A model generated the notes under the pieces. It saw only the letters and a list, made by a program, of their open reading frames with translations. It did not search any database and was not told the DNA's origin. Both the position numbers and the translations under genes were made by a program. Shown here one piece after another: positions 1 to 64,000 of a stretch of 64,000 bases of DNA. Numbering within the stretch: the first letter of the stretch is position 1; every line of letters begins with the position of its first letter. This stretch comes from Candidatus Moanibacter sp. (GTDB lineage: Bacteria; Verrucomicrobiota; Verrucomicrobiia; Opitutales; UBA2987), in the NCBI GenBank assembly GCA_965215885.1, contig CBDCEW010000104.1, positions 276,301-340,300 on the forward strand. The letters run 5' to 3'.

Positions 1-1
1 C

Positions 2-688
2 GCGATTGTTGGGGGAACGGGACCGCAGGGTCGGGGACTTGCCCTTCGCTGGGCCAGGGCCGGTATCGATGTTCTGGTCGGATCGCGCAATGCGGAACGC
101 GGCAGCCGGATTGGAGAGGAATTGAGGGCGCGGGTGGAGACCGGATTGGGTTCTGTTTCAGGTATGTTGAATGAGGAAGCTGTTAGAGCTGCTGATAAGT
201 TTGTCGTAATCTCTGTTCCTTATGCAGCCCACAGGGCAACCCTTGAATCGATAAAAAGCTATCTCTCGGGGAAGATTCTTGTCGACGTGGTTGTACCGTT
301 AGCAGAGGGCAATCCGAAGAAGGTGGTGATGCCCATGGAGGGGTCGTCGACCGAAGAAGCGCAGGCCATACTGGGTGATGAAGTGCCCGTAGTGGGAGCT
401 CTCCATAACGTCTCCGCATACGTTCTCGGGCGATTGGATCTCCCCATCAATTGCGATGTTCTTGTGTGTGGGAATGACAAATCGGCTAAGGATGGTGTAA
501 TCGAGCTTGTAGAGAAACTGGGAGTCACAGCTTATAATGCCGGCTTGGCGGAAAGCGCCCGGGCGGTTGAAACCCTCACAGCGATCCTCATCCGTTTGAA
601 CATCTCAAGAGCCTATTCCTTTAAACACGCAGGGATCAGGATCTGGCCGGAGAGGAATTTGTCGGACCTTAACCCGGAAATGTTCTGA
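2..688 (+). CDS. npdG: NADPH-dependent F420 reductase-like oxidoreductase (5' truncated by window)
   Basis: Frame is open from base 2: [24 protein letters not shown] Rossmann start, then [24 protein letters not shown] and the LT..L..LN C-terminal motif. Confidence 0.85.
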
Positions 689-700
689 GATTTCCGGGTT

Positions 701-1025
701 TGGAGCCTGTTGGACTTTGGCGACTGGGCAGGTTTACTCCGTTTCCAGTGTAAAACAAGCCTTGCGCTCTTATTTTACATTTAACAAAAATGTAAAATAA
801 AACCTAGGCTCTACTCTTCCCTGCGAGTACGTGTTTAGCGCTATTTGACGCTGCCCAGGCACAAGGACCGGGGCAGCCAGCAATCGAAGGTATGACGCTG
901 AACAGGTACCACGGCTTGCCGGGATTAGGAAGATGTCTGTGGTCGAATCCCGCCGCAATGCACAGAAACACTCGGAGAGCGGAACGTTTCCAAGAATCTC
1001 GAAAGCTAAGTCCGACAGATTTCTA
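701..1025. mobile_element. Putative MITE / IS remnant bounded by imperfect inverted ends
   Basis: TGGAGCCTGTTGGACTT (701) versus reverse complement of AAGTCCGACAGATTTCTA (~1008-1025); non-coding between convergent genes. Confidence 0.4.
770..800. repeat. AT-rich perfect palindrome, 13-bp arms, AACAA spacer
   Basis: TTATTTTACATTT-AACAA-AAATGTAAAATAA; related copy at 50477-50509. Confidence 0.85.
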
Positions 1026-1188
1026 GCACGGACATTTCACAAACCATCTGCTGCGATCCCGGCAAGCCGGAACGACCTCAGAGGGTCAAAACACGCTTGT
1101 CGCCCGCCGGACTGCGTAAAGGCTTTGATACGCAGTCCCAGCAGGCCGTGACAGTCTCGCTACGAAGTGTGTGAAATGTCCGGGCTAG

Positions 1189-2952
1189 CTACATTCGCTC
1201 GAGGGTCTCGAGTCCGAGGAGATGAAGTCCCGTTTCAAGAATTGTGAGGGCGCGGGCACAAAGCATGAGTCGGCGATTGCGAGTAGGTAATTGGTCGACG
1301 ATGACCTTGTCTGAATTGTAAAAAGTGCTGAAGATACCAGCTAATTCGTAAAGGTAGGTAGAGAGGTAGTGAGGGCGCAGGTCGGCGGTTGCCTGATTAA
1401 GAGCGGTGACGAAGCCGACTATTTTCCGGGCGAGGGCAATTTCGTTGGCGGATTCGAAGTCCGAGTCAGATTCTGAAAGGTCATAGGGATCGATGTCGGC
1501 CTTGCGAAAGATGCTGTGTATGCGAGCGACAGCGTAGAGGAGGTAGGGAGCCGTATTTCCCTCGAGGCTGAGCATCCTTTCCCAGGAGAATTGATAGTCG
1601 CTGGTGCGGTTTTGCATAAGATCGGCATAACGAATGGCACCTAAACCGACCGCTTTTGCCACTCGTTTTCGCTCCTCCTCGCTCAGTTCCGGGTTCTTCT
1701 CCGTTACTACACGGAAGGCTCTTTCGACGGCTTCGCTGAGGAGGTCCTTGAGCTTTGTCTCTGAGCCTTCCCGAGTACTTATGGCTTTCCCTTGTTCAGC
1801 AAGTATTAATCCGAAACTGACATAGTGAAGATTGGGAATTTCGCTTTCCCTGGCTTTAAACCACTTTTGGGCGGTCAGAAAAAGCTGCTCGAAATGGTCA
1901 GACTGGCGCGAATCGACGACGTAAATGATCTCGTTCGCGACAAAGTGCTCGGCTCTGTAAAGGAGAGTGGCAAGATCGGAAGTGTTGTAATTGGCTGCTC
2001 CATCGGAGTTTCGTATGATAAAGGGCTGGTCCCGGAATCGCTTATGTTCAGGGTGGAAAACCACGAGGGCGCCTTCGCTTTCCACGGCGATGCGATATTT
2101 TGAGAGTTCTTCGTAAACCGTGTCTACTTTGTCGCGGTAAAAGCTCTCTCCGAGGACTTCGTCAAAGTGGATATTCAATTGTTGGTAAATCTCTTCAAAA
2201 GAGCGATAGCTGATGGCGTTGATACTCTCCCAGATCTTCAGGTTCTCCGGGTCCCCACGCTGGAGCTTGACTCTCTCATTACGGGCCACTTCGAGAGCTT
2301 CGGATTCATTTATCGTAAGGTCGTAACCCTCTCTATAGAGTTCCTCGATTGTATCAATGGAAGCATGGCGAATTCGAGAGTGATCCCATTTACGGCGTTT
2401 TATAGCCATAATGAAGATTCCGAATTGTGTTCCCCAGTCGCCGATATGATTGTCCCGAATCACCCTGGCTCCGCAGAATGAGAGCAGCTGATGGATTGCT
2501 TCTCCTAGTACCGTGGAACGGATGTGGCCGACGTGGAGTTGCTTTGCCGTGTTGGGGGAGCTGAAATCTACTACAACTGTCTTCCCACGGTAAATCTGCT
2601 CAGCGGCGTCTCTCAGATCGGTTTCGGTTTGGTATTTTTGGAGCCATTCCGTAATAAAAGCGGGAGTCAGCTGAAAATTAATGAAACCCGCACCCGCCAC
2701 TTCAAAGGAGAGATAGTCGGGATTGAGACATTCTGTCTCACTCAAGGACCTGCAGAGGTCTAATGCCGCCTGTCGCGGGTTGATTCTGTTTCTCTTCGCA
2801 TAGGGAAGGACCCCATTAGCCTGAAAATCGCCGAAACGAGGGTCCGCGGGGCGAATTGCGGGATCGAAGCTCTCATCGAATTGAGGAAGGGAATGGGCGG
2901 CGGTCGCCACAGCTTTGTTGAGTTCGAGGGCGATATTGAAACAGATTTCCAT
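1189..2952 (-). CDS. argS: Arginine--tRNA ligase
   Basis: FGDFQAN, VVDFSSPN..K.LHVGH (HIGH), DNHIGDWGTQFG, GNTAPYLLY, C-terminal LERM; ATG at 2952 preferred over the ORF-track start at 2997. Confidence 0.97.
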   Translation of the reverse strand: MEICFNIALELNKAVATAAHSLPQFDESFDPAIRPADPRFGDFQANGVLPYAKRNRINPRQAALDLCRSLSETECLNPDYLSFEVAGAGFINFQLTPAFITEWLQKYQTETDLRDAAEQIYRGKTVVVDFSSPNTAKQLHVGHIRSTVLGEAIHQLLSFCGARVIRDNHIGDWGTQFGIFIMAIKRRKWDHSRIRHASIDTIEELYREGYDLTINESEALEVARNERVKLQRGDPENLKIWESINAISYRSFEEIYQQLNIHFDEVLGESFYRDKVDTVYEELSKYRIAVESEGALVVFHPEHKRFRDQPFIIRNSDGAANYNTSDLATLLYRAEHFVANEIIYVVDSRQSDHFEQLFLTAQKWFKARESEIPNLHYVSFGLILAEQGKAISTREGSETKLKDLLSEAVERAFRVVTEKNPELSEEERKRVAKAVGLGAIRYADLMQNRTSDYQFSWERMLSLEGNTAPYLLYAVARIHSIFRKADIDPYDLSESDSDFESANEIALARKIVGFVTALNQATADLRPHYLSTYLYELAGIFSTFYNSDKVIVDQLPTRNRRLMLCARALTILETGLHLLGLETLERM

Positions 2953-3171
2953 TTTGAATAGTAAGGAGGCTGTGGTAAATTGACCTGCCCCTATCACAGG
3001 GACACCCGAAGCCCTTGCAATAGAAGACGTTACGCTTTTCGAATAGGCTCCGAAAAGAGCGATTTAGGGCCGGTGGGACCAAAAAAGCTCGACATTCCTT
3101 TTCTTAATGACCTAATAATAAAAGGCTTACGCTCTTAGTTGCCTGTTTGATGGGATTAGAATCTGCCGACC

Positions 3172-4506
3172 ATGAGGAAGAAATATATATCCCCACGTAA
3201 GTTCATCAAGCCCTCGTTTGCCTATTTGATTGAAAAGAAGCGAGATGGCGGTGAATTTTCCCAGGAGGAAATTCGATATATCGTTGATTCGGTGATGGAC
3301 AAGCAAATGCAGCAATTCCAATTAGCCGCGATGGCCATGGCCATCTATTTTCAGGGGATGTCTGCGCAGGAGACGGCCACATTGGCGGAAGAGATGATGT
3401 TGTCCGGGGAAGTTATCGATTTGTCCAAAATCACGAAACCAAAGATCGATAAATACTCAACCGGTGGAGTTGGTGATAAGACATCCCTGGTACTAGCGCC
3501 GCTTGCCGCAGCCTGCGGAGTGGTTATGCCGATGATGAATGGAGTGGACGAGGAATTTGTTATTAGCAATCTGGATAAATTATCGGCGATTCAGGGATTT
3601 AATAAATCGATGGATCTCGAACAGTTTGTGAAACAGCTGAAAACGGTCAACTGTGCTATAATCGAACAGGATCCGCTGATCGCGCCGGTCGATGAAATTC
3701 TCTACAAGATGCGACAGAAGACGGCGACGATTCCGAGCCTGCCTCTCATTACGGGAAGCGTCCTAAGCCGTAAACTCGCTCAGGGCGCCGAGGGTTTGGT
3801 TATCGATGTAAAATGGGGAAACGGATCCTTCATAAAAGAAATCGAGCAGGCAAAACAGCTGGCGAGGTCAATTACGCGGGTGGGGCGTTCCATGAAGCGA
3901 CGCTGTGTCGCTCTTGTGACGGATATGAATCAGCCATTGGGAGATTGCGTGGGCACAGGGTTGGAGATAAAGGAAGCGATCGAGTTACTTAAGGGGGAAG
4001 GTCCCGCGGATTTGCAGGAACTAGTGTTGAAACTGGGAATGGAGATTGTCCGATTGGCCGGTGTGGCGGGATCCACGTTGTCGGCTAAACAGACGGTGCA
4101 GCGTCATTTGAGCGACGGATCCGCTCTGGGCCGATTTAAGCAGATGATTAAGGCCCAAGGAGGTAAGGCGTCGCTAGTGGACAATCCGGAGGAATTTCCC
4201 AAGGCTAAATACATACGCAAGTTGCCCGCTCCTAAAAGGGGATACGTGCATACGATTAATGCGGGTATGATCGCTCGAGGGGTACAGCTTCTCGCCCAGA
4301 ACAGAAGAGGAAAGTACGATCCGGCGGTTGGGGTATCGGAAATCAGAAAAGTTGGCACGCAAGTAAAACAGGGTGAACCGCTGATGATGATTCATTACAA
4401 CGATGAAGTTCGACTTGAAAGTGCCCTGGAGTATCTTCGCTCGGCCTATCGTCTCGCACCGAAGCGCCCGAATCCTCCGCAACTCATCGCGGAGAGGGTA
4501 GCTTAG
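3172..4506 (+). CDS. Pyrimidine-nucleoside/thymidine phosphorylase homologue with degenerate active site
   Basis: IEKKRDG, DKYSTGGVGDKTSLVLAP, DVKWGNGSF, TDMNQPLG and PYNP C-terminal domain; catalytic motifs altered (see findings). Confidence 0.85.
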   Translation: MRKKYISPRKFIKPSFAYLIEKKRDGGEFSQEEIRYIVDSVMDKQMQQFQLAAMAMAIYFQGMSAQETATLAEEMMLSGEVIDLSKITKPKIDKYSTGGVGDKTSLVLAPLAAACGVVMPMMNGVDEEFVISNLDKLSAIQGFNKSMDLEQFVKQLKTVNCAIIEQDPLIAPVDEILYKMRQKTATIPSLPLITGSVLSRKLAQGAEGLVIDVKWGNGSFIKEIEQAKQLARSITRVGRSMKRRCVALVTDMNQPLGDCVGTGLEIKEAIELLKGEGPADLQELVLKLGMEIVRLAGVAGSTLSAKQTVQRHLSDGSALGRFKQMIKAQGGKASLVDNPEEFPKAKYIRKLPAPKRGYVHTINAGMIARGVQLLAQNRRGKYDPAVGVSEIRKVGTQVKQGEPLMMIHYNDEVRLESALEYLRSAYRLAPKRPNPPQLIAERVA

Positions 4507-4649
4507 GAATCTTATAGTAGCTCCAGGTTATTCATCCAAGGGGCCGAGTGGAGCCGCAGGAAAAACTCGGCGAGGCCCCTTTGTGAATAACTTGGCCGAT
4601 CAGTGGTTGGCGATGGGTCAAAGAGTTTGTTTGGCTAAGGGTGCAAATA

Positions 4650-4816
4650 TTCAAAGGCAGCCGTCCACTACGAACTTAGGAATCAGTCCGAAGAGGACTT
4701 CCGACAGAATTTCGAGTGGACGGCCTGCCTGGATGACCGAAAACGAACACTCAGTTTACATCCTCATAACAGGATCCAACTATAAGGACTTCGCCTGGAC
4801 ATCCAGTGCCTTTGAA
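4650..4816 (+). ncRNA. IS110 bridge RNA core (target-binding and donor-binding loops)
   Basis: Two stem-enclosed internal loops carry TTAGGAATC/CCGACAGA (target guides) and CTCAGTTTAC/ACTATAAG (donor guides); TTCAAAGGCA/TGCCTTTGAA can close the region. Confidence 0.85.
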
Positions 4817-4849
4817 AAAAGCAAAAAGACAAACTAAAGGAACAAAGGG

Positions 4850-6160
4850 ATGCAGAAAAGGGAAAAAACAAATCGATATAGTGTGGTGATAGGAATTGAT
4901 TGGGCGGATCAGAAAAACGATCTGTGGATCATAGAGAGCGAAACGGGAAAAGGGACCCATCGACAGGTGGCGCAGGATGCGGTCAGCTTGCACGAATTTG
5001 CCGTAGAGATGAGAGAAAAGTATGCCAGCGTGGGCAAGCGCATGGCCATGGTGGTGGACCAGAAGCGAGGAGGGTTGATCAACTTTCTGATGGGCTTGGA
5101 GTTTGTCGATATCTATCCAGTGCATGCGGCCAGGGCGAAGGATTATCGCCGGGCGCTGTATCCATCAGGGGCCAAGAGCGACCCGGTCGATGCGCAAATA
5201 CACGCGGAGTTTTTCCTCAAACATCCCGAGCTTTTTACCAAATGTTTCATACCTGACACGGCCCAAACACGGGAGCTGAACCTGTTGTGCGAGGACCGCC
5301 GTGGATTCGTCGATCAGGCTACCAGCCTCGAACAGCAGTTGGGCAGTTGTCTGAAGCAATATAACCCTTTGGTCTTGAAATTGTTCGATGATCTAGGCAG
5401 TGGCCTGTGCCTGCACTTTATATTGCGTTGGCCGACCCTCAAGAAGCTGCACAGAGCATCGGAGGGTGTCTTGCGAAAGTTCTTCTATAAGCACAACTGT
5501 CGCAGTGACGCCAAAATCCAGGAGCGTCTCGAATTGATCGGTAACGCACGAGCCTTGACCGAAGATGCAGCCATCATTGAAGCATCCAGCAGAAAAGCAC
5601 AGACGTTGGCCGGACAGCTTTTGACCCTGTGCCCGCAGATCAAAGCGTATGAGAAGCGTATCAGGGAGCTATTCAGAAGCCATCCCGATGCAGCCGTGTT
5701 CAGTGGCATTCCCGGAGCCGGCGAGGTCATGAGTCCCCGGTTGCTGTGCGCGTTCGGGACCGATCGTTCGCACTTCGAAACGGCCCAGAACATGACCCAG
5801 TGGAATGGATCCGCTCCGGTCACGATCAACAGCGGGCAGGACAAAAGAACCGGACAACCGAAACGAATGGTCAACTGGCGGTGGGCGGCTCCTACCTTCG
5901 TGCGGCAAAGTTTCGTTGAATTTGCCGAACATTCGATCCGAAACTGTGCCTGGGCAAAGGCCTTTTACCAGATCAAAAAAGAACAGGGCAAACCCCGCCA
6001 AACCATTCTTCGTGCCCTCGCTCTCAAGTGGACCCGCATTCTGTTTCGCTGTTGGCAAAATAGCGAACGCTACGATGAGCAAAAGTATCTCCAATCGCTC
6101 CAACGCACCGGTTCACCGGTGTGGAAAAGACTTCAGCAAGCAAATGCCAACGCCTTGTAA
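4850..6160 (+). CDS. IS110-family recombinase/transposase
   Basis: N-terminal IGIDWA, AKSDPVDA (RuvC-like DEDD), IPGAG, G.AP....SG catalytic-Ser motif, ALRALA-like C-terminus. Confidence 0.95.
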   Translation: MQKREKTNRYSVVIGIDWADQKNDLWIIESETGKGTHRQVAQDAVSLHEFAVEMREKYASVGKRMAMVVDQKRGGLINFLMGLEFVDIYPVHAARAKDYRRALYPSGAKSDPVDAQIHAEFFLKHPELFTKCFIPDTAQTRELNLLCEDRRGFVDQATSLEQQLGSCLKQYNPLVLKLFDDLGSGLCLHFILRWPTLKKLHRASEGVLRKFFYKHNCRSDAKIQERLELIGNARALTEDAAIIEASSRKAQTLAGQLLTLCPQIKAYEKRIRELFRSHPDAAVFSGIPGAGEVMSPRLLCAFGTDRSHFETAQNMTQWNGSAPVTINSGQDKRTGQPKRMVNWRWAAPTFVRQSFVEFAEHSIRNCAWAKAFYQIKKEQGKPRQTILRALALKWTRILFRCWQNSERYDEQKYLQSLQRTGSPVWKRLQQANANAL

Positions 6161-6271
6161 ACACAACATGAGAAAAAACTCAAAAAATCCCTTGACGGAC
6201 TACCTCAGTTTTCTGTCGGTCTATACTGAGTCGGAATGTCGCTCTGTCACGGTGAAATGTCCGGGCTAGCA

Positions 6272-6829
6272 TCAGGTGCGTCCCAGATAGGAGCCGTCGG
6301 AGGTACTGACTTTGATGACATCGCCTGTTTTTATAAACAGGGGCGTCTGAACGACGATTCCGGTTTCGGTGGTGACTGGTTTAAGGGCGGCACTGGAAGT
6401 GTCACCTCGGACGGCGTCGGGTGCCTCCGTTACATTCAGTTCCACTGCTGAAGGGAGCTGGATCTGGACCGCCTGGTCTTCGACAAAGAGCACTTCGTAA
6501 AAATTGCCTTCGGAGAGGAATCTCCTGGAGTTCTCGATAAGTTCCTCGTTGAGAACCGTGTCCTCAAACGTCTCCGGGTTGAGAAAGTGGTAGCCCTCTT
6601 GATCGAGGTAGCTGAATTCTAATCGCTGCGTGTCGGTGACGAGGAATCGCACGGAATCGGTGTTGCGAAATTTCGTGGTTGTGGTGGTGTTTGACTGGAG
6701 ATTGCGCATCGTAACCTGGACGAATCCGGCCTGTCGTCCCTGGGTTCGATGAATCATATCGAGTACGAGGTGAGGCACGCTATTATAGTCTAGCACCTTT
6801 CCTTTACGAATTTCGGTTGGTGAAGCCAT
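6272..6829 (-). CDS. efp: Elongation factor P
   Basis: [14 protein letters not shown] loop (Arg at the tip), [22 protein letters not shown]....G.YLGR. Confidence 0.97.
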
Positions 6830-6950
6830 CGTTTATTCCTTAACATGGTTTCTGCGCTTTACAATCTCTGACTTAACCCGAATATTTCACACACTTCGTC
6901 ACGAGACGCTCGGTAGTGAAATCTTCGGGTTAGGGACACGAGTTGACGGC

Positions 6951-8291
6951 ATGAAACAAAGAACAATTCTGCGGGAAGCCTCGATAAAGGGTAGGGGGCT
7001 GCACACAGGGGAAGACGTTCGTCTTTCCATCAAGCCGGCTCCGGAAAATCATGGAGTGGTGTTTCAGCGCATCGATCTTTACGGAAAGCCAAAGATCAGG
7101 CCGAATGTCGATGTAGTTTCGGATCTGGTTTACAATACGGGAGTTACCTTCGGACACGCCAAGCTGCATACAGTGGAACATGTGTTGAGCGCATTTAACG
7201 GGGCGGGAGTGGATAATGTCCTTATCGAAATCGATGCAAGCGAGCCACCGGTGCTCGATGGTTCCGCCAAACAATATGTGAAACTTATCGAGGAGGCAGA
7301 ACCAGCGGAGCAGAAAAAGGCTCGGCGATTTGTCGAGCTGGAGGAACCTATATCATTCACCGAAGGGAGCAGATCGCTGATTGCGTTGCCCTATGATGGA
7401 CTCAAGGTTACTTGCACTTCTTCTGATAATCGCGGAATTCATACCCAACATCTCTCCATCGAAATTGATCCGGAATCTTATGTGACTGATATCGCACCTG
7501 CCCGGACCTTTGCGATATATGAAGACATCGAAGAATTGCTGAAATTGGGAAAGATTCGCGGGGGAAGTCTTGATTCGGCGATCGTGCTTAAGGGTGACAG
7601 GGTAATATCGAAGGAGCCTTTACGATTCAAGGATGAGTTTGTCCGCCACAAGATTCTCGATATACTTGGGGACATCGGTTTGCTCGAATTTCCTCTCAAA
7701 GCCCACATAGTTGCGGTAAATCCCGGGCACGCCCTGAATTTCCAGCTTACTAAGGGTCTCCATGACCGTTACAACGGCGAGAGACGGACAACAAAAGCGA
7801 AGAAAAAAAAGCCGGTGGAAGCAGCAGCTGTAGGGCCGACGGAAACACAGCTCGATATCAGGCGTATCCTTGATATCCTGCCCCATCGCTATCCATTAGT
7901 CATGATTGACCGGGTGGTGGAGATAAAAAGCGAGATGGAACTCAAGGCGATAAAGAACGTATCCATCAATGAGCCTTACTTTCGAGGGCACTTTCCGGGC
8001 CGCCCCGTAATGCCGGGGGTATTACAGATAGAAGCGATGGCACAGGCGGCTGGGATACTCATGTTGAGGCATGTGGCAAGTGAGGGGAAAGTGGCCTATT
8101 TTATGAGCTGCGATAAAGTAAAGTTACGGCAGCCGGTTGTTCCGGGTGACCAACTTGAAATCGACGTCAAGATAAACAAGATGCGCGCAAAGAAGATCGC
8201 GACCGCTTCCGGCACCTGCAAGGTGGGGGGAAAGGTAGTGTCATCAGCCGATCTGATGTTTTCAATCTTGGATGCACCGGAAGATACTTGA
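6951..8291 (+). CDS. lpxC-fabZ: Bifunctional LpxC deacetylase / FabZ dehydratase
   Basis: [39 protein letters not shown] (LpxC); [26 protein letters not shown] (FabZ). Confidence 0.97.
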
Positions 8292-8420
8292 ACCGCGGTG
8301 CCCTTTTGTTGAATAGCCCGCTTTTCGTGATTGGCGAGCAGCAAAGTGTTGGGGAAAGCATATTGCCTCAAGCGAATCTTCGGAAATCTGTGAGAAAAGC
8401 GGGCTAGGAGGACAGCGAAA

Positions 8421-9197
8421 GTGGCTACGGATATTCACGGCACCGCGGTTATTGAAAAGGGAGCGGAATTAGGTGAGGGGGTTGAAGTTGGCGCCCATGC
8501 CTATATCGGTTCGCGGGTGAGATTGGGGGATGGGTGTATCGTGCATCATCACGCCTCCGTGGAGGGCAATACGGTTTTGGGGAAGGAGAATGAAGTCTTT
8601 CCCTATGCGTGCATCGGGGGAAGGTCACAGGATCTAAAGCAAGCGGGCGGAAATCCCGGTTTATTGATCGGAGACTCGAACATATTTCGAGAGTGCTGCA
8701 CCGTGCACACGCACAAGGAAGAGGGCAAATTCACTAGAATGGGATCTCACAATTATTGCCTCGCCTACAGCCATATCGCGCACGAGTGCGAAATCGGAGA
8801 TCATTTTGTGTTGGGGCACAACAGCACCCTGGGAGGGCACATGATAGTGGGAGATTACGCGGCTACGGGCGGGCATGTAGCGATACATCCATTCTGTCGA
8901 TTGGGTCGCTACTCATATATCGGCGGATGCTCAAAGGTGGTGCAGGATGTCCCTCCCTTTATGCTTGCCGACGGCAGCCCGGCGGAAGTGAAGACAATCA
9001 ACAAGATAGGTCTGGATCGTGGAGGTTTTTCGGAAGAAGAGATTAAGAGTATGCGTGAAATCTATAAGATTCTCTACCGGGAGGGATTGAATCGGTCCCA
9101 GGCGGTTCAGAAGTTGATGAATTTGGAATGTGGAGAGTCAGAAAGCGTGCGCGTGGTTATTGAGTTCATTGAAAATAGTGAACGAGGAATCGCTTAA
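8421..9197 (+). CDS. lpxA: UDP-N-acetylglucosamine O-acyltransferase
   Basis: Hexapeptide repeats, QDLK, SHIAHEC, QDVPPF; follows lpxC-fabZ. Confidence 0.96.
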   Translation: MATDIHGTAVIEKGAELGEGVEVGAHAYIGSRVRLGDGCIVHHHASVEGNTVLGKENEVFPYACIGGRSQDLKQAGGNPGLLIGDSNIFRECCTVHTHKEEGKFTRMGSHNYCLAYSHIAHECEIGDHFVLGHNSTLGGHMIVGDYAATGGHVAIHPFCRLGRYSYIGGCSKVVQDVPPFMLADGSPAEVKTINKIGLDRGGFSEEEIKSMREIYKILYREGLNRSQAVQKLMNLECGESESVRVVIEFIENSERGIA

Positions 9198-9250
9198 GAG
9201 TCCGCTTTTCTCACGAATCCCTTTGAAGCCGTTCGGCTGATCGGAATCGT

Positions 9251-9281
9251 GGATTGCTTCGTCGTTCCTCCTCGCAATGAC
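9251..9281. repeat. REP-like palindromic repeat GGATTGCTTCGTC..CTCGCAATGAC
   Basis: Copies at 52511-52541 and, partial, at 54450-54473. Confidence 0.75.
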
Positions 9282-9625
9282 AGGGCTTTGTTTGGGGATC
9301 CCGCTCAGCTGGTTCGCATTCTGTCTTTAGGATGCTAAGTCCGACTGATTCCTGGTAGCCTGTCGGACAATGTATCTAAGAAATTCGCTCTTCCGTCGTT
9401 AGTTATTGGTGACAGAACGGAACATCTAGTGTATATAGAGACAGAGAAAGTAAAAGTGATCCGCCGTAGTTGTGCTGAGCGGGACATCCATCTTCATTCC
9501 GCCGAGACCCTGAGCTCGGGACTTCACTGCAAAAGGATGGCCAGGCAAAGTGCGGCTACCTCCGGAAAATGCACCGGAGTTTGGAACACATGTTGGCATA
9601 GTCCTCTCTCAGCTGAATAGGATAG

Positions 9626-12600
9626 ATGAAAACTCAGTTCATTTTTCATTCGGTGTTGCTGCTAGGTGGATTCTCGCTTTCCGGCGAAGAGAGTAGGGAG
9701 CCCGAATCGGGTTCGAACTATAGCGAAGTCAGGGAGAGGGCGGAGCGACACTACGCGGGGAAGAGCTACCAGTTGGCGAATTCTATTTACGCTAAAGCAA
9801 AGGCCCTGGAACTGAGCGCCGATGAGGCCTTCTGGGTGGAATATCGTTTGGCTGACACGCAGTGGAGATCATTTGCCAGCACGCGAAATGCGGATCCTAC
9901 ACCTCTGATTGAGGCCCGTGAGGTATTGATGCAGTTGTTGGCGGAGCTCGAGGAGAAGGAAGGAACCCCGCCCGGATTGTGGGCTGATATTTCGGAATCT
10001 CTGGGTGATTCCTGGTGGTTCCCCCGTCAAGCGAGGAATTGGCACCAGGCCTGGCAGTTCTACGAGAAGTCGCTCGCCTGGTGGGCCGGATCGAGGGATA
10101 TTGAAGAGGCTCGTGAGCGCTACCTAAAGCTTGTTTGGAAGACATCCGGTCCTCCTGAAATGGCACCTCACTACTACTATGGATCCTATGGTAATTATAT
10201 CCCACTGCCAGTGTTGGAGAATGCGATAAAGATCAGCGAGTCACCCGAAGACCAGGCTCATGCGCACTATCTTATGGCGATGGCCCTGCGCGGCAGGGGG
10301 GGGTCGAAGCAGCATGTGGTTCGGGTCGGTGAGGAATTTGAGGCTGCAGTCAAATGGGGAAGGAAAACTGAATGGTATGATGATGCATTGTATCATTTTG
10401 CACAATGGACTTCCCAATACGGGCACTCGTATTTCGATGAGAATGGAGAATTGAACCTCAAGCCAGACTATGAAAAGGCTCTCACTCTCCATCGTAGATT
10501 GTTGTGGGCGTATGAGAAAGGCGATACTCGTCATTACGACAGTGCTCGTAACGCAATCCAGCAGATTACGAGGCCGACGATTTCCCTTACTGTATCAAAC
10601 GCATTTCTTCCGGGTTCGGAAGTGCAGTTCCATCTTGAGTGGCGAAATGTTGAGAAAGTAAGAATTACCCTCTACCGAGTCGACCTATCACGTGATATTC
10701 GCTTTTCGAAGAGCGAAACCGATCCCTGGCAATGGCTCGAAGCGGGCACGCTAGAAGCAAAAGAGCCATGGAAAGTACTGACACAGCGAAAGGAACCGGA
10801 GCGGCCCTATTACAACCTGTCCGAGGATGTCCGTCTGGATGATGAATTGTCGGCGGGCGCCTACCTGGTGGAGGCGAGGGGCGGGGGCAAACGCGCCCGC
10901 GACATACTCCTCGTGTCCGACTCAGTGCTGGTATTAAAAACGACAAACAGCCACGTCCTGGGATACTTCGCTGAGTCGGCCAACGGTGCCCCAATCCCTG
11001 AAGCTTCGGTGACGCTTTGGGAACGCTATTACAATGGGCGCCACTGGGTCTGGAATCGGCACTCTGGTTCGACCGATGGACGTGGGCTCGTCGAATTTTC
11101 ATTTAAGAAAATGAAAGACAACCGCCAGTATTTCGCGGCGGCTGTGGCGGGAGAGCGAGAAGCCTACGCCCTCTCTTCAAGCAATTTCGTTTACGGTTAT
11201 GGAGAGCAGCCATGGCGAGTGTATGCGTATACCGATAGACCGGCCTACCGACCGAATGAGACAGTCAATTGGAAAATCATTATGCGTCAGACCATCGGTG
11301 ACAGCTATCGTTTACCGGCGGATGAAGAGGTCTTTTACCGAATCAGTAGCCCACGCGGAGAAATGGTCGATGAAGGGCCATTGAAGCTCAATGCCTTCGG
11401 CTCTGCCTGGGGGAATCTTGAACTATCAAGTGAGATGGCACTGGGCGCTTACAGCATAACATTCCTGGAGAGTAGAAACGGTCGACACATAGGGCAAGCG
11501 GTGCTTTTTCGGCTTGAGGAATACAAACTTCCAGAATTCAAAGTCGCAATTAATCTGGGCTCAGGTGCAGAAGAGACCGGTGAAGTATTTCGAATAGGGG
11601 ACACGATATCGGGCACCATAAAAGCCGAGTACTATTTTGGAGGCGCAGTATCCGAGGCGGCGGTGGAGATCGTGGTCTACCAGCGACCGTTTTTCCACTG
11701 GTACCGCCCAATGCCGGAGTTTCACTGGTTGTATGAAGACTTATATCACCCTCCCTACCGGGGACATGGAGGCAAAGGAGCCGTTATTAAACGCGAGAGT
11801 TTGCGAACCGATTCGGGAGGCAAGGCAGCGTTTTCCTTTTCCACGCCGCAGCACTCGGACGGGGATTATGAGTACACCATAGAGGGGCGTGTGGTGGATG
11901 CTTCCAGACGGGAAATAGTGGCCGCTAGCACGATACGCGTAACCCGCCAGGGATACTTCGTATACCTTGAGCCAGAGCATAGGTTGTATAAGCCGGGTGA
12001 TCGGGTCGAAATAAGCATGAAGACGCTTGATGCCAATAACCGGCCCGTATCGGTGGAAGGAAGGCTGCGCCTCACCCGTGAAGAATGGCGCGAACGTTGG
12101 ATCGACCAGCGCGGGCGCGAGATCAGCGACAAGCAGATGGGAGAGTTGAGGAGGAAGTCAGGAAGGCGATTTTCGTTTGGAGCCTCAGCCGCGGACTATC
12201 ATTTGAAGGAGAAGGGCTACTCGGCCGAGGAGATTGAGACTACACGAGTAAGAACGGAAAAGAATGGTGAAGGATTTTACTCATTCGAAATACCGCGCGA
12301 GGGATTCTTCAAAATCGCGTGGATTAGCCAGGATACTAATGGACAGCCTATTCGATCGGATACCGCTGTCTGGGCGGCTGAGGAAGGGAACATTGATATT
12401 GGATACAGACCGGGCGGTGTTTCCATTGTCGTCGACAGAGACACTTTTCGAGTCGGTGAAAGAGCGCCCGTAATGATTTCGATTCCGAGTTCGGGCCGTT
12501 ACGTTTTATTCAGTTCAGGTGCGGAAGAGATGTTAACCCATGAGATCGTGCGAATAGAAGGAACGGTTAAGCTTCTTTATTTGGAGATTGGTGAAGAGCA

Positions 12601-15600
12601 TGTTCCAAACAGTTATCTGGATGCTGTAATGGTTTCGGGAAACGAGCTCTTTTTTGAGCAACGGCAGATCGTGGTCCCACCCACAAAGAACTTTCTGAAT
12701 ATTGAGGTTTCCGCGAATGAAGAGGCGTATGAGCCCCAACAAGAGGGCCACTACACAGTGCGAGTCTCAAATAATCTAGGGGCTCCTGTGAGGGCAGAAA
12801 TTTCCTTTAGTCTGGTCGATGAGGCGGTCTTTGCCATCCAACCTGACCTGGCGCCGGATATCCGCGAGTTTTTCTTCGGCAGGAAACGCCCTTATTCGAT
12901 ACGAACTAACAGTACGTTTTCTCAAAAGCCCTACTTCCGGTTCGATTCGGATAGAGAGGGGGAGGATTTTGGGCCTGTCCCGGCGCCTGCAGTTCCGAGT
13001 GAAGAGGCTATGTCTTTTCAGGGGCGGGCCGAAATTGAGGAGTTTTCCGATTCCGTGGTGATGGAGGGACGGGGATTTCGGCAGAAGGAGGCAGTCTCCA
13101 GGCTCACCCAGGCTGGTGCACTTTTTGAAGGAGAGGGTGTTTCCGAGCCGGCAGTAGTCGTGCGAACGGACTTTCGCAGTACGGTGTTCTGGAGACCCGA
13201 TATCGTGACGGGTGCAGACGGAAGAGCCGAGGTGAAGGTGAGTTTTCCGGATTCGCTTACGTCATGGAAAGCAACCGTGCGAGGAGTGGCGTTGAGCAAC
13301 CGGTTTGGTGCTGGTGACAGCGTGGTGCAGACACGGTTACCTCTTATCGCCAGGTTGCAAGCGCCGCGATTTTTCGTGACGGGGGATCGCCTCCTGGTAT
13401 CGGGTATTTTTAACAATAATACGGAAAGTACCGTGCCGGTGCGTCCTTCGCTGGAAATCGTTAATGGATTGGAGATTGAGGGAACTATTGGTGACAATGG
13501 CGAGTTGACAGGTGGAATACCGGAAACGGTTCTGATATCTCCGGAGGGCGAGGCACGAGTCGATTGGCAGGTTCTTGCGAAGTCTCAGGGGAATGCAAAA
13601 ATCAAGCTTTCTGGAATTGGGGCAGAATTTGCCGACGCCATGGAAAAAACCTATCCGGTCTACGAGCATGGAATAAAAAAATTGATCGGCGTTTCCGGTA
13701 AGATTCGGGAAGACTCCGTAAAGCTCGCCCTCGATTTACCGGCTGAGCGTAAGGTGGAATCAACGAAGCTCGAAATCGCGGTCACGCCCAGCGCGGCGGT
13801 GACAATGCTGGACGCCTTACCGTACTTGTTTGAATACCCCTATGGATGCACCGAGCAAACGATGAGCCGCTTTCTACCGGCAGTGATTGTAGCCAAGACT
13901 CTGGAGGACCTCGGACTGGAGCCGGAAGCGGTTGCCGAAAGAATGTTTGGAGGTGTGGAGCGAGAATTTGCAGGTAGTACCCAAAGCTCAAAAGGGCGAG
14001 GGATGAAGGACCTTAATGCCGTAGTAGAGAGTGGATTGAAACGGCTCTATGATTTTCAGCACTCCAGTGGCGGTTGGGGATGGTGGAAAAAGGGTGCAGA
14101 TGACCATTTCATGACCGCCTATGTGGTATGGGGTTTGACCCTTGCTGAGCAGGCCGGGATAGGAGTGAACGGTAGCGTGCTCAAGAGAGCCCGTTCCTTC
14201 CTGGAAAAGGAATTGGTTGAAGCGGAACAGAATTATGATCTTCAGGTCTGGATGCTTCACGCCTTATCCGTGGGCCAAATTGAGGCGAAGGGTAAGCACC
14301 CGGCTCGTTTTGAAGCGGCAGCATTTCTTAATTTGATGAAGAACCGTGAGCGGCTCACGGCATATACCAGGGCACTCCTCGCGTTGGCGGCGCATAACTA
14401 TGGACAGGAGGAAGACGCATTGCTCTTGATCGATAATTTGCGCAATGGCGTAAAAATCGACAGACGGCCGGATAGATCTGTGCTGATTGCGTCGAAGAAG
14501 GGCGACAATCCGGCAATAATTCCAACCGCGCACTGGGGAGAAGATGGTATCTTTTGGCGGTGGTCGGAAGGGGGAGTTGAAGCTACAGCATTTGCTCTAA
14601 TGGCACTTCTTGCCATCGATCCGAACAATCAACTGGTTGAACCGGTTGCGAACTGGCTGATAAAAAACAGACGAGGCGCGCAGTGGAGCAACACACGCGA
14701 CACCGCCATTACGGTTCTGGCGCTGAATCATTATCTTCTAAGTAGAGGAGAGATGGATGCTGCACTGGAGTACGAACTCCTCATAAACGGTGAGAGAATT
14801 GCTACAACGGAAGTAACGCCGAGCAATATTCTAGACGTATCCAGTGTGTTTGAAATCGACCAAAGTGCGATTCGTGATGGCGAGAATCTAATCGAGATCC
14901 GGCGTCTTACCGGCGAGGGCTCAATTTATTTTGCCGCACAAGCAGAATTTTTCAGTCTGGAAGAACCGATTCCTGCTCAAGGGAACGAAATTTTCGTGGA
15001 GCGTGAATACTACCGAATTCAACCGGTGCCGACTTTGCTTGATGGATATGTGGAGGAAAAAAGATTACTTAAAGACGGAGACCACCTCGCGAGCGGCGAT
15101 CGAATCGAGGTCGTGCTCACGATCGAAGGAAAGAACAACTACGAGTACCTGGTGCTGGAAGACTTGAAGCCGGCTGGATTCGAATCTGTTCAACTGCGGA
15201 GTGGTGAACCGCTCTATGCGCATGAACTGAAAGCTTCGGAAGCTTTAATTCCCAAGAGCTCGGATGGAGATCGGGCTGCCATGGACGACGAGGGTGACCG
15301 GCGGACCGGTCGGCAACGGTGGGTCTACCAGGAACTGAGAGATCGACAGGTAGCATGCTTTGTTGACAGGCTGCCGGAAGGATTCTGGGAGATACGCTAC
15401 CGGTTGCGCGCCGAGACGCCCGGCAGATTTCATGCCTTACCGGTCATGGCTTCGGCCATGTATGTTCCGGAGATCCGGGCCAACAGTAGCGAAGTGCGTT
15501 TGGAAGTTTCCGGGGAAGGCCCTTTCGGCAGCGAACGAGACAATCTTTTGTCTACTTTATCCGGAATGTTGGTACCACTGAGCACCATGAAAGATTGGAA

Positions 15601-15607
15601 TAATTAA
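9626..15607 (+). CDS. Bacterial alpha-2-macroglobulin family protein
   Basis: Signal peptide, YTDRPAYRP (MG2), EEYKLPEF, FPDSLTSW, thioester YPYGCTEQ, Q..SGGWGWW, C-terminal MYVPE. Confidence 0.95.
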   Translation: MKTQFIFHSVLLLGGFSLSGEESREPESGSNYSEVRERAERHYAGKSYQLANSIYAKAKALELSADEAFWVEYRLADTQWRSFASTRNADPTPLIEAREVLMQLLAELEEKEGTPPGLWADISESLGDSWWFPRQARNWHQAWQFYEKSLAWWAGSRDIEEARERYLKLVWKTSGPPEMAPHYYYGSYGNYIPLPVLENAIKISESPEDQAHAHYLMAMALRGRGGSKQHVVRVGEEFEAAVKWGRKTEWYDDALYHFAQWTSQYGHSYFDENGELNLKPDYEKALTLHRRLLWAYEKGDTRHYDSARNAIQQITRPTISLTVSNAFLPGSEVQFHLEWRNVEKVRITLYRVDLSRDIRFSKSETDPWQWLEAGTLEAKEPWKVLTQRKEPERPYYNLSEDVRLDDELSAGAYLVEARGGGKRARDILLVSDSVLVLKTTNSHVLGYFAESANGAPIPEASVTLWERYYNGRHWVWNRHSGSTDGRGLVEFSFKKMKDNRQYFAAAVAGEREAYALSSSNFVYGYGEQPWRVYAYTDRPAYRPNETVNWKIIMRQTIGDSYRLPADEEVFYRISSPRGEMVDEGPLKLNAFGSAWGNLELSSEMALGAYSITFLESRNGRHIGQAVLFRLEEYKLPEFKVAINLGSGAEETGEVFRIGDTISGTIKAEYYFGGAVSEAAVEIVVYQRPFFHWYRPMPEFHWLYEDLYHPPYRGHGGKGAVIKRESLRTDSGGKAAFSFSTPQHSDGDYEYTIEGRVVDASRREIVAASTIRVTRQGYFVYLEPEHRLYKPGDRVEISMKTLDANNRPVSVEGRLRLTREEWRERWIDQRGREISDKQMGELRRKSGRRFSFGASAADYHLKEKGYSAEEIETTRVRTEKNGEGFYSFEIPREGFFKIAWISQDTNGQPIRSDTAVWAAEEGNIDIGYRPGGVSIVVDRDTFRVGERAPVMISIPSSGRYVLFSSGAEEMLTHEIVRIEGTVKLLYLEIGEEHVPNSYLDAVMVSGNELFFEQRQIVVPPTKNFLNIEVSANEEAYEPQQEGHYTVRVSNNLGAPVRAEISFSLVDEAVFAIQPDLAPDIREFFFGRKRPYSIRTNSTFSQKPYFRFDSDREGEDFGPVPAPAVPSEEAMSFQGRAEIEEFSDSVVMEGRGFRQKEAVSRLTQAGALFEGEGVSEPAVVVRTDFRSTVFWRPDIVTGADGRAEVKVSFPDSLTSWKATVRGVALSNRFGAGDSVVQTRLPLIARLQAPRFFVTGDRLLVSGIFNNNTESTVPVRPSLEIVNGLEIEGTIGDNGELTGGIPETVLISPEGEARVDWQVLAKSQGNAKIKLSGIGAEFADAMEKTYPVYEHGIKKLIGVSGKIREDSVKLALDLPAERKVESTKLEIAVTPSAAVTMLDALPYLFEYPYGCTEQTMSRFLPAVIVAKTLEDLGLEPEAVAERMFGGVEREFAGSTQSSKGRGMKDLNAVVESGLKRLYDFQHSSGGWGWWKKGADDHFMTAYVVWGLTLAEQAGIGVNGSVLKRARSFLEKELVEAEQNYDLQVWMLHALSVGQIEAKGKHPARFEAAAFLNLMKNRERLTAYTRALLALAAHNYGQEEDALLLIDNLRNGVKIDRRPDRSVLIASKKGDNPAIIPTAHWGEDGIFWRWSEGGVEATAFALMALLAIDPNNQLVEPVANWLIKNRRGAQWSNTRDTAITVLALNHYLLSRGEMDAALEYELLINGERIATTEVTPSNILDVSSVFEIDQSAIRDGENLIEIRRLTGEGSIYFAAQAEFFSLEEPIPAQGNEIFVEREYYRIQPVPTLLDGYVEEKRLLKDGDHLASGDRIEVVLTIEGKNNYEYLVLEDLKPAGFESVQLRSGEPLYAHELKASEALIPKSSDGDRAAMDDEGDRRTGRQRWVYQELRDRQVACFVDRLPEGFWEIRYRLRAETPGRFHALPVMASAMYVPEIRANSSEVRLEVSGEGPFGSERDNLLSTLSGMLVPLSTMKDWNN

Positions 15608-15699
15608 CTTTTGAGCTGTTGAATCTGTGAATTGTTAATGGACGGTTGGATGGTCGACCTTCGACTGCGATTATGACGACGAAATTCGAGGATACGTCG

Positions 15700-16407
15700 C
15701 TAATTCGATTTCAGCTCGTGGTGTTTTTTTAGCAACGCCCGGTATACTTCGACATTGGAAATCGCGCCTGTCATTCCCGTATGCTCAAGAGGATTACTTT
15801 TTTCCTCAGCGATGCCCAGCTCTTCTGCCAATTCGTGGCCTGAGAGATCCCTTAACCCCAGGCTCCAGAGCATGGAAGGCAGGTCGAGGATATAGTAGTG
15901 AAAAATCTCCCGCCAGGTGCGGTCGACACTGCGGAAGAGTTGATCGACGAAGGAGATGTCGAACCAGGCATTATAGGCAACGAAGAGGACATTTCGACTG
16001 TCGGCCACGGCATTATGAAAGGCCACCAATTGCTCGACAGCTTCCTTCTGAGAGACGTACCCTCTCTGCTCCCAGAGTTCGACGGAGAATGCGTTGATGG
16101 CGGCAGCGCCCGGCGCGAGCCTCTCCGGATGCCGAGGTAAGATCCGAAGAAAGAGTCGATCCAGTTCGCGTCCGTCGAGGTCGGTAATCACGACTCCAAT
16201 ATCGATTATTTCATGATATCCGGGGACAAGACCTGTTGTCTCCACGTCGATGTGCGCAAGTATCCAATCCGCGGGTGAGTGGCTTGGATTTGAACCTGAT
16301 ACCGTCGTGCCATCGAGCGCCCTGACGTATTCCGGAACCTCCGCGAATGCATCAGTGCCGGGAAATCCGAGGAGAATCGAGAGTAGACCAATCAGGACGT
16401 TTTTCAT
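15700..16407 (-). CDS. DEDDh-type 3'-5' exonuclease with N-terminal signal peptide
   Basis: IDVETTGL, EIIDIG, AYNAWFD; hydrophobic leader ending AFA. Confidence 0.8.
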   Translation of the reverse strand: MKNVLIGLLSILLGFPGTDAFAEVPEYVRALDGTTVSGSNPSHSPADWILAHIDVETTGLVPGYHEIIDIGVVITDLDGRELDRLFLRILPRHPERLAPGAAAINAFSVELWEQRGYVSQKEAVEQLVAFHNAVADSRNVLFVAYNAWFDISFVDQLFRSVDRTWREIFHYYILDLPSMLWSLGLRDLSGHELAEELGIAEEKSNPLEHTGMTGAISNVEVYRALLKKHHELKSN

Positions 16408-16416
16408 ATTAATCTG

Positions 16417-16480
16417 GAAATCTATCTGACCTGGCAGTCTGTCGGCGAAGTCCGACAGACTGCCAGGTCAGATAGATTTC
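16417..16480. repeat. Perfect 29-bp inverted repeat, 6-nt loop
   Basis: GAAATCTATCTGACCTGGCAGTCTGTCGG-CGAAGT-CCGACAGACTGCCAGGTCAGATAGATTTC. Confidence 0.95.
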
Positions 16481-17022
16481 TAAATTGGCTGTAATTCCGC
16501 CTTCAGCACACCGATACAGCGGAGATTCCGGTAGCGCTGAGCATAGTCGAGCCCGTATCCGACGACAAATTCGTCGGGGATCTGAAACCCTACCAAATCG
16601 ACCTGGAAATCGACTTCGCGACGGGACCTCTTCTCGAGGAGAACACACGTTCTGAGAGAAGCGGGATTCATCTCTTGAATATATTCAACTACCCTCGTAA
16701 TGGTATTGCCGGTGTCGAAAATGTCATCGACGAGGAGGATGTGATGACCAGTGAGATCGAGAGAGAGCGTGCTTGTGATTTTCGGCTCGCCGAGAGGTTG
16801 CATGGCGTTCCCGTAGCTGGAAACGCGTATGCAATCGATGCGAACAGGGCCGGGTAGGTTTCGCACCAGATCGGCCGTAAAAAGGATCGCCCCGTTAATG
16901 ATTGAGATTACCGTGATTTCGTCATCGTGCGCGTAGAGCCCTGAAATCTCGCCTGCCAGTTCTTTGACACGGACTTTTATCTCGTCCTCCGTAATAAGTA
17001 CCAGTTCCAGGTCGTTTAGCAT
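16480..17022 (-). CDS. hpt: Hypoxanthine phosphoribosyltransferase
   Basis: VSSYG, LLVDDIFDTGNT, FVVGYGLDY..RYRNL. Confidence 0.96.
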   Translation of the reverse strand: MLNDLELVLITEDEIKVRVKELAGEISGLYAHDDEITVISIINGAILFTADLVRNLPGPVRIDCIRVSSYGNAMQPLGEPKITSTLSLDLTGHHILLVDDIFDTGNTITRVVEYIQEMNPASLRTCVLLEKRSRREVDFQVDLVGFQIPDEFVVGYGLDYAQRYRNLRCIGVLKAELQPI

Positions 17023-17059
17023 GGTGAACTATTGCCTATCTTTTCTTCGAGCGATGCTG

Positions 17060-20000
17060 TCAATCATGAACATTCTTTGCCGTGATATTTGCGCCTACTA
17101 CTGCCGTATGCCGGCGTAGCTTCTGATAGATTTTCGGCTTGACCTCCCACGTCATGCTTTGGCCGATGTCAGATGTCGCCACATGGTTGTCATCGAAGAG
17201 GAATCCCACCTGAACGGCAGTGCTTCCTTCATTATCTTCGAGCGTCTCCATGAGATCTCGGAGAAATTCATCAGCTGTCTGATCGGGGCGAAGAATCCAT
17301 TCGATGCGGGAAATTAATGACGAAATTCTGTCCTCAAGGGAAACAGCGGAATTAGCGCTGAGGCGTGAATCGCCGTTACGGTTCAGGACAGTCCCCTTGA
17401 GCAGAACGAGCCTGCCGTCAATGAGGAGATCTTTGCACTTTTCGTAGGCCTCGGCGCAGACATTTACGGAGAACGATGTCTTTCTGGTTCCGAGTTGGAG
17501 AATGGCCCAGGGGCGATTGTCGCGCCGAGAGATCTTCTTTGCCACATTAGTGATGACGCCACAGAGGCGAAAAGGAGAGCGGTCAGGCAGGTCGATGGCG
17601 GCGTTTTCCTGAAACGAGTCGATTGCCTCGTCGAGACCGCGAAAAGGGTTCATGGGATGGCCCGAAACGTAAAAGCCGAGGAGTTCCTTTTCATCCTGCA
17701 ATCGCTCTTGTATGGTCATGGCGTCAGTTTCAGCTGTCTCCGCCATCACTCCGACCGCTGATGCCGCGCCATTTTCCAGGAGCACCCCACCTTCATCAAT
17801 ATCGAGCATATCGAAGAATGACTCTTGTCCTCTTTCCCGATCCCGCTGCATGCTCGCGATACCCTGAAGAATGATGTCAAGGTGCTCGATGAGAGCGCCG
17901 CGATCGTCCTTCGAATAGTCGAACGCCCCGGATTTTATGAGACATTCGGATACTCTTCTATTGACCGCTTTTGTGTCTACCCGGTTGGCGAAATCCCGGA
18001 AGTCCGTGAAAAAACCGTTAGCTTCTCTCTCCTCCAGAATGCGTGTGGCGGCCGAGTCTCCCACTCCTTTGATGGCGGCGAGTCCGAAGCGAATGCTGCT
18101 ACTGCCATTTTTGGAAGGTTCTTCGGACTGATCTGAGCCGCCTCCGTTCATGACCGGTGTGAAACTTTCACGAGATTGATTAATCTCCGGACCGTGCACC
18201 GGGATATTCATGGCAGAACACTCGTCGATAAAGTGAGCGACCTTTTCGGAATTACCGAGCTCGCTGGAAAGAAGCGCTGCCATATACTGTACCGGGTAGT
18301 TTGCCTTTAGAAATGCGGTCTGGTAAGTGAGCATTGCGTAGGCGGCGGAATGGGATTTGTTAAACCCGTAACCGGCGAATTTCTCCAGAATGGAAAATAG
18401 CTCGAGGGCCGTTTTACGATCAATCCCATTTGTGCTTTTGGCTCCTTCGACAAAGGTCTCGCGCTGCTCCTCCATCACTTCGCGTTTCTTCTTGCCCATC
18501 GCGCTTCGAAGAATATCGGCTCCACCCAGGGTGTAGCCCGCGAGAACTTTGGCGGCCTCCATAACTTGTTCCTGATAAACCATAACGCCATAGGTTTCGC
18601 GGCAGATGTCCTCCAGGAGAGGATGGGGATATTGTATTGAGGATGGATCATGTTTACCGCGCACGTAGTCAGGAATCCAATCCATCGGTCCCGGTCGGTA
18701 GAGCGCGATGAGGGCAATGATCTCTTCAAACTTGGAGATCCCAAACTGTCGGCAGAGGCTACGCATGCCTCCCGACTCCATCTGGAACACCCCAATCGTC
18801 CTGGCCGCGTTAAGCAGTGAGAAAGCCTTTTCATTTTCCAGAGAAATGGTATCGATATCAAATGTGGGGGAGGCAGTGCGTCGCACGTGATCGACTGCGT
18901 CGGCAATAACGGTAACAGTCTTCAAACCGAGAAAATCGATCTTGGGTAAGCCGAGTTCCTCTACCGGACCTTTGGCGTATTGGGTAGTAAGCACTCCGTC
19001 CTGAAGGGTCAGGGGGATGTACTCAATCAGAGGACGGTCGCCAATAATAACCCCGGCGGCATGGGTTCCGGTGTTTCTGACCATCCCTTCGATGATTTTC
19101 CCATGATCGAGAATCTTTTCCGCGAGCGGATTGGTATTCACTTCGTGCTGCAGTTCGCGACTCTTCTCGAGGGCGCCTCGGAGAGTGATGTTGAGGTCGT
19201 CGGGGACCATCTTTGCAATGCGGTCGGCGTCGGCATAGGGGATGTCGAGGACGCGGGCGACATCCCGAACCACCATCTTGGCGCCAAACTTACCGAAAGT
19301 AATGATATTTGCTACACACTCTTCACCATATTTTCTGCGCACGAAATCAACCACTTCGCCGCGGCGGCGCATGCAGAAATCGATGTCGAAATCAGGGGGT
19401 GAGACTCTTTCAGGATTGAGCATTCGCTCGAAGAGGAGTTTGAAACGGATGGGATCGATGCCTGTGATATTAGTGAGATAGGCTACGATACTTCCGGCTC
19501 CCGAACCACGTCCCGGACCGACCGGAATCTCTTCTGCAATGGCCCAGTTCATGAAATCCTGGACGATCAGGAAAAAATCGACGAAACCGGTTTTTTCGAT
19601 GGTGGCCAGTTCGTAGTCGACTCTTTCGATGAGGAAGCGGGCATAGGCCGGATCTTCCGCGCTATCCGGATCGTGATAATCGGTTCGGTAACGTTTCTTG
19701 AGTCCATCCACGCATAGATGTTTCAGGTATTCCGAGTGACTATTCCAGCTGCTCCCATTCTTCCTGGGAGCGGAAAATATCGGGAAACGGCTTTTCCCGA
19801 AGGGAATATCAACTTCACACATATCCGCCACCTTGGAGGTATTAGCGAGAAATTCTGGCCTCTCTCCAAAAAGCGTCTCCATTTCGCTACGCGATTTCAG
19901 GTAGAAATTATCATTGGCGTATCGCATACGCTCACGATCGGCGACTCGGGAAGCGGTTTGAATACAGAGAAGCGCATCGTGGGCCTCAGAATCGCTCCGA

Positions 20001-20644
20001 TCCACAAAATGGACGTCGTTTGTGCAGACAACTCTAAGATCAAATTCGCCGGCCAGTTTGAGTAAATCCGGGATTATCTTTTGCTGCTCCGGGAGATTGT
20101 GATCCTGAATCTCAACAAAGTAGCTCTCCCTTCCAAAAATATCGACGAACCGGCCCACCCATTCTCTGGCCTCCTTGTAATTCTCGGCCAGGAGATGTTG
20201 GGGAACGATCCCCTGGAGGCATCCCGTGAATCCGACCAGACCCTCGGAGTGGGCTGCAAGTCTCTCCATGTCGGTACGAGGCTTATAGTAAAAACCGTTG
20301 ATGTGGGCGTCGGTTAGGATTCTTGAGAGATTCTGGTATCCCTTGTAGTTGCGCGCGATAAGGCCCATGTGGTAGTACTTATGCCGACTCCGTTCCGGTC
20401 TTTCCGCCCGATCGTGCGTAACGAGGTAAATCTCGCATCCCAGAAGTGGTTTAATGCCGTGCGCCTTTGCCTGTTTGTAGAAATCGATCAGGCCAAAGAG
20501 ATTTCCATGGTCGGTGATTGCAAGCGCCGTCATACCGAGAGTCGAAGCCTTTTCCATCAGGCGGTCGATTCGGCAGGCCCCATCGAGGAGGCTGAAATCG
20601 GTGTGCAAGTGAAGGTGAACGAAATCCTTATCAGCGAGGGCCAT
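17060..20644 (-). CDS. dnaE: DNA polymerase III alpha subunit
   Basis: [16 protein letters not shown] domain, [26 protein letters not shown]-fold C-terminus; no intein seen. Confidence 0.98.
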
Positions 20645-20933
20645 AGCTGGGAAATGAAGGGCGCTTAGATCGGTAATCCAATTCGCAAATTCGAAGGGGT
20701 ATGCCGAGGCGATTCAAGCAGGAATTGATAGAACTTATTCACATTCCGAGCCTGAGGAGGTTCGGGATAGATGCTTGTTCGTAGGGCGTAGTCGTAATCG
20801 TCGTCGAAGGGCGGTTTGTGCTTCTCGACTTTCGATTACGAATAAGATTGGTTGAGTGTGTGAAATGCGCGGGGTAAAAAAAAGTTGACCTCGTGTTGTA
20901 AAACTGCCTCATTCTTCAACTCTCATTCTAACT

Positions 20934-21134
20934 ATGCCGGTTGAAGTAAGAATTCGTAAAGGCGAACCGATGGAGCGCGCCCTCCGCCGTCTCAAGAAGA
21001 GGCTGGATCGCGAGGGAGTGATTCGCGATGTGCGGGCCAAACGTTATTTTGAAAAGCCGTCTGAGGTAAGACGGCGAAAAAAGAAGATCGCTGCCTTTTC
21101 GAACATGCTGAGAGTTCGCCATGAGAACCTGTGA
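20934..21134 (+). CDS. rpsU: 30S ribosomal protein S21
   Basis: E.MERALRRLKK, YFEKPS..RRRKK. Confidence 0.96.
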   Translation: MPVEVRIRKGEPMERALRRLKKRLDREGVIRDVRAKRYFEKPSEVRRRKKKIAAFSNMLRVRHENL

Positions 21135-21297
21135 GCTGAGCCCGAAGGTTCTGCGAATCTTCGGGCTAGGTACTCCGATTTGCAGGTTCGGACATTAGGC
21201 GTTTACGGTATTCAGGTTCCAAGGCTGTTGCTGTGAGTGCTGCGCGGCGGCGGGTTCTCTTTCGAAATCGAGGATGCCGTGTGCGACATCAGCCGTA

Positions 21298-22242
21298 ATG
21301 AAGCCGAAAATCGCACTTTCCACCTGTTGGTGCTCACATCGGCACACCGATGGCTACGAAATGGCCAGGGAGATCAGCGAAATCGGATTTCGCTACGTAG
21401 AACTGAGCCATGGGATTCGGATTTCTTTGGTGCCTGGGATTCTCAAGGCACTCGAGGAAGGAATCGTGGAGGTGGTTTCGGTGCACAACTTCTGCCCATT
21501 ACCAACCGGAATAATGGGGGCGGCGCCGAATATCTACGAGCCCACCTCACCTGATCGAATAGAACGCGAGCAATGGCTGCGACACACCAGGCGCACTATT
21601 GAATTCGCTAACCGGGTGGGCGCCGACAGGGCTGTCCTACATTCCGGATCAGTCCGTTTCTTCTGGCGCCATCCGGATAGAGTCATCAATCGCTACCTTG
21701 AGAGCCGCCATCCATCCGAACTGAAGGGTGACGCCACCTATGAGAGGCTCCTGGAGAAGATTTTGGCGCGAATGCGCGCCAAAGAGAGATCATTCATGGA
21801 GCGGCTGAAAAAGTCATTCGGGGAGGTTATACCTTTCGCGAAAGAAAATGGCGTAATGTTGGGAGTCGAAAACCGCGAAGGTGTTGCGGAACTCCCTCTC
21901 GATGGGGAATTGGGCGGATTACTCGATGAATTTAATGACAGCGAGACTTTGTACTATTGGCACGATTCGGGCCATGCCCAACTCAAGGAGAGAATGGGAA
22001 TTGTGACGCACGAGCAATTGCTGCTGGAGAATAACAAACGCCTGATCGGATTTCATCTCCATGATGTCAATGAACAGGAGATGGACCATCAACCCATCGG
22101 AACGGGCACGATCGATTTCCAGATGATCCGGAACTTCATCAGGCCGGAACAGGTTATCGTGATAGAGTTGAACCCCCGCTTGAAGGCGGAAGCGGTGATC
22201 GCCTCGCGAGGTTATCTAAACAAGCTGTTGGAGGGCGTGTAG
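21298..22242 (+). CDS. Sugar-phosphate isomerase/epimerase (xylose isomerase-like TIM barrel)
   Basis: SVHN, VLHSG, GVEN, WHDSGH, FHLHD, DH..IG.G.IDF, IEL; ATG at 21298 preferred. Confidence 0.85.
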   Translation: MKPKIALSTCWCSHRHTDGYEMAREISEIGFRYVELSHGIRISLVPGILKALEEGIVEVVSVHNFCPLPTGIMGAAPNIYEPTSPDRIEREQWLRHTRRTIEFANRVGADRAVLHSGSVRFFWRHPDRVINRYLESRHPSELKGDATYERLLEKILARMRAKERSFMERLKKSFGEVIPFAKENGVMLGVENREGVAELPLDGELGGLLDEFNDSETLYYWHDSGHAQLKERMGIVTHEQLLLENNKRLIGFHLHDVNEQEMDHQPIGTGTIDFQMIRNFIRPEQVIVIELNPRLKAEAVIASRGYLNKLLEGV

Positions 22243-22489
22243 GTGGCGGGTTATGCCGGGTTCGTCCACTGCCGTGCGGTAGGGTCTTACATATCGTTCT
22301 CGTAATCGTGCTCGTTCTCGAGAGTTGCCGAATCACCAGAACGATTATTCTACTCAGCGGGAAGCACGCAATCTGATATGGACGCTTGCAGGGGAAATGA
22401 AAGCCGGGCACGGTATTCAAGTCACAGAAACAGGACAGGAGTTTGTATCCCCAATCAAAGGAAAGAAATTGAAATCGCTGACCAATTTC

Positions 22490-23782
22490 ATGGGTCTCGC
22501 TGCCTTCGCAGGTATCCTCGTCGTTTTGTTAGGGTGCGGCACTATTCCTGAAGAACGTTGGTGGACTTATCAAAAGGATTCCGTCCATTCATCGCTTTAC
22601 CGGGGTAGGGATGTTGCGCTTCCTCTGGAAATGGTGTGGGAGCGTAGTTACTCCACTGAGGGAGGCCCGACCGCGCTGGTGGGCCCAGCTGTCTTCGGTG
22701 AAGACCATGTCTACGTTCCAGTTCATCAGGATCACGAGAGCTGGTTGGTGGCGCTGAGATTGACCGACGGCGCGGAACACTGGATCTTCAGACCCGAAGG
22801 CGAATCGATCGTCCGGGCATATATTCATGCGCCGCCGGTAGTCGTCAACGACATGATCTACGCTGTTTTTCAGATTGAGGAATCTGATGGTCAAACTGGT
22901 GTTTGGATGTACGCCCTTGACCGAGAAGGTGCTCAGTTGTGGAAGTCCACGTCGGATGCGAGGAGTGCTGCCATCGTTGGAACTATGACGGCAGCTAACG
23001 ATCTGATTCTCTACTGCCTTAAACACCCTGGCGGGATATTTCTCCATGCCATTCGGCAGGACAACGGGGAAGAGGCGTGGCGCTTTCCCATTGATATCGG
23101 GGCTGCTTCTTTAAGTGTAAGCTACAAGGAGGTATCTCCGATTGTTATAAATGATATGATTATCGTCCCGACTTGGGCGGACATTCGCGCGATAAAGTTA
23201 GAGGAGCCGCATGAAATTTGGCGGTTTAGTTATCCGGAGGAAGCGAGAAACGGATCGCCAGTGTATGCTGCCTATTCAGGCCATCATCTTCCCCATGTCT
23301 ACGTCTCGTCGGTCCTTAACGATGGAACCGCAAGGCTCTATGCGCTTGACTCCTGGACCGGCAATCAAATGTGGCTGGTGGAGGAACGCGTTTCTTCGGT
23401 CGGCCAGCGATCCGCGATCGGGGCGATCGATTACGGTTCACGGGTAGTTTTATTGGCTGGTGAAAGTATCTTTGGCATCAGTCCGGGCTCTGGAAACGTC
23501 ATGTGGTCCTTACAAGATGACGATTTGGAATTGCAAAGCGCGCCCGCGTTTTCCCGGCATTCGGCGAATACGCCGGGAGTTCCGAATCAGGTTATGTTTT
23601 ATACCAGTCAATTCGGGGTCTACGCACTGAATCCCTTTGATGGCGTCTCCATGTGGTCGGAAGTGCTCTTCACGGGCGGAGTGGCGGACTTCAACAAATT
23701 GCTGGGTGGAGTCAGCATCGATCATGGCCTCGTCGTTGCTTCTATCCGCAATGTGGTTCGCGCTTATGCGTCGGCTGAGTAG
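22490..23782 (+). CDS. PQQ-like beta-propeller (BamB-like) lipoprotein
   Basis: Lipobox LLGC after a hydrophobic leader; repeated LxALD..TG...W motifs; start uncertain. Confidence 0.75.
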   Translation: MGLAAFAGILVVLLGCGTIPEERWWTYQKDSVHSSLYRGRDVALPLEMVWERSYSTEGGPTALVGPAVFGEDHVYVPVHQDHESWLVALRLTDGAEHWIFRPEGESIVRAYIHAPPVVVNDMIYAVFQIEESDGQTGVWMYALDREGAQLWKSTSDARSAAIVGTMTAANDLILYCLKHPGGIFLHAIRQDNGEEAWRFPIDIGAASLSVSYKEVSPIVINDMIIVPTWADIRAIKLEEPHEIWRFSYPEEARNGSPVYAAYSGHHLPHVYVSSVLNDGTARLYALDSWTGNQMWLVEERVSSVGQRSAIGAIDYGSRVVLLAGESIFGISPGSGNVMWSLQDDDLELQSAPAFSRHSANTPGVPNQVMFYTSQFGVYALNPFDGVSMWSEVLFTGGVADFNKLLGGVSIDHGLVVASIRNVVRAYASAE

Positions 23783-23892
23783 GAATTCAGTTAAGGGGAT
23801 TGCAGTTGGGGTTTGTTGATTCGGCCGCCACCGATTTTGGGGCCTTTTTGAGTTTAAGTAATATTTCTGATTGTGCGAAGCGAGTCACGTAT

Positions 23893-25458
23893 ATGAATGA
23901 AGGAAGAAGATCTTGCTCTCCAGTTTCGGTGATGCTCGGGCTCTTGGTAGTTGGGTTTGTTTCCGCTTGTTGTGGGCCCACTGGGGGCACCCCAGTGCAA
24001 CGCGATTTGGTGATTGTTACCATAGGCAACTCGTATGCGGCAGGAGAAGGAACTCCGGATATGAAATGGAATGAGATTGGACCGAATGCCTTGCCGGTTG
24101 TAGAGCCCATCTGGGATCTTAGGGCGGTTCAGTCAGGAAATCAGTCCTTGGCCGATGAGGCGGTGCAATGCCATCGTTCGAATAATTCCGGCCCTGTGCT
24201 GGCGGCAGCCGCCCTGGACGCACTTAATGGGGTCTCAGTGACATTCAGGTCCTTTGCATGTTCAGGCGCAACGATCGACAGTGGCATCCTGGGCGAACAT
24301 AGAGGCATATTCCACCGGACAAGAAACTTTCCGCTTCTGGACCGTCAAATTGATCAGGTGAGATCCTGGATGATCGCGGAAGGAATTAACAATATCGATG
24401 CCCTCATCGTATATGCGGGTGGCAACGATGTCGGTTTCGGACCTATTATAGCAAACTGCCTGGACCCGTTTATCGGTGATTGCTCTACGGATCCAGAGAC
24501 ATTAACTCTGTTTATCGCCGGCGATGGTGGGAGAGTCATCGGTTTCTTTCAACTCCCGGATGCATTTGCCCGATTGAACACTGCCATTCAAGCCGAGCTT
24601 AGCCCGGGGAACACCTTCATTGCAGAGTACCCTCCCCTCGTGAAGAATAAAAGGGGGAGGTATTGCGATGGATTTGATGACGGCTTTTTGGTCGAAAGTA
24701 ACCTCGATCCCGTTCCAGTAATAACACTCCCCGGTTATTCGAGCAGATCAGGAACGATGACTATCGGTCTGGGCGCGGGCACCCAGAATATTTCTAGGTC
24801 AGAAAATAAATGGGTTTATGAATCCGTTGCGCTGAACTTAAACAACGCGATCAAGACAGCAGCGGAGACTCACGGCTGGAATTTTATGGAAGGGATCGGG
24901 GAGCTTGGTGACACCCATGGGTACTGTGCTGCTGATCGCTGGGTAAATACCCTTAAGGATTCCTGGTTCGCACAGATGGACATGTTCGGCGCTGTGCATC
25001 CCAACGAGAAGGGTCAAGAAGCATATGGGGATGTTCTAATCAAGCACCTTATTGAAGTGCTGGGCGTTAATGATGCACCTGATTTGAAACTCATGTCCAT
25101 GACAGACGATTCACGTGCTATGGTAGGCAGTGAAGAAGTGCAGTTCGAATTAACTTTCGAGATTGAGTTCGCGCCGACCGCAAATCAGCTTGAAGATATA
25201 ACGTTTGAGTACTCAATTAACGACGATTTCACCGATTCGACTCTGTTGCGGCGGGGGCCCGATATCGACACACACTTTCCGGAACTCAAATTCCGAAATC
25301 TGTTTACTGTGAGATTCCAGGAGTCGGTGCCGACGAGCGACAGATATACCGGGCAAGGCCCAACGATCTTTTACCGGTGGAGGGTGGACTATAAAAAGCC
25401 AGGTCTCAGTTCGAGGCGCTTTGAAAGCGCTGTTCGATCCATCGATCTTGAAATCTGA
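23893..25458 (+). CDS. Secreted SGNH/GDSL hydrolase with C-terminal beta domain
   Basis: GNSYAAG (block I), ACSGA, GGND, HPN..G; Cys-rich; possible lipoprotein signal. Confidence 0.8.
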   Translation: MNEGRRSCSPVSVMLGLLVVGFVSACCGPTGGTPVQRDLVIVTIGNSYAAGEGTPDMKWNEIGPNALPVVEPIWDLRAVQSGNQSLADEAVQCHRSNNSGPVLAAAALDALNGVSVTFRSFACSGATIDSGILGEHRGIFHRTRNFPLLDRQIDQVRSWMIAEGINNIDALIVYAGGNDVGFGPIIANCLDPFIGDCSTDPETLTLFIAGDGGRVIGFFQLPDAFARLNTAIQAELSPGNTFIAEYPPLVKNKRGRYCDGFDDGFLVESNLDPVPVITLPGYSSRSGTMTIGLGAGTQNISRSENKWVYESVALNLNNAIKTAAETHGWNFMEGIGELGDTHGYCAADRWVNTLKDSWFAQMDMFGAVHPNEKGQEAYGDVLIKHLIEVLGVNDAPDLKLMSMTDDSRAMVGSEEVQFELTFEIEFAPTANQLEDITFEYSINDDFTDSTLLRRGPDIDTHFPELKFRNLFTVRFQESVPTSDRYTGQGPTIFYRWRVDYKKPGLSSRRFESAVRSIDLEI

Positions 25459-25677
25459 CGCGGGTGGCGGAGCCGCCGCGCTAACGGGTGTGGGAACCAT
25501 CCGTGCTTTGAGCGAGGAGTAAGGGAAGAAAGTGTTTATTCGGAACCCTCGCCCTCGAATCTTCGACAACAATAGGATTTCGCTTTTTCCGGGTGTTTCG
25601 GAGAAGCAGTAGATCGAAATCCTCACGAGATTCTCAGTTGCAACACCTTCAACCCGCGCCGAGACTCCCGCTAACCG

Positions 25678-26772
25678 ATGGAGTCCAGAGAAACACTTCC
25701 TTCCCCGATTGAGGCTGATCAGCCGCGCACAGCCCTCGCGCCGATGCAGGACGTCACGGCGCTGCCGTTTATGCGTCTGATCGCCGGATATGGGGCGCCG
25801 GATTATTTTTTCACCGAATATTTCAGAGTCCGCGCCTGCTCCCGCCTCGAACCTCACATCCTGAGATCGATTACCGAGAACACCACGGGCCGGCCCGTAT
25901 TCGCGCAGTTGATCGGTGAAAGTCTACGAGACATCAAAAGAACAGTGGAAGAGCTGAAGCACTTTCCGATCGCGGGGATTGACCTCAACATGGGTTGCCC
26001 CGCACCCAAAATCTATAAGAAAAATGTGGGCGGTGGTCTCCTGCGGGAGCCGGATCGAGTCGAAAGAATTCTTGATCTGCTGCGGCAGTCGATCGACGGT
26101 CTGTTCACGGTAAAAATGCGCATTGGTTTCGACGGAATTGCGCATTTCCAGCATCTTCTCGAACTGATCAATCGATATGGGGTCGATATGCTCAGCGTGC
26201 ACGGCCGTACTGTCAAAGAGATGTATCGAAGCGAAGTCCATTATGACTTAATCAGGTTTGCCGCCGCATCAGTCGACTGTCCGGTCCTGGCCAACGGGAA
26301 CATTACATCCGCCCGAAAGGCGGCCTGGACTCTTAAGTTCGCAGGCAGCGCGGGTGTCATGATTGGTCGTTCGGCAATTCGAAATCCATGGATTTTTCAA
26401 CAGATCCGCGATTATTTCGCCGGAAGACCTGTCTTTGCTCCCGTCCTTTCCGACGTTCGCTGCTATATTGAAAAGCTCTACCGTGGCTTGTGGGTGGATA
26501 ACATCGAGGAGCATCGGCATGTCAACCGGACGAAGAAATTCCTCAATTTTATCGGCCAGGGAGTCGATCGGGAAGGGCGCTTCCTGCACGAAGTGCGCCG
26601 AGCCCGCACCGAGGTGGAGTTGTTTACGATCTGCGACCGGCACCTGATCGATTGTGGCCGGGCCGATGTCCTATTTGCCGACGAACCCTATTCGGGGGTC
26701 GTGGCGCGTCCGAATTCTGAGGCACCGCTTGCACATTCTAGCTGTTCGGACATGCCGGTCGATTTCAGGTAA
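25678..26772 (+). CDS. dus: tRNA-dihydrouridine synthase family protein
   Basis: LAPM, IDLNMGCP, TVKMRIG, VHGRT, ANGNI, GVMIGR.AI.NPWIF. Confidence 0.93.
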   Translation: MESRETLPSPIEADQPRTALAPMQDVTALPFMRLIAGYGAPDYFFTEYFRVRACSRLEPHILRSITENTTGRPVFAQLIGESLRDIKRTVEELKHFPIAGIDLNMGCPAPKIYKKNVGGGLLREPDRVERILDLLRQSIDGLFTVKMRIGFDGIAHFQHLLELINRYGVDMLSVHGRTVKEMYRSEVHYDLIRFAAASVDCPVLANGNITSARKAAWTLKFAGSAGVMIGRSAIRNPWIFQQIRDYFAGRPVFAPVLSDVRCYIEKLYRGLWVDNIEEHRHVNRTKKFLNFIGQGVDREGRFLHEVRRARTEVELFTICDRHLIDCGRADVLFADEPYSGVVARPNSEAPLAHSSCSDMPVDFR

Positions 26773-27055
26773 AGTGCGCCTTCACGGCTCGGAGGACGCC
26801 ACTGCGGATTGTGATTCAGACCAGTGGGGCCCCCGGCGCGCGGCCGGATCAAACCCTGCCGTAGAGCAGAGTGAAACTTGCTGTATCGGCAGGACGAAAT
26901 GCTCCCGCATTCCGCTACGCTCAATTTCGGCGCTGGTTGAGCAAGTTCCCCTCCCGCGGAGGGGTCAGGGGTGGGTTCTTTCCAAACTAATTTCCGCGTT
27001 CAAAGAACGTTAGCCAATCGCCTCGAGATCCACTCTCACATTGAATCTTAGATCG

Positions 27056-27356
27056 GTATCGTTGTAACAATCTCTCATGATCGAATTGGTAGTCCTTATG
27101 GTGCTCCTTTCGAGGACGTGAACGATTACGAGGACGAGCACGATTTCGAGAACATAGTCCGGCAAGGGCGAAAGCACTCAATACTCAGACCAGCTTTCGT
27201 TCTTCATCGAGGAGTTCTCTTATCCAACGTCGGTGGGGGCCGGATATCGCGATTTGGTCGATCTCGGCGATGGGTATCCAGGTGAGATTGGGGAATCTTT
27301 CACTTTCCTGACAAGGGAGAAGTCGGGAATAAGATTGAAGATAGATTCCCAGATTT
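27056..27356 (-). repeat. Diverged duplicate of mutY 3' end plus downstream DNA (direct repeat of ~41040-41326)
   Basis: 88 nt (27209-27296) match mutY with one mismatch; flanks are similar with indels. Confidence 0.92.
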
Positions 27357-27358
27357 CT

Positions 27359-28531
27359 TCAGAGGTTGATCGCGAACTGACGATACACGATTCGTCCGCC
27401 TTCACCCTGCGGGTGGTCGGTGGTTCGAAACCAGACCTCCAGCTTTCCATCCTGATATAGCGCAAACGGATTGTCGGCCTTGAGGCCACACTCGATGATC
27501 GGCCTGTCGAAGCACCGCTGCCACCGGATTCCGTCATTCGAGACGGCTAGGCCGACTTTTTTCCCGAGGCCGACCTCGTCGGTGGTTCTGGACTTAGTGA
27601 GTGATCGATTGTCGTGGCCGGAGTACAGCATGTAGTAGCGATCTTCTATCTTCATCACGTGGGGGTCCGCGAGAAGTGCCGAGTCCCATCCACTGGCGGA
27701 TCGCGTGAAAATAGGTTCTGATGAGAACCTCTCCCAGTGAACTCCATCCACCGACACCGCAAGACCGATGTCGGACTGCATCTGATTCTTGTAAGCACTC
27801 CCTCGATAGTACATATACAGCAGGTCTCCCACCTGAATTACGTGCACGCCGGCAATGATTCTGGAATCCCAGCCTTCTGTATTAGCCCTGAATACTCGGC
27901 TGGTGTAATCCCATTTCTTCCGGTCCCTTGAGACCAGAAGGGAAACATCCTGAGTTCCGGCACGGTCCTCCCTGAACCAGACATACCACGCATCCCGAAT
28001 CTTTAACGCCGAAGGCGTTCCTCCACCGCGCGGGCCGAAACGATAAATCGCGTATTCAGTTGAGAGTCGCCACTCCGTGGGATTCGTCGCTTGGATGCAA
28101 TGCAGTTCGGTCTGCGCGCCGACGATGGGCACGTACTTCAGAAAGACCTGCAGCCCTCGACCTAGCGGGAGGACGTGCACTCCGGTGACTTTTCGGGGAT
28201 CTGCTGGAGTGAGGAGAACTTCGCTGGAGGTGAGCATTTTCGGTTTTTCGAGGTGGGGAAAGCTTGGCTGAATCTGCTTCGGATGAACACGATCAGTGAG
28301 CGCTGAAGTTGCCCCGCTGGCTGGCTTCCCTGCTGATTGGACCATGAGGTGAGCCTCGGAGGATCCGCTTGCGCAGGCGCAGCATGCGGCTAGACACGAG
28401 ACTCTCGTCAGGGCTCGATTCGTGTCGTTCCATGCTGCCAGCCAAATCCGCTTCGGGACATCCTCTTTCTCAATCGAGTTCAATTTGTTGGTCGCACCTT
28501 TGTCGTCGCCGCTTACATTTCTCAATTCCAT
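27359..28531 (-). CDS. Glycoside hydrolase-like beta-propeller protein (GH32/43/130-like)
   Basis: WDS, YMYYRG, IGLAVSVDGVHWER, DPHV, YMLYSG, GLAVSNDGIRW repeats; true start probably downstream of 28531. Confidence 0.7.
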   Translation of the reverse strand: MELRNVSGDDKGATNKLNSIEKEDVPKRIWLAAWNDTNRALTRVSCLAACCACASGSSEAHLMVQSAGKPASGATSALTDRVHPKQIQPSFPHLEKPKMLTSSEVLLTPADPRKVTGVHVLPLGRGLQVFLKYVPIVGAQTELHCIQATNPTEWRLSTEYAIYRFGPRGGGTPSALKIRDAWYVWFREDRAGTQDVSLLVSRDRKKWDYTSRVFRANTEGWDSRIIAGVHVIQVGDLLYMYYRGSAYKNQMQSDIGLAVSVDGVHWERFSSEPIFTRSASGWDSALLADPHVMKIEDRYYMLYSGHDNRSLTKSRTTDEVGLGKKVGLAVSNDGIRWQRCFDRPIIECGLKADNPFALYQDGKLEVWFRTTDHPQGEGGRIVYRQFAINL

Positions 28532-28901
28532 TTATGACAGATTCGCCGGCTTCGAATTTCCGCAGTTTTCATTGGAACCGAGGCCCGTCGCAGCTCAGTT
28601 GAATCAAGTTGGGCGTCATTCGGAGTCGCCCACTGCAAGATTGCTTCTTCGGATCCGGCATATTGCAGTTTAGCATCTTTTAGGTTAGCCCGGACAAAGT
28701 AAACGTTTTCCTGGTTTGCGTAGCCGGGGTCGGACCTTCTAAGCTCTGTGTCAAGCACTGATTACAGGCTCTGTATGCTGGGATGCTTCGTTTTGCGGCT
28801 CTTTAGTTTTCGGTCTGTTCGGCCGCTGCAAAGTATATGGGTTTGACCGGTGTAAGAAATGCCAGCTTTGCCCAATAGGAACAGGAACCAATCCTAGATT
28901 C

Positions 28902-30494
28902 ATGTGGAAATCAGATCTCAATAGCGTCCGCAGTTTGCATAGGAGCTCGTTGCTGAGCACTTGTAGAAGTCTATTCGGTGTCTTCAGTCTCGTTTTCTTT
29001 CTGGTTCTATTTGTTCTCAGCGATGGGGCCCAAATTTCGCGCTCTACTTCACCCGACAGCCCCACGTCCGAGACCAACCTGAAATGTGATGCGCCCCAAG
29101 ATTTTCAGGCGAAGGAATTCAACATTGCCTTTGTCTCCGTCACCAACCTTCGTGCAGATCACCTCCAAACGTATGGCTACTCTCGCGCCACGTCACCTCG
29201 AATAGATCGATTCGCGAAGAAGAGTATCGTCTTTGAGGATGCCTTCTCACACGCCAGCTGGACGCTGCCCGTCGCAATCTCGATCTTCACCTCGCAATAT
29301 CCGTTCACCCACGGGATCATGAATAGAAACGAGTTCAAGCCTCTCTCTTCGTGGGTTCCTACACTCGTCGACATCTTGAAATCAAACGGTTACGCAACTG
29401 CTGCGTTCGTCGGCGATCGAGACTACGCCGCCGGATTCGGTTTGGTGTCAAGATTTGATGAAGTCTACGACCATGTGAACGACAAGGCCCTTATTGACTG
29501 GAAACGGTATGGGGTCCTTGAGAGCACAGTTCCGGACGCGATCACCTGGCTGCGAAAAAACAGGAGCAAGAGGTTCTTTATCTTTCTTCAGGGCTATGAT
29601 ACTCACTGTCCCTTCGCAATTCCAGAAGAGAACGCGATGTTTAATCCGGGCTACGACGGCGACATTGACTTCACAAAATGCTACTGGACGTTCAGGCGGA
29701 CCAAACCGATCAGGGTCACCCCTGAGTCCGGCGAGCCGGACGAGGTCTACATTCTAAAAACGAAGCCGCGAGCCGGCGAGGAACTCGAGGAGATTTTCGA
29801 TTCCGAAGATGTCCGGCACATGATCGCACTCTATGATGGAGAAATTCAGCGCGCCGACCGTCTGGTAGGCGTATTTCTCGACGAACTTAGACGCCTCGGA
29901 TTGGATCAAAATACGATTGTCGTCTTCCTTTCAGAACACGGGGACATGTTTGGGAAACACGGACGATTCATGAGAGGCGGCCCATTGAGAGGCACATTTT
30001 ACGACGATGTTCTCCATGTACCATTGATTGTATACCATCCGAAGTTAACGGCCCGCCGGGTTAGAGGACTGGCTCAGTTGGTGGATATTGCGCCGACGAT
30101 TCTTGACATATTGAATCTCGAAGTTCCGTCGACATTTCAGGGAACATCGCTCCGTCCGCTGATCCTTGATAACGTACTGGTGAACGAATACGTGTTTTCA
30201 GGGTCAGCCTACACACCGAGAAAGAACAACCCGTTCTTTCGTTACAGCTCGATCATCATGTCAATCCGAACGTTGAAATGGAAGATGATCCATGAGAGAT
30301 TGTTCTACGGTGATTCCCCCGAAGATCACCTAGAACTATTCGACTTCGAAACCGACCCCGAGGAACTCATCAATGTCCGCAGGAAGAATCCGAAAATACA
30401 GCAAAGGTTGACGGAGGTCGGTTTTGCATGGCTTCGGAAGATCGGTGCAGATACAGTCGTCTCGAGGCTACAGGAGGCGCCGAAACCTGAATGA
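28902..30494 (+). CDS. Sulfatase-like hydrolase/transferase
   Basis: LRADH..YGY, SP.ID, WTLP...SIFT..YP..HG, YD.H, LYDGEI, SEHG, HVPLI, DIAPTIL, DP.E..N; N-terminal TM. Confidence 0.88.
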   Translation: MWKSDLNSVRSLHRSSLLSTCRSLFGVFSLVFFLVLFVLSDGAQISRSTSPDSPTSETNLKCDAPQDFQAKEFNIAFVSVTNLRADHLQTYGYSRATSPRIDRFAKKSIVFEDAFSHASWTLPVAISIFTSQYPFTHGIMNRNEFKPLSSWVPTLVDILKSNGYATAAFVGDRDYAAGFGLVSRFDEVYDHVNDKALIDWKRYGVLESTVPDAITWLRKNRSKRFFIFLQGYDTHCPFAIPEENAMFNPGYDGDIDFTKCYWTFRRTKPIRVTPESGEPDEVYILKTKPRAGEELEEIFDSEDVRHMIALYDGEIQRADRLVGVFLDELRRLGLDQNTIVVFLSEHGDMFGKHGRFMRGGPLRGTFYDDVLHVPLIVYHPKLTARRVRGLAQLVDIAPTILDILNLEVPSTFQGTSLRPLILDNVLVNEYVFSGSAYTPRKNNPFFRYSSIIMSIRTLKWKMIHERLFYGDSPEDHLELFDFETDPEELINVRRKNPKIQQRLTEVGFAWLRKIGADTVVSRLQEAPKPE

Positions 30495-32539
30495 GGAAAA
30501 CACGGATTCGCACTATCATAGGTCTGGCACGGGTGCTTGTACTTTCAGTGTGCTACTTTGCCTGGGAACCGTCAACAGCCTCCGTTTCGAATGACACGAC
30601 GCTTGCGAGGAAGCTCTACTGGTTTATCCCGGATGGAATGCGGGCTGACCCCGCGCTTTTCAACATTTACCGCTGGGCCAGGGAAGGGAAATTGCAGAAC
30701 ATTAGGCGTATGATGGAGCGCGGGACATACGGATTCTGTCGGCCTACCTTTCCCTCGCACACGCCAACCAATTTCGCGACCCTGTTCACTGGCGCATATC
30801 CCGAAATTCACGGTGTCAACGACGGTCCAATGCACGCCGAAGGGAGCCCTCTCGATCGTGTTTCGATCGGTGGATTCAGCTCGGCGGCTAAGCTCGTGTC
30901 GCCGATCTGGGTGACCCTTGAGAGAGAGACCGGGTGCAAAGTTATCCTTCTCTCCGTGCCAGGATCCACACCTCCGGAGCTCGATCGGGGGATCACAATC
31001 CGGGGACGCTGGGGCGGCTGGGGCGCGGACTTCCATGCCATCAATTTTCAGGACAGCGACGATCTCTCAATGAGAAGGATGCAAGGTCGAGGATCGAGGC
31101 TATTCTTCTCCGGTCCGCAGCTGACCAGATACGTCAAGAAGAACGCTGCGACAGGGTGGAGTGACCTTCCGGAGACGCACTCGCTTTCCCTTGAGGTGAA
31201 GTTTGACGCCTGAGGAGCAACGGTCTTCGCGTGCCTTATCGACAGCTCTCCAAATCAGCGAATTGATTACGACCGGCTGACCTTTGCGACGAATAAAACG
31301 GCACCGTTAACAACGCTTAAACAGGGTGAATGGAGTGAGTGGCTACCCATCATGCTTCAGTGGAAGATCCCCGGCACGCCTCTGCAGCAGACAGTCGAAA
31401 GTGTCTTCAGGATCAAGGTGATCCGCCTCGAACCCAGCGGGTTCTTTAGAGTGCGCTTTTTCTTCAACAACATCAACAAACACCTGACCGAGCCCGACTA
31501 TGTCGCACGTGACCTGGTCGAAGGTGTGGGGCCGATGGTCGACTTTGTTGACAACTTTCCTCCGCAACTGATTTTTTATCCCGAAGACAAAACAACATTT
31601 ATTGAGGAAGCAGAATTATCCCTCAACTGGCACAGGGACGCTGTGTCCTTTATCCTTGATAAATACAATCCGGATGTCTTCATCAACGACATTTACACGC
31701 CAAACCAGATGCTTACCAGTCGATGGTGGATGGGATTCGTCGATCCACTGAGCGAGCAGTACGGTGATATATCCGAAATTGAACGCGAAAATATCTGGAA
31801 TGAAGTCTACTGGCTTTACCGCAAGCTTGATGACATTGTCGGAATGCTTCTCCGAAAGGCGGACGAAAACACCTATGTCGTGCTGACCTCCGATCATGGC
31901 GCCGTTCCCTTGAACCGCGAGGTTCGCGTCAACAACCTTCTTGCCCGTGAAGGATTGCTTAAATTCGCGATTGATTCGGATACGGGGGAGCCTGTCATAG
32001 ACTGGAAGAACACGCGGGCAGTCTACCTCAAGATGTTCAGCGTCTACGTCAATCCAAAGGGGCTGGCCGGAACGTGGACGAGAGCCTCGGGTCCTGAGTA
32101 CAAGAAGCTGAGACGGCGTGTTCGGGAAATTCTGGTGCATCTTGAGGATGAGAACGGCGTTCGGCCTGTGGTCAAGGTTTTGGATTGGGAGTCTGCCGGC
32201 GAATTAAAACTGCACAAGAATAGATCGGGAGATCTCATCATTGCCAACCGAACGGGCTACGGCTGGAGCGAGGAAATGACTGCAGACCTGGAAGTGTTCT
32301 CAAAGCCCCAGAAGACCGGCTATAAGCAGGCAATCCTCGCAAGTGGGGAGGTAGGCATGTGGACACCTTTTATGATCGTTGGTCCTGGAGTGAAGAAAGG
32401 GTTTTTTCTAGGAAACACGCCCATTGAGATGGTCGATCAGTATCCGACCTTGATGCACCTGATGGATGTAGAGCGACCACGGTTCGTGCAGGGTGCAGTC
32501 TTAACGGAAGTCTTGGAACAGGAGCGCGTGAGCCAATGA
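30491..32539 (+). pseudogene. Alkaline phosphatase superfamily / nucleotide pyrophosphatase-phosphodiesterase split by in-frame TGA
   Basis: ORFs 30491-31213 and 31352-32539 share a frame with one TGA at 31211; DG, PSHTP.NFATL.TG, TSDHG, D.YPT motifs. Confidence 0.85.
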
Positions 32540-33696
32540 GCCCACGATGGTTTCTGATATCCCTTATGGTGCCTCTGACGCTCAGTCTGTCGTTGAGTGC
32601 TCAGTACGGAGAGGACGAGTGGATTGAGATCCCGCTACATCCTAAAGTGGCGGTTGCAAACGATGGCACGTTTGTCGTAGTCACCAGCGATCGGGAGCAC
32701 GTATTCGCACAGCGATACAGATGGGATGAGGAGGAAAATAGAAAGTTGGAAGACGGCGAGCGCATTGAAGTACAGAGGGACATGAAGACCATCGACCGAG
32801 ATGCGGATCACAAGAACCACACGGTTGCAATGTATCCGAATGGAAGGTTCGTTGTCGCTTGGGAATCGTCTGGACGCTCACATGCCAGTCATGTCAGGGT
32901 CTTCAACAGAGATGGGAATGTTAGCGGCGACCGCACCGAGTTCAACAGGCTGCGACCTGCCGTCGCATTAGTTCCAGGCCAGGATTCCCTCGTAGCGTTG
33001 ACATACGTCGATATCCAGCTCCGTGACGTTTTCGTAAGGCTCTATCGAGGGGACATGGGCCCTCAGACGCGCATCCCGCTGCAGAGGAAAGAACGGCGGC
33101 TCTGGACGTCAGTCGTCTCCGCGGTGAACTGTAACACCCTCGTGGTGGCGGCTGAGGAGATTGACAGTTTGCAGGTCTTTATCGCTCGGATCACGATAAA
33201 TCCAATGAAGGTGTGTGAAATAGCTGTTTTAGAGAACGCCCGCAATCCCGCCATAGCAGCCAAGTCGAATGGGAATTGTGTGGTCGTCTGGGAGGACATC
33301 AGTGATAGCAGTGAAATCGCAGTCAAGCTGGCGAGTCTCATAAGCGACCATAGTAAATTGGACGAACCGTTTAAAGTCGTTAACACTGGAAAGGTGAATA
33401 TTGCCGACAACATAGCCGACGTCGACATCAACAACAACGGAGATATCGCCGTCGTCTACACGGACACGGCTCGGGTCGATCGCGTTTTCTCAAAGAGATA
33501 CTGCTTCTCTGAGGGTTCAATCTCGCCCGGCGACAGACTGATGATCTCCCGCGACACGGAGGACCGTCCGCAGGCGCACCACAGATCTCCATCCGTCGCG
33601 ATGCGCGCCAATAATTCGTACGTAGTCGCCTGGGAGTCAGTTCTTAGGGACGAGGAAAATTTGTTACATACTAGACCTTATCCGAAAAGCTACTGA
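32536..33696 (+). CDS. Secreted beta-propeller-like hypothetical protein, C-terminus replaced by IS insertion
   Basis: Signal peptide; repeated P.VA....G.FVV(A/V)WE motifs; original tail lies at 35599-35651. Confidence 0.7.
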   Translation: MSPRWFLISLMVPLTLSLSLSAQYGEDEWIEIPLHPKVAVANDGTFVVVTSDREHVFAQRYRWDEEENRKLEDGERIEVQRDMKTIDRDADHKNHTVAMYPNGRFVVAWESSGRSHASHVRVFNRDGNVSGDRTEFNRLRPAVALVPGQDSLVALTYVDIQLRDVFVRLYRGDMGPQTRIPLQRKERRLWTSVVSAVNCNTLVVAAEEIDSLQVFIARITINPMKVCEIAVLENARNPAIAAKSNGNCVVVWEDISDSSEIAVKLASLISDHSKLDEPFKVVNTGKVNIADNIADVDINNNGDIAVVYTDTARVDRVFSKRYCFSEGSISPGDRLMISRDTEDRPQAHHRSPSVAMRANNSYVVAWESVLRDEENLLHTRPYPKSY

Positions 33697-35592
33697 TTGG
33701 CCGCAAAGAGGCGCAAAAGGCGCAAGAAAAACTTGAGAAAAATCAGTTTTTCGGCTTGATAAAAAGTGTCGTAACATACTAGTGTTTAACAACTTAAGAT
33801 TAAGAAATGAGTTAAACATGCCAACATGTGCGACAGAGGAGAACAAAAGCGACAAGACGCCCCTTAGCAACCTCATTCTGCCGGTTCCAGACACGGAGTT
33901 TCGTGATTTTCTGGATGAAGTTGAAGAATTGGCCGGGTTCGCGGCGCAAATCATCGAGGCGATCGAGAAGGATCTGGACGCCCATGCGCGTGAGAAGAAG
34001 AAACTTCGATTGGAAGATCGAAGGTTCTTTGAAGGGCGCACAGCGGAGCTGCCGGAGCTGGACATCGAGGAGGAGAATATTCTGGCTGCTGAATTGAATC
34101 TTGGGGTAGGCCGGCCGCGGATGCCGGCTTATGCGGTATACGTGTTCGTGATGATTCGTGGGTTTCTCGGTTCGTTGACCACGAAACCGGCACGGCGGTT
34201 TCTGCGCGAGTCGATGAGCTTGTACGGATTTCTTCAGAGGCGGGGACTGAGGATGCCGGCGGTGACGACGATTCTGGAGAACGTGAACCTGGTCAGCCAT
34301 AGGACCCGCGAGCTGATCTTTGATAAACAGATTGGGTTTATCCTCCAGGAGCAATGGGACGATTTCGGGAAGCTGACGATCGACAGCACCTCGGTGAAAG
34401 CAAACAGCTGCTGGCCCACCGATGGGAGGATTCTGAGCGGTCTTTTGATGCGGGCCAATCGTTTGGGTCAGAAGTTGCATATATTCGGGCTGGAGGATTT
34501 TCGCAAGGGATGGGTTGGGCGTTGGCTGCAGGAGATGGACAAGCTGGAGTTTCAGATTTGTCTGGCCGCGGGCAAACCGAAGTCGAAGGGCAAGCTGAAG
34601 AAACACTACCGGCGGTTGCTCAAGCGGGGCCGCAAGGCGGCCGACTCACTAACGGGGGAACTGAGCCATCTTGAAGAGGGCCTGTCGATGGATTCACTGC
34701 CTCCCACTCGCCGGGAGCTTCTGAAGCGGGTATTGAGCCAGATCAGGCGCGATATTGCCGACGCCAAGCGGGTTGTTGAGTATGCTCATGATCGGGTGTT
34801 TCACGAAAAGAAGCTACCGTCCACGCAGAAGGTCCTGAGCCTGTCGGACGGATCGGCGGCCTACATCAAGAAGGGCAGCCGCAATCCAGTGATCGGGTAC
34901 AAGCCACAACTGGTTCGCAGCGAAAACGGTTTTGTCACCAGCCTGATCGTACCGCAAGGCAATGCGGCAGACTCCATTGAGCTGGCGCCGGCCATCGGCG
35001 ATTCGATCAAGCGCACCGGTGTCATTGCTGAACTGATCAGCACCGATGACGGATATGCTTCGGCGAAGGGGCGCAAGGAGGTGCTGGGCATGGGGGTAAA
35101 GCAGATCAGTATCAGTGGGGCGAAGGGCAAGAAGTTGACCACCCCCGAGGACTGGGAGAGCGAGGCGTATCGCGAGGCACGCCGCAATCGCTCCGCAGTG
35201 GAGTCGCTGATGTTCACGATTAAAGATGGATTTGCCTTTGGCGAACTCGGCCGCCGCGGCATCGATGCGGTAGGCGATGAACTGCTCGAGAAGGTTCTGG
35301 CCTACAACTTCTGCCGCATCATACTGATGAAGAAACGACGACGGGAGGAACTGGAACAGGCAGCCTGAATCTGACCGCTTTGAAGCTCAGAGAAAAAAGC
35401 ACCACGGGATGAGTATGCCTCCAAACAGCGGCAAATATGCGTATTGTGCAGCAAGCCACGCCGATGGCCGCTCAATACCTGCTCATCGGCAGCGCCGGCA
35501 GCCTAAAACCCGAAACCTGCCAGCCATAGGCTGGTCCGCCCGTGGCGGAAGAACCTTAAACCGTCCGCTCGAAAGGCTTTTCGAATGGGGTC
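33674..35592 (+). mobile_element. IS5/ISNCY-like insertion sequence
   Basis: TIRs GACCTTATCCGAAAAGC / GACCCCATTCGAAAAGC (14/17); 6-bp TSD ATACTA at 33668-33673 and 35593-35598. Confidence 0.88.
33818..35368 (+). CDS. DDE transposase (IS5/ISNCY-like)
   Basis: IDST.V.AN..WPTD, STDDGY, R..VES...TIK. Confidence 0.88.
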   Translation: MPTCATEENKSDKTPLSNLILPVPDTEFRDFLDEVEELAGFAAQIIEAIEKDLDAHAREKKKLRLEDRRFFEGRTAELPELDIEEENILAAELNLGVGRPRMPAYAVYVFVMIRGFLGSLTTKPARRFLRESMSLYGFLQRRGLRMPAVTTILENVNLVSHRTRELIFDKQIGFILQEQWDDFGKLTIDSTSVKANSCWPTDGRILSGLLMRANRLGQKLHIFGLEDFRKGWVGRWLQEMDKLEFQICLAAGKPKSKGKLKKHYRRLLKRGRKAADSLTGELSHLEEGLSMDSLPPTRRELLKRVLSQIRRDIADAKRVVEYAHDRVFHEKKLPSTQKVLSLSDGSAAYIKKGSRNPVIGYKPQLVRSENGFVTSLIVPQGNAADSIELAPAIGDSIKRTGVIAELISTDDGYASAKGRKEVLGMGVKQISISGAKGKKLTTPEDWESEAYREARRNRSAVESLMFTIKDGFAFGELGRRGIDAVGDELLEKVLAYNFCRIILMKKRRREELEQAA

Positions 35593-35671
35593 ATACTAGA
35601 GTTATTAAATTGTCAGAAGCTAAGCAACCTTGCCAGGGCGCTCAACCTTGAGGACCTTCGGGAGACTGAGG

Positions 35672-37699
35672 ATGCAGATGGACATGCAAGCCGAGAGGAT
35701 TTCCCAGGACGAGCTTGATAGAAGAATCCAGCAACATGGAGTGTGGCTGGAAACAGGAGAAGGAGAGTTCGCAAACTTTAGAGGATTTGATTTACGTGGT
35801 AAGTCTCTTGTGCGAGCTAACCTGCATGGTGCCGACCTTCGCCACGCTGATCTGCGTGGTGCTGACTTTCGCAACGCAAATCTTAACAAAGTTTTCCTAA
35901 CCGATGCAGACGCAAGACGCTCGAATTTTCAGGGTACGAACCTATCAGAGGCAAACCTGTGCAGAACGAAACTGGCTGATGCCAAGCTCCGTGACGCAAG
36001 TCTTGCTTACGCAGACTTCGTGTCCCCTCCTGATCCCCGCGCCGTTGACAGAGTCGACAGTGGTGGACTTGGCGTAGATGAGGAAGCGGCTCTCCCGAGT
36101 CAAGCCGCCGCCGTGAAGACGACTGACGAACTGGGAGAAGCCGTGGACAGCTCTGATCAAGAAGCCATAGATCAGCAACTCAAACCCCATCAACTGGCCG
36201 GTGCCGACCTGGTGGGGGCTAAACTCCCAAAGGCCATCAGAGGATTTGACGGTCTCCGAGTGGCTGATGAAGCATCGCGGAATGCAAGCGCAGTTTTTCT
36301 CTATCTGCTAGTTGCCTGCGGGTTCAGCTGGTTTACGATTGTCACTACATCAGATGGCCAGCTGCTGAGCAACACGGCCTCTGCACCAATCCCATTCATA
36401 CAGAATGTCTACATTCCTATGGCAGGTATTTTCCGGATATTTCCGATGCTGCTGCTGGGCCTGTTCGTCTACTTCCATTTGGATTTACAAAACCTGTGGA
36501 TGAGGCTGAGTCGACTCCCGGCAGTCTTTCCTGACGGCTACCAGTTGAACGAGAAAGTCTACCCTTGGCTTCCTAAGGGTACGGTGCTGGCCTTTGTGCC
36601 TCGATTAGCGAGTGTAGACCACAAAATTCCCAAGTTTGGTGTGGGCGACATTATAGACTGGCCTGGATTTGTTTCAAAACTAAACACCGATGGGAACACG
36701 GCCCAACAGAGACTTGGTAAGAGGATATGGGAACTGCTTCCTCAAAACATCCAGTCTACGGTCAAGGAATCCGTGGATGGTAGCAGCCTTCAAGAAGAAC
36801 AGAAGTCCAAAATAATCAAAGCAGTGAACAGAATCTTGGACCGTCAAGATTTCTATCAAGAACAGGATTTTCCAGATATGAATTTGCCTGAAGCCGTCCG
36901 TGAATTATTGTCCAACCGGGTAGATCTGTCATCCAGCGATGTACAAAGACTCAATCGCCTTCTAATAGAATCGGCTTTTACAGACGAAATAGTGAAAAGA
37001 TGTATGGAGCAACTCCGACCGGGACTGCGCTTTCCACCACTGTTTCCAGCACAAAGGTTCTTGTCACTCATACTCTTGTGGTGGTTAGTGCCATTTACCG
37101 TTCTCCTGTTTTGGGTATACTCGCTGGTCTTACACGAGACGTTCTGGACATATTTTCACATCGGGGAAGTTGGTATATCCGTGGGTCTGGCCTTGTTCTT
37201 CAGGGGGATCGCAATTCGCACATTGCGGGGTAAGGACTTACATCTCACGATCTCCGTCAGAGGTGCTGGAAGACACATGCTTGTCGGTCTGTGCGTAATA
37301 CTAATCCTTTTGGGGGCCCACCGGGTATTTTGGGCTCCTATAGTTGATGATTCTCGCTATCAGAGTATTGATGATTCGATGCGTAAGGTAGATGACCCGC
37401 ATCCTTTCTCGATTGATTGGATCAGAGCATTCTCAATCGCCGATATTGAATCTGAGCATCTATCAAAACCTCCTGATGCGTGGGATGGGAAAAATTTTGC
37501 AACTATAAAAGTCGCCAATCTTCGCGGAAAAGTCCTTAGACATGCCAAAGGAAGTCATGCGTTCTTCGTAGGCGCGAAGATGAGAAGAGCGAAACTAGAT
37601 TATGGCACGTTCACGGACGCGGATTTCAGAAAAGCAAAGATCAAAGAGGGCTCATTCTTGCGCGCAAAGCTGAATCGAGCGGCAGCTAGGCAAACCTGA
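35672..37699 (+). CDS. Membrane protein with N- and C-terminal pentapeptide repeats; 3' end degraded
   Basis: A(D/N)LxG repeats, ~5 hydrophobic segments; out-of-frame pentapeptide remnants continue to ~37870. Confidence 0.8.
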   Translation: MQMDMQAERISQDELDRRIQQHGVWLETGEGEFANFRGFDLRGKSLVRANLHGADLRHADLRGADFRNANLNKVFLTDADARRSNFQGTNLSEANLCRTKLADAKLRDASLAYADFVSPPDPRAVDRVDSGGLGVDEEAALPSQAAAVKTTDELGEAVDSSDQEAIDQQLKPHQLAGADLVGAKLPKAIRGFDGLRVADEASRNASAVFLYLLVACGFSWFTIVTTSDGQLLSNTASAPIPFIQNVYIPMAGIFRIFPMLLLGLFVYFHLDLQNLWMRLSRLPAVFPDGYQLNEKVYPWLPKGTVLAFVPRLASVDHKIPKFGVGDIIDWPGFVSKLNTDGNTAQQRLGKRIWELLPQNIQSTVKESVDGSSLQEEQKSKIIKAVNRILDRQDFYQEQDFPDMNLPEAVRELLSNRVDLSSSDVQRLNRLLIESAFTDEIVKRCMEQLRPGLRFPPLFPAQRFLSLILLWWLVPFTVLLFWVYSLVLHETFWTYFHIGEVGISVGLALFFRGIAIRTLRGKDLHLTISVRGAGRHMLVGLCVILILLGAHRVFWAPIVDDSRYQSIDDSMRKVDDPHPFSIDWIRAFSIADIESEHLSKPPDAWDGKNFATIKVANLRGKVLRHAKGSHAFFVGAKMRRAKLDYGTFTDADFRKAKIKEGSFLRAKLNRAAARQT

Positions 37700-38050
37700 G
37701 TGACGCAAAACTAAGAATTGCTCTGAAGTCCATGCAAAACTCAGACGTGCGATCTCGAAAATGCGGACTTCAGAGTTGTCGAACCTCTGCGCGGATCTCC
37801 GGTGCGGATAGAAAACGTCGCCCAGATGCGGTTCAAGGTGCGGCACCTCACAAATGCAGAGTTGACTGGACCTCAAGAGGCTGATTTAATTGACAAGAAA
37901 GATGTGGTCACCTGGCGCTCGCCGTTGAACGACCGGGCGGACCGAAGCATCGGCTACGTTGGCCTGAACGACCTGGACGTTTCCGGCATCGGCGAGAAGA
38001 AACGTCACCGCCGTGCCGTCACTGGACCAGACGGGCGCTGGCGTCTCTAG

Positions 38051-39897
38051 TCCTCGAACAAGTGTGATTGGAATATACCTAACGCAATAAAAAGCTCGAA
38101 ACGCGCTTAGATACTGGGAAAACTGTTAATCGACCAAAAAAACCACCCAGAAAAAAAGGACGTTTCGAGTGAAAAGAAGATACCGCAAGAACCTCCACAA
38201 TAGCAAGAGAAGAATAAAGCATCGGCTTAGAAATCGGGGCTGGCCTGAACAGGCCAAACCGATGTTCAAAGCGAGCAACATCCACTACGAGACGGCCGAA
38301 CGAGGCAAAGGGGTGAGTTGTGGAGGGATAGGAGCGATTCACCTGATGGTGAAGAGACTGGGGTTGGTGGAAGAGCTCGACCAGAGCGTGCAGTTGCTCA
38401 AGCGCCACCTGCCGTATCATGAGAGTGATCATGTGCTCAACATAGCCTACAACGCATTATTGGGAGGGATCCGGCTCGAAGACATCGAATTGCGCCGCAA
38501 GGACGAGGTTTTTCTGAATGCCTTAGGAGCGCAGAGGATACCGGATCCGACGACCAGTGGAGACTTCACCCGACGCTTTGATGAAGGCGCGATCGAAAAA
38601 TTGATGGAAGGGATCAACCGGATACGGCAAGGGGTGTGGAACAAGCAGGCAAAAGGATTCATGGAGGAGGCGTTCATCGATGTGGACGGGACGATAGCGC
38701 AGACGAGAGGGAAGTGCAAAGGGGGTATGGGAATAAGCTATAAGGGGATCTGGGGCTATGCACCGCTGATCGTGAGTTTGGCAAATACCAGGGAAGTGCT
38801 CTACATGGTGAATCGACCGGGCAATGAGACTAGCCATGAGGGATGCGTAAAGTGGATTGATCGGGCGGTGGAACTTGTGCGTGCGCATGCGGGGAAAATC
38901 TGCTTGCGAGGGGATACGGACTTTTCGTTGACAGAAAACTTCGATCGGTGGGATGAAGAAGGAACGGGATTTATCTTCGGAATGGATGCGCATCCCAAAG
39001 TGGTGGGACTGGCCGAGGAGTTCAGAGAGACGGCCTGGAGCGAACTGGAGCGGTTGCCCAAGCATGAAATAGCGACCGAATCGAGAGCTAAAGCGCCGCG
39101 AGTGAAGGAAGGGATCGTGCACCAGAAGGGTTTTGAAAACAAGGTGCTGGAGGCAGAAAGTGTGGCCGAGTTGGACTATCGGCCCAACAAGTGCAAAAAG
39201 ACCTATCGGATGGTGGTGGTGCGTAAGAACATCAGTGTGCAAAAGGGCGAAGTAGTGCTCTTTGATGAGATCCGCTACTTTTTTTATATCACAAATCGTA
39301 GGGACCTGACTAAGGAGCAGGTGGTCGCCTTTGCGAATCAACGCTGCGATCAGGAGAACGTTATTGAGCAACTCAAAAACGGGGTTAATGCGATGCGTAT
39401 GCCCGTGGATGATCTTTTGAGCAATTGGGCCTATATGGTAATGACAGCATTGGCCTGGAACCTGAAGGCGTGGTATGGATTACTCATGCCCAACCGCCAG
39501 CGGGGGTTGGAGATCGTGAAGATGGAGTTTCGGCGCTTCCTTCACGCCATCATCTTGCTCCCCGCGCAAATCATCCGAAGCGGGCGCCGAATTGTTTATC
39601 GGCTTTTAAGCTGGAACGAGTGGATGGGAGATTTTATCAGCACCTGGGAGCGATTCCGATCTATGTCGCCTGGGTAGCAGATCAAGTAACCGCGAACGCA
39701 CAGCCACAACGGAAGGACTGTCGGCGTATCCCAAAAAGGGGACAGAACTAACGTTAAAACAGAACGGATATGACTCAAAAAAAGCAAAACATGAAACCAG
39801 CCCAAGGGTGGCGGCGGCAAAACTACCGCCAGCATGGCAAATAACGTTAGGAATAACGAAGTTTCCTGTTCAACCTTTAAACGCGCTTATTTTAGGG
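38051..39897 (+). mobile_element. IS1380-family insertion sequence
   Basis: Imperfect TIRs TCCTCGAACAAGTG / CCCTAAAATAAGCG; CTAG duplication at 38047-38050 and 39898-39901. Confidence 0.85.
38169..39677 (+). CDS. IS1380-family transposase
   Basis: IPDPTT.GDF.RRF, IDVDGT, GYAPL, LRGDT.F, R...EN.I.QLK, LA.NL..W. Confidence 0.92.
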   Translation: MKRRYRKNLHNSKRRIKHRLRNRGWPEQAKPMFKASNIHYETAERGKGVSCGGIGAIHLMVKRLGLVEELDQSVQLLKRHLPYHESDHVLNIAYNALLGGIRLEDIELRRKDEVFLNALGAQRIPDPTTSGDFTRRFDEGAIEKLMEGINRIRQGVWNKQAKGFMEEAFIDVDGTIAQTRGKCKGGMGISYKGIWGYAPLIVSLANTREVLYMVNRPGNETSHEGCVKWIDRAVELVRAHAGKICLRGDTDFSLTENFDRWDEEGTGFIFGMDAHPKVVGLAEEFRETAWSELERLPKHEIATESRAKAPRVKEGIVHQKGFENKVLEAESVAELDYRPNKCKKTYRMVVVRKNISVQKGEVVLFDEIRYFFYITNRRDLTKEQVVAFANQRCDQENVIEQLKNGVNAMRMPVDDLLSNWAYMVMTALAWNLKAWYGLLMPNRQRGLEIVKMEFRRFLHAIILLPAQIIRSGRRIVYRLLSWNEWMGDFISTWERFRSMSPG

Positions 39898-40022
39898 CTA
39901 GCCGGCTCAACGGGAGGGCGATCTGGCATCGTTTCTTTTCCCGACCGTAGTGATGGCTTGCACGCCGTCGTTTGGAATCGAGTTTTCGATTGACTGGACT
40001 GCGTTCTCAGAACGTACATTCC

Positions 40023-40631
40023 TCAGTTGCTGCGCGGTCCGGATGGACAGCTGAAGGAAGCGAAGAACGTCTCCAGTTTACGATCGATAATGTCGAGTGG
40101 CCCGAAATATCTCAATCGGTAGAAGGTTCGCGAATCCTTACAGTAGATCCACCCGATGAGAGACTTGAACTTAACGGTATCTGCCGTTCCAGCGCCGTAT
40201 CCGAAGCGCTCGCTTGCGAAGAGGATATAGAACGAACCCACTTCGCCGTTTCTCGACTTTTTGATAAACCCTGGCCGGTACTTTTCGTCTACGACGATCT
40301 TCTTCGAGATGTCGCCTGGGTATGGAGAGAGGGCGCTTGCATAGAGCGCCTCGATTCCCATCGCACCACTCTCCTCAAGCTGCTTCGCCGATTTTTCGTC
40401 GATATTTGGAAGCGCTTCGATCTTGAGCGTGCTGTCGGTGCTCTTGTAGATGAGAACTCTCGATTGTCTTCGCGACAACGTATCTACGAGGGTGAATCGC
40501 GTGAGGTGTGGAGATGTCAATGAGTCCAGTGAGCTCGTTACTTTGTTTGTTTGGCAAGTGGCAACAGAGGTCCAACCAGCAACGCCAATACAGGCGAGCA
40601 CGATGCGAAGGAATATTCGTTTGGGCACCAT
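40023..40631 (-). CDS. Hypothetical exported protein
   Basis: 202 aa with ATG start and signal-like N-terminus; more plausible than the overlapping + strand ORF. Confidence 0.6.
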   Translation of the reverse strand: MVPKRIFLRIVLACIGVAGWTSVATCQTNKVTSSLDSLTSPHLTRFTLVDTLSRRQSRVLIYKSTDSTLKIEALPNIDEKSAKQLEESGAMGIEALYASALSPYPGDISKKIVVDEKYRPGFIKKSRNGEVGSFYILFASERFGYGAGTADTVKFKSLIGWIYCKDSRTFYRLRYFGPLDIIDRKLETFFASFSCPSGPRSN

Positions 40632-40886
40632 TTAGACCTTATTGTATAGGTTACGAAAGCCAAAGCACCAGGATATTAGCCTCGTCTATGGAATCTGAGC
40701 GTCGATCGATGAATCGAGCTTTCGACCAGGCATCGCTCAAACTTTAATCCGAGGATTCGATGCCTCGCCGCAGTCCCGCAGGCGGAGCGAAGTCGGGTGT
40801 GAATTTGGATTGAAGGAGGTATGAACGTGCGGCGAAGGGCTCGTGGGTGTCGAGCCCATTTTGACCCCCGTATTCCCGGCAGGATG

Positions 40887-40948
40887 TAGGAGAGGCTTTA
40901 TGCCTCGATAGGAATGATGTTCCGTCGCAGGATAAACCCGCTCCTGCG
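40887..40948. repeat. GTAG-type REP inverted pair (REPIN-like)
   Basis: GTAGGAGAGGCTTTATGCCTCGA ... TCGCAGGATAAACCCGCTCCTGC. Confidence 0.5.
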
Positions 40949-41161
40949 TTACAACAGTGTCCTGCAATTCGCGCTCGTCCTCGTAATCGTGCTCGGCGAT
41001 ATAGTCCGCAGCAGACTCCCGGACTGAATTCTCCGAGGAGTATCGCTGTAAGAGTTGCTAATGATCGAACTGTTAGTACTTATGGTGCTCCTTTCGAGAA
41101 CGAGAACGAGGACGATTTCGACAACGTAGTCCGGCAAGGGCAAAAGCACTCAATTTTCAGA

Positions 41162-42211
41162 TCAGCGTTCTTCATTGAGGAGTTCTCTTATCCAACGTCG
41201 GTGGGGGCCGGATATCGCGATTTGGTCGATCTCGGCGACGGGTATCCAGGTGAGATTGGGGAATTCCTGCACTTTCCTGAACAGGGAGGAATCGGGTATA
41301 TGTTGGTAGATAGACTCCCTGATTTGCTCGTTGCTGATGGCACGTCTCTTTCTGGCGATGAGGTTATCGGGAGACGGTGAAGAGACGATCCCATCGGCTT
41401 GGGGTAGCTCGAAAAGAGTGGCAAGGCGTGAACTATCCTGTGGCGCGCGGTGCAAAAGGATTGAATCGTTATTCCTGACCCAAAGACGATCGACTACACG
41501 GTGAACAGTCCTTTTCCGGAGGAACCGAGGGAAATTATCCGGGTCGCCTCTCTGGCCAGCGGTGCAAAACCGGAAAACGGGACAGACAAAACAGAGTGGC
41601 CGCCTGCGCAGGCAGACGGTTGCCCCGAGTTCCATCATCGCCTGATTGTGTTTACCCGGATTCTTTTTATCGAGAAGCTCAAGCGCGAGAGGAGCGAGGC
41701 GCCTGGCCGCGGCGGCGCGATCCTTAAAGGTCTCTTCAACCGCAGTGAGACGAGAGAGAATCCTCATGACATTTCCATCGAGACAGGCGGAAGGGTGGCC
41801 GAAGCAGATGCTTGTAATGGCCGCTGCGGTGTAATCGCCTACTCCGGGAAGCGCCTTCCACTCTTCGGGGTTGTGAGGGAGTGAATTCAAGGACGAGATC
41901 TTCCTGGCGAGTTGAGAGAGGTTCCTTGCCCGTGAATAGTAACCCAACCCTTCCCAATGTTTTATCACCTCTTCTTCCCGGGCTTGCGCGAGGGTGGAAA
42001 AATTGGGGAACCTGACCATCCAGCGCAGGAAATAGGGAATAACGGTATTTACCTGGGTTTGCTGGAGCATGAATTCGGAGATGACTGTCTTATAAACAGT
42101 GGGAGCCTTGCGCCAGGGCAGGTCGCGGTGAGAGGTCTCGTACCATCGCTGAAGATTGTCGGCGAATCCTGCCGGATCGCGAACTGCGGAGTCTTTTTTG
42201 ACCTTGGGCAT
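41162..42211 (-). CDS. mutY: A/G-specific adenine glycosylase
   Basis: RDLPWR, SEFMLQQTQV, WEGLGYYSRARNL, LPGVG.YTA HhH, DGNV, C-X6-C-X2-C-X5-C 4Fe-4S motif. Confidence 0.97.
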   Translation of the reverse strand: MPKVKKDSAVRDPAGFADNLQRWYETSHRDLPWRKAPTVYKTVISEFMLQQTQVNTVIPYFLRWMVRFPNFSTLAQAREEEVIKHWEGLGYYSRARNLSQLARKISSLNSLPHNPEEWKALPGVGDYTAAAITSICFGHPSACLDGNVMRILSRLTAVEETFKDRAAAARRLAPLALELLDKKNPGKHNQAMMELGATVCLRRRPLCFVCPVFRFCTAGQRGDPDNFPRFLRKRTVHRVVDRLWVRNNDSILLHRAPQDSSRLATLFELPQADGIVSSPSPDNLIARKRRAISNEQIRESIYQHIPDSSLFRKVQEFPNLTWIPVAEIDQIAISGPHRRWIRELLNEER

Positions 42212-42329
42212 CTTTGATATAGTGGTACGTGTTTTGCGTGATTGTTATTGTTTTAGTTCGATGTTTTTAAACACGTAGAAACATTGACGATTGGCTGCCG
42301 GTCGGAGATACGTCTATAGAAGAATCGCA

Positions 42330-43316
42330 ATGGCGAGGAAATCAAAAAAGCGCGAGGAAGAAGAACCCTCCAAGCTGACCAGTTACACAATCGAACTAGA
42401 CGACGGGCAGATGGATAAGCTGGAGGAGCTTTGTGATCGGCAACTTTATGGATACTATGAGGTCAACTATGCCCGCTTCGCTTTCAAGTCGGAACAAGGC
42501 AAGGTAAACGTCGTAGGGTACAAAAGTGGTAAGGTCGTCATTCAAGGGAAGGGGACGGAGGATTTCGTCCAGAATGTGCTCGAATCGGAAGTCACGGGGG
42601 ATCCCAGACTCGGTTACGAGGAGTTTCATCATCCCGAATGGTTCGAACCTCATGCCGGTCTCGATGAGGCGGGGAAGGGTGATCTTTTTGGCCCCTTGGT
42701 CTCGGCCTGCGTGGTCGCCGACGGTGAGATGGTGCGCGGATGGAGAGAGGCGGGAGTGAAGGACAGCAAGGGCATTACCGACTCATCCATAATAAACCTG
42801 GAAAAGACGATCAAGAAGACGAGGGGAGTTGTGGTAAAGACAGCTTACTGCGGAATGGCTAAGTACAATCAATTGATGGCCAGGCCGAACGCGAATCTTA
42901 ATCGACTGTTAGCCTGGTTGCATGCCCGTTCCCTGGAGAGCGCCTTGGAGAAACGGCGCGTCTCGTGGGGTCTCCTTGACCAGTTCAGCAAGAAGCCTCT
43001 CGTCCAAGGCTATTTCGACGACGAAGATTTCGAACTCAAAATGAGACCCAGAGCCGAGTCCGATCCGGTGGTTGCGGCAGCCTCGATCTGTGCGAGGGCG
43101 GAATTCATCCGGCAGATGTGGGCGCTCTCGAAGCGTTTTGGCACACAACTGCGAAAAGGCGCGGGTGCGGCGGTGAAGGAGCAGGCCGAGGAGTTGGTCG
43201 GCAAACTCGGCGAGGATGCCTTGGGGAATTTTGCCAAGCTCCACTTCAAGACCGCTTATGAAGTCCTGGGCTTGCCCGTGCCCAAGAAGCAGATGAGAAA
43301 GTTCGTAAGACGATGA
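42330..43316 (+). CDS. rnhC: Ribonuclease HIII
   Basis: TBP-like N-domain YKSGKVVIQG, GLDEAGKGD.FGP, DSK, DQF, VAAASI.AR, AKLHFKT. Confidence 0.94.
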   Translation: MARKSKKREEEEPSKLTSYTIELDDGQMDKLEELCDRQLYGYYEVNYARFAFKSEQGKVNVVGYKSGKVVIQGKGTEDFVQNVLESEVTGDPRLGYEEFHHPEWFEPHAGLDEAGKGDLFGPLVSACVVADGEMVRGWREAGVKDSKGITDSSIINLEKTIKKTRGVVVKTAYCGMAKYNQLMARPNANLNRLLAWLHARSLESALEKRRVSWGLLDQFSKKPLVQGYFDDEDFELKMRPRAESDPVVAAASICARAEFIRQMWALSKRFGTQLRKGAGAAVKEQAEELVGKLGEDALGNFAKLHFKTAYEVLGLPVPKKQMRKFVRR

Positions 43317-44101
43317 GAATGGAACCGTGGGAGTTCGATCTCGATGCGATGGAGGATTTCGATTGTGTCATAGGAGTCGATGAAGCAGGCCGTGGCGCCC
43401 TGGCAGGCCCTGTGGTGGCGGGAGCTGTCTGTCTGAGAAGAGAGTTCTACGAGACGGAGTGGTGCCGGCGCCATTCCGGCAGGGTTGATGATTCCAAAAA
43501 GCTAAACTGCAGCCGGCGCGAATGCCTTTTTGCCGAAATCATGCTGCTGAAAAGGGAGGGGATGCTTATGGCGGAGACCGGGGTCGCCGGAGTGGCGGAG
43601 ATTGAGAAGGAGAATATTCTCGGGGCCACGCGTACGGCAATGCGGCGCGCCCTGGAAGCCATTGCCGCTTCAGGTTTAGACGCTGGTGATATCCCGGTGG
43701 CGGGTCCGAGAGATTCCCTCTTTGTGGAGGCCCACGAAGAGTGCGTTGAGCGAAGAATGGAGAGGGGCTATGCTGGCTCAGGGATTCGCATCCTGATCGA
43801 CGGTAGACCGTTACGTCCATTCCCTTACCGGCATGATGGCATCGTTAAGGGTGACAGCAAGTCTCTCGCCATTGCGATGGCTTCGATTGTAGCAAAAGTT
43901 AATCGTGACAGCCTGATGTGCAAACTTGATCGCGAATATCCACAGTTTGCGTTCGCAGAACATAAGGGGTACGCCACGCTGAAACATCAGGCTGCGATTC
44001 TAAATTACGGGCCTTCTCCGGTGCACCGGCCAACTTTTCTGCGTAAACTGCTGGCAGCCGATGCGCGCGAAACTCAACTGGACTTGCAGTTTGCGAAATG
44101 A
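43313..44101 (+). CDS. rnhB: Ribonuclease HII
   Basis: GVDEAGRG.LAGPVVA, DSKKL, IDG, KGD, ASIVAKV.RD, HKGY.T..H, HR.TF. Confidence 0.96.
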   Translation: MRMEPWEFDLDAMEDFDCVIGVDEAGRGALAGPVVAGAVCLRREFYETEWCRRHSGRVDDSKKLNCSRRECLFAEIMLLKREGMLMAETGVAGVAEIEKENILGATRTAMRRALEAIAASGLDAGDIPVAGPRDSLFVEAHEECVERRMERGYAGSGIRILIDGRPLRPFPYRHDGIVKGDSKSLAIAMASIVAKVNRDSLMCKLDREYPQFAFAEHKGYATLKHQAAILNYGPSPVHRPTFLRKLLAADARETQLDLQFAK

Positions 44102-44511
44102 GTAGGACGGGTATCGTATTACCTCGTGGGGGAGTCGTTCTGGGGCTCGGTATAGACATTATTGAAGTGGAGCGGGTCAAAGGGGTTCACGATCGCTTCG
44201 GCGAACGTTTCCTCGCACGGATTCTCACACTGGAAGAGCGCAACTATTGTTTCACTATGAAAAATCCCTATCCACATTTGGCGGCAAGATTCGCCGCCAA
44301 GGAGGCTATCTCCAAGGCATTTACTACGGGTATAGGAAGGCACCTTAAGTGGACCTCCACCTCAATTCATAATGGTGAACGCAATGAGCCTCTCGTTATA
44401 CTGGATGAGAGAGCTACCGCGCTCCTCAGGGAGATTGGCGGAACGGGTGTGCTTGTCTCCTTATCCCATACCAACGTCTATGCCAACGCCGTCGCTGTCG
44501 TTGTAAAATAG
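44098..44511 (+). CDS. acpS: Holo-ACP synthase
   Basis: GLGIDIIE, LAARFAAKEA.SKA, VSLSH. Confidence 0.95.
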   Translation: MSRTGIVLPRGGVVLGLGIDIIEVERVKGVHDRFGERFLARILTLEERNYCFTMKNPYPHLAARFAAKEAISKAFTTGIGRHLKWTSTSIHNGERNEPLVILDERATALLREIGGTGVLVSLSHTNVYANAVAVVVK

Positions 44512-44672
44512 ATCGGTCGGAGAACTGATATGTTTCCGTTGAAAAGGGCGCAATATCGGAACTTGCAACCACGTTCTTGCGAACGCGGCTACATATATCA
44601 ACGACTTACTGAGCACCGTAGCCGCCCCGCTCAGCAGGACAAGAACGTGAGGATTTTTCGGAAGAATCTGAA

Positions 44673-46252
44673 ATGAATATTGAGAGGCACACCCATCCCA
44701 TATTGACGTGCGAGGCCGCAATGGCGCTGGAGACGAAGTTGCTGGGGGGCGACGAGAAAAAGGAGTGGGCAGCGATGAAGAGAGCGGGGAGAGTAATGGG
44801 TAGGTCCCTTATAGAGGACTTTGAGGAGTACGGGCCGTTTCCTCAGCGTCCAAGAATACTGATTCTGGCGGGAAAGGGGCACAATGCCGGTGATGCTGTA
44901 TTGGCCGCTGATGAGATTTTTGCGGAGCGGGCCCGGGCGAGGATCAGCGTGGTATTCGTTTTCGGCGACAAGAGTCTGAAGCCGCTGCTGCGAAGAGCGT
45001 TGGAGGGACTGCTTAAGAGGGCAAATGGGAACATTGAAGTGTCGGCTTATAGAGGTGGCGCGAGGATTCGATGGGACGTCTCCAGAATGTAGATTGGGAC
45101 ATTTGTATCGACGGCATCCTGGGGATGCAGTTCAGACCGCCCCTCCGTTCACCCGGTGATGCGGTGATAGAGTGGATCAATGAGAGTGAAAAGATTGGTA
45201 TTCGAGCGGCCGTTGATCTTCCGAGCGGAGTGGGAGATGAATCGGGAAAGCAATGTTTTCGAGCTGATTTCACCTATGCCACCGGTATTGCGAAAGCGCC
45301 ACTTTTTGAGCCGGGTAATGCACGTGCGGTGGGAAGAATCCGATACGCCGATATAGGATTCTTCAATGAGAGCGGTGAGATGGGGAGGGAATCCCGTGTC
45401 TTGTTGCCGTCGGTTCTAAACAGGCTCAAGCGATTGCGTGAGCCGCAGACGGACAAGCGCTCCTATGGGCATCTGTATGCCGTAGGAGGCTCGCGATCCA
45501 TGCCTGGAGCGATCCAGATGGCGGTTCGCGCCGCCCTTAAGAGCGGAGTGGGTTTGTTAACCGCGTTTGTTCCCGAGTCGGTTGCGGCAACCTTTGCGGG
45601 GGTTCTTCCCGAAGCCATGTGGGTGCCATTTCCTGAGGCGCCGGAGGGCGGCCTCGCACTGGAAGGATATGACCTTCTGAGAGAGCGCCTGGATCGAGCG
45701 ACGGCGCTTGTAATTGGGCCGGGAATGGGTCGAAAGCCGGAAACGTCAGCGTTGATCAGTAAGATCGTAAGAGAGATTTCTCTGCCTGTGGTCCTCGACG
45801 CCGATGCCTTGTTGCCGGAAGTGATGGAGGCGGTAAAGGAACGGCCAACCGGCGCGGGTGCGGTGGTAGTCACTCCGCATTTGGGCGAATTTAATCGACT
45901 GGTGTCAAAATCCGGAGAGGTCATCGCGGAGGAGGATTTAAGACAGTTCTGCAATGAGTTTAACTTTGTGACGATTCTGAAAGGCCCGACGACACGGGTC
46001 AGTGACGGCTCGAGGGTCATTTACAGCTGTTTCGGGGGGCCTATCCTGGCCAGGGGTGGAAGTGGAGATATACTGAGCGGATTGACGGGTAGTTTGTTGG
46101 CTCGCCCGGGCGCGGATCCGCTGTTGTCGGCTTGTCAATCTGTGGCACTACATGGACGGGCCGCCGATTTGCTGGGGCGAGCACGAGGGCAGATGGCTGT
46201 GAGCACAACGGATTTACTCGATTTCCTGGCTCCCGCGGTGCGCAATGTCTAA
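44673..46252 (+). pseudogene. nnr: Bifunctional NAD(P)HX epimerase/dehydratase, frameshifted near 45053-45092
   Basis: GKGHNAGD in frame 1; DGILG, AVDLPSG, K..YG, IGPG.G, VLDADAL, TPH.GEF, GGSGD.L.G in frame 2. Confidence 0.85.
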
Positions 46253-47375
46253 GTCATTGAGTTTGACTCAGGCGCTTATGGTCCTGAACGGACTGCCCAA
46301 TATCGGCCCGATTTCTCTCAATCGGTTACTTGATCGATTCGAAGGAGATGCGCTCAAGGTGCTGGAGGCGGTTCCGAGACAGTTGAAGGAGGTTGAAGGA
46401 GTAGGGGAGATCACTGCGAACTCAGTCAGTAATTGGCAGGAGCATTTCAATCTCGATCGCGAAGAGACCCTGCTTGAGAAGCACGGGGCGACCTTTGTCA
46501 CCTCTCTCGACAGTGATTATCCAGGAGCATTGAAGAACATTCACGACCCTCCTATCGGGATGTATTTTCTGGGAAAATATCGCGTGCAGGATCCGAGTGT
46601 GGCAATAGTCGGAACGCGGCGACCGACACTCTACGGCAGGGGGGTAGCGACACGGCTCGCCTCGGAGCTCGCAAGGATGGGGTTTTGTGTGGTGAGTGGG
46701 ATGGCCCGGGGGATTGATACGGAGGCGCATCGCGGTTGTCTGCGCACCGGAGGTAAGACTGCGGCGGTGATGGGTTGCGGTCTGGATATCATCTACCCTC
46801 CGGAGAACCTCGATCTGTATCGGGAAATCAGCAGGGTAGGTGCCGTATTGAGTGAATTTCCCTTTGGCCGGCGAGCGGATAGACAGACATTTCCAATGCG
46901 CAATCGGTTAGTTTCAGGTTTGTGTATGGCCACGGTGGTGGTGGAGAGCGACGTGCACGGCGGAAGCATGATAACAGCGCGATTCGCTGGAGAACAGGGT
47001 AGGCAGGTATTTGCCGTACCCGGAAGAATCGATCAGGCAGCCAGTCGGGGTTGCAATCGGCTGATCCGGGATGGAGCGATTCTTTTAGCCTCAGTGGATG
47101 ACATCCTTGAAGAATTCAATTATCTCGGTTTGTTGGAGAAGGAAGGGAGGGGAGAATCCGGTAGCGAAAGCTCCTCTTCGGTTAGATTCGAGGAGTTGAA
47201 TGAAACTCAGAAACTCATTCTTCAGTGTTTCGAGGGCGGCGCGGAACTGAATCCGGACAGCCTCGCGGAGCTTACTTCTCTGAACGCGCCCGAAGTCGCT
47301 TCGAATTTGATGACTCTCGAGTTGAAACGCTTCCTCGTTAAACGGGCGGATGGCTCATACGAGCGGACTTTTTAG
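46245..47375 (+). CDS. dprA: DNA-processing protein DprA
   Basis: AIVGTR, VSGMARGID..AH, FP.RNR.VSG, G.MITA, GR.VFAVPG, C-terminal winged helix. Confidence 0.96.
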   Translation: MSKSLSLTQALMVLNGLPNIGPISLNRLLDRFEGDALKVLEAVPRQLKEVEGVGEITANSVSNWQEHFNLDREETLLEKHGATFVTSLDSDYPGALKNIHDPPIGMYFLGKYRVQDPSVAIVGTRRPTLYGRGVATRLASELARMGFCVVSGMARGIDTEAHRGCLRTGGKTAAVMGCGLDIIYPPENLDLYREISRVGAVLSEFPFGRRADRQTFPMRNRLVSGLCMATVVVESDVHGGSMITARFAGEQGRQVFAVPGRIDQAASRGCNRLIRDGAILLASVDDILEEFNYLGLLEKEGRGESGSESSSSVRFEELNETQKLILQCFEGGAELNPDSLAELTSLNAPEVASNLMTLELKRFLVKRADGSYERTF

Positions 47376-48069
47376 GGGAATGTTCTAATCCCGTAACTTC
47401 ATGCAATGTGCGGACATTGAATTGACCGCGGATGACACGGATTTACACGGATGGGAAAGCGCGAATTTGGAGTGTAATATGTTGGAATTCAAGATAGTGA
47501 GGTCGCCAAGGTATGGGTCCCGCTGAGCGGGATTGCGACAAGGTTACTAGCGATTTAGGAGTTTCCTCCGCAATCCGATCAAGAATGTCCTGGCAATTAA
47601 CCTGCTCAGGGTACAATGCAGCAAACCTGGTCGCAAGACACATCGGGAACGATGTCGGCATGGAATCGAAGTTTTCAGGTCTCGACGTGCCTGGAGGATC
47701 GCATGTTCAATCAATCCGCGGTGTTCTCGAATCCGTGGGCTACTCTTTCTCTCTTATTCCTCTTCGTTTCCTTCTGTTCAATTCTCTGTGGTCCTCTTTG
47801 GTTCTCGGTGGTGCTCTGTGTCCCCTCTTCTGTTTTTTCGGCTTTCCAGTTTGTTTGAGGTCGTAGGCTGCTTTAGATATCTGGTCTTCCTCAAGATGCA
47901 ATCGTCGCCCTGAGATGGGAGTGGAAGGACTCGAACCTTCATCTGCCCGTTCGTAGCGGGCTGCTCTTCCTTTGAACTACACTCCCGTATTGGCGCCCAT
48001 GACGGGAAGTCCGACAGAAAACTGAGGTAGTCCGTCAAGGGATTTTTTGAGTTTTTTCTCATGTTGTGT

Positions 48070-49380
48070 TTACAAGGCGTTGGCATTTGCTTGCTGAAGT
48101 CTTTTCCACACCGGTGAACCGGTGCGTTGGAGCGATTGGAGATACTTTTGCTCATCGTAGCGTTCGCTATTTTGCCAACAGCGAAACAGAATGCGGGTCC
48201 ACTTGAGAGCGAGGGCACGAAGAATGGTTTGGCGGGGTTTGCCCTGTTCTTTTTTGATCTGGTAAAAGGCCTTTGCCCAGGCACAGTTTCGGATCGAATG
48301 TTCGGCAAATTCAACGAAACTTTGCCGCACGAAGGTAGGAGCCGCCCACCGCCAGTTGACCATTCGTTTCGGTTGTCCGGTTCTTTTGTCCTGCCCGCTG
48401 TTGATCGTGACCGGAGCGGATCCATTCCACTGGGTCATGTTCTGGGCCGTTTCGAAGTGCGAACGATCGGTCCCGAACGCGCACAGCAACCGGGGACTCA
48501 TGACCTCGCCGGCTCCGGGAATGCCACTGAACACGGCTGCATCGGGATGGCTTCTGAATAGCTCCCTGATACGCTTCTCATACGCTTTGATCTGCGGGCA
48601 CAGGGTCAAAAGCTGTCCGGCCAACGTCTGTGCTTTTCTGCTGGATGCTTCAATGATGGCTGCATCTTCGGTCAAGGCTCGTGCGTTACCGATCAATTCG
48701 AGACGCTCCTGGATTTTGGCGTCACTGCGACAGTTGTGCTTATAGAAGAACTTTCGCAAGACACCCTCCGATGCTCTGTGCAGCTTCTTGAGGGTCGGCC
48801 AACGCAATATAAAGTGCAGGCACAGGCCACTGCCTAGATCATCGAACAATTTCAAGACCAAAGGGTTATATTGCTTCAGACAACTGCCCAACTGCTGTTC
48901 GAGGCTGGTAGCCTGATCGACGAATCCACGGCGGTCCTCGCACAACAGGTTCAGCTCCCGTGTTTGGGCCGTGTCAGGTATGAAACATTTGGTAAAAAGC
49001 TCGGGATGTTTGAGGAAAAACTCCGCGTGTATTTGCGCATCGACCGGGTCGCTCTTGGCCCCTGATGGATACAGCGCCCGGCGATAATCCTTCGCCCTGG
49101 CCGCATGCACTGGATAGATATCGACAAACTCCAAGCCCATCAGAAAGTTGATCAACCCTCCTCGCTTCTGGTCCACCACCATGGCCATGCGCTTGCCCAC
49201 GCTGGCATACTTTTCTCTCATCTCTACGGCAAATTCGTGCAAGCTGACCGCATCCTGCGCCACCTGTCGATGGGTCCCTTTTCCCGTTTCGCTCTCTATG
49301 ATCCACAGATCGTTTTTCTGATCCGCCCAATCAATTCCTATCACCACACTATATCGATTTGTTTTTTCCCTTTTCTGCAT
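48070..49380 (-). CDS. IS110-family recombinase/transposase
   Basis: Protein identical to 4850-6160. Confidence 0.95.
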   Translation of the reverse strand: MQKREKTNRYSVVIGIDWADQKNDLWIIESETGKGTHRQVAQDAVSLHEFAVEMREKYASVGKRMAMVVDQKRGGLINFLMGLEFVDIYPVHAARAKDYRRALYPSGAKSDPVDAQIHAEFFLKHPELFTKCFIPDTAQTRELNLLCEDRRGFVDQATSLEQQLGSCLKQYNPLVLKLFDDLGSGLCLHFILRWPTLKKLHRASEGVLRKFFYKHNCRSDAKIQERLELIGNARALTEDAAIIEASSRKAQTLAGQLLTLCPQIKAYEKRIRELFRSHPDAAVFSGIPGAGEVMSPRLLCAFGTDRSHFETAQNMTQWNGSAPVTINSGQDKRTGQPKRMVNWRWAAPTFVRQSFVEFAEHSIRNCAWAKAFYQIKKEQGKPRQTILRALALKWTRILFRCWQNSERYDEQKYLQSLQRTGSPVWKRLQQANANAL

Positions 49381-49413
49381 CCCTTTGTTCCTTTAGTTTG
49401 TCTTTTTGCTTTT

Positions 49414-49580
49414 TTCAAAGGCACTGGATGTCCAGGCGAAGTCCTTATAGTTGGATCCTGTTATGAGGATGTAAACTGAGTGTTCGTTTTCGGTCATCCA
49501 GGCAGGCCGTCCACTCGAAATTCTGTCGGAAGTCCTCTTCGGACTGATTCCTAAGTTCGTAGTGGACGGCTGCCTTTGAA
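49414..49580 (-). ncRNA. IS110 bridge RNA core, copy 2
   Basis: Reverse complement of 4650-4816. Confidence 0.83.
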
Positions 49581-49741
49581 TATTTTCACCCTTAGCCAAA
49601 CAAACTCTTTGACCCATCGCCAACCACTGATCGGCCAAGTTATTCACAAAGGGGCCTCGCCGAGTTTTTCCTGCGGCTCCACTCGGCCCCTTGGATGAAT
49701 AACCTGGAGCTACTATAAGATTCCTGGATGACAAGGGCAGG

Positions 49742-49816
49742 TGGGTTGACCAAAGGGAATCGAACCCTTATCCCCGCAATCACAATGCGGTGCTCTGCCG
49801 TTGAGCTATGGCCAAC
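49742..49816 (-). tRNA. tRNA-His (GUG)
   Basis: G(-1)-TTGGCCA/TGGTCAA-C-CCA acceptor, GCTC/GAGC D stem, CCGCA-TTGTGAT-TGCGG anticodon arm, AAGGG-TTCGATT-CCCTT T arm. Confidence 0.93.
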
Positions 49817-49839
49817 ATGAATTGATGCAACCGGAACAT

Positions 49840-49872
49840 AAAAAAACCCAGGCTGCACAATGCTGCCTGGGT
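49840..49872 (-). terminator. Intrinsic terminator upstream of tRNA-His (attenuator-like)
   Basis: Minus strand ACCCAGGCAGCA-TTG-TGCAGCCTGGGT followed by a T run. Confidence 0.8.
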
Positions 49873-49900
49873 CTTTGGAAACGCTTTATTTACTCTTTTT

Positions 49901-50038
49901 CTATTTCAATTTTAAGAAGGGAGAATTAAGCGAGCCATGCCAGGCAGCATGGGAATAGGTATCCCTATGCAGCTGAAATCGATTCCGCCGCATGAGGCTC
50001 GCCACGTGACAATTTGTGCTTGGTGATGATTTTTCCAT
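49901..50038 (-). CDS. Putative leader peptide (MEKSS...HRDTYSHAAWHGS...; alternative ATG at 49993)
   Basis: Short ORF ending ~28 nt before the terminator and overlapping the antiterminator arm. Confidence 0.4.
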   Translation of the reverse strand: MEKSSPSTNCHVASLMRRNRFQLHRDTYSHAAWHGSLNSPFLKLK

Positions 50039-50476
50039 TGCAGAAATCTGAATAAGGTTTGCGAACTGTCGTGTTTTCCGTGCCGCCGTCAAGACAGAAT
50101 GTTTATCGAAAGCAGCTAATCGACCGTTGACTACGATTATGACAACGACGTTCGAGTGGATCTCTCTCCAAACCTAATGGTAGTCGAATATCGAGTGCGG
50201 CTCACCGACTAACATCCTTAATCTTGAATCGTAAACGCTTAACTGATCACTTCCTTCGATTCGAACAACCCGATCACGCTGTTCGCAACATTCTAAGCCA
50301 GCCACCCTGTAATGCCAGTGACCGTTGGTGGCCGGGTTCTTGACGGACTCTGTAAGGGAGAGGTTGTGGTTTGTCGGTGTGTGGTGCGCCGTAATAGGTT
50401 GTAGGATCTTTCTTAAGTCGCGCTCGTCCTCGTAATCGTTCTCGAATTAGAGAGAAACCTATTTTGGAAATTCGCA

Positions 50477-50509
50477 CTTAATTAACATTTAACAAAAATG
50501 TTAATTAAG
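50477..50509. repeat. AT-rich perfect palindrome, 14-bp arms, AACAA spacer
   Basis: CTTAATTAACATTT-AACAA-AAATGTTAATTAAG. Confidence 0.85.
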
Positions 50510-50581
50510 AGTGCTGTTAATTTTGGAAGGGCGATATAGTGACACTTGAACTCTTGCGGAAGGGTGGTTCTTAGAGTGTTG

Positions 50582-50929
50582 CTAACCGGGAGGCCAGGTC
50601 ATCTGGCGGCCGGCCAGGAGGTGAACATGGAGATGGGGGACGCTCTCTCCCCCATGGGGGCCGTTGTTGATGACGACGCGGAAACCCTTCGCGAAATCAC
50701 CCCTGTTTGCGATCGTTCGCGCTACCAAAAGAAGGTGACCGAGAATCTCCTTGTCGTCGTCATGGGCTTCACCGAGACGCGAAATCACCTTCTTGGGTAT
50801 GACGAGAATATGGGTGGGCGCCTGCGGGTTAAGATCATGTATGGCTATACAGTGATCGTCTTCAAATTCTATATCGGCGGGTATTTCGCGTTCAATGATC
50901 TTTTCGAAAATGGTCTTTTCTTGTGTCAT
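50582..50929 (-). CDS. hinT: Histidine triad nucleotide-binding protein
   Basis: [34 protein letters not shown]. Confidence 0.95.
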
Positions 50930-51393
50930 GTCTCGTAATGATGAGGGCGGTCAAGTTTTGAAATCTCAGCTTCCATTTCCGATATGTCCCGGAAGTCCTT
51001 ATATACACTTGCGAATCTCACGTAGGCGATTTGATCGATCGCTTTGAGTTTTGCCATGACGCGTTCCCCAATCGCCTTGCTAGGTATTTCCAAATCAAAC
51101 TCGCTCTCAAGTTCGACAAGCGCATCGGAGATGAGCATGTCGATTTGCTCGAGATCAATTGGGCGTTTCTCGCAGGCACGGCGAATACCGTTGAGTATCT
51201 TGCCGCGGTCAAACTCTTCCCGGCGATCATCCGATTTGATAACGACAAGGTCTTCCCGCATGACCTCCTCCAGCGTTGTGAAACGGTAATCGCACTCGCT
51301 GCATTGCCGCCGCCGCCGGATAGACAGGCCGTTTTTACCGATTCGTGAATCGATAACCCGTGTCTCTCGGGTGGAACATCTGGGACAGCGCAT
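50926..51393 (-). CDS. nrdR: Transcriptional repressor NrdR
   Basis: MRCP.C, V.DSR, RRRR.C..C..RFTT.E, ATP cone, AYVRFASVY. Confidence 0.97.
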
Positions 51394-51431
51394 GGGGGAG
51401 GAAGAACGGTTTTAGGTTAGCGGTTGTGGGT

Positions 51432-51585
51432 TGTTCAGTGTTCAGTGTTCAGTGTTCAGTGTTCAGTGTTCAGTGTTCAGTGTTCAGTGTTCAGTGTTCA
51501 GTGTTCAGTGTTCAGTGTTCAGTGTTCAGTGTTCAGTGTTCAGTGTTCAGTGTTCAGTGTTCAGTGTTCAGTGTTCAGTGTTCAG
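51432..51585. repeat. Heptamer tandem repeat (TGTTCAG)x22
   Basis: 154 bp of perfect 7-mer between trpG and nrdR. Confidence 0.97.
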
Positions 51586-51637
51586 TGGAGGCTGCACGAT
51601 AGAGTGTTTGGAAAAGTAAAGGGGAAATTCGGAGTAA

Positions 51638-52201
51638 CTAGAGATTAAGAAAGTTCTGGAGGATTTTTATGCCGTTCGTTGTGGCGAGGGACTCGGGGTG
51701 AAACTGGACTCCCCATATGGGAAGTTCGCGGTGCTTGAAGGCCATTATTTCATTTTCTGGAGTATCAGCGGTAATTTCGAGACATTCCGGAAAAGAGGGA
51801 CGATGAAGGATGAGAGAGTGGTAACGTGTAGCGGAAAATGGTGATTCCAGACCGTCGAACAAGGCGGAGCGATCGTGCCTTATGGGTGATAATTTTCCGT
51901 GCATTATGCGGTCGGCAGAAATAACGCGAGCGCCGAAATGCTGGCCGATGCACTGATGACCGAGACATACACCAAGTAGCGGCGTTCTTCCGGCAAATGC
52001 AGCTATGATCTCGAGGCTGTTTCCCGCTTCATCGGGGGTGCAGGGTCCCGGCGAAACGACAACGCGCTCGGGATTGAGAGCGACTGCTTCCTCTTTCGAG
52101 ATCGCGGTATTACGCACCACTTTCTGTTCCACTCCGAGTTCTCCGAAGTACTGCACAAGGTTGTAAGTAAAAGAGTCGAAGTTATCGATTACCAGCAACA
52201 T
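51638..52201 (-). CDS. trpG: Anthranilate/aminodeoxychorismate synthase component II (glutamine amidotransferase)
   Basis: [41 protein letters not shown]; could be pabA. Confidence 0.93.
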
Positions 52202-52647
52202 AGGAAATAGTATGGTGGCAGGAATGCGGCTTGAGTCAAGTTTGGGAGAGATGCCCGCTAAAGACGCGAAAATACGCGAAAGGGGGATTTTTAGCGGTGA
52301 AGGGGGTTGCAAACAAGGAGGCGAGTGGACAGATTAAAGGTATGGGAACTTTCTACAGCAGGCAGCCGATAGTTTCTCGACATTTCGACAAAGCTTGCGA
52401 CGACGAATTTCGAGGATCCTCCGTCGTGATCATAGTCGTGATCTAAAGTCGACCCGTCTCCGCTACTCCCGCAAAGCGGGACGAGGCAGGCAAGGTGCGG
52501 GTCAAGGCATGGATTGCTTCGTCATTCTTCCTCGCAATGACAGTCGAATATTCCTTCGGTTTAATCCCGAACTTCCTTTGTCGTAAGTCCCGCTGAGCGC
52601 ATTTGCGTTAACTTTGTCGACAGGGAGATTGCACATCCCGCTGGGCG

Positions 52648-54253
52648 CATTTGCGTTAACCTAAGGAGAAGAAACAAGAGAGGAAATCAAGTCGAGAACG
52701 CTTTTCATAGGTGCAGTGTTTGGGGATTTGTTTGAGCCATCGGGGGATGATCTGATCTTTGGGAATGTGAGAGAGGATGAAGAAGTAGGGAGCAAAGAAG
52801 CCAAACCAGTAGGAGAATTTAAGGATACTCAGAGGAGAGGACAAACTGGTATTCGAATAGTGTCTAAGGGGACCATAGACGAAGTTGAGTAAGTGGGTAA
52901 TGAGGATGAGACGGGCGTAGATAAGAAGCTCAACCTGGTAGGGAGTAGTCTCTTTGACCTGACCGAGATTAAGATGTTGCTTAAAGGCCTTAAAGAAAAT
53001 TTCGATGCGCCAGCGAAGCCCGTAAAAGCTCAGAATCTGCTTAGGGCTAAAGTCTTTCTGATGGAGGTTGGTAATAAAGATTTGGAAACCGAGAAGGAAG
53101 CTGGTGCGGCTGGTATATCGAAGTCTATTGTCGCGGTTTTGTCTATGCTCGCGGCGGCGTTTATGGGCCACCTTCTGAGGGAGTTTGACGGCGATCAGAC
53201 GAACCGGAAGCTTGGCTTTTTTACCCACCCGAACGGGCATATCGAGAAGCTTTTGGCCACGTAAAAGTTTGCGTAGATCGAGCTCTTCATCGCCTTCGTT
53301 GGCTAAAAGGCAAGTGCCGGTTTTCAAACGACTCACAAAGAAGCAGCCGCGCTGATCGAGTTGCTTAAAGACATCGAGGACAAAATAGCCTAAGTCGCGC
53401 AGGATCAAGTCGTTGGGTTGAGCGAGAGCGAGAATGTCTTTGGAAGCAGCCTGATCGTTTTTTCGGAAGCTACTGAGGCTGAAGTCAACGAAGGATTCAT
53501 TGCGCAGATCGTAATAGGCCTGAATCTTCAGTTGAGCCTGTTTGGAGCCTGTCTGATTGGACGCTCCGGGGAAGAAGGGGGCCAGGACCTTAGGCAAGCC
53601 AATCGAAGTGCTGTCGGCAATGAGAACCCGTTCAAAGCTCCTCATGCAATTTGGAACAGCTCTGCCCACAGGCCCATAAGCTTTAAGTTCTAAAAGCCTC
53701 AGGAGCACTAAGGTCATAAAAGCGGTGGCTTTTTTGGCGCACTTTTGGACCGCTTGTCTGGAAATGGTGCGGTTGGCTAAGAATCCAATAAGCTCGGCTT
53801 CTTTGCCAAGGGACAAGGCCCCCTTAGAAGCCATCGCCAGCAAAGCCAAAACAAAGTTCAGAGGGGAGATCTTGCGCGATTTCCTCTCTCTAAAACCACT
53901 CTGTTTAGCGAGGGCTGTGAGGTTCAACTTACGGAAGGTTTGACGGATACAATCAGCTTTTTTTATACTTTGCATCCGAAGGATAAATCCTATATATGAA
54001 CGAATGTACAGTATAAAATGCTGCCAAAGTGAAAAAAAATGGGGTAGACGGTAAAAGTAGAGAAGATAACCCGGCCAAAATGCACTCGCTCAACTGCGAA
54101 TTTCCTCACCGCTGTGGTCGAAACGAAGCAAATAGAAAAGGGCGAACAAATGGAGTGGAACCTCGAGGATAGAGACACCCTCATACTCCGCCGCAAAATA
54201 CCTCGCAAGTCTTTGAATCTGACTAAGTTGCGAAAATAAGGTTTACGCGTATG
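52648..54253 (-). mobile_element. IS4-family insertion sequence
   Basis: TIRs CATTTGCGTTAAC / CATACGCGTAAAC; 9-bp TSD CGCTG(A/G)GCG; extra end copy at 52591-52612. Confidence 0.8.
52656..53975 (-). CDS. IS4-family transposase
   Basis: IADST, LRDLGYF, FVSRL, Y..RW.IE.FFK..K (YREK). Confidence 0.93.
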   Translation of the reverse strand: MQSIKKADCIRQTFRKLNLTALAKQSGFRERKSRKISPLNFVLALLAMASKGALSLGKEAELIGFLANRTISRQAVQKCAKKATAFMTLVLLRLLELKAYGPVGRAVPNCMRSFERVLIADSTSIGLPKVLAPFFPGASNQTGSKQAQLKIQAYYDLRNESFVDFSLSSFRKNDQAASKDILALAQPNDLILRDLGYFVLDVFKQLDQRGCFFVSRLKTGTCLLANEGDEELDLRKLLRGQKLLDMPVRVGKKAKLPVRLIAVKLPQKVAHKRRREHRQNRDNRLRYTSRTSFLLGFQIFITNLHQKDFSPKQILSFYGLRWRIEIFFKAFKQHLNLGQVKETTPYQVELLIYARLILITHLLNFVYGPLRHYSNTSLSSPLSILKFSYWFGFFAPYFFILSHIPKDQIIPRWLKQIPKHCTYEKRSRLDFLSCFFSLG

Positions 54254-54585
54254 CGCTGAGCGGGACAGTAGCCATCCCACTGTTCCTTACGGTAGTCGAT
54301 GGATGAAGGAGGAGATTAAAATTGTGACTTTATTCGACCTCGGTAATTGTTGTCGCCGGCAGGCACAGTGGGATGGGGCGAAGCCCACCGTGGGAAAATT
54401 CTCAAGAATTGCGAAAGCCTTCTTCACAGCGGGCTAAGGTCAAAAATGTGGATTGCTTCGTCATTCTTCCTCGTCCCGCTCGGCGGGAACAGGTTGCCCA
54501 TTGTCGTAAACTATCGATTACGATTACGACGAAGTTGACGACAAAGATCCGATGGGGATCGGCTTGCCATGGGAGGGGGATTGCT

Positions 54586-54699
54586 GTCGAAACGAAGCAA
54601 ATGTGGAACCTCGAGGATAGAGACACCCTCATACTGCAAAATACCTCGCAAGCTTTGAATCTGACTAAGTTGCGAAAATAAGGTTTACGCGTGCGCTGA
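54586..54699. repeat. Partial degenerate copy of the IS4 upstream end (54117-54259)
   Basis: Shared GTCGAAACGAAGCAAAT..TGGAACCTCGAGGATAGAGACACCCTCATACT..CTGACTAAGTTGCGAAAATAAGGTTTACGCGT with deletions. Confidence 0.88.
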
Positions 54700-54711
54700 T
54701 TAGCTTTTTGA

Positions 54712-55848
54712 ATGGGGTCCTGTTTTGAGCTGTTGCCTTCTACGACCGGGACATCGGCGCGGAGGGGGAGGCTGCAGACGCTTCATGGCGCGGTAGAGAC
54801 CCCGATTTTCATGCCGGTTGGCACACAGGCGACGGTAAAGGCGCTCACCCCGGCCCAGCTGCATGAAATTGATGCCGGGATCATCCTGGGAAACACCTAC
54901 CATTTGAACTTGAGGCCGGGATCGGAACTCATCAGGGAGATGGGCGGGCTTCATGCATTTATGGGATGGGATGGCCCGATTCTCACCGACAGCGGGGGGT
55001 ACCAGGTATTCAGCCTGGCAAAGTTGAGAAAGATCTCGGAGGAAGGAATCTCATTCCGGTCCCATATCGATGGCGATGCGGTCTTCCTTGGACCGACTGA
55101 AGTGATGACAATTCAGAATAATCTGGGATCGGACATCGGGATGGTCTTGGACGAATGCCTGCCTTTTCCGTGTGAGGAAGAATCGTGTCGAGAAGCGGTG
55201 AGGCGCACCGTGCGTTGGGCGCGTGAGTGTAAGACAGTCGCTGCGGAGAATGGGTTCACGGAAGGAGGCCACCTGCTTTTTGGAATTGTACAGGGCTCAA
55301 CATTTCAGAATATACGAAGGGAGTGCACTGAAGAACTCCTTGAGCTCGATTTTTCAGGCTATGCGATCGGGGGCGTCAGTGTGGGAGAAGGTGAGGTGGA
55401 AATGTTCAAGCAGGTCGAATGGGTGGCTTCCGGTTTGCCGGAAAATAAGCCGTGTTACCTGATGGGAGTGGGAACGCCGCCCCAGCTGTTGCAAATGGTT
55501 GCCCAGGGAGTGGACATGTTCGATTGTGTATTGCCTACGAGGGCGGCTCGGCACGGAACGCTCTATACACCGTATGGAATCTTAAATCTGAGCAATCAAA
55601 GGTTTAAGAACGACGAGCGGCCAATTGTGCAAGAACTCAACAACTATACCTGCCGCAATTTCACACGAGCATACTTGAGGCATCTTGTAATGTCAGGGGA
55701 GCTCCTCGCCCATACCTTGCTCTCGATTCATAATCTTCACTTCTACCTCGATCTGATGGACCAGGTGAGGCGGCATCTCGAAGAGGGTGACTTTGACTCG
55801 TGGCATCTGGAGTGGATTGAGAGGTATGAGGGTGGAAGTGGAGAGTGA
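54712..55848 (+). CDS. tgt: tRNA-guanine transglycosylase
   Basis: TP.FMPVGT, NTYHL, TDSGGYQ, GIVQG, GG.SVGE, YLMGVG, DMFDCV.PTR. Confidence 0.97.
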   Translation: MGSCFELLPSTTGTSARRGRLQTLHGAVETPIFMPVGTQATVKALTPAQLHEIDAGIILGNTYHLNLRPGSELIREMGGLHAFMGWDGPILTDSGGYQVFSLAKLRKISEEGISFRSHIDGDAVFLGPTEVMTIQNNLGSDIGMVLDECLPFPCEEESCREAVRRTVRWARECKTVAAENGFTEGGHLLFGIVQGSTFQNIRRECTEELLELDFSGYAIGGVSVGEGEVEMFKQVEWVASGLPENKPCYLMGVGTPPQLLQMVAQGVDMFDCVLPTRAARHGTLYTPYGILNLSNQRFKNDERPIVQELNNYTCRNFTRAYLRHLVMSGELLAHTLLSIHNLHFYLDLMDQVRRHLEEGDFDSWHLEWIERYEGGSGE

Positions 55849-56209
55849 ACTGTTGCAAGCCGGGACTTCGCTGCGCTCAGCAGTGAACAGTGTAGAGGAG
55901 GATGAGCAACGAATTAATGAAGGGCAACGAATGGGGGAGGGGACTTGAGCGCAGTGTTCGGTGATGAGTTGTAGATCTTCTTTCTGCTGGCAGAAATGTT
56001 GAAGTCGGATTCAGGACCATTTTCGTTCTCTTCCTCGTAATCGTTCTCGAAAGGAGGTGGAAGACCACGTCGTTGCCGACGCGGCTACTGTAATATGGAA
56101 GAAGTGGTTGGTCCCACGGTCCTATAGTCCTACAGTCCCCGGACGAGGCGTAAGATCTTCACTTGTGTTTAGGGGGAACAATGCTTAGATCTGCGGTTTC
56201 GAAATCAGA

Positions 56210-57142
56210 ATGCGTATTTTGATTACAGGGGGAGCCGGATTCCTGGGAAGCCATCTTTGTGATCGCTTGTTGCTCGATGGACATGAAGTAATCGCCCTCG
56301 ATAACCTTTTCACGGGCAGCAAGGGCAACATCAGACACCTGGCCAATCATCCCGCGTTCGAATTTGTGCGGCATGATATTGTCGATCCTTTCAAGGTTGA
56401 AGTTGATCAGATTTACAACCTGGCCTGCCCGGCATCGCCCGTGCACTACCAATATAACCCGATCAAGACGGTAAAGACCTCGGTCATGGGCACGATAAAT
56501 TGCCTCGGTATCGCGAAGAGAGTAAAGGCGCGAATCTTTCAAGCGTCGACTTCAGAAGTGTATGGCGACCCTGACGTTCATCCTCAGCCCGAAAGTTATC
56601 GGGGCAGCGTAAATCCGATTGGAAGGCGCGCCTGCTATGACGAGGGCAAACGTTGCGCGGAGACGCTCTGCTTCGACTATCACCGAGAAAACAACGTAGA
56701 TATTCGAGTGGCGCGGATCTTTAACACTTACGGGCCCCGAATGCACCCAAACGATGGGAGAGTGGTATCGAATTTCATCATTCAAGCATTGCGCAACGAG
56801 CCCATAACGATCTATGGCGACGGCAGTCAAACGCGCTCATTCTGTTACGTGGACGACCTCATCGAGGGGATCGTCGGGATGATGGCGCAGGAGGATACGG
56901 TCGGGCCGTTGAATCTTGGCAACCCGGCAGAGTTGACCATGAAGGAACTTGCGGATAAGGTAGTTGAGCTGACCGGGAGTGCTTCAACCAGAACCTATGA
57001 AGCGCTACCAGAAGACGACCCTCAACAGCGGCGGCCGGATATCAGCCAGGCGATGAAATATCTCGGATGGGAACCGGCCTGCGATCTCGAGTCGGGGCTT
57101 AAGAGGACGATCGACTATTTTGAAAAAGATCTCTCGAGCTAA
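56210..57142 (+). CDS. UDP-glucuronic acid decarboxylase (UXS-type SDR)
   Basis: [54 protein letters not shown]. Confidence 0.93.
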
Positions 57143-60082
57143 ATGATCGCCAAAATATTCAAGAGTCTGGCGGGAAGGCACTACCGAAAGTATATAAAGA
57201 AGGTAACTCCGGTAGTCAGTCAGATCAATGAGATCGAAGAGGGATACCGCAGACTTTCGGATGAAGCGCTGAAAGCGAAGACCGGGGAGTTCAAGAGCCG
57301 GTGTGCCGACGGTGAAACCCTCGATGAACTCCTACCGGAGGCTTTCGCGGCGGTAAAAAACACGGCGCGCCGCCTCATGGGCGAAACCATCACAGTCTGC
57401 GATCACGAGATGCAGTGGGATATGATTCCTTTTGATGTGCAATTAATTGGGGGGGTATCGCTGCACGACATGAAGATTTCGGAGATGGCTACGGGAGAGG
57501 GAAAGACTCTTGTGGCGACGCTGCCGCTGTTTCTAAACGCCCTGACGGGAAGAAACTGCCAATTGGTGACGGTTAATGACTATCTGGCGCGCCGCGATTC
57601 GGAATGGATGGGTTTTATCTATAAGTTCCTCGGATTAACAGTCGGCTGTATTCAGAACTCAATGGATCCGGCAACCCGGCGCGAAATGTACGGTTGCGAT
57701 ATCACTTACGGGACGGCGAGTGAGTTCGGTTTTGATTATCTTCGGGATAACGGCATGGCTACGAGGAAGGAAGACCAGGTGCAGCGCGATCACTACTACT
57801 GTATCGTTGACGAAGTGGACTCAATACTGATCGACGAGGCGCGCACACCTCTCATCATCTCGGGTCCTGTTCAAGTGGACCGCGAGATGCCTTTTCCGGA
57901 GCTGAAGCCGACCATCGCGAAACTCGTGAGAGAGCAGTCGTCTTTTTGTAACCGATTAGTTTCGGATGGGAAGAAGGAGATGGAGGTGGACGGATTCGAT
58001 GAGTTTTCGGTCTATAAAATGCTGCTTCAGGTAAAACTTGGCATGCCCAAAAATAAGCAGTTTCTGCGAACTATGGAAGATGGGGCCGTGCGTAAGCCTT
58101 TCGACAAGTACGAACTGGAGATGGGTAGCGACTTCAATAAAAACGAGTTTTATGCTCTGAAAGAGGAGTTGTTCTTTGTCATTGACGAAAAGGGGCATCA
58201 GGCGGATCTCACGGAAAAGGGGAGGAATTTCCTCCGCCCGAACGACGATGATGCGTTTGTCTTACCGGATCTCCCCTCGATTTACATGGATATCGATAGC
58301 GATTCAGCGCTATCGGCAGATGCTAAACAGAAGGAGAAAGCAAAGGCGCAGGAGCGATTCGAGAAACAGAGTGAAGATATTCACAGTATAAGCCAACTGT
58401 TGCGCGCCTTTTCCCTCTACGAGCGTGACGTCGAGTACATCGTGAAGGACGAGAAGGTTATGATCATCGACGAAAACACCGGGCGAGTCATGCCGGGCCG
58501 CCGATGGAGTGATGGGTTGCACCAGGCGATCGAAGCAAAAGAGGGAGTCGTGATCGAAAAGGAATCGAAGACCTATGCCACGATAACAATCCAGAATTAC
58601 TTCCGCATGTATGAAAAGCTCGCCGGAATGACGGGGACGGCGGAGACCGAGGCCAATGAATTTCGCGATATCTACAAACTGAGCGTCATGGTGGTTCCGA
58701 CGAACAAAGAGATGGTGCGGGCCGACGATGACGATCTCATCTACAAGACGAGACGGGAAAAGTATAACGCCGTCGTCAATGAAATCAGGGAGGCAAATTC
58801 AGAAGGGCAGCCGGTTCTGGTGGGAACAGTTTCGGTGGAAGCGTCGGAAGTCCTCAGTCGGATGCTCAGGCGAGTCAATATCACGCACAATGTGCTGAAT
58901 GCGAAGTTTCATGCACAAGAGGCCGAGATTGTGGCCAAGGCGGGTCACCGCAACGGGGTCACGATCGCCACAAACATGGCTGGTCGCGGGACGGATATCA
59001 AGTTGGGAGGAGGGATTGCGGATCGGGGTGGGCTCTACGTAATAGGGACGGAACGTCATACTGCCCGCCGCATTGACAGGCAACTCCGCGGACGGAGCGG
59101 ACGCCAGGGAGATCCGGGATCCACTCGGTTTTTCATATCGTTGGAGGATGATCTGCTGCGGCTCTTTGGAAATTCCGGAGCCGTCGGCAAATTGCTGGAG
59201 AAGTCGGTGGGAGAGGGGGAAGTGCCACTCCCCACGTGGGTTATCGAGAATGCGCAAAAGCGCGTGGAGGAGCAGAATTACTCAATTCGCAAGAGGCTCC
59301 TGCAGTACGACGACGTGCTCAACAAGCAGAGGGAGATTATTTACAGCATTCGCAATGATGCCATCCATTCAGAGACGCCGAAGGAGATCATCTTCGACCT
59401 CATCGAGGAGGAACTGGATTACAGGATGGAAGATTACGGGATGTTTGGGGGAAAGACGTTCGGCGATGAATCGTTGGAGGCGTTCCTGCATTGGGTAAAC
59501 ACGCATTTTCCTGTCGTTCTCAAGAGTGAGGAGGTGTCCGAACGGGATGTCGAAGGGACAGGGAAGTACGTTCTGGAGAAAATAGAGGCTGCCTACGCTA
59601 TGAAAGAAGCTGTCGAGAATCCGGAAGCTCTTCGCGCCTTGGAACGTTACGTAATCATTCACAGTCTCGACAAGCATTGGCAGGACCATCTTACGGAAAT
59701 GGAAGATCTGCGCCAGAGCGTGGGACTTCGCGGGTATGGCCAAAAGGATCCTCTAAACGAATACAAAAACGAGGCTTTCGTCTTTTTCGAGGAGATGATG
59801 GTCAGTTTTCGTTCGGAGATCTGCATGGGAATCTTTCGATCCGCCACCAACATAAAGGCTTTTGAAAACATGCTGGCGATGCTCTCGAGGAATGTCCGAA
59901 GCCAGGGACCGAGTGATGTCGATGGATCGTTGTTGCCGGGAGCGACGGGTGGACGTTCATCGGAGGAAATCAAATTACCTAAAGTAACGATTCGGCGAGA
60001 AGGTCCGAAGGTTGGGCGAAACGATCCGTGTCCCTGCGGAAGCGGAAAAAAGTACAAGAAGTGCTGCGGGCGGAAGTCCTGA
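57143..60082 (+). CDS. secA: Preprotein translocase ATPase SecA
   Basis: [64 protein letters not shown]. Confidence 0.98.
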
Positions 60083-60252
60083 GTTGAGCTTTCGTCAGAA
60101 AGTGGGCGTGGTGTTCGGAACGACGACTATTTCACCGGAATCAGAACTAAGGCCTGACCCATTGCTTCCCACATCGAACTAGGACATTTGCCATCACGCT
60201 AAACAGATATTCCCTCGCTGAGCGTTGGTTATGGCCGGTATCGGTCTACCTC

Positions 60253-61818
60253 TTGACGGTCCTTCTCTGGGTAAGCGCATTCCCCCCCGTAAATCTTCCG
60301 GAAGCGGCCTACATATTTGCCGTTCCTTTCCTGCTTTGGGCATTTTGGAAGCCTACCCTAATGAGGTATCTCATAACCGCGGCCCTGGCCGGTTTTACAG
60401 CTTGGGTGATTCTTCTTTTCTGGCTCAGGCATGTAACGGTATTGGGGGTGATAGCGCTATCGGCTTACCTGACATTGTACATAGTCTCGTGGTTGTTTGC
60501 GGTGTGGTGGGCTGTTCCCCGGCTTGAAGGGAGAGGCTTCGGTGCCAGACTCTCGGCCCTTCTCGGCTTGGCCGGATGGTGGGTCCTGCTCGAATATCTG
60601 CGCGGATTTCTGTTTACGGGATTCTCCTGGCTGCCCCTGGCCTCAAGCCAGTGGGATCGATCGGCCCTCCTTCAGATAATTTCCTATACCGGATATACCG
60701 GCCTCTCATTTGTCCTGATTTTCTTCAATCTGGGTCTCGCTGTTTACCTCAGGAGGATTGTTGCACGGCGTGGAGGGCGCGAATGGTACGAGCGAATCTG
60801 CTACGAATTCTATGTAGCTCTCCTCTTTCTGCTGGTGGCGGCCAGTGGACTTATTTGGGCGAAAACATTTGGACAGCGCCAGGAGGTACTCTTTCGAGCG
60901 GCGGTGGTCCAGCCGTATATCAAGCAGTCGCTAAAGTGGGATCCGAGCAAGGTGTTGGAGAATTTCAGGACCTTGAGAGTGCAGACACTGTTTGCCAGCG
61001 CCAATGGAGGCGAGGTGGTCTTGTGGCCTGAATCGGTTACGCCCCTTCCGATCAAAGGCAACATGGAAGCGCTCAGCTGGACGGAGAGTATAGCGAGCGA
61101 GATCGATAAGCCGATTTTGATGGGGAATATGGCAATTGAAGGGGAGACCTGGTATAATATCGTCTGTGCGGTCACTCCTGAAGGCGGATTGGTTAATCCC
61201 TACTATGCGAAGCGGAGGCTCGTTCCTTTTGGAGAATATGTGCCATTCGAAAATCTCCTTCCTTTCATAAAAAAGGTCGTCCCTCTGAAAGGATCATTCG
61301 GTAAGGGGACGACGGCGGAGCTGATCCCCTTGAAGATAGGTGAGAGCAGTTATCTGGTCGGGGCACTCGTATGCTATGAGGATATCTTCCCGAGATTCTC
61401 CCGGGAGATCGCGAAAGGAGGAGCTGATTTCGTATTTGTGGCGACAAACAATGCCTGGTATGGCGAGGAGGGTGGGGCCTACCAGCACGCCGCTCACTCC
61501 GTTTTGCGGGCCGTGGAAACGCGCCGGCCATTTATTCGTTGTGGGAATTCGGGCTGGAGCGGGTGGATCGACGAGTACGGGAATGTGCGACAGGTGCTCG
61601 TGCGCCCGGATAACGGGATATATTTCCGTGGAAGCGACATTATTAAAGTCAGTCGAGACAGCCGGTGGAAACGTCGAGAGAGCTTTTATGTGAGATACGG
61701 AGACTGGTTTGTTGGGGTTTGTGGAGTGCTGACTGTTATGGGATATTTTGGGATCCGATCGCGGAAAGAAGGACAGTACCAGGTTGGGGAGCTTTTGCGG
61801 CCGCCGATGCGTGAATAA
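60253..61818 (+). CDS. lnt: Apolipoprotein N-acyltransferase
   Basis: TM N-terminus, E.LR..LFTGF.W, LWPES, K..LVPFGEY.P, CYED.F, RAVE.RR; start uncertain because the frame stays open upstream. Confidence 0.94.
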   Translation: MTVLLWVSAFPPVNLPEAAYIFAVPFLLWAFWKPTLMRYLITAALAGFTAWVILLFWLRHVTVLGVIALSAYLTLYIVSWLFAVWWAVPRLEGRGFGARLSALLGLAGWWVLLEYLRGFLFTGFSWLPLASSQWDRSALLQIISYTGYTGLSFVLIFFNLGLAVYLRRIVARRGGREWYERICYEFYVALLFLLVAASGLIWAKTFGQRQEVLFRAAVVQPYIKQSLKWDPSKVLENFRTLRVQTLFASANGGEVVLWPESVTPLPIKGNMEALSWTESIASEIDKPILMGNMAIEGETWYNIVCAVTPEGGLVNPYYAKRRLVPFGEYVPFENLLPFIKKVVPLKGSFGKGTTAELIPLKIGESSYLVGALVCYEDIFPRFSREIAKGGADFVFVATNNAWYGEEGGAYQHAAHSVLRAVETRRPFIRCGNSGWSGWIDEYGNVRQVLVRPDNGIYFRGSDIIKVSRDSRWKRRESFYVRYGDWFVGVCGVLTVMGYFGIRSRKEGQYQVGELLRPPMRE

Positions 61819-61882
61819 GATCGAGTTCGTTTTCGAACTTTGTCGTAAGCTCAGACCTCACTATATTGCCCCTCTAAAGGCA

Positions 61883-64000
61883 CTATGCAATCGCAAGTTT
61901 AAATCCCGATTTTTTGCCCAGTCGGAAGATGATTCTTCGGCCTGAACCGTCGGGCATCAGTAAGGGCTTCTCATTGAGAGTTTGCAGATACTCAAGCACC
62001 ACCGCCTGCACCCGAGGGGGATAAGTTGCGGTGGGGAATAAATGCGCTTCGACCGCACAGCCCCTCTCTATAAGAACGCCGTCACTGTGAGTCAAATTGC
62101 GAAACAGATCGTGGTCGTCACGATAGTTGTTGTAGCGAGCTTTAAAGGGTTCGAGCTGCTTGTAGAAGCTGTTACGGGCGAAGATTTTCAAGGCATCCAT
62201 GAGGGACTTGTTAGCGGTGTCCAGGCGGACATAGTTTTCATCAATGAGGCGCTGCAGCCTCGAGCATTCGGTGTCGATTTGCTCCAGTTCGAGTTGGAGG
62301 GCTTTGAGGGCCTGATCGAGTCGACGGATCTTTTCGCCCCTTGAGGCGCTTTTGCCCGGGTGGGCATGCTCGGCCAGGGGCAGTCTTTTCAATTCTTCGG
62401 TGCATTGCTGTTTTTGCTTCAGGAGGGCTTTGGCGGCACCGCTTTTCTCCTGCTTGTCCTCAAGGTGTTGGGCTAATCGCTTGTAGTGGACGGTGCGATA
62501 AGAGGTGATCTGATTAATCCCAAAGTGCTTATCGAGGTATTTGAAGTCATTCTCCTGAATCCAGCGACTGAACATCCCTTTGATTACCTCTTCATTTCGG
62601 GCCTGCTGATCGGTCGCCAGGATGCTCACGGTAATGGTTCGATTTTTTGGATTGGTCGCCTCCACGATCCACTGCACCAGTTGAGGATTTTTCTTCCAGG
62701 GGCCCCGCTGATAGCGAAGATGATACTCCTGGAGATCTTCGGCATGGTTGCGCGCGCGCTGCAGGCGCAACTGCCCGTCGATCCGTTGGAGGGGCTGGGC
62801 GCTGGCCTTGTAACCTTTTTCCCAGGTAATGATTTCGAGTTGAGGATGCTCCACGATGGCTTCGTAAAACCACTCCGCGGCGATCGCCCGGTCCACGTAA
62901 ATGCTCACCTTCTTATCAGCCGGCAACTGCACCAGCTCGAGCATCGCTTCGCAGTTGGGGATGAACCGTTCCCTTATATCCTCATAGTTGTCAGTGCTCG
63001 CAAAATAGACCGGATAGCCCTTGAGGGTATGAATAAAATCGCTGTGGAGCGCTTTGTCGGCCAGACGGATACCCGGACACCATCCCGCCAGCACCTTGCT
63101 CATTCCGGTGTAATGTTTGGTGTGCGGATCATAATAAAAGCTCTCTTCATCCGAAGCATTCAGGCCCCTCGCGTTCACTCTGAGGATCTCTCTTAAAAGC
63201 CCTTCATCGGCCAGGGCGCTAAGGCTTTGGCGTTGCAGATAGGGGGTATACAGGACTCGCCCGATGAGTTTTTGCAGGTCTTCGAGATCGAGCAGTTTGC
63301 TCTGCTCGATATTGACCGCGGCCAACAACCCGCAAGCCACCCATTGTTTCAAAAGCCAGCCCTCTTCGCGATCAATCTGAGCGACTTCTCTGAGCGCGGC
63401 ACTGAACAGAATTACTCCCAGGTGCCGATACCATTGCACCGCTTCGGAGCTCTCCCTCGAAAAATCGGGAGACTCCTTGCGATTGTCCCCTTCGCTTTCG
63501 GGGCTATTTTCTGCTTCTTGCTCCTGTTCGTCCCTCCCCGAGTCCTCCGGGCAATCCCAGGGAGTCTCCCGATTTTGCGCCCTCTCGGCTTCGGCCTCCT
63601 TTGCCCGGGCCTCTTTAAGCTCCTTAAAGACAGGGCGCAAAGTTTCCCCACTGAGGTTAACTCCGAACACCTCCTCGATCTCCCCCCGTATCTTCTTGCT
63701 GTAGCCATACCGACTCTCCCCATAGATCTGCCCGAAGCGCACCCGCCCAAAACTCCGGATTTCCCTCGTCAATTTGCGATGAGCGCTGCGTCCCGCCAGC
63801 ACTCGCGCTAAGGTCTCGGCATCTCCGCTTTGAAGCGCCTCCCCCCACCGCTTCATCGTTTTGGGGTCAACCTCAAATTGCTTCTCTAAGCGCCCTTTCT
63901 TCAACCCCGCATTGTAGAGGCGCCCCACCAATAGCTTGAATTCAACTTGCTCCCGATCGTCCTCTACGACTTCAAAAAGCTCATGCCCGTAATAGACGTG
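61883..64000 (-). CDS. Large putative transposase (5' end beyond window)
   Basis: HTH-like N-region, YYDPH.K.Y.G, VDR, RW.QENDFKY...HFG, coiled-coil insertion; frame open to the window end. Confidence 0.75.
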   Translation of the reverse strand, partial: HVYYGHELFEVVEDDREQVEFKLLVGRLYNAGLKKGRLEKQFEVDPKTMKRWGEALQSGDAETLARVLAGRSAHRKLTREIRSFGRVRFGQIYGESRYGYSKKIRGEIEEVFGVNLSGETLRPVFKELKEARAKEAEAERAQNRETPWDCPEDSGRDEQEQEAENSPESEGDNRKESPDFSRESSEAVQWYRHLGVILFSAALREVAQIDREEGWLLKQWVACGLLAAVNIEQSKLLDLEDLQKLIGRVLYTPYLQRQSLSALADEGLLREILRVNARGLNASDEESFYYDPHTKHYTGMSKVLAGWCPGIRLADKALHSDFIHTLKGYPVYFASTDNYEDIRERFIPNCEAMLELVQLPADKKVSIYVDRAIAAEWFYEAIVEHPQLEIITWEKGYKASAQPLQRIDGQLRLQRARNHAEDLQEYHLRYQRGPWKKNPQLVQWIVEATNPKNRTITVSILATDQQARNEEVIKGMFSRWIQENDFKYLDKHFGINQITSYRTVHYKRLAQHLEDKQEKSGAAKALLKQKQQCTEELKRLPLAEHAHPGKSASRGEKIRRLDQALKALQLELEQIDTECSRLQRLIDENYVRLDTANKSLMDALKIFARNSFYKQLEPFKARYNNYRDDHDLFRNLTHSDGVLIERGCAVEAHLFPTATYPPRVQAVVLEYLQTLNEKPLLMPDGSGRRIIFRLGKKSGFKLAIA

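Follow-up and report, generated by a model that had tools for sequence, protein, structure and literature searches.

The closest described systems to the locus studied here are the bridge-RNA elements of the IS110 family, in particular IS621 and ISCro4 (IS622); statements taken from the literature refer to the available parts of the cited texts. Bridge RNAs have been predicted in 85.7% of the IS110 elements in ISfinder (PMC11208160), and another study predicted 32,190 bridge RNAs, with 86 covariance models and with guide-DNA pairs ranging from 12 to 40 (10.64898/2026.10.21.760802). Since such RNAs are already predicted and modelled at scale, the kind of system is known, and it is the member of the present clade that is new. 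IS621 strongly prefers both guides to be paired with both bases of the core, and position 7 of its left donor (LD) is the one that tolerates a mismatch (PMC11208160). Donor-like insertion sites have also been noted for IS621 (PMC11208160) and are classed as LD+RD or as LD-only 'half-match' events in 10.64898/2026.08.31.748434. Among the bridge-RNA structural classes in the available part of 10.1101/2024.06.21.599552 there are none that bear on this clade.

The element described here lies in the window, by which we mean the whole stretch of 64,000 nucleotides of Candidatus Moanibacter sp. that was analysed. We read it with high confidence as an active insertion sequence of the IS110 group that encodes a bridge RNA in its non-coding left end. 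It is a genuine bridge-RNA system in a distant IS110 clade, with a somewhat changed layout of the RNA, for which we infer transcription, RNA-protein binding and catalysis. The basis that is directly demonstrated consists of the sequence matches, the covariation of the RNA structure, the covariation of guides and flanks, the single-base difference in specificity that separates two sister elements, and the protein fold.

The element, its target repeat and its recombinase

Copy 1 of the insertion sequence occupies 4513..6212 on the forward strand (1,700 bp) and has a CT core at both bounds. Its left junction, TTAGGAAT-CT-TATAGT at 4503-4518, is composed of the left target (LT) TTAGGAAT (4503..4510, forward strand), of which positions -7 to -1 are common to the insertion sites, the left copy of the CT core (4511..4512, forward strand) and the right donor arm TATAGT (4513..4518, forward strand), which doubles as the -10 hexamer of a putative circle-junction promoter. 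The right junction, CTCAGTTTT-CT-GTCGG at 6204-6219, starts with the left donor arm (LD) CTCAGTTTT (6204..6212, forward strand), which is the right end of the element. It is followed by the right CT core (6213-6214) and the right target GTCGG (6215-6219), so that 6213..6219 on the forward strand is also where the palindromic repeat begins. The upstream gene (ORF 3172-4506) extends into the LT with its stop codon. In another sample, a contig of the sequencing run X17 joins 4509 to 6212 with 1702 bases absent and represents the empty site of copy 1, thus fixing the boundaries of this copy. Reading of the element ends, TATAGTAGCTCC... and ...TACCTCAGTTTT, revealed no terminal inverted repeats.

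The window's own genome (G000; 105 contigs, 6.36 Mb, 90% completeness) contains 10 full copies and two fragments of the element. The 10 bodies are 1,700 bp long each with at most three substitutions relative to copy 1, CT is present at both junctions in all 10 of them, and the open frames are intact in 8 copies, which are the 8 scored for frames. Copy 2 in the window (48018..49717, reverse strand; bridge RNA core at 49412-49580) differs from copy 1 by one substitution and sits in CAGGAAT-CT-GTCGG. A megablast search of a plasmid collection with the element gave no match. An isolated internal fragment of 193 bp, 100% identical to a stretch inside the element's ORF, was found on another contig of the genome (C99:54446-54638). 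Furthermore, similar tRNA-like sequences with a GGTTCGATTCC motif adjoin two copies, at about 49720-49800 in the window (left flank of copy 2) and at about position 14500 of contig C59 of the same genome.

Nine of the ten copies sit in [T/C]AGGAAT-CT-GTCGG, where position -7 is T in six copies and C in three; the C variant could form a wobble pair with the guide U. The corresponding 13-mer AGGAATCTGTCGG occurs 256 times in the genome, compared with about 0.2 occurrences expected by arithmetic from the genome size, and represents the inverted ends of a palindromic repeat. We detected 48 exact inverted pairs of the motif, of which 31 span 96 bp, making this the commonest unit. The repeat family is REP/MITE-like with the ends TAGGAATCTGTCGGAC...GTCCGACAGATTCCTA and is found at 6213-6290 in the window as well as genome-wide. 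Insertion is preferentially into the end of a palindromic repeat of about 96 bp, and this repeat provides hundreds of landing sites, mostly intergenic. Beyond the target, the flanks are unlike one another in most of the 10 copies.

The gene at 4850..6160 on the forward strand encodes a 436-aa IS110-family DEDD/Ser recombinase. Residues 14-173 match the N-terminal DEDD RuvC-like domain DEDD_Tnp_IS110 (Pfam: PF01548) with an E-value of 1.2e-17 and 64.5 bits against a cut-off of 29, and the C-terminal domain Transposase_20 (Pfam: PF02371) is found with an E-value of 2.3e-9 and 38 bits against a cut-off of 21.3. In an alignment of 32 proteins of the clade (A1) the residues D17, D111 and D114 are invariant, as is the pair S328-G329, which aligns with the SG of IS621. 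The conserved serine of the C-terminal domain is the presumed nucleophile. The NCBIfam model 'IS110 family RNA-guided transposase' (NF033542) matches over the full length with an E-value of 2.1e-34 and 119.2 bits, under its cut-off of 140, and by this model the protein is an outlying member.

Sequence matches to the solved structures are weak and restricted to the C-terminal domain, with E-values of 1.7e-4 for IS621 and 8.8e-5 for ISCro4. The AlphaFold model of the protein (pLDDT 88.3, pTM 0.83) was compared with known structures by Foldseek, and the top 10 matches all belong to IS621 and ISCro4 in complex with bridge RNA and DNA, with E-values of 2.4e-12 to 1e-10, 16-17% identity and target-normalised TM scores of 0.62-0.66. 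The residues that are extra to IS621 fall between the two Pfam domains. The first-pass annotation of this DNA had called the enzyme a larger one, which is correct relative to IS621 with its 328-aa chain. Within its own clade the length is ordinary: the clade is large (1,558 proteins at E <= 1e-30), and lengths of 418-450 aa prevail among those listed.

The bridge RNA and the covariation of its guides

The region 4640-4820 folds with a minimum free energy of -66 kcal/mol (z = -6.5), and none of 200 shuffles folds equally well. Based on this fold, a covariance model and the covariation of the helices, the core of the bridge RNA spans 4650..4818 on the forward strand. A closing stem of 9 bp (4651-4659 / 4807-4815) surrounds the target-binding and the donor-binding stem-loop, and each of these two stem-loops consists of an inner CGAA/UUCG helix, an internal loop and a terminal hairpin. 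In addition, the fold has a 5' stem-loop of the left end at 4524..4594 (forward strand), the pairing of which is, by eye, kept despite changes in the sister element of a second genome, G118, and which is probably the 5' part of the RNA. Position 4644 of the window is C in copy 1 and A in the other nine copies and in all four sequencing runs that were compared; as this base lies just outside the closing stem, we do not expect the difference to have a structural effect.

The first stem is formed by GCCGTCCACT (4660-4669) and AGTGGACGGC (4715-4724). It encloses the left target guide TTAGGAATC (4676..4684, forward strand), which is equal to the LT plus the core C, a hairpin at 4685-4699 and the right target guide CCGACAGA (4701..4708, forward strand), which is the reverse complement of T-CT-GTCGG. 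The second stem, CTGGATG (4729-4735) with CATCCAG (4800-4806), encloses the left donor guide CTCAGTTTAC (4750..4759, forward strand), which is equal to the LD plus the core C except for an A in place of T at -1. The hairpin of the second loop is positioned at 4760-4775 and is followed by the right donor guide ACTATAAG (4779..4786, forward strand), the reverse complement of CT-TATAGT. The right guides pair with both bases of the CT core. Opposite the same core the left guides read C-A, and in each loop this A opens the hairpin stem, which restricts the left guides to the first core base; pairing of the left guides with the second core base, as in IS621, is absent here.

All coordinates and sequences of stems, loops, hairpins and guides in the first-pass annotation agree letter for letter with the sequence. 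The same applies to its targets, TAGGAAT-CT-GTCGG for copy 1 and CAGGAAT-CT-GTCGG for copy 2, to the inner CGAA/TTCG pairing of both loops and to its reading of CA rather than CT at the core in the left guides. Two-part patterns of the two loops were each found only in the window's two IS copies, with chance expectations of 0.01 and 0.00 (100 shuffles). A search of Rfam at E <= 10 returned three chance-level hits to unrelated families, none of them on the loops, and no family was matched.

A scan of genome contigs with the single protein found no relatives, and a search with the alignment A1 then gave 79 loci with 34-46% protein identity in MAGs and genomes labelled Acidobacteriota, Verrucomicrobiota, Planctomycetota, cyanobacteria, Proteobacteria and others. 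We built a covariance model (R1) from two RNAs only, those of G000 and G118. In 57 of the 79 loci it has a full-length match immediately 5' of the ORF (E 9e-18 to 1e-5), and in the other 22, some of which are cut off upstream, it has no full-length match. In the helices 93.1% of the cells are paired, compared with 63.9% in shuffles and 31-47% in slid controls, where it has to be considered that the alignment is fitted to the model and thereby favours the structure; in the same model-fitted alignment both sides have changed in 43 of 47 pairs. The ACGAA and UUCG motifs beside both loops are nearly invariant across the relatives. Guide positions are variable in the target loop, and the donor loop is conserved (CUCAG..., CUAUAAG). 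Two loci contain paired related elements: in the MAG locus L103 they are in tandem at 980-1143 and 2711-2874, 1731 bp apart, and in the MAG locus L085 they are head to head at 270-439 (reverse strand) and 1004-1173 (forward strand).

We compared the guides with the flanking DNA for those loci with a located element end, which are 31 for the left and 32 for the right end out of 53 non-redundant rows. Because the donor guides had served to locate the element ends in the relatives, the comparison is independent on the target side only. Left flanks match their own target loop at a mean of 7.19 of 9 positions (n=31), compared with 4.10 for the loops of other elements (n=1612). For the right flanks the mean is 6.25 of 7 with the own loop (n=32, 20 of them perfect) and 3.29 with those of others (n=1664, 19 perfect). 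Three related loci in Acidobacteriota-labelled MAGs (L055, L062 and L066) have a GT core, and their right target and right donor guides are altered to match.

The relatives also inform about the positions around the core. In 29 relatives that have a CT core, the left target guide shows CT at the core positions in 13 cases, CA in 9, CC in 5 and something else in 2. The left donor guide has a T at the second core base in none of 33 loci and mismatches the donor at -1 in 22 of the 33, both counts assuming the register CTCAG+9, by which some non-CT cores may be mis-set. Judging from these alignments, the base just 5' of the core (-1) is unread in the clade.

The sister element in G118, a genome of the same family as that of the window, has 80% protein identity. 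Its RNA structure is kept: in the first hairpin a C-G pair is replaced by G-C, and in the closing stem an A-U pair by G-C. The left target guide of this element is TTAGGAGGC. Out of 23 left junctions in this genome, 20 read TAGGAGT-CT, two TAGGAGG-CT, one TAGGAGC-CT and none TAGGAAT-CT. The free sites are distributed differently: AGGAAT-CT-GTCGG is the commonest with 591 occurrences, versus 237 for AGGAGT and 56 for AGGAGG. If use were proportional to occurrence, the probability of finding 0 of 23 insertions in the commonest class would be about 1e-11 (our arithmetic, assuming independent insertions). In G000, where the guide reads AAT, all 9 repeat insertions fall in AAT sites; with AAT making up 256 of the 266 sites, this carries no information by itself. 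The junctions therefore show that position -2 of the target is read by the guide. Under a G guide, -1 can be T, G or C, and position -1 of the target is thus not read. The two genomes thus provide a natural single-base specificity experiment, with differing left target guides and differing variants of one repeat.

The earlier reading of the locus as an IS621-type bridge RNA is supported by the IS110 domains, the predicted fold similar to IS621 and ISCro4, and the covariation of the guides. The check that had been suggested for it, covariation of guides and flanks in homologues, came out positive both for own versus other flanks and in the sister element. It had also been stated that the guide specificity is new, which is true and was to be expected because, to our knowledge, every IS110 lineage has its own guides.

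Expression, mobility and the tenth copy

No promoter-like site was found in the integrated left end (4400-4900), so expression needs either the circle or read-through. A terminator scan of the integrated left end found none, including between the RNA structure and the ORF. The -35 hexamer TTGACG at 6192..6197 (forward strand) comes to lie 17 nt from TATAGT once the ends are joined. An equivalent pair, with TTGAC(G/A) or TTGATG 16-18 nt from TATAG, is present in all 22 distinct reconstructed junctions. By its match to the consensus, TTGACG-17 nt-TATAGT is a putative junction promoter, and a start about 7 nt after TATAGT would coincide with the foot of the 5' hairpin 4524-4594. We saw no circle-junction joint in the contigs of four sequencing runs. 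Copy 1 begins 5 nt after the stop of a co-directional ORF of 444 aa (3172-4506), and between the two there is no terminator-like site, so that a basal level of the RNA could arise by read-through into the integrated copy.

Two metatranscriptome runs of one study have contigs over 4566-4799 and 4505-4805, which carry no end or strand information and may include DNA. These contigs stop at 4799 and 4805, where DNA contigs run on, and their depth is above that of neighbouring ORF contigs (21.5 versus 5.9 and 13.7 versus 4.3). Coming from contigs of a single study, the ends and the depth give a weak hint of a transcript.

The contigs of the four runs also bear on whether the element is a living one. 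It might be that the RNA is real and the element an immobile fossil, with copies that go back to old activity or to duplication together with their flanks, as the missing circle junction and the tRNA-like left flanks common to two copies would allow. We consider this very unlikely, since the 10 copies differ at no more than three of 1,700 bases and have intact ORFs in the 8 scored, their flanks beyond the target differ in most cases and the empty site of copy 1 is present in another sample. A different objection concerns the RNA itself. Across about 30 independent elements the loops vary along with the flanks, the left-guide difference between G000 and G118 tracks the repeat variant used, and the loops are placed in the layout that was shown experimentally for IS621 (PMC11208160). 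All this makes it extremely unlikely that the left-end structure is a mere 5' leader for the translation or stability of the transposase mRNA, with the matches as by-products and the protein alone recognising the repeat, although the structure is positioned directly upstream of the start codon with no terminator before the ORF. In favour of such a leader, the targets of the IS110 family are in many cases palindromic repeats, which might in principle be recognised by a protein, and a structural layer of target recognition has been reported for ISPpu10 in the available text of 10.64898/2026.03.19.712850.

For the element as an active, bridge-RNA-encoding one, we propose the following cycle. On excision, the right and left ends would be joined through the CT core into a circle, and the junction would create the sigma-70-type promoter. 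This promoter would drive an RNA from near 4525 through the 5' hairpin and the two-loop core 4650-4818, and the same RNA would probably continue into the recombinase gene. The recombinase would bind the bridge RNA, the first internal loop of which would pair with the target and the second likewise with the donor junction (CTCAGTTT.C and CT-TATAGT), and strand exchange at CT would insert the element. Occasionally the donor loop may pick a donor-like genomic site, which would explain one gene-disrupting copy.

This copy is the tenth, on contig C84 of G000, and sits in CTCAGTTTA-CT-TATGGG. When its flanks are rejoined, a single reading frame of at least 554 aa runs through the site, and thus a gene is disrupted by the insertion. 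Of the two arms, the left one agrees with the left donor guide over all 9 positions, even at the A that is absent from the donor of the element itself, and the right one agrees at 4 of 6. The 14-mer CTCAGTTT[AT]CTTAT is found in the genome only at the two junctions of this copy. We also considered the flanks as remnants of another IS end and rejected this, since the only similarity that blastn-short detects is 9-10 nt long, at the junction, and since a single long ORF results from rejoining the flanks. On the same contig, C84:1-891 is 99.25% identical to C84:54252-55142 in inverted orientation, comprising the last 491 bp of the IS and 400 bp of right flank. An inverted duplication, a second strain or an artefact of the assembly may each account for this.

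The tenth copy is likely a natural donor-like insertion, selected by the donor loop. That it arrived fortuitously, by homologous recombination or in some other way, or that it is an artefact of the assembly, is rather unlikely and still has to be taken seriously, as this is a single event with a right arm of 4 of 6, on a contig that starts with an inverted duplicate of the 3' part of the IS and its flank, where the assembly is unusual. Selection by the donor loop is favoured by the absence of the 14-mer elsewhere in the genome, by the left arm, which at -1 agrees with the guide and not with the donor, and by both junctions being exact at CT. Moreover, donor-like and LD-only insertions have been reported for IS621 (PMC11208160; 10.64898/2026.08.31.748434).

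From a donor-loop-selected insertion one can go further and suggest that the element has two natural insertion addresses, where the target loop reads 14-15 bp of the repeat end and the donor loop alone picks donor-like sites in unique genes, with an unread position beside the core in both loops and about 33-34 guide-DNA pairs. We put this forward tentatively and hold it to be possible, though doubtful. If true, this would be a natural long-guide bridge system, and half-match insertion by the donor loop would be a biological route to gene disruption and not only a laboratory off-target.

Comparison with known bridge systems

Bridge recombinases are under development as programmable DNA-insertion tools, for which distant orthologues with longer contiguous guides are useful raw material. 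For genome annotation, the element explains 10 near-identical repeats of 1.7 kb and their link to a palindromic repeat with 256 copies of the end motif. The understanding of how bridge systems work is unchanged by it. Of most use beyond this are the contrast with G118 in single-base specificity and the gene disruption that matches the donor loop.

As in IS621 and ISCro4, the RNA is encoded in the left end, upstream of the DEDD/Ser recombinase, and a 5' stem-loop is followed by the target-binding and the donor-binding internal loops (PMC11208160, available part). The left guides correspond to the top strand and the right guides to its reverse complement. Further common points are a CT core, a repetitive palindromic element as target and higher conservation of the donor loop than of the target loop. 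With IS621 the element further shares the rebuilding of a promoter at the circle junction, suggested here by the consensus match, and a donor-like off-target insertion (both for IS621 in the available part of PMC11208160).

Other features set the element apart. The protein is only 16-17% identical to those of IS621 and ISCro4 and about 100 aa longer, and unlike in these systems both stem-loops are surrounded by a 9-bp closing stem. In contrast to IS621, the left guides cover the first core base only and leave -1 unread. The right guides are contiguous with 7-8 nt, whereas IS621 has an RTG of 4 nt and a discontiguous RDG. By our own count there are about 33-34 guide-DNA pairs, compared with 28 in IS621 according to the available text of 10.64898/2026.10.21.760802, and the left end is 337 nt long, compared with an RNA of 177 nt in IS621.

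The IS1111-group elements with seekRNAs share the DEDD transposase family and the RNA-guided choice of target (PMC11187229, available part). In IS1111 the RNA is located in the right end, downstream of the gene, and there are subterminal inverted repeats; here the RNA is upstream and no such repeats were seen at the ends. The right end after the stop codon comprises only 52 bp (6161-6212), and a downstream guide RNA of the IS1111 type is not found. With the Pseudomonas elements ISPpu9 and ISPpu10, as far as described in the available parts of PMC12288879 and 10.64898/2026.03.19.712850, the element has in common that many copies are inserted in repetitive extragenic palindromes, and by the same descriptions it differs from them in its host, its repeat family and its guide sequences.

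Follow-up and report, generated by a model that had tools for sequence, protein, structure and literature searches.

We propose that the DNA ahead of an accessory tRNA-His gene of Candidatus Moanibacter sp. (minus strand, 50092-49840 of the 64,000-nt stretch that was analysed, hereafter the window) is a ribosome-sensing transcription attenuator that gates accessory tRNA genes, a reading to which we assign a probability of about 0.58. The layout of leader ORF, terminator and antiterminator is not due to chance, and the tRNA-His/tRNA-Arg operon behind it is a reduced relative of the tRNA arrays of some related genomes. Translation of the ORF, termination at the hairpin and the direction of the switch are points that we infer from this arrangement. 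The features are as follows.

50064..50092, minus strand: promoter-like site, with a -35 box TTGACG at 50092-50087 whose TTGAC is invariant in 16 aligned loci
49901..50038, minus strand: leader ORF of 45 codons and TAG (MEKSSPSTNCHVASLMRRNRFQLHRDTYSHAAWHGSLNSPFLKLK), an open frame with a counterpart in 16/16 loci
49935..49952, minus strand: local hairpin CCATGC-loop-GCATGG, a candidate anti-antiterminator, from RNA folds
49940..49950, minus strand: putative antiterminator 5' strand (ATGCTGCCTGG), within codons 30-33 of the leader ORF, exact complement of 49870-49860
49840..49871, minus strand: probable intrinsic terminator, hairpin 49871-49847 and U7 49846-49840, from folding and a homologous hairpin in 16 loci
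49742..49816, minus strand: accessory tRNA-His(GTG), from ARAGORN and Rfam, with G-1, C73 and encoded CCA
48007..49725, minus strand: IS110-family insertion sequence, from Pfam DEDD_Tnp_IS110 and Transposase_20
47916..47986, minus strand: accessory tRNA-Arg(ACG), from ARAGORN, probably the second gene of a former two-tRNA operon

The cassette in the window

The -35 box is followed, after a spacer of 16-17 nt, by a weak -10 candidate (GACAGT/ACAGTT, 50070-50064); if this is the -10 box, transcription would start near 50056. Boxes of the CTTGAC type stand 45-55 nt ahead of many tRNA genes in this genome. The leader ORF opens with an ATG (50038) 54 nt past the start of TTGAC and closes with a TAG at 49903-49901; the same frame can alternatively be read from a TTG as 49901..50092, giving 63 aa instead of the 45 codons of 50038..49901. 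The peptide belongs to no Pfam family, the 63-aa ORF has no credible relatives among 1.84 billion representatives, and no Shine-Dalgarno-like sequence is seen in the 20 nt upstream of the ATG in the inspected loci. The 63-aa ORF had three matches at E<=0.001, all of them to proteins with internal repeats or duplications that aligned over 3-9 stretches, and these were judged spurious. BLAST of 49816-50580 against 41 genomes (its own and 40 relatives) returned its own genome alone, together with the dispersed repeats of that genome.

The stop codon ends 29 nt ahead of a hairpin of the form CCCAGGC-A-GCA-TTG-TGC-A-GCCTGGG, followed by seven T. This hairpin folds at -22.2 kcal/mol (z -4.41; 1/200 shuffles folds as well) and, with its U7, would act as an intrinsic terminator between leader and tRNA; a simple terminator scan passed over it because of the internal A.A mismatch. 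The anatomy of leader ORF, terminator and tRNA had been put forward in a preliminary description of this DNA, including a spacing of 23 nt to the tRNA, and every element was found where that description had placed it; the 23 nt lie between the last T (49840) and G-1 of the tRNA (49816).

The complementarity on which that description built is exact: ATGCTGCCTGG (49950-49940) is the 11-nt reverse complement of CCAGGCAGCAT (49870-49860), part of the 5' arm of the terminator. The alternative CCATGC/GCATGG fold that it had described is likewise present, with arms at 49952-49947 and 49940-49935, inside a multibranch fold closed by 50001-49996 and 49938-49933. In these structure models the local hairpin can sequester the antiterminator strand, and it may thereby have a regulatory role. 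The 285-nt leader as a whole folds better than shuffled sequences (z -3.0; 0/200 shuffles as good). In the minimum-energy fold of a nascent leader that ends at the terminator loop, all 11 positions of 49870-49860 are paired with 49940-49950, and for the full leader the terminator state has an energy of -67.5 kcal/mol and the forced antiterminator state one of -63.1 kcal/mol, a gap of 4.4 kcal/mol. Under strict criteria a scan of the entire assembly (6.36 Mb) gave 68 terminators of the hairpin+T6 type, and none of the others has an upstream complement to the 5' arm as long as that of the window, which measures 10 nt inside the script-defined arm (11 by eye); the next longest are 9, 8 and 8 nt.

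One contig of the metatranscriptome library X9 (201 nt, depth 3.4) spans 50003-49803 with no differences and bridges the leader, the terminator and the first 14 nt of tRNA-His, which we take as a faint hint of read-through in the window, DNA carry-over being possible. Contigs from two other runs, with 1 and 3 differences, also lie over parts of the leader. X10 covers 50150-50344, 50529-50809 and 50926-51134 and leaves a gap at the leader, and X9 is without contigs on hit or nrdR; at such depth these gaps are uninformative.

Accessory tRNA genes and the cassettes of related arrays

ARAGORN and Rfam alike call the tRNA-His(GTG) at 49742-49815 (63.2 bits), and with its G-1 (49816) opposite C73 and its encoded CCA the tRNA looks functional. 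An IS110-family element of 1719 bp (transposase 48070-49380) starts 16 nt behind it and has at least 9 further near-identical copies in the genome. Its insertion target is a dispersed motif between tRNA-His and tRNA-Arg, of which there are 256 uninterrupted occurrences genome-wide. Without the IS the two tRNA genes would be spaced by about 53 nt, and they would represent a former two-gene operon that the IS has split.

In the assembly (6.36 Mb, 105 contigs, 90.3% complete, 5.47% contamination) ARAGORN finds 45 tRNA genes, with two each for tRNA-His(GTG) and tRNA-Arg(ACG). A canonical tRNA-His, the second copy for which the preliminary description had suggested a search, lies at 38022-38096 of contig C36, and a canonical-looking tRNA-Arg(ACG) is found on C105. 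We assign C36 to the same organism because identical IS copies are common to it and the main contigs. With the leading gene of the array in genome G078, which is also a tRNA-His and has the same unusual acceptor stem, the window tRNA-His shares 76.9% identity, as against 70.5% with its own canonical counterpart; for tRNA-Arg the corresponding values are 82.4% to the tRNA-Arg of the same array and 64.1% to its own canonical tRNA-Arg(ACG). Canonical genes for both tRNAs thus exist elsewhere in the genome and the window copies are nearer to the tRNAs of the G078 array. Judged by these identities the window tRNA-His and tRNA-Arg are spare, array-type tRNAs, a character of the IS-split pair that had at first been overlooked.

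No full-length match to the tRNA-His was found in 200 other genomes of the order. Outside its own genome the search of 201 genomes gave just short partial matches (E 0.002-0.008), and the 76.9% identical tRNA-His of the G078 array fell under the threshold of that search. An exact 23-mer from the gene had 0 matches in metagenome_contigs and 0 in genome_contigs. A phage origin was considered and rejected, the best phage match being the tRNA-His of mycobacteriophage Myrna (79.2%). The neighbours of the locus are dprA, hit, nrdR, a glutamine amidotransferase gene, tgt, secA and lnt, with interspersed IS elements; the surroundings are housekeeping genes and IS elements, and not a prophage. The position behind hit is not conserved, since 13 of the 14 loci scanned at the closest HIT-protein genes are without a tRNA and the remaining one carries a tRNA-Gly. 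On contig C59 the tRNA-His region recurs as a degenerate second copy, with an IS element on each flank.

Relatives of the window tRNA-Arg (77-86% identity) lie in three other genomes of the order, within tightly packed arrays of 9-12 tRNA genes, and upstream of those arrays stands a hairpin with a T-run that is plainly homologous to the terminator of the window. BLAST of one array head against 401 genomes of the order yielded 15 loci, spread over 14 genomes, that agree in layout and have a 27-nt core motif in common; six weak matches without the core motif (L131-L136) are excluded from all counts. The 16 loci referred to throughout are these 15, from 14 genomes that are probably Opitutales, and the window. 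Within the fetched DNA, tRNA genes follow in 13/15 loci, up to 9-12 of them and tightly packed. A conserved leader and pairing upstream of homologous tRNAs, proposed from the window alone as something to look for, therefore exist in 15 loci of 14 related genomes, and the cassette is present in just these 14 of the 401 genomes. L-arrays have been defined, in the part of PMC4758250 cited here, as at least 20 tRNA genes at a density of at least 2 per kb. The window with its two tRNA genes is smaller than this; the relatives have at least 9-12 in the stretches fetched.

Several properties recur throughout the family. The TTGAC of the -35 box is invariant (16/16) with AT-rich DNA upstream, and the ATG follows at a distance of 51-56 nt in 15/16 loci and of 74 nt in one. 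In all 16 loci there is a leader ORF of 39-64 codons, with 23-32 nt from stop codon to hairpin; the chance of such an ORF in shuffled sequence is 0.003-0.058 per locus. In the terminator stem 96.1% of the cells are paired, and 4/8 pairs are changed on both sides (A-U to G-C), with 20 cells changed on both sides and 0/500 shuffles as good. The leader peptides are barely alignable between lineages and their codons are variable. In the closest pair of leaders five of eight differences are synonymous and three non-synonymous (36 synonymous vs 126 non-synonymous sites), and in other pairs pN is below pS. Such a synonymous excess would be as expected of a translated frame; a working small protein whose gene has a terminator to itself would account for it equally well.

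The antiterminator is a property of the whole family as well. At each locus a segment within the 3' half of the ORF, ending 46-79 nt ahead of the hairpin, has as its partner the 12-nt 5' flank and the first 12 nt of the hairpin, with duplex energies of -15.8 to -27.1 kcal/mol compared with -11.0 to -17.7 kcal/mol for the hairpins of the 16 loci. Compared with dinucleotide-shuffled versions of the region, 11/16 loci reach p <=0.05 (worst 0.257). Combined by Fisher's method over 10 lineage representatives, p is 1.1e-6 (3.5e-6 without the window), and a repeat with shuffled arms gave 1.7e-8; the 10 lineages were grouped by eye and are of common ancestry, so that these p-values overstate the case. 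Two controls were flat: p was 0.41 when the 3' arm was substituted for the 5' arm, and 0.73 for a region further upstream. In an earlier test that used the arm alone, the cross-lineage ranking gave no separation because all arms share GCCC. The paired sequences vary by lineage, for example CTTGGGTTAAATCAAA with TTTGATTAAACCCAAG, and both strands have therefore changed together. The 11-bp antiterminator of the window is the best of the 16-locus family.

Between terminator and array the relatives also carry a conserved, covarying RNA motif of ~110 nt that has no Rfam match. It has 0 matches in the assembly of the window, its core has 0 in viral_contigs, and a covariance model of it (R1) gave one weak partial match (E 7.9e-5) in 151 genomes of the class. 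Four matches to the core in metagenome_contigs stand outside the context of the motif and appear to be due to chance or to be of another nature.

The U-run of the terminator in these relatives, together with about 9 nt that follow it, pairs with a covarying strand located 37-207 nt past the downstream motif, with compensatory variants in 10/15 loci (Fisher 3e-7). An RNA that contains this helix has to begin no later than the terminator, so that array transcripts of the relatives must pass through it. TTGAC is missing from the stretch between motif and first tRNA in 12/13 loci.

A possible mechanism and its alternatives

In the mechanism that we propose, a sigma-70-type promoter (TTGACG) would start a transcript that reaches the short ORF after about 20 nt. 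The antiterminator segment in the 3' half of the ORF could pair with the 5' side of the terminator, about 29 nt past the stop, and in naked nascent RNA this antiterminator would form first. Ribosomes in step with RNA polymerase would occlude the antiterminator strand or have just unwound it, upon which the strand would refold locally, the terminator would form and the tRNA genes would remain largely silent. If ribosomes lag or stall upstream, as might be brought about by tRNA shortage or damage, by inhibitors or by starvation, the antiterminator strand would be free to pair with the emerging 5' arm of the terminator, and polymerase would enter the tRNA genes. By analogy, this direction of the switch would fit the induction of the Anabaena array by translational stress, as it is described in the main text of PMC8421152. 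Conceivably the sign is the reverse, and read-through is promoted by active translation. A ribosome at the stop codon of the window leader would miss 49950-49940, which lie 36 nt upstream, and the classical trp geometry is for this reason not directly applicable.

The preliminary description had suggested that the switch is controlled by ribosome stalling, at His codons or under translation stress, or else by a ligand. In a hisL-type, His-specific attenuator, stalling at His codons for want of charged tRNA-His would lead to more tRNA-His transcription, and the leader is mildly enriched in His (4/45 codons vs 2.18% in the long ORFs of the genome; p 0.017, uncorrected); three codons for Arg and one for His are clustered at positions 17-25 of the leader, immediately ahead of the antiterminator strand. 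The His codons do not form a run, however, and 3/4 CAT codons are within or adjoin the CATG-containing hairpin arms, so that they may be by-products of hairpin structure. Codons read by tRNA-His or tRNA-Arg are not enriched in the window leader (5/45, p 0.15), and the codons read by the array tRNAs amount to 27/63, 19/62 and 16/52 in three leaders, the other two frames being similar. None of the 53 codons is His in the leader ahead of the array that opens with tRNA-His; the His count in other leaders is 0-4, unrelated to the identity of the first tRNA, and the arrays hold many different tRNAs. No stalling motif common to the leaders was seen. A ribosome stalled at codon 30 or 34 would, moreover, cover the antiterminator strand and favour termination, which is the wrong sign for homeostasis. 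The cassette is without cognate regulatory codons, and we hold His-specific control to be highly improbable. Scarcely better are the prospects of a switch that works without ribosomes, in which the multibranch leader (50001-49933) would bind a ligand, a protein or a tRNA to choose the hairpin. The fold of the leader, which no shuffle equalled, the place of the antiterminator strand in a hairpin within the closed multibranch structure and the RNA motif past the terminator in the relatives would all suit such a switch; against this, Rfam at E<=10 across 49300-50700 gave no T-box or other family beyond the tRNA and chance-level matches, in line with the preliminary description, in which no T-box motif had been seen, and at gathering score no T-box (RF00230) or other cis-regulator was found across the window. 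The leader is poorly conserved between lineages save for the ORF and the pairing, which is unlike an aptamer, and an ORF at a fixed position in 16/16 loci would be left unexplained. What survives of the attenuated tRNA as first suggested is thus the leader ORF, the terminator and the exclusive antiterminator, whereas neither His-specific nor ligand sensing is borne out.

Alternatively, the ORF with its promoter and terminator might form an ordinary gene for a small protein, the tRNAs being served by leak-through or an unrecognised promoter and the complementarity being non-regulatory. A promoter, an ORF and a terminator 23-32 nt past the stop are a normal monocistronic layout, and the preponderance of synonymous differences in the closest pair, with pN below pS in others, suggests some constraint on the peptide. 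A promoter for the tRNAs could have been overlooked, as -10 boxes are weak in this genome, and a conserved nACAGT box 17-19 nt past the 3' arm of the hairpin in the relatives could be a -10. We nevertheless regard this account as unlikely: the peptides can barely be aligned and have neither a Pfam family nor credible relatives, and the lineage-specific complementarity of the 3' half of the ORF to the 5' side of the terminator is left unexplained. The U-run helix requires an array transcript that begins no further downstream than the terminator, TTGAC is missing between motif and first tRNA in nearly all arrays, and the gap between terminator and tRNA in the window is very short. It is less likely again that the cassette is a relic, once part of a larger array and now decaying, with its tRNA silent or constitutively leaky. 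In favour of a relic, the assembly is without the RNA motif that follows the terminator in the relatives, only two tRNAs are left, with an IS between them, and the degenerate tRNA-His region on C59 is flanked by two IS elements. Yet the -35 box, the ORF, the antiterminator, the terminator and the tRNA are all intact, the 11-bp pairing being the best of its family, and parts of the leader are covered by contigs from two other runs.

Known systems and implications

Transcription attenuators with leader peptides are known from amino-acid operons (trpL, hisL, pheL, leuL, thrL, ilv). The cassette shares with these a promoter-proximal short ORF, an intrinsic terminator ahead of the genes and an exclusive, ORF-linked pairing with the 5' arm of the terminator; by its sequence it appears to possess the three elements of an attenuator, namely leader ORF, terminator and exclusive antiterminator. 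It differs in that the regulated genes are tRNA genes and not those of biosynthetic enzymes, and in that the leader is longer (39-64 codons) and has no run of cognate codons. Its antiterminator strand is well upstream of the stop, whereas in trp the ribosome at the stop codon masks segment 2. T-boxes stand ahead of aminoacyl-tRNA synthetase and amino-acid genes and do not need an ORF. They too are leader RNAs in which a choice of terminator or antiterminator is tied to tRNA status, but here there is no Rfam T-box match, specifier loop or T-box sequence.

The antibiotic-inducible leaders of erm and ABCF resistance genes are uORF attenuators. In the 5' leader of mycobacterial whiB7, stalling on a uORF is believed to cause antitermination, and this uORF, which is enriched in alanine, varies considerably in sequence between species and keeps its place, according to the passages of PMC10274678 cited here. 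The cassette resembles the whiB7 leader, so far as that account goes, in an ORF that is variable in sequence and fixed in place, and whiB7 responds to many kinds of translation trouble; a compositional signature such as the alanine of whiB7 was not found in our leaders. The output of the whiB7, erm and ABCF leaders is a transcription factor or a resistance protein, and here it is tRNA.

A further parallel is the tRNA array of Anabaena PCC 7120, which in the main text of PMC8421152 is silent and is induced when translation is impaired; the same text names Verrucomicrobia among the phyla with such arrays. Common to both, as far as that text goes, are supernumerary, horizontally spread tRNA genes beside a housekeeping set. 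The window, unlike that array, holds two tRNA genes only. Control of the Anabaena array has been assigned to direct repeats over the -10 box and start site and to a putative repressor (PMC8421152), and the terms attenuat-, leader and terminator are absent from the main text of that source.

We also consider it possible, with somewhat less than even odds, that some bacteria place reserve tRNA genes behind a general sensor of translation capacity, consisting of a leader ORF of arbitrary sequence, on which ribosome traffic would set a terminator/antiterminator switch, and that full arrays add a second structured RNA after the terminator. The same cassette at the head of spare-tRNA clusters in relatives suggests tRNAs that are switched by ribosome performance. 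tRNA genes are textbook cases of growth-rate and stringent control at the promoter, and we know of no description of their attenuation by a leader peptide. A full-text literature search, to which subscription journals were mostly outside, gave no account of leader-peptide attenuation of tRNA genes; as far as this search shows, tRNA genes are a new target for this kind of control.

If our reading is true, it would supply a concrete mechanism for a tRNA array that is silent until translation is impaired, as the main text of PMC8421152 describes for Anabaena. The 16-locus family offers natural covariation for mutational tests and a further RNA motif to be explained. Through such an attenuator the performance of ribosomes would feed back directly on the supply of tRNA, with the ribosome gauging how much tRNA is available to it, and this could defend the bacteria against stresses that deplete tRNA, such as anticodon nucleases, phage attack and ribosome-targeting antibiotics.

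A structured RNA element ahead of the relatives' tRNA arrays

Related genomes carry a structured RNA motif of about 110 nt, conserved at 15 loci (L117, L118 and L128, shown here as examples, and 12 more), in the interval that separates the terminator from the tRNA arrays.

Examples of the RNA motif
L117:1802-1907, plus strand, ~110-nt RNA motif
L118:1528-1633, minus strand, ~110-nt RNA motif
L128:1457-1563, plus strand, ~110-nt RNA motif

The motif opens with a covarying hairpin, P1, which is followed by a 27-nt core, AAACGTCACGTAAATGGCGTCCAAACC, by a second covarying hairpin, P2, enclosed by CGUCC/GGGGCG, and by GAGAGGGGCGAAAC. Compensatory changes are present in 7 of its 17 predicted pairs, and the U-run of the terminator is also the start of an outer helix around the whole element. 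No Rfam family matches the motif at E<=1, it is absent from the genome to which the window belongs (G000), and a covariance-model search gave a weak match in one of 151 genomes of the class. A search of viral contigs with its core gave no hit. The element is a candidate processing site, ribozyme or second regulatory element.

The IS110-family element and a degenerate tRNA-His copy

Mobile element and second copy
Window 48007-49725, minus strand, IS110-family element
G000 C59:14437-14590 (locus L013, about 1500-1650), degenerate duplicate of tRNA-His together with the spacer and T-run

At least nine further, near-identical copies of the window's IS110-family element exist, and every copy is inserted at a dispersed motif, AGGAATCT|GTCGG, which occurs uninterrupted 256 times in the genome. 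If the element's right end were joined to its left end in a circular form, the junction would read TTGACG-N17-TATAGT, a predicted strong promoter. The IS110 family has a guide (bridge) RNA; the 340 non-coding nt that run from the left end to the transposase start could be the site of such an RNA here. The same element, at the same insertion place as in the window, also lies behind the degenerate tRNA-His on contig C59, a copy that ARAGORN does not call as a tRNA. Homology of this copy to the window ends in the terminator loop, at a point adjoined by a frameshifted DDE transposase gene.

Repeats and a palindrome near the window locus

Repeated and palindromic sequences
Window 50114-50194 and 47410-47876, short dispersed repeats
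Window 50481-50513, minus strand, perfect 14-bp AT-rich palindrome, CTTAATTAACATTT-TTGTT-AAATGTTAATTAAG
Window 51400-51600, plus strand, tandem repeat of 21-nt period between nrdR and the amidotransferase gene

The dispersed repeats are 40-170 nt long, share 67-96% identity and occur in dozens of copies spread over many contigs; in the window they take up the intergenic DNA ahead of the leader promoter and that downstream of tRNA-Arg. The palindrome, about 70 nt past the hit stop codon and without a T-run, may serve as a binding site for a protein or as a terminator of unusual type. The tandem repeat is open in all three plus-strand frames, two of which would give CSVFSVQ repeats.

Unusual tRNA calls and cassette heads without detected tRNA genes

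Canonical terminators (hairpin plus T6) are rare in G000, a strict scan finding 68 in 6.36 Mb. ARAGORN calls in the same genome a tRNA with anticodon TTA ("tRNA-Stop", C4:68867-68936) and a tRNA-SeC; among the odd members of the relatives' arrays it calls tRNA-Asn(ATT), tRNA-His(ATG) and several "tRNA-???" whose anticodons are two bases long.

Odd array members (ARAGORN)
L120:1843-2063, odd tRNA member
L109:1668-1744, odd tRNA member
L130:2634-2706, odd tRNA member

At two relatives' loci, L126 (G141:C8) and L137 (G083:C38), the promoter, ORF, terminator and motif head are all present, and no tRNA gene was found within the 1.5 kb fetched downstream. The cassette may also head genes other than those for tRNAs.
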